This document shows positions 1-64,000 of a stretch of 64,000 nucleotides of DNA, piece after piece (position 1 is the stretch's first letter; each line of letters opens with the position of its first letter). The position numbers and the translations under genes were made by a program. Source of the stretch: Eledone cirrhosa (taxonomy: Eukaryota). The DNA is taken from NCBI GenBank assembly GCA_964016885.1, contig OZ024764.1, positions 9,300,001-9,364,000 of the forward strand, read 5' to 3'. The notes under the pieces were generated by a model. It did no database searches. It had not been told where the DNA came from and saw nothing but the letters and a program-made list of their open reading frames with translations.

Positions 1-217
1 TTTTTGTTTAATATAAGGAACTGTTTCATTGTTTTATTCATTATTTGTTTAATATTTTATCTTGACTCTGTATACCGTTTATCTTTCACCGAAAGTGATT
101 TTTCATTACATCTCTTCTTTCCATGATATCCGGAATACATTGAGTTCTTCATACGGATTGGACACTACCGTAAACTCTTGGTAGATTTATCTACATAATA
201 TATATATATATATATAT

Positions 218-578
218 ATCGATCAATTTTCATCAAATCGGACCGAGGAAAGAATGTTTCCGTTGGTCTTTCCAATTACTAATACTATCTATCGGTCGCA
301 ACTCCAGGTAGAAGGAGCAATGTGAAATAAAGTGTTTTGCTCAAGGACATAACGCATCGCCTGGTCCAGGAATCGAACTCACAACCACAAGATTGTGAAT
401 CCAATTCTCTAACCACTCAGCCACACACCTTCACAATAGATTAGCAAATTTTAATAAGTAGGGAGGAGTTGAATAAAGCCATGGTGTTGGTGGTGGTGGT
501 GGTGGGGTGTCTGAAAAATGAATAAGCAATGGGAAGGGACGATTATTTGATACCTGAGAGTACATACCTACCTACATG
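218..578. repeat. About 360-bp composite repeat (diverged tRNA-SINE plus flanks); near-identical inverted copy at 57996-58356
   Basis: Direct sequence comparison of the two blocks. Confidence 0.85.
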
Positions 579-627
579 TGTATATATATATACATACATC
601 CACATATATACATATATCCACACACAC

Positions 628-850
628 ACATCATCATCATCATCATCAGGTTTAGCGTCCGTGTTCCACGCTTGCATGGGTTTGGACGGGGGTTTTCCCA
701 CTTGAGGCAAGAGTGGTTGTCTTGCTCGCATAGGACTGTCTGGCGGATTTTCTACAGTTGGATGCCCTTCCTAACACCAACCACATTTACAGTGTGGGGC
801 TGGGAGGTTTTTACCGTGTTGCCTACACGGCCACATTACAGCGTGGACTG
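628..850 (-). mobile_element. 5'-truncated 3' end of RTE LINE family A
   Basis: Matches the 3'UTR and (GAT)n tail of the RTE copies at 16857-17812 and 39922-42484. Other copies at about 15250-15425, 19598-20083, 29245-29510, 43732-44107, 56880-57132 and 59300-59412. Confidence 0.8.
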
Positions 851-941
851 ATACTTCCATATACATATCAGACAGACACAAACCAATCAGTGATGGAATG
901 TTGAACATTTTTATTTCTTTATATACATATATTTTTTTAGG

Positions 942-975
<34 letters not shown>

Positions 976-1014
976 AATATATACACATGCACATATATAT
1001 ACATACATTCATAC

Positions 1015-1100
<86 letters not shown>

Positions 1101-1418
1101 ATATATATATATATATACATGTATATATATGTATGTGTATATATAAATACGTATATATATATGTGTGTGTATATATATATATATATATTAAATATATAAA
1201 TATATATATATATAAATAGATAAATAAATGCCATTGTTAAATAATAAATAAATCAAGTAATACCTCAACACTTCACACAAAGTAAAATATTTCGTTTTAA
1301 TCATTTTCTAACCCAGAAAAAAGAGAGAGAAATTGTCTCTTTCTCCCTGTTTTCATATATATTTAAATAAAATCAAGAAAAACAATGAAGGGATGGGGCA
1401 AGGGTGGGTCGGTGTTGA

Positions 1419-1432
1419 GTTGTCATGGCAAC
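1419..1432. promoter_or_regulatory. RFX X-box-like motif
   Basis: GTTGTCATGGCAAC, one mismatch from the palindromic X-box GTTGCCATGGCAAC, in a non-repetitive island. Confidence 0.4.
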
Positions 1433-1825
1433 AGGTGTCCTGGAATCACAGCAAATGGACAGTGTATAGATATTAGGGTAATATAGGGGGTTAGGGCTTG
1501 GGAGGTGTGCTTGAAGACTTTACCTACACCGCCCTACCAGGAATACATGTGCAAAAAATAAGACACACATATATATATAAATATATGTATGTATTTATAT
1601 ATATATATATACATATATACATATACAGATATCTATATATACACATGTATATACACACACATATATATATACATGTATATATGCACACATATATATACAC
1701 ACACACATATATATATATATATATATTAGAGTGAAGGTATAAAATAATTGTTTACCAGAAAATGTATAAAAAAAGGGTGTTAATTCAAATGTTTAAAGTA
1801 TCTTCACTTGTTGAGAGATCATTGT

Positions 1826-2643
1826 CAAAATTTACAGTATTACAGTAAAGACTTTAATATTTAATGTGATGTAGTCATAGTGTTGTTTTGTACTAAATGT
1901 CTATAGTATCTTTACTGGTGGACAGATTGTTGGGAAATTTTAAAGTATTACAGTAAAGACTTTAATATTTAATGTGATGTAGTCATAGTGTTGTTTTGTA
2001 CTAAATGTTTATATTATCTTTACTGGTGGACAGATTGTTGAGAAAATTTAAAGTATTACAGTAATGACTTTAATATTTAATGTGATGTAGTCATAGTGTT
2101 GTTTTGTACTAAATGTTTATAGTATCTTTACTGGTGGACAGATTGTTGTGAAAACTTACAGTATTACAGTAAAGACTTTAATATTTAATGTGATGTAGTC
2201 ATAATGTTGTTTTGTACTAAATGTTTATAGTATCTTTACTGGTGGACAGATTGTTGTGAAAACTTACAGTATTACAGTAAAGACTTTAATATTTAATGTG
2301 ATGTAGTCATAATGTTGTTTTGTACTAAATGTTTATAGTATCTTTACTGGTAAACAAATTGTGAAAATTTACAGTATTACAGTAAAGACTTTAATATTTA
2401 ATGTGATGTAGTCATAGTGTTGTTTTGTACTAAATGTTTATAGTATCTTTACTGGTGGACAGATTGTTGTGAAAACTTACAGTATTACAGTAAAGACTTT
2501 AATATTTAATGTGATGTAGTCATAGTGTTGTTTTGTACTAAATGTTTATAGTATCTTTACTGGTAAACAAATTGTGAAAATTTACAGTATTACAGTAAAG
2601 ACTTTAATATTTAATGTGATGCAATCATAATGTTGTTTTGTAA
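1826..2643. repeat. Tandem repeat, 108/105-bp unit, about 7.5 copies, just 3' of the ARMT1 stop
   Basis: GTATTACAGTAA recurs at 1837, 1945, 2053, 2161, 2269, 2374, 2482 and 2587. Confidence 0.95.
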
Positions 2644-2829
2644 TTTTCAATTCTTTAAATGTATCACACAGCACTTGCTAAAGCAGTTTCATTTGGTACA
2701 TTTTGTAAAGTTAATTGTTACAAATATAAACATTTTCAAATGAGTAATTTTGCATCATAGAACCAAAAGCGTGCTTTCAGGCTTATTCGTATCAAAAGGC
2801 TTAAAAAGGGTTGATTGGTCAGCTTTTGG

Positions 2830-3784
2830 TCAAGATATTCGGTCAGAGAAAGATATGACTCCCCAGTTTGCGTTAATTAACCAATTGGCGTCAGTGTTGG
2901 ACATTTGTGTCTCTAGCCCCTCCTCCAGTCCGACCACCGTGTCGGACTTGAGTGTTCTCAGGGCACACAGCGGAGCAGGGTGGAAACCTCGTAGGGCGTC
3001 GCAGAAAGGGGTCGTCGTGTCCCAGTTAATGTCTCCGACCAGCTTCCGGTAGTTGAGGTCCCCCTTGAAGATGATAAGGTCACTTTGGGCAATGTCGGCG
3101 TAGAGGTCCGGACATCGGGTTTTCATCTGGTCGAACGTGAAGGGCGACGTCCAGAAGTCGTGCACAACGAACTTCCACGAGCCGTTTTTCAGCCGCTCGG
3201 CCCACCTATGACCGAAAGACGCTGCCACTTTGTTGGTGGTGGTGGTGTTGGTGGAGGAAGGGTCAGAAAGAGAAGCAGAGACTGCAGCGGCGGTGGCGGG
3301 GCTGTTAGACTGCTGCAGCCGGGCCAGAAAAGAGTGGAAGTCCTGTGGCGTCGTGTCTGACACGAACCAGGGGAAGGGCTTGCCGTGGAGATGGATGGTC
3401 GAGGTGAGGCCGGACGAGATAAGGAATTCGGCGAGGCACAAGTCGGTGACCAGTTCATAGCCAGAATTGTCCAAAACTATGTCCACCCTTCCAGCAGGAC
3501 GACACTCACAGCCGCCTCCACCACCTCCACCACTACTACCATGCAGTAAATTCCACACGGCTTTGCTGTCATCGACCAGGATGTTGTTATGGAGGTCACG
3601 AAGGGTGTCCAACAGGCTGTACTCATATTTCACCTCGAGTCCGGCAGATATGGACAGGTCAACCTTGTTACTCCACAATGAGATCTGCATAAGTTGCATG
3701 AAGGCCGCCTGCAGTTCAGTCTTCGAGGAACAGGAAGTGGTGAGGTGCATCCTGGTCAGCAACTCGTTCAGAAACAACAACAAC
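2830..3784 (-). CDS. ARMT1: ARMT1/DUF89 damage-control phosphatase, coding exon 2 (catalytic motifs, stop)
   Basis: Motifs SLWSNKVDLS, DIVLDNSGYELVTDL, PWFVSDTT, FKGDLNYRKL and RTLK. Polypyrimidine-TAG acceptor at 3785. GG+G restores Gly in frame with exon 1, giving a predicted 631-aa protein. Confidence 0.95.
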
Positions 3785-3835
3785 CTACAACAAAGAAGGA
3801 AAGAAAGAAAAAAAAAAATCACCAAAAAAATACTA

Positions 3836-4745
3836 AATAATTGTTTCTACTTTTGGCACAAGGCCAGCGATTACCCGAGTGCATTACTGGTACTTTATTT
3901 TATCTACCCAGTAAGGATGAAAGGCAAAGTTAACCTCTGCGGGATTTGAACTCAGAATGGCAAGGGCCGTAACTCTATGCGTCAAAGCATAGTAATACAC
4001 AAGCAAAGTAATACACTAAATAATAATAATAAATACTAAATAATAATTGTTTCTACGTTAGGCACAAGGCCAGCAATTACCCAGTATATTACTGGTACTT
4101 TATTTTATCGACCCCGTAAGGATGAAAGGCAAAGCTAACCTCGGCGGGATTTGAACTCAGAAGGTAAAAGGCCATAACTCTATGCTGCAAAGCATGGCAG
4201 CCGACCCTCTAGGCACAAGGTCAGCAACTTTGGAGGAGAGGGGGAAAAATGATTAAATGAATCCCCAGTACATTACTGGTACTTTATCAACCCTGTAAGG
4301 TTGAAAGACAAAGCTAAACTTGGCAGGATTTGAACTCAGAATGTAAAGGGGCGTAACTCTGTGCCACGAAGTATGTTGTCCGACGCTCTACCGATACTTG
4401 GGGGGGGGGAGGAGAGGAGAAAGCCATTTAAATTGACCCCAGTACGTTACTGGTGCTTTATTTTATCAACCCTGTATGGATGAATCGCAAAGCTAACCTC
4501 GGCTGGATTTGAATTAAGAATGTAAAGGGCCATAACTCTATGCTGCAAAGCATGGCTCCGACCCTCTAGGCACAAGGTCAGCAATTTCGGGGGGAGGGGT
4601 TGATTAAATCAACCCCCAGTACATTACTGGTACTTTATTTTATCAACCCTGTAAGGATGAATGGCAAAGCTAACCTCGGCAGGATTTGAACTCAGAACGT
4701 AAAGGGCCATAACTCTATGCCGCAAAGCTTGGCATCCGACGCTCT
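3836..4745 (-). mobile_element. Tandem cluster of about five tRNA-derived Deu/Nin-type SINE copies (SINE family 2)
   Basis: Minus strand has B-box GAGTTCAAATC followed by GCCTTTCATCCTTACGGGGTCGATAAAATAAAGTACCAG. Other copies at about 15730-15915, 16395-16505, 31595-32005, 38725-38940, 47335-47470, 57185-57468 and 62795-63150. Confidence 0.75.
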
Positions 4746-5252
4746 GATGATAATGAAATAAATCCTCATCCTCATTTTACGTCTGTTTTTGACCCATCAA
4801 ACCCATGTTGGCATGGGTTTGATGGACCCTACTCAACACGATACCTCTCCTTGGTTTTCCTCTACTGCAGCTTCCTTCTACTTGTCATGTCCCTTTGTCA
4901 TTTCCCCTGTGAGGTTCACAAATTCAAGATCTGCTCTCATCACCTCTGCTCAGGCCTTCCTTCCACTGGGACTAAAATATATTTTTTAATATAACCCGTC
5001 AATCCGCCCTACCCATCAAAGTTGGACACTAAGCGACGAGGTTGATGATATATTTATGTGTGTATATCATCATCATCGTTTAACGTCAACCTTCCACGCT
5101 AGCATGGGTTAGACGGGTTAGACATTTGAGGCAAGGCTGGTCGGGTAACCGTGTCTCGCTCATATAGGGCTATCTGGCAGGTTTTCTACGGCTGGATGCC
5201 CTTCCTAACACCAACCACATTTACAGTGTGGACTGGGAGGTTTTTACCGTGT

Positions 5253-8200
5253 TACCTACACGACCACATTACAGCGTGGACTGTGTGTTTGTTTGTCGTG
5301 ACACCTACACGGCTACATTACAGCGTGGACTGTGTGTGTTTTTGTTGTGACACCTACACGGCCACATTACAGCGTGGACTGTGTGTGTTTTTTTGTTGTG
5401 ACACCTACACGACCACATTACAGCGTGGACTGTGTGTTTGTTTGTTGTGACACCTACACGGCCACATTACAACGTGGACTGTGTGTTTGTTTGTCGTGAC
5501 ACCTACACGGCTACATTACAGCGTGGACTGTGTGTGTTTTTGTTGTGACACCTACACGACCACATTACAGCGTGGACTGTGTGTGTTTTTTTGTTGTGAC
5601 ACCTACACGACCACATTACAGCGTAGACTGTGTGTTTGTTTGTCGTGACACCTACACGACCACATTACAGCGTAGACTGTGTGTTTGTTTGTCGTGACAC
5701 CTACACGGCCACATTACAGCGTGGACTGTGTGTTTGTTTGTTGTGACACCTACACGGCTACATTACAGCGTGGACTGTGTGTTTTTTTGTTGTGACACCT
5801 ACACGACCACATTACTGCGTAGACTGTGTGTTTGTTTGTTGTGACACCTACACGGCCACATTACAACGTGGACTGTGTGTTTGTTTGTCGTGACACCTAC
5901 ACGGCTACATTACAGCGTGGACTGTGTGTGTTTTTGTTGTGACACCTACACGGCCACATTACAGCGGGGACTGTGTGTGTTTTTTTGTTGTGACACCTAC
6001 ACGACCACATTACAGCGTGGACTGTGTGTGTTTTTTTGTTGTGAGACCTACACGACCACATTACAGTGTGCACTGTGTGTTTGTTTGTCGTGACACCTAC
6101 ACGGCCACATTACAGCGTGGACTGTGTGTTTGTTTGTCGTGACACCTACACGGCCACATTACAGCGTGGACTGTGTGTTTGTTTGTTGTGACACCTACAC
6201 GGCTACATTACAGCGTGGACTGTGTGTTTTTTTGTTGTGACACCTACACGACCACATTACAGCGTAGACTGTGTGTTTGTTTGTTGTGACACCTACACGG
6301 CCACATTACAACGTGGACTGTGTGTTTGTTTGTCGTGACACCTACACGGCTACATTACAGCGTGGACTGTGTGTGTTTTTGTTGTGACACCTACACGGCC
6401 ACATTACAGCGGGGACTGTGTGTGTTTTTTTGTTGTGACACCTACACGACCACATTACAGCGTGGACTGTGTGTGTTTTTTTGTTGTGACACCTACACGA
6501 CCACATTACAGTGTGCACTGTGTGTTTGTTTGTCGTGACACCTACACGGCCACATTACAGCGTGGACTGTGTGTTTGTTTGTCGTGACACCTACACGGCC
6601 ACATTACAGCGTGGACTGTGTGTTTGTTTGTCGTGACACCTACACGGCCACATTACAACGTGGACTGTGTGTTTGTTTGTCGTGACACCTACACGGCTAC
6701 ATTACAGCGTGGACTGTGTGTGTTTTTGTTGTGACACCTACACGGCCACATTACAGCGTGGACTGTGTGTGTTTTTTTGTTGTGACACCTACACGGCCAC
6801 ATTACAGCGTGGACTGTGTGTTTGTTTGTCGTGACACCTACACGGCCACATTACAACGTGGACTGTGTGTTTGTTTGTCGTGACACCTACACGGCCACAT
6901 TACAGCGTGGACTGTGTGTTTGTTTGTCGTGACACCTACACGGCCACATTACAGCGTGGACTGTGTGTTTGTTTGTCGTGACACCTACACGGCCACATTA
7001 CAGCGTGGACTGTGTGTTTGTTTGTCGTGACACCTACACGGCCACATTACAGCGTGGACTGTGTGTTTGTTTGTCGTGACACCTACACGGCCACATTACA
7101 TCGTGGACTGTGTGTTTGTTTGTCGTGACACCTACACGGCCACATTACAGCGTGGACTGTGTGTTTGTTTGTTGTGACACCTACATGGCCCCATTACAGC
7201 GTGGACTGTGTGTTTGTTTGTTGTGACACCTACACGGCTACATTACAGCGTGGACTGTGTGTTTGTTTGTCGTGACACCTACATGGCCACATTACAGCGT
7301 GGACTGTGTGTTTGTTTGTCGTGACACCTACACGGCCACATTACAGCGTGGACTGTGTGTTTGTTTGTCGTGACACCTACACGGCCACATTACAACGTGG
7401 ACTGTGTGTTTGTTTGTTGTGACACCTACACGGCCACATTACAGCGTGGACTGTGTGTTTGTTTGTCGTGACACCTACACGGCCACATTACAGCGTGGAC
7501 TGTGTGTTTGTTTGTTGTGACACCTACACGGCCACATTACAGCGTAGACTGTGTGTTTGTTTGTCGTGACACCTACACGGCCACATTACAGCGTAGACTG
7601 TGTGTTTGTTTGTCGTGACACCTACACGGCCACATTACAACGTGGACTGTGTGTTTGTTTGTCGTGACACCTACACGGCCACATTACAGCGTGGACTGTG
7701 TGTTTGTTTGTTGTGACACCTACACGACCACATTACAGCGTGGACTGTGTGTTTGTTTGTTGTGACACCTACACGACCACATTACAGCGTGGACTGTGTG
7801 TTTGTTTGTTGTGACACCTACACGGCCACATTACAGCGTGGACTGTGTGTTTGTTTGTTGTGACACCTACACGACCACATTACAGCGTGGACTGTGTGTT
7901 TGTTTGTTGTGAGACCTACACGACCACATTACAGCGTGGACTGTGTGTTTGTTTGTTGTGACACCTACACGACCACATTACAGCGTGGACTGTGTGTTTG
8001 TTTGTTGTGACACCTACACGGCCACATTACAGCGTGGACTGTGTGTTTGTTTGTTGTGACACCTACACGACCACATTACAGCGTGGACTGTGTGTTTGTT
8101 TGTTGTGACACCTACACGACCACATTACAGCGTAGACTGTGTGTTTGTTTGTCGTGACACCTACACGGCCACATTACAGCGTAGACTGTGTGTTTGTTTG

Positions 8201-10620
8201 TCGTGACACCTACACGGCCACATTACAACGTGGACTGTGTGTTTGTTTGTCGTGACACCTACACGGCCACATTACAGCGTGGACTGTGTGTTTGTTTGTT
8301 GTGACACCTACACGACCACATTACAGCGTGGACTGTGTGTTTGTTTGTTGTGACACCTACACGACCACATTACAGCGTGGACTGTGTGTTTGTTTGTTGT
8401 GACACCTACACGGCCACATTACAGCGTGGACTGTGTGTTTGTTTGTTGTGACACCTACACGACCACATTACAGCGTGGACTGTGTGTTTGTTTGTTGTGA
8501 CACCTACACGACCACATTACAGCGTGGACTGTGTGTTTGTTTGTTGTGACACCTACACGACCACATTACAGCGTGGACTGTGTGTTTGTTTGTTGTGACA
8601 CCTACACGGCCACATTACAACGTGGACTGTGTGTTTGTTTGTTGTGACACCTACACGGCCACATTACAGCGTGGACTGTGTGTTTGTTTGTTGTGACACC
8701 TACACGACCACATTACAGCGTGGACTGTGTGTTTGTTTGTTGTGACACCTACACGGCCACATTACAGCGTGGACTGTGTGTTTGTTTGTCGTGACACCTA
8801 CACGGCCACATTACAGCGTGGACTGTGTGTTTGTTTGTCGTGACACCTACACGGCCACATTACAACGTGGACTGTGTGTTTGTTTGTCGTGACACCTACA
8901 CGGCTACATTACAGCGTGGACTGTGTGTTTGTTTGTCGTGACACCTGCACGGCCACATTACAACGTGGACTGTGTGTTTGTTTGTCGTGACACCTGCACG
9001 GCCACATTACAGCGTGGACTGTGTGTTTGTTTGTTGTGACACCTACATGGCCCCATTACAGCGTGGACTGTGTGTTTGTTTGTTGTGACACCTACACGGC
9101 TACATTACAGCGTGGACTGTGTGTTTGTTTGTCGTGACACCTACACGGCCACATTACAGCGTAGACTGTGTGTTTGTTTGTCGTGACACCTACACGGCCA
9201 CATTACAACGTGGACTGTGTGTTTGTTTGTCGTGACACCTACACGGCCACATTACAGCGTGGACTGTGTGTTTGTTTGTTGTGACACCTACACGACCACA
9301 TTACAGCGTGGACTATGTGTTTGTTTGTTGTGACACCTACACGGCCACATTACAGCGTGGACTGTGTGTTTGTTTGTTGTGACACCTACACGACCACATT
9401 ACAGCGTGGACTGTGTGTTTGTTTGTTGTGACACCTACACGACCACATTACAGCGTAGACTGTGTGTTTGTTTGTCGTGACACCTACACGGCCACATTAC
9501 AACGTGGACTGTGTGTTTGTTTGTCGTGACACCTACACGGCCACATTACAGCGTGGACTGTGTGTTTGTTTGTTGTGACACCTACACGACCACATTACAG
9601 CGTGGACTGTGTGTTTGTTTGTTGTGACACCTACACGGCCACATTACAGCGTGGACTGTGTGTTTGTTTGTTGTGACACCTACACGACCACATTACAGCG
9701 TGGACTGTGTGTTTGTTTGTTGTAACACCTACACGACCACATTACAGCGTGGACTGTGTGTTTGTTTGTTGTGACACCTACACGACCACATTACAGCGTG
9801 GACTGTGTGTTTGTTTGTTGTGACACCTACACGGCCACATTACAGCGTGGACTGTGTGTTTGTTTTTTGTGACACCTACACGGCTACATTACAGCGTGGA
9901 CTGTGTGTTTGTTTGTCGTGACACCTACACGACCACATTACAGCGTGGACTGTGTGTTTGTTTGTTGTGACACCTACACGGCCACATTACAGCGTGGACT
10001 GTGTGTTTGTTTGTCGTGACACCTACACGGCCACATTACAGCGTGGACTGTGTGTTTGTTTGTCGTGACACCTACACGACCACATTACAACGTGGACTGT
10101 GTGTTTGTTTGTTGTGACACCTACACGGCCACATTACAGCGTGGACTGTGTGTTTTTTTTGTTGTGACACCTACACGGCCCCATTACAGCGTGGATTGTG
10201 TGTGTTTTTTTGTTGTGACACCTACACGACCACATTACAGTGTGCACTGTGTGTTTGTTTGTCGTGACACCTACACGGCCACATTACAGCGTGGACTGTG
10301 TGTTTTTTTGTCATGACACCTACACGGCCACATTACAGCATGGACTGTGTGTTTGTTTGTCGTGACACCTACACGGCCACATTACAGCGTGGACTGTGTG
10401 TTTGTTTGTCGTGACACCTACACGGCCACATTACAGCGTGGACTGTGTGTTTGTTTGTCGTGACACCTACACGGCCACATTACAGCGTGGACTGTGTGTT
10501 TGTTTGTCGTGACACCTACACGGCCCCATTACAGCGTGGACTGTGTGTTTGTTTGTCGTGACACCTACACAGCCACATTACAGCGTGGACTGTGTGTTTG
10601 TTTGTCGTGACACCTACACG
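5253..10620. repeat. 49-bp minisatellite, about 109 copies, expanded inside an RTE-A 3'UTR in the ARMT1 intron
   Basis: Unit GTGACACCTACACGGCCACATTACAGCGTGGACTGTGTGTTTGTTTGTC. Flanks 5066-5253 and 10620-10752 are RTE-A 3'UTR sequence. Confidence 0.95.
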
Positions 10621-10992
10621 ATCTCGATCTCTCATTTATTTGGACTGGATGTTGTGGTACCAACTTTACAGAGAAAGGGTGGTGTTGGTGGGAGTGGGAG
10701 GATGGAGTAGGGGCAGTGGGTTGGGGTGTATATTTGGTTAAGAAGTGCCTACTGTATTACTTACTGCGTAGAGTACTGTATATATATAAATATATATGAA
10801 GTGTATATGTATATGTATGATATGTGTATGTATATTACATATATGGTATATGTATATGCATGCAAATATATATATATGTGTGTATATCATTATCATGATA
10901 TGTGCATGTATGTGTGTATATATATATATATATATATTATGCTGGCACCAGAAAACATCCAGCCCACACTGTCAAGTGGACGGGTGGTCTAG

Positions 10993-11572
10993 TATTTATC
11001 TAAAAACCTTCATTAGTTAAGTTATGTTCCAAACACCAACAGTGTCTTTCATTAGAAATATGGTAATGAAAGGGTTAAAGTGTTTATATTTATCTAAACA
11101 CCTTCCATCATAATTTTATGTAAGAACCTTTGTTAAGTTATGTTCCAAACACCAACAGTGTCTTTCATTAGAAATATGGTAATGAAAGGGTTAAAGTGTT
11201 TATATTTATCTAAACACCTTCCATCATAATTTTATGTAAGAACCTTTGTTAAGTTATGTTCCAAACACCAACAGTGTCTTACATTAGAAATATGATAATG
11301 AAAGGGTTAAAGTGTTTATATTTATCTAAACACCTTCCATCATAATTTTATGTAAGAACCTTTGTTAAGTTATGTTCCAAACACCAACAGTGTCTTTCAT
11401 TAGAAATATGATAATGAAAGGGTTAAAGGGTTTATATTTATCTAAAAACCTTCCATCGTAATTTTATGTAAGAACCTTTGTTAAGTTATGTTCCAAACAC
11501 CAACAGTGTCTTTCATTAGAAATATGGTAACGAAAGGGTTAAAGTGTTTATATTTATCTAAACACCTTCCAT
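10993..11572. repeat. 116-bp tandem repeat, about 5 copies
   Basis: GTTATGTTCCAAACACC recurs at 116-bp spacing. The same unit occurs inverted at 55030-55910. Confidence 0.93.
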
Positions 11573-11633
11573 GGCTGACTTGGTACAGCAGGTGTCTGGT
11601 GAAATATGAGAATACCTGTCAGTTCACAAATGA

Positions 11634-12199
11634 ACAACAACACCAACAACAACAAGAACAACGCCCATAATAACAACACCACCACAAACATCAACACCAC
11701 CACCATCACCACCAACAACAACAACAACACCACCAACACCAACACCGACACCACCACCAACACCACCAACAACAACAGCACCACCACCAACACCAATAAT
11801 AACAACACCACCAACACCGCCACCAACAACACCAACACCAACACCAACACCAATAACAACACCGCCACCAACAACACCAATAGCGCCACCAACAACAACA
11901 ACAGCACCACCAATAACAACAACAACACCACCAACAACACCAATACCGCCACCAACAACAACAACAGCACCACCAATAACAACAACAACACCACCAACAC
12001 CGCCACCAACAACACCAACAGCACCACCACCACCAATAATAACAACAACACTACCAACACCGCCACCAACAACACCAACCTTACCACCAACAACAACAGC
12101 AACACCACCACCACCACCAATAACAACACCACCACCACCAACAACAACAGCACCACTACCACCACCACCAATAACAACAACACCACCAACAACAACAGC

Positions 12200-12231
<32 letters not shown>

Positions 12232-12238
12232 CAAACAC
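11634..12238. repeat. (AAC/CAC)n low-complexity tract immediately after the ARMT1 exon 1 donor
   Basis: Imperfect trinucleotide repeat. Confidence 0.9.
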
Positions 12239-12253
12239 TAAATCTTCACTTAC

Positions 12254-13194
12254 CCGTCGACAGCCGGCTGGGAAGACAGCAATGAGTTGTGTTTCTGTTG
12301 TTTAAAGACGTCCAACGTGTTGAGTAAGTCAGTCAATTCCAGTGTTTCCTGCACCCTCCTGTACATGTAGCATTCAACATAGAGCCACGCGGAAGTGAAC
12401 CACGACACACTACCACCACCACCACCAGCGGCGTCAGTATCAGCATCAGTTCCATCACTGCCCTCAGGGCCAGCATCAGAATCGGCACCGATACCAGTAT
12501 TAGCACCATCACTGTGGCCAGCATCAATACCAGTGCTACCACTATTACCGGAACCAGTTCCAGCCCCGCCACTACAACCAGCACCAGTACCAACACCACC
12601 ACTGCGAAGAGTAGCAATACCAACTCCCTGACTGCCACCAACACCAGCACCAGTACCAACACCACCACTGCGAAGAGTAGCAATACCAACTCCCTGACTG
12701 CCACCAACACCAGCACCAGTACCAACACCACCACTGCGAAGAGTAGCAATACCAACTCCCTGACTGCCACCAACACCAGCACCAGTACCAACACCACCAC
12801 TGCGAAGAGTAGCAATACCAACTCCCTGACTGCCACCAGCACCAGCACCAGCACTAACACCGCCACAAGCATCACTGCCGGAAGCTGCTAAATCCATCAT
12901 CTCCATTAAATAGTTGTTCCACAGGTCAACATCAGTGCGGTGATCTTTGAAGGGTTTGAGAGGTTTGTCTGTTTGCACCTCGTTGCGCAGTTTTGACATG
13001 TGGCCTATGATGATCTTCAGTTCGCCACAACCTTGATCTCCGTGTTCAGCCTTCACCTCGTCCTTCATACGGCACAGGGTGTCGGCAATCTTGCTCAGGA
13101 TCACGGGAAGCCTGTCCTTTATCGTCGTGTATGCAAAGGAGTTTCTGTATTTGGCAGACAGGGGTTTCCCTTTCGGTGTTGTCTCGTCAGACAT
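12254..13194 (-). CDS. ARMT1: ARMT1/DUF89 damage-control phosphatase, coding exon 1
   Basis: ORF MSDETTPKGKPLSAKYRNSFAYTTIKDRLPVILSK...WFTSAWLYVECYMYRR...DVFKQQK matches the ARMT1 N-terminus. GG|GTAAGT donor at 12254/12253 (phase 2). Upstream polypyrimidine-CAG acceptor at 13214 implies a further non-coding 5' exon. Confidence 0.95.
12577..12850 (-). repeat. In-frame 66-bp coding repeat (GGSQGVGIATLRSGGVGTGAGV x4) within ARMT1 exon 1
   Basis: Visible in both DNA and translation. Confidence 0.93.
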
Positions 13195-15239
13195 TGTGGT
13201 TTGAATGGTGAGGCTGTGGAGAGAAAGAAGAAAACGTTAACTATATTTATATATGGTAGACAGGGGCTATCTACTTTCGGTGTTGTCTCGTCAGACATTG
13301 TGGTTTGAATGGTGAGGCTGTGGAGAGAAAGAAGAAAACGTAACTATATTTATATATGGTAGACAGGGGCTATCTACTTTCGGTGTTGTCTCGTCAGACA
13401 TTGTGGTTTGAATGGTGAGGCTGTGGAGAGAAAGAAGAAAACGTAACTATATTTATATATGGTAGACAGGGGCTATCTACTTTCGGTGTTGTCTCGTCAG
13501 ACATTGTGGTTTGAATGGTGAGGCTGTGGAGAGAAAGAAGAAAACGTAACTATATTTATATATGGTAGACAGGGGCTATCTACTTTCAGTGTTGTCTCGT
13601 CAGACATTGTGGTTTGAATGGTGAGGCTGTGGAGAGAAAGAAGAAAACGTAACTATATTTATATATGGTAGACAGGGGCTATCTACTTTCGGTGTTGTCT
13701 CGTCAGACATTGTGGTTTGAATGGTGAGGCTGTGGAGAGAAAGAAGAAAACGTAACTATATTTATATATGGTAGACAGGGGCTATCTACTTTCGGTGTTG
13801 TCTCGTCAGACATTGTGGTTTGAATGGTGAGGCTGTGGAGAGAAAGAAGAAAACGTAACTATATTTATATATGGTAGACAGGGGCTATCTACTTTCGGTG
13901 TTGTCTCGTCAGACATTGTGGTTTGAATGGTGAGGCTGTGGAGAGAAAGAAGAAAACGTAACTATATTTATATATGGTAGACAGGGGCTATCTACTTTCG
14001 GTGTTGTCTCGTCAGACATTGTGGTTTGAATGGTGAGGCTGTGGAGAGAAAGAAGAAAACGTAACTATATTTATATATGGTAGACAGGGGCTATCTACTT
14101 TCGGTGTTGTCTCGTCAGACATTGTGGTTTGAATGGTGAGGCTGTGGAGAGAAAGAAGAAAACGTAACTATATTTATATATGGTAGACAGGGGCTATCTA
14201 CTTTCGGTGTTGTCTCGTCAGACATTGTGGTTTGAATGGTGAGGCTGTGGAGAGAAAGAAGAAAACGTAACTATATTTATATATGGTAGACAGGGGCTAT
14301 CTACTTTCGGTGTTGTCTCGTCAGACATTGTGGTTTGAATGGTGAGGCTGTGGAGAGAAAGAAGAAAACGTAACTATATTTATATATGGTAGACAGGGGC
14401 TATCTACTTTCGGTGTTGTCTCGTCAGACATTGTGGTTTGAATGGTGAGGCTGTGGAGAGAAAGAAGAAAACGTAACTATATTTATATATGGTAGACAGG
14501 GGTTATCTACTTTCGGTGTTGTCTCGTCAGACATTGTGGTTTGAATGGTGAGGCTGTGGAGAGAAAGAAGAAAACGTAACTATATTTATATATGGTAGAC
14601 AGGGGCTATCTACTTTCGGTGTTGTCTCGTCAGACATTGTGGTTTGAATGGTGAGGCTGTGGAGAGAAAGAAGAAAACGTAACTATATTTATATATGGTA
14701 GACAGGGGCTATCTACTTTCGGTGTTGTCTCGTCAGACATTGTGGTTTGAATGGTGAGGCTGTGGAGAGAAAGAAGAAAACGTAACTATATTTATATATG
14801 GTAGACAGGGGCTATCTACTTTCGGTGTTGTCTCGTCAGACATTGTGGTTTGAATGGTGAGGCTGTGGAGAGAAAGAAGAAAACGTAACTATATTTATAT
14901 ATGGTAGACAGGGGCTATCTACTTTCGGTGTTGTCTCGTCAGACATTGTGGTTTGAATGGTGAGGCTGTGGAGAGAAAGAAGAAAACGTAACTATATTTA
15001 TATATGGTAGACAGGGGCTATCTACTTTCGGTGTTGTCTCGTCAGACATTGTGGTTTGAATGGTGAGGCTGTGGAGAGAAAGAAGAAAACGTAACTATAT
15101 TTATATATGGTAGACAGGGGCTATCTACTTTCGGTGTTGTCTCGTCAGACATTGTGGTTTGAATGGTGAGGCTGTGGAGAGAAAGAAGAAAACGTAACTA
15201 TATTTATATATGGTAGACGGGGGCTATCTACTTTCGGTG
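13171..15239 (-). repeat. 103-bp tandem repeat, about 20 near-identical copies, each containing the ARMT1 3' splice acceptor, 5'UTR and first 8 codons
   Basis: ACATTGTGG (ATG on the minus strand) at 13191, then 13295 and every 103 bp to 15149. Confidence 0.96.
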
Positions 15240-15528
15240 ATGTCTCACCACCCACTCGCTGTAAATGAGGTTGGTGTTAGGAAGGGCATCCAGCTGTAGA
15301 AAACCCGCCAGACAGTCCTATGCGAGCAAGACAATCACTCTTGCCTCAAGTGGGAAAACTCCCGTCCAAACCCATGCAAGCGTGGAACACGGACGTTAAA
15401 CGCTGATGATGATGATGATGATGATATACATATATATATAGGTAAAAGGTAAACAGAAATAACAACACCATCGGTACAGTATATGGAAGGGATATATTAG
15501 GTTAACGCTTGATATAGCAGGAAGAGGG

Positions 15529-15564
15529 TCTTAACGTTTTGGACGCTAGTCCTTCATCAGAAGA
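15529..15564 (-). ncRNA. Minimal hammerhead ribozyme, family A, degenerate (GAAA changed to AAAA)
   Basis: TCTT-CTGATGA-aGGACtagcGTCC-AAAACGTT-AAGA, within a repeat at about 15440-15660. Confidence 0.55.
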
Positions 15565-16505
15565 ATGAGAAATAAGATAGATTGAGGGGACGGGCCGGTT
15601 GCAATTAGAAAAAAATGTCTTTAGATAAAAATAACAGGTCCATTCATGTTGACATCCCCATACACACACACATATATATACCAGAGCTTAGCCGTCAGGG
15701 TCCTGAAACTTTTCATATATATATATAATAGAGTTTCTATTTTTGGCACAAGGCCACCGATTACCCCAGTGCACCACTGGTACTTGATTTTATCGACCTC
15801 GTAAGGATGAAAGGCAAAGTTAACCTCGGCGGGATTTGAACTCAGAACGCAAAGGGGCATAACTATGCTGCAAAACAGTGTCTGACGCTCTACCGATAGT
15901 GACAAATCACTGCCCTATATATATATAATAGGTTCGAGGAAGGAACGAGGGAGCACCCCCTCTCTGTGCTCCCAAGGAGAAGGGTTGCACACTTTTTTCG
16001 GGGGTGTGTGCGACCCCCCAAGGCGCCTCCTCTCTATTGAGGATTTTGTTATAATTTTATTTTTTGTTATATTTGATTTTATTTTTATATATTGTTATTG
16101 CCTCCTCCCTATTGAGGACGCCTTGTTTTGTAAACTCCCCCCATTGTACTTGTCCCACTTTTGATGCCCTGGTGGCAAATAAAAGAAACATATATATAAT
16201 AGGTTCCAGCGCATTAGCCTCGCCATCACCCGAGGTAACACTGCCAGTGTACTGGCTTGCCCAAAAAATCAGTACCCCTCGTTGCTGTCTTTTACTCTGG
16301 TGTTGGCTCGGTTGTTCACCCCTTCCTTTATATTTTCTTTAATATTGCAACATTAAAGGAATATATCCTTCTGAAAAAATCGCGAGTAATTTATAATTGT
16401 TTCTACTTTTAGCACAAGGCCAGCAATTATCCCAGTGCATTACTGGTACTTTATTTTATCGACCCCCGTAAGGATGAAAGATAAAGTTAACCTCGGCGGG
16501 ATTTA

Positions 16506-18225
16506 CCCCAGGCATGTCCAAATCTCACAGAAAATGTCGTCTGGTTGAAATACCGATATGTTATTTATTTAAATATATTTTGTGAAAATATACCCAGATT
16601 TAGTATATATATAAATATATATATACATACGTATACATACATATATATGTATGTATACATACACACGCACACATATATATATATATATATTATATATATA
16701 TATATGCATGTATACATACATTCATATATGTATACATGTATATATATTTGTAAAAACTGTGAAATTTATGTGTGGTAAACTTATATGGTTTGTATAAGAG
16801 AAGCCCTATAGTTTATGATGATTACTGATAAGTGATATATATATATATATATATAGATTGTTATAGAAATAGTGGACACCTTCCGTTACCTGGGTGACAA
16901 AATCAGCAGTGGGGGAGGGTGCTCTGAAAGTACAGTAGCTAGAGTCAGAACTGGATGGAAAAAGTTCAGAGAGCTTATACCACTATTGGCCGCTAAAGGG
17001 TTCTCTCTAAAAATGAAAGGCAGGTTGTATGATGCCTGCATACGAACAGCAATGTTGCATGGCAGTGAGACCTGGGCATTGTGTGCAGAGGATATACGCA
17101 GACTGGAGAGGAACGAAGCTTGCATGCTCCGCTGGATGTGTAATAGTAATATACGTGAATGGCAAAGCATAAATGAACTGAGAAATTAGGAATAAGAGGG
17201 ATCAGATGTTGTTTACTCGAGAGAAGACTACGTTGGTATGGTCAGGTGATGCGCATGAAAGACGACAGCTGTATAAAAAAGTGCAGGGCGATCAAAATAG
17301 ACGGTAGCTACGGAGTAGGCAGACCCAGAAAAACCTGGGACGACTTGGTAAATTCCGACCTCACACACTTACATCTCTCCAAGACAATGTCACTGGACCG
17401 AGATCTTTGGCGCTACACAGTCATACAGAAGACCCGCTTTGCCTAAATACAAAGCGAAACCTACAGTCAGTAGGCACCTCTAACAAAATAAACCCCCCCC
17501 CCCGTTCCAATACCCCCACCCCATTAAATGTGAAGTTATGTTGGTACCACAACATCCAGTCCGAAACAAATGAGGCCGTGTAGGTGTCACGACAAAAAAA
17601 AAACACACAGTCCTCGCTGTAATGTGGCCGTGTAGGTAACACGGTAAAAACCTCCCAATCCACACTGTAAACGTGGTTGGTGTTAGGAAGGGCATCCAGC
17701 CGTAGAAAATCCGCCAGACAGTCCTATGCGAGCAGGACAACCAATCTTGCCTCAAGTGGGAAAACTCCCGTCGAAACCCATGCGTGGAATATGGACGTTA
17801 AATGATGATGATTGTTAGTATATATACATATATATACTAACAAAATTAAATTAAAGATGTCATGTCTGAGAATATCAGAAACATGCGCCATAGAAATATA
17901 TATATATAACGAAGGAATTGTGGTAAGGAACCAGATGGACCACAACGCACAAGAGTACTCTATACTTAGGGTAGTAGAGTGGGTTTTCCTATTATATATA
18001 TATATATATATTCGGTGACTTGCGTATACATACATACAAATATATATATATATAAATTTTATTTACTGTTGTATAAAAGGAAATATAATAACACAATGCT
18101 TACAGAACGAAAGCACAAATAAATATACTAAATCTGGGTACATTTTCACAAAATATATTTAAATAAATAACATATCGGTATTTCAACCAGACGACATTTA
18201 CTGAGATATTTGGACACGCCTAGGG
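16506..18225. mobile_element. Non-autonomous TIR DNA transposon (piggyBac-like, TTAA end) with a nested RTE
   Basis: About 105-bp inverted repeats at 16506-16610 and 18123-18225, starting CCC. TTAA at 18226-18229 and TTTA at 16502-16505. Confidence 0.7.
16857..17812 (+). mobile_element. 5'-truncated RTE LINE family A (ORF2 C-terminus, 3'UTR, GAT tail)
   Basis: FRYLGD...GWKKFRELIPLL...AMLHGSETW...RLRWYG...GRPRKTW, frameshifted near 17185. Confidence 0.92.
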
Positions 18226-18490
18226 TTAAACGACAATGACAACAACGCTATATAAATATATATATATATACACAAGTAATTTGCTCACATGTATCTATAA
18301 ATGTTTCTCTGGAGATAAATTATACTCCAGTATTCCACAACCAAGCATTCGGCAAAAAGGTTTCTTTACAGTAAGACGACCAACAACTTGGTAATGGCGG
18401 TACTACAGAGTTATCTCCCTTGCTTGTTTTATGTATTAAATAAATGGTCCCTTGCATTTCATTGATGTAATAAACAACATAAGATAATTA

Positions 18491-18553
18491 TTTCATTTAC
18501 CAGTGGTGTCTTGTAGGCAGATATTTATATTTGTCTTCAGTCGTCAGAATGAA
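18491..18553 (-). ncRNA. Hammerhead ribozyme, family D, degenerate (GAAA changed to GACA)
   Basis: TTCATT-CTGACGA-stem II-GAC-ACCACTGGT-A-AATGAA; homologous to 33133-33192. Confidence 0.55.
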
Positions 18554-18669
18554 TAAATAACATAGTGTTTTTATTAAATATCTATTGTTTATTACGTAAC
18601 TAATAAGCTCTGTAGCCTACATAGAGCACTCTTTTTTCCTGGACCTTTCCTACGGAAATACTTTATATA

Positions 18670-18755
<86 letters not shown>

Positions 18756-18799
18756 GACATATATATATATATATATATATACATATATACACACACACA

Positions 18800-18882
<83 letters not shown>

Positions 18883-18952
18883 TCACATATATATATATAT
18901 ATTGACATACCCTTAAAGAATGCGACCATTAGTGTTGGAAGCTCCTGGATAG

Positions 18953-19279
18953 TGGCTTAGTGGTTAGAGCATTGGCCTTGCAATCGAAAGGTTGTGAGTT
19001 CAATTCTCAGACCAGGTGATGTGTTGTTTCCTTGAGCAAGACACTTTATTTCACATTGCTCCAGTTTACTCAGCTGTAGAAATGAGATGATAGGGACTGG
19101 GGTCCATATCATTCCACTGCAAAGTGGTCGTGGAGGTGCCACGGCAAAAAAGGACCTAGCACTCACTGTAAATGAGGTTGGTGTCAGGAAGGGCATCCAG
19201 CTGTAGAAATCAAGCCAGAATCAGTTCCCGTTCCACCCTTGCAAGCAGGGAAAAGCGGACGTAAAATGATGATGATGAT
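18953..19279 (+). mobile_element. tRNA-derived SINE family 1 (A/B boxes, CORE-like domain, RTE-derived tail)
   Basis: A-box TGGCTTAGTGG, B-box GAGTTCAATTC, CCTTGAGCAAGACACTT core and (GAT)n tail. Copies at about 36551-36915, 39536-39877 (-), 45811-46160, 58378-58710 and 62036-62342. Confidence 0.85.
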
Positions 19280-20238
19280 AGTGTGTTCTGTTATTATTTC
19301 TAGCAATATTATAACAATATGACCCTCCCCAAGTATAACAATATATATATACATATATATATATAACGAAGGAAATGTGGTAAGGAACCAGATGGACCAT
19401 AACGCACCAAAGTACTCAATACTTAGGGTAGTAGAGTGGGTAATAGGAACGAGTAGGACCCCGACGGCTGGTGCATTATGGTCCATCTGATTCCTTACCA
19501 CATTTCCTTCGTTATATATATATATGTATATATATATTGTTATACTTGGGGAGGGTCATATTGTTATAATATTGCTAGAAATAATAACAGAACACACTAT
19601 CATCATCATCATCATCATCATCATCGTTTAATGTCCATCTTCCACGCTAGCATGGGTTTGACGGGTGTTGTCCCACTTGAGGCAAGGTTCATCGGGTGAC
19701 CGTGTCTCGCTCGTATAGGACTATCTGGCAGGTTTTCTACAGCTGGATGCCCTACTTAACACCAACCACATTTACAGTGTGGGACTGGGAGGTTTTTACC
19801 GTGTTGCCTACACGGCCACATTACAGCGTGGACTGTGTGTTTTTTTTGTCGTGACACCTACATGACCTCGATCTCATTATCTCATTTATTTGAACTGGAT
19901 GTTGTGGTACCAACTTTACAGAGAGAGGGTGGTGTTGGTGGGAGTGGGAGGATAGGGTAGGGGTAGTGGATTGGGGTGTATATTTGGTTAAGAGGTGCCT
20001 ACTGACTGTAGGTTTCGCTTTGTACATAGGCAAAGCGGGTCTTCTGTATTACTGCGTAGCGCCAAAGATCTCGGTCCAATGACTATATATATATATATAT
20101 ATATATATATGCAGAGGTTATATTTAATTTGTTGGGATTCAACAAGCTTAAAAATTTTATAACTAATATAAAGCACTCAACAAGTTTTTTTTTTTTTTTT
20201 TTTCGGGTATGTCAATATTTATTTATAAACCAAATCTG

Positions 20239-20304
20239 TATTTTATCTGATGAAAGCGCACCATAATTTACCTTGGTTGCCCTTGAAATATATATAATAA
20301 AATA
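20239..20304 (+). ncRNA. Type I hammerhead ribozyme, family B
   Basis: TATTTTAT-CTGATGA-stem II-GAA-ATATATAT-A-ATAAAATA, with an 8-bp stem I and palindromic stem III. Confidence 0.7.
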
Positions 20305-20379
20305 AATATGGTTTTATAAATATAGTTTCCATTTATTAATATATTGTATATATATATATATCGAGAGAGAGGGGGAGGG

Positions 20380-20640
20380 GAGAAGAAGAAGAAGAAGACA
20401 AAAGAAGAAAAAGAAGAAGAAAAAGAAGAAGAAGAAGACATAAGAAGAAGAAGGAAAGAAGAAGAAAAAGAAAAAGAAGAAAAAGAAAAAGAAAAAGAAG
20501 AAGAAAAAGAAAAAGAAAAAGAAGAAGAAGAAGAAAAAGAAGAAGAAAAAGAAGAAGAAGAAGTTAAAGAAGAAGAAGACAAAAGAAGAAGAAGAAGAAG
20601 AAGAAGAAGAAGAATTAGGAAGGAAGAGGAAGGAAGGAAA
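20380..20640. repeat. (GAA/AAA)n polypurine tract
   Basis: Direct reading. Confidence 0.9.
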
Positions 20641-20759
20641 TGATGGACAGATCGACGCAGAATCCGTAGAGTGTCGGAATTTCCTCCAGCCTGGTCGTGT
20701 CCCCACATGGTGGGTACTGGTACTAGTGAAAGGTGTTACTACAACTACTGGGCAAGGAC

Positions 20760-21420
20760 ATGTGGTGGTGGTGGTGGGGTGTATGGTGGTGGTGGTGGTG
20801 AGGTGGTGTATGGTGGTGGTGGTGGGTGTATGATGGTGGTGAGGTGGTGTATGGTGGTGGTGGTGGGTGTATGGTGGTGGTGAGGTGGTGTATGGTGGTG
20901 GTGGTGGGTGTATGGTGGTGGGGTGTATGGTGGTGGTGGTGGGGTGTATGGTGGTGGTGGTGGTGGTGGTGGTGAGGTGGTGTATGGTGGTGGTGGTGGG
21001 TGTATGGTGGTGGGGTTTATGGTGGTGGTGGTGGGGTGTATGGTGGTGGTGGTGGTGGTGGTGGTGGTGGTGGTGGTGGTGGTGAGGTGGTGTATGTTGG
21101 TGGTGGTGGGGTGTATGGTGGTGGTGGTGGTGGTGGTGGTGGTGAGGTGGTGTATGGCGGTGGTGGTGGGGTGTATGGTGGTGGTGGTGGTGGTGGTGGT
21201 GGTGGTGGTGGTGGTGGTGAGGTGGTGTATGGTGGTGGTGGTGGTGTGTATGGTGGTGGTGTATGGTGGTGGTGGTGGTGGTGTGTATGGTAGTGGTGGT
21301 GGTGGTGTGTATGGTGGGGGTGTATGGTGGTGGTGTATGGTGGTGGTGTATGGTGTTGGGGTGGTAGTGGTGGGTGGGGGGGGTGGTGGTGGTGGTGGTG
21401 GGGGGGTATAATGGTGATAT
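20760..21420. repeat. (GGT)n-based low-complexity repeat
   Basis: Direct reading. Confidence 0.9.
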
Positions 21421-21449
21421 AATGGTGGGAGGTGGTGGGTTGATACCGG

Positions 21450-24400
21450 TGGTGTGTGGTGCTGTGTGGTGCTGTGTGGTGGTGTGTGCTGCTGTGTGGT
21501 GTTGTGTGGTGGTGTGTGGTGCTATGTGGTGGTGTGTGGTGGTGTGTGGTGGTGTGTGGTGCTGTGTGGTGGGATGTGGTGCTGTGTGGTGGTGTGTGGT
21601 GGTGTGTGGTAGAATGTGGTGCTGTGTGGTGGTGTGTGGTGGTGTGTGGTGCTATGTGGTGCTATGTGGTGGTGTGTGGTGGTGTGTGGTGGTGTGTGGT
21701 GCTATGTGATGGTGTGTGGTGCTGTGTGGTGGTGTGTGTGGTGGTGTGTGGTGGGATGTGGTGCTGTGTGGTGCTATGTGGTGGTGTGTGGTGCTGTGTG
21801 GTGCTGTGTGGTGGTGTGTGGTGGTGTGTGGTGCTGTGTGGTGGTGTGTGGTGCTGTGTGGTGGTGTGTGGTGCTATCTGGTGCTGTGTGGTGGTATGTG
21901 GTGGTGTGTGGTGCTATCTGGTGCTGTGTGGTGGTGTGTGGTGGTGTGTGGTGCTATGTGGTGGTGTGTGGTGCTGTGTGGTGGTGCTATGTGGTGGTGT
22001 GTGGTGCTGTGTGGTGGTGTGTGGTGGTGTGTGGTGCTGTGTGGTGGTGTGTGGTGGTATGTGGTGGTGTGTGGTGCTATGTGGTGGTGTGTGGTGGGAT
22101 GTGGTGCTGTGTGGTGGTGTGTGGTGCTATGTGGTGCTATGTGGTGGTGTGTGGTGGTGTGTGGTGCTGTGTGGTGGTGTGGTGATGTGTGGTGGTGTGT
22201 GGTGCTGTGTGGTGCTATGTGGTGGTGTGTGGTGGTGTGTGGTGCTGTGTGGTGGTGTGGTGATGTGTGGTGGTGTGTGGTGCTGTGTGGTGCTATGTGG
22301 TGGTGTGTGGTGGTGTGTGGTGCTATGTGGTGCTGTGTGGTGCTGTGTGGTGCTGTGTGGTGGTGTGTGGTGCTGTGTGGTGCTATGTGGTGGTGTGTGG
22401 TGGGATGTGGTGCTGTGTGGTGCTATGTGGTGGTGTGTGGTGGTGTGTGTGGTGGTGTGTGGTGGGATGTGGTGCTGTGTGGTGCTGTGTGGTGGTGTGT
22501 GTGGTGGTGTGTGGTGGGATGTGGTGCTGTGTGGTGCTATGTGGTGGTGTGTGGTGCTGTGTGGTGCTGTGTGGTGGTGTGTGGTGGGATGTGGTGCTGT
22601 GTGGTGCTATGTGGTGGTGTGTGGTGCTGTGTGGTGCTGTGTGGTGCTGTGTGGTGGGATGTGGTGCTGTGTGGTGGGATGTGGTGCTGTGTGGTGCTAT
22701 GTGGTGGTGTGTGGTGCTGTGTGGTGGTGTGTGGTGGTATGTGGTGGTGTGTGGTGCTGTGTGGTGGTGTGTGGTGGTATGTGGTGGTGTGTGGTGGTGT
22801 GTGGTGCTATGTGGTGCTATGTGGTGGTATGTGGTGCTGTGTGGTGCTGTGTGGTGCTGTGTGGTGGTGTGTGGTGCTGTGTGGTGGTATGTGGTGCTGT
22901 GTGGTGCTGTGTGGTGGTGTGTGGTGGTGTGTGGTGTGTGGTGATGTGTGGTGGGATGTGGTGCTGTGTGGTGGTGTGTGTGGTGGTGTGTGGTGGGATG
23001 TGGTGCTGTGTGGTGCTGTGTGGTGCTATGTGGTGCTGTGTGGTGCTGTGTGGTGCTGTGTGGTGGTGTGTGGTGCTGTGTGGTGGTGTGTGGTGGTGTG
23101 TGGTGGTGTGTGGTGCTGTGTGGTGCTATGTGGTGCTGTGTGGTGCTATGTGGTGGTGTGTGGTGCTATGTGGTGCTATGTGGTGGTGTGTGGTGCTATG
23201 TGGTGCTGTGTGGTGCTGTGTGGTGGGATGTGGTGCTATGTGGTGGTGTGTGGTGCTATGTGGTGCTGTGTGGTGCTATGTGGTGCTGTGTGGTGCTGTG
23301 TGGTGGTGTGTGGTGCTGTGTGGTGCTGTGTGGTGCTATGTGGTGGTATGTGGTGGTATGTGGTGGTGTGTGGTGTGTGGTGCTATGTGGTGGTATGTGG
23401 TGGTGTGTGGTGTTATGTGGTGATGTGTGGTGGTGTGTGGTGGTGTGTGGTGGTGTGTGGTGGTGTGTGGTGGTGTGTGGTGGTGTGTGGTGCTGTGTGG
23501 TGCTGTGTGGTGGTGTGTGGTGGTGTGTGGTGCTGTGTGGTGCTGTGTGGTGCTGTGTGGTGCTATGTGGTGCTGTGTGGTGCTGTGTGGTGCTATGTGG
23601 TGGTGTGTGGTGCTGTGTGGTGGTGTGTGGTGGTGTGTGGTGGGATGTGGTGCTGTGTGGTGGTATGTGGTGGTGTGTGGTGCTATGTGGTGCTATGTGG
23701 TGGTATGTGGTGGTGTGTGGTGTTATGTGGTGATGTGTGGTGGTGTGTGGTGGTGTGTGGTGCTGTGTGGTGGGATGTGGTGCTGTGTGGTGCTATGTGG
23801 TGGTGTATGGTGCTGTGTGGTGGTATGTGGTGGTGTGTGGTGCTGTGTGGTGCTGTGTGGTGCTGTGTGGTGGGATGTGGTGCTGTGTGGTGCTATGTGG
23901 TGGTGTGTGGTGCTGTGTGGTGGTGTGTGGTGGTATGTGGTGGTGTGTGGTGCTGAGTGGTGGTGTGTGGTGGTATGTGGTGGTGTGTGGTGGTGTGTGG
24001 TGCTATGTGGTGCTATGTGGTGGTATGTGGTGCTGTGTGGTGGTGTGTGGTGGTGTGTGGTGGTGTGTGGTGGTATGTGGTGCTGTGTGGTGCTGTGTGG
24101 TGGTGTGTGGTGCTGTGTGGTGCTGTGTGGTGGTGTGTGGTGGTGTGTGGTGCTGTGTGGTGCTGTGTGGTGCTGTGTGGTGCTATGTGGTGGTGTGTGG
24201 TGGTGTGTGGTGGTGTGTGGTGGTGTGTGGTGCTGTGTGGTGCTGTGTGGTGGTGTGTGGTGCTGTGTGGTGGTGTGTGGTGCTATGTGGTGGTGTGTGG
24301 TGCTGTGTGGTGGTGTGTGGTGGTGTGTGGTGGTGTGTGGTGCTGTGTGGTGGGATGTGGTGCTGTGTGGTGCTATGTGGTGCTATGTGGTGGTGTGTGG

Positions 24401-63405: not shown

Positions 63406-64000
63406 AAGGGACAGCCCATACTACCAATGCTAACACGGAAGATGGACATTAAACGATGATGATGATGATGATGATGTTGATGACGATATATATATATATA
63501 TATATATTTGTTATCCATTCATCGATGGCTGTTCACACAGTTCTTCTTGTTTTCGACCCCCCTCCCCCCCCATCTCTCCACCCCCTCCCCCTCCTTCACC
63601 CTCTCCATGTAATTCCAACTCTATTAAATGCTGTGAAATCAATACGTTAATGTGTGATTGACAGCGATGCCATTTGTAACAGGCAAAAGATATAACTTTT
63701 CACGTACATACGACAACGAATCTGTCTCTAGTTAGCATTTTCTTTATTATATCTCATTTTGTTACGTTAGATTATATTATATATTAGATTATATTATATA
63801 TTATATTAGATTATATTATATATTATATTAGATTATATTATATATTATATTATATATATATATATCATCATCATCATCATCATCATCATTTTACGTCCAC
63901 TTGCAAGAGTGGGACGGGTCCTATTCAGCACAGCATCTCTCTATTCGTCACGGTCCTTCGTCATCTCTTCAAGAGAGAGAGGTGTGTTAGAGCATTGGCC

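Follow-up and report, generated by a model that had tools for sequence, protein, structure and literature searches.

The best-described relatives of the repeat reported here are the "mirage" minisatellites of amphioxus, which occur in the globin genes BflGb6 and BflGb9 and in Adh3, troponin C, and PGBD5 (PMC3087553, PMC3902484). In BflGb6, 3 to 6 units, 81 to 100% alike, are each composed of an intron end and an exon start (PMC3087553). According to these two reports, many mirage units keep their AG or GT, splicing proceeds regularly, and the boundary units stay outside homogenisation (PMC3087553, PMC3902484). "Exon stuttering" in chicken, according to the accessible part of bioRxiv 10.1101/2025.09.16.676548, concerns 236 introns (190 of them on dot chromosomes) with 1 to 44 copies, a median exon part of 36 nt, and a median span of 1,751 bp, and its length variation was measured. 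Two human genes supply further cases. In the CBS variant 844ins68 an acceptor is duplicated, the distal copy is used, and a normal mRNA results (PMC2630376, PMC1802585, of which one calls the sites donors in its available text); in the 37-bp VNTR of F7 intron 7, as told in the available part of PMC1557585, only the one of several identical splice sites that lies next to the real exon is used, the others being functional but silent. Among the matches listed in our literature searches on octopus splice-site minisatellites, start-codon VNTRs, acceptor VNTRs, and duplicated-acceptor experiments, none described the ARMT1 locus, and the first three topics likewise yielded no mirage containing a start codon. 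With most subscription papers outside the coverage of these searches, this argues only weakly that no such description exists.

The sequence analysed here, referred to as the window, is a stretch of 64,000 bases of Eledone cirrhosa, and all coordinates are positions within it. On its minus strand the boundary between intron 1 and exon 2 of an ARMT1-like gene is repeated head to tail; Tandem Repeats Finder reports a period of 103, 20.4 copies, and 99% matches. A pyrimidine tract with CAG occurs 20 times (last bases at 15172, 15069, and so on to 13318 and 13214), and after each CAG comes a 19-nt leader and then an ATG (15152 through 13298 and 13194). Units 1 to 19 (13283..15239, minus strand) are 103 bp long and consist of GTTAC, the pyrimidine tract and CAG, then 44 nt that repeat the exon start exactly, its ATG among them, and finally a weak donor-like AAA/GTAGAT. 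Unit 20, the gene-proximal one (13179..13282, minus strand), has 104 bp, and from sequence and contig mapping its acceptor borders the real exon, the AG ending at 13214. The array spans 2.1 kb, amounts to 19 extra copies, and carries TATATAAA in every unit about 33 nt before the CAG. Sixteen of the 20 units are identical; the four variant sites fall in units 1, 8, 17, and 20, so that both edge units have private variants. The variant of unit 20, seen in the assembly only, is an extra A that creates GTTAAC (13236..13241, minus strand, with the A at 13237, position -24); it is the single indel among the four and falls in the predicted branch site, the only match to yUnAy between -15 and -60. GTTAAC thus occurs once in the array and GTTAC 19 times. 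These counts bear out the original prediction, which had read the locus as an approximately 20-fold amplified ARMT1 start-exon boundary in 103-bp units, the proximal one having 104 bp and GTTAAC. Its claim that only the proximal copy keeps a branch-site motif stands in so far as GTTAAC is unique, but not in the sense of a sole branch site, since GTTAC keeps the conserved U and A with a branch-like A at -24.

With its tandem unit, authentic boundary, local origin, and homogenised core with divergent edges, the array belongs to the mirage or exon-stuttering type. As in the available descriptions of the amphioxus mirages, the unit spans an intron 3' end and an exon 5' part (BflGb6), the splice signals are kept, and the boundary units diverge; normal mRNA is described in amphioxus, and ARMT1 is represented by one normal spliced contig, from another sample than the array reads. 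Unlike the amphioxus cases as described, the ARMT1 array has 20 near-identical units, a start codon within the unit, a position in a 5' leader intron, and a mollusc rather than a chordate as host. Exon stuttering, going by the accessible text, resembles it in that a lateral exon part and its splice site are copied into the intron and that neighbouring introns are full of unrelated local arrays. The dimensions are comparable (exon part 44 nt against a median of 36; 19 extra copies against 1 to 44; 2.1 kb against a median of 1,751 bp), but stuttering concerns chicken and mostly its dot chromosomes, whereas the length of the ARMT1 array is known from the depth of one sample. CBS 844ins68 likewise duplicates an intron/exon junction with identical 3' splice sites, but it has two copies only, and in the text available the choice between them is ascribed to G runs between the sites, whereas the ARMT1 unit has no G run on its sense strand. 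The F7 repeat, as far as described there, lies on the donor side and the ARMT1 array on the acceptor side. Particular to ARMT1 are the start codon in the unit and the single branch-site base by which the copy bordering the real exon differs.

The gene is ARMT1-like, as originally named. Pfam PF01937 is recognised in both coding exons (scores of 42.3 and 209.6 bits, where the curated threshold is 25), the two-exon product is identical to the Octopus sinensis ARMT1-like protein P0063 at 310 of 454 aligned residues (68%), and for the first 105 residues the best of 14 matches among 26 candidates is again O. sinensis ARMT1-like (79%). Metal-dependent phosphatase activity would be expected of the product of such a housekeeping gene. 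The PF01937 domain of the ARMT1/DUF89 damage-control phosphatases is present in both coding exons, with an extra Gly-rich insert of 142 residues that is absent from the O. sinensis protein; part of it is an in-frame 66-bp array of 4.4 copies in exon 2 (12577-12866, minus strand). On the minus strand the gene starts with a non-coding first exon (18289..18385, donor CAT/GTGAGC), whose 5' limit is a contig end and not a mapped start, and a native uORF of 17 codons is predicted in this normal 5' leader (18295..18348, minus strand). Intron 1 (13214..18288), a GT-AG intron of 5,075 nt, holds the 19 upstream acceptor copies. Exon 2 (12254..13213, 960 nt) comprises the 19-nt leader, the ATG at 13194, and the first coding part of ARMT1, and ends at the donor CGG/GTAAGT; the last coding exon, to the stop codon, lies at 2830..3784 (Pfam E 8e-62), and its predicted join to exon 2 keeps the frame and aligns gap-free to P0063.

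The first exon and intron 1 were recognised from one contig of run X4, which comes from a sample (S2) of the same study as the DNA-like runs of sample S1 and amounts to 88 million letters. This 502-nt contig (depth 17.9) matches 12870-13217 and then continues with 93 unlike letters, which map once in the window, at 18293. Its nucleotides 406-502 cover exon 1 without difference, the join reads CAT/GTGAGC ... CCACAG/CCTCAC, and the contig is identical to the locus over 344 exon-2 bases (12870-13213) and 97 exon-1 bases. From the 5,075-nt GT-AG join we infer that X4 is very likely RNA. The contig is unbroken through 13199, where the repeat loop breaks the exon contig of run X1, so the assembled form consists of exon 1, the 44 shared bases once, and unique coding sequence; it carries no extra unit, as one contig of the other sample in which assembly would drop rare forms. 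The assembly word is shorter than the 44 shared bases, so which acceptor was used cannot be read from the contig, and steady-state RNA does not separate "not spliced" from "spliced and degraded". The view that the array sites copy a used acceptor is upheld by this contig, which enters at CAG/CCTCAC with the ARMT1 ORF following, and the objection that transcription might start downstream of the array falls away with a spliced exon upstream of it, at 18385-18289. X4 has no contig on the unit-specific stretch 13218-13300 nor on the intron at 18134-18280, missing cover being weak evidence by nature. Its visibility floor is a depth of 3 to 4.5 (3 being the lowest X4 contig depth shown and 4.5 following from usual assembler settings). 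Constant use of the first acceptor would have given an expected unit depth of 340, and a uniform choice among the acceptors one of 170. Taken at face value, the missing cover would mean fewer than 0.17-0.25 upstream units per transcript, still compatible with 14-20% use of the next-to-last acceptor.

That the array might be missing from raw reads, an objection foreseen in the original prediction, did not hold, as it is present in read-derived contigs of X1. Over 12870-13300 this run yields only two contigs: one of 391 nt (depth 7.8) with the unique exon, ending at 13199, and one of 133 nt (depth 146.9) that forms a single loop of 103 words with the majority branch form and shows none of the four single-copy variants, the extra A of unit 20 included. 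Their depth ratio of 18.8 against a mean of 18.7 expected from the assembly is a rough figure, from single-contig depths in what is possibly the assembled sample. A second haplotype of sample S1 is seen near exon 1 (18142-18492), with 6 differences in a 351-nt contig of X1 and 4 in a 265-nt contig of X2; the depths of these contigs, 4.2 and 3.0, put single-haplotype depth at about 4. The loop then represents about 35-38 copies over both haplotypes, where 37 would be expected with two haplotypes like the assembled one, and 20 with a single unit on the second. This suggests that both S1 haplotypes carry the array with about equal unit number, and by depth arithmetic no length variation is seen between the two haplotypes of this one sample. 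The RAD-seq runs X5 and X6 have 0 reads on 12870-13300 and thus have no bearing on array length.

A possible source of the unit lies at the distal array end. At 15207..15246 (minus strand) there is a decayed older copy of the coding start, which matches the true exon, beginning at codon 4 (13185-13148), in 32 of 40 aligned columns; the homology of the flank and the beginning of each unit come from it. Neither 20,000 shuffles nor the 24,658 other 61-mers of the window include one that scores as high, for a pair picked by eye; the right-hand homology alone is weaker, its score being reached by 24 of 20,000 shuffles and 1,433 of 61,761 window 40-mers. Shared microhomology at the array ends had been proposed earlier; the homology is there, but an alignment of this length exceeds junction microhomology. 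Next to the relic, at 15255..15420 (minus strand), lies a dispersed repeat with many blastn copies within the window (the best four at 96-97% over about 160 nt), which we label SINE-like by inference. The relic reads best as an older duplication of the exon start that was truncated by this dispersed repeat, ending at about 15255. Under such a scheme the duplication would have decayed in the intron and been cut short by the repeat; recombination or slippage between relic and true exon start, about 104 bp apart, could then have used the shared GAGACA.CACCGAAAG to give a 103-bp unit, which may have been amplified recently with the edge units left outside homogenisation. Other copies of the array unit within the window do not go beyond chance-level matches of at most 30 nt. 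For the window, and for the two X1 contigs on 12870-13300, the array is of local origin and not a dispersed repeat. Local amplification is common here: eight long-period arrays cover 10,732 of the 64,000 bases of the window, and five of them lie in or just behind ARMT1, one inside exon 2.

Several other features of the window may be recorded in passing. A 108-bp array of 8 copies (1787-2642) starts about 190 nt past the stop codon of ARMT1 and may lie in the 3' UTR. Most of intron 2 is taken up by 109 copies of a 49-bp unit (5254-10620), which resembles a piece of a dispersed repeat family found elsewhere in the window. The 116-bp arrays at 11016-11572 and 55049-55871 have near-identical consensus units 44 kb apart, and this repeat is therefore dispersed as well as tandem. 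Broken reverse-transcriptase-like ORFs on the minus strand (40431-42026, 33538-34320, and 51489-51830) are, from motifs recognised by eye, probably decayed LINE copies, and a long inverted repeat seen by eye at 19240-19590 has arms of about 150 nt around 19440-19460.

Taken together, we consider it probable that the array is a mirage minisatellite formed by local tandem amplification of the junction between intron 1 and exon 2 of ARMT1. In this reading it is likely neutral, since splicing likely passes over the 19 upstream copies in favour of the copy bordering the real exon. Exon context is the probable cause of this last-copy choice, ahead of the branch site, mainly by analogy with the published cases. 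The last copy alone leads into the full 960-nt exon, whose donor is strong (8 of 9 consensus positions matched); after an upstream copy come no more than 44 exon bases and a weak donor-like site (5 of 9) before the next pyrimidine tract begins. The superior branch site of unit 20 would then be a probable helper and probably not the main cause, and rare mis-spliced messages would hold uORFs and likely be degraded. Several points count against this reading. The RNA evidence consists of one contig, from a sample whose animal may lack the array. An exon of 960 nt is long for exon definition, and older duplication experiments with gamma-globin, as told in the available part of PMC1557585, had the proximal copy used in one study and the opposite in another. 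A search for purine enhancers after +45 gave no clear contrast (purine content and GAR count 0.50 and 3 against 0.42 and 2). Masking of the upstream sites by RNA structure was rejected, since in RNA folding the region from branch to AG is about equally open (unpaired 0.72 upstream, 0.65 proximal). Use of AAA/GTAGAT as the donor of a mini-exon, or recursive splicing, was rejected as well: no such joint is listed for the contigs on 12870-13300, and the join of exon 1 to exon 2 rebuilds no donor.

An explanation that survives less well, and that we regard as unlikely, is that the branch site itself decides: an A would have been lost from TTAAC in an upstream copy, amplification would have spread this weakened and tolerated copy, and unit 20 would win through its intact TTAAC. 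The original suggestion that the 1-nt difference neutralises the decoys thus stays unproven. Unit 20 alone fits yUnAy fully (TTAAC matches 5 of 5 positions; GTTAC matches 4 of 5, missing the first pyrimidine and keeping U and A), it alone has the UAAC core bound by SF1, and the one indel lies, suggestively, in the branch site predicted for the unit in use. Its position at -24 falls within the range of 21-34 nt that, in the available text of PMC2367711, holds for 83% of the clones of human branch points, but the U and A retained by GTTAC are, in these human data, the better conserved positions. Neither do crude U2 duplex energies, calculated with artificial clamps, favour the proximal site (-6.6, against -7.9 upstream and -16.2 for an ideal box), and the intron 2 acceptor of ARMT1 has no yUnAy or TAAC match between -15 and -60. 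The extra A is absent from the X1 contigs, which show none of the single-copy variants. A private variant is present in the other edge unit, unit 1, too, and in any case PMC3087553 reports that edge units of mirages escape homogenisation.

The effect of the array would be different if the upstream acceptors leaked. Eighteen of the 19 upstream ATGs open an ORF of 36 aa (two of them with one residue changed) with its stop just inside the next ATG region, and the 19th (13298) opens an ORF of 59 codons (13119..13298, minus strand) that runs into the true ORF in another frame and ends at 13121; the 36-aa uORF originally ascribed to every unit thus holds for the former and not for the last. An in-frame N-terminal extension from the upstream ATGs was rejected, as every upstream ORF stops. 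An A stands at -3 before every array ATG, which gives the uORF ATGs the same context as the true one. By the general rules of translation and NMD, a uORF with good ATG context and a stop far upstream of the next exon junction leads to silencing or NMD. With such uORFs, stops, and ATG context, use of an upstream acceptor would likely silence or destabilise the message rather than tune it in graded fashion.

It is quite unlikely, in our judgement, that the upstream copies are leaky poison acceptors, with some transcripts spliced upstream, gaining uORFs, and lost to NMD, so that ARMT1 output would drop as copy number rises. All 20 tracts and CAGs are intact, and with 18 of 20 the array tracts share the top pyrimidine score among the 40 top-ranked YAG sites of intron 1, the next best having 17. 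Transcription also reaches the upstream copies first, and steady-state RNA would contain little of any degraded form. Against these points stand the assembled X4 form without any unit, the 35-38 copies against 37 expected, by which S1 shows no length variation, and the published mirages, which the available parts of PMC3087553 and PMC3902484 report without aberrant mRNAs. Still less probable, and indeed very doubtful, is the extended form of this idea, in which loss of one branch-site base licensed the expansion and a residual leak into 19 decoys acts as a copy-number rheostat, each unit diverting more ARMT1 pre-mRNA to NMD-bound uORF forms hidden from steady-state RNA. Were this so, minisatellites would have a new means of setting gene dosage. 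The original suggestion that copy number, through a chain of uORFs, tunes expression finds no backing in the sole RNA-like contig, which carries no unit.

Slightly less probable again, and improbable on the whole, is that the RNA evidence does not apply, because the X4 animal has no array or X4 is a processed DNA copy, in which case X4 would not inform on the effect in carriers. X4 and the DNA-like runs do come from different samples (S2 and S1), and the library kind of X4 is not on record. The array seems, however, to be present on each of two haplotypes with 4-6 differences near exon 1, which points to a shared array; the X4 contig equals the locus at all of its 344 exon-2 and 97 exon-1 bases, and contigs of X1-X3 continue from exon 1 into the intron. 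That each unit is a small promoter or the array an expansion made by the assembler is hardly credible: TATATAAA recurs in every unit and X1 is possibly the assembled sample, but TA runs abound throughout the window, the site functions as an acceptor, as the spliced exon upstream demonstrates, and a read-derived word depth in X1 that matches about 20 units argues against an assembler's expansion.

Arrays of this kind can mislead annotation, since they produce spurious first exons and uORFs. The practical value of the ARMT1 array is that of a clean natural test: tract, AG, and 44 exon bases are common to its 20 acceptors, so that the only differences are a single branch-site base and the downstream context; it could help to separate branch-site strength from exon context in the choice among identical 3' splice sites. 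For the known class of splice-site minisatellites, the ARMT1 array adds a case from a mollusc, and a probably harmless one.
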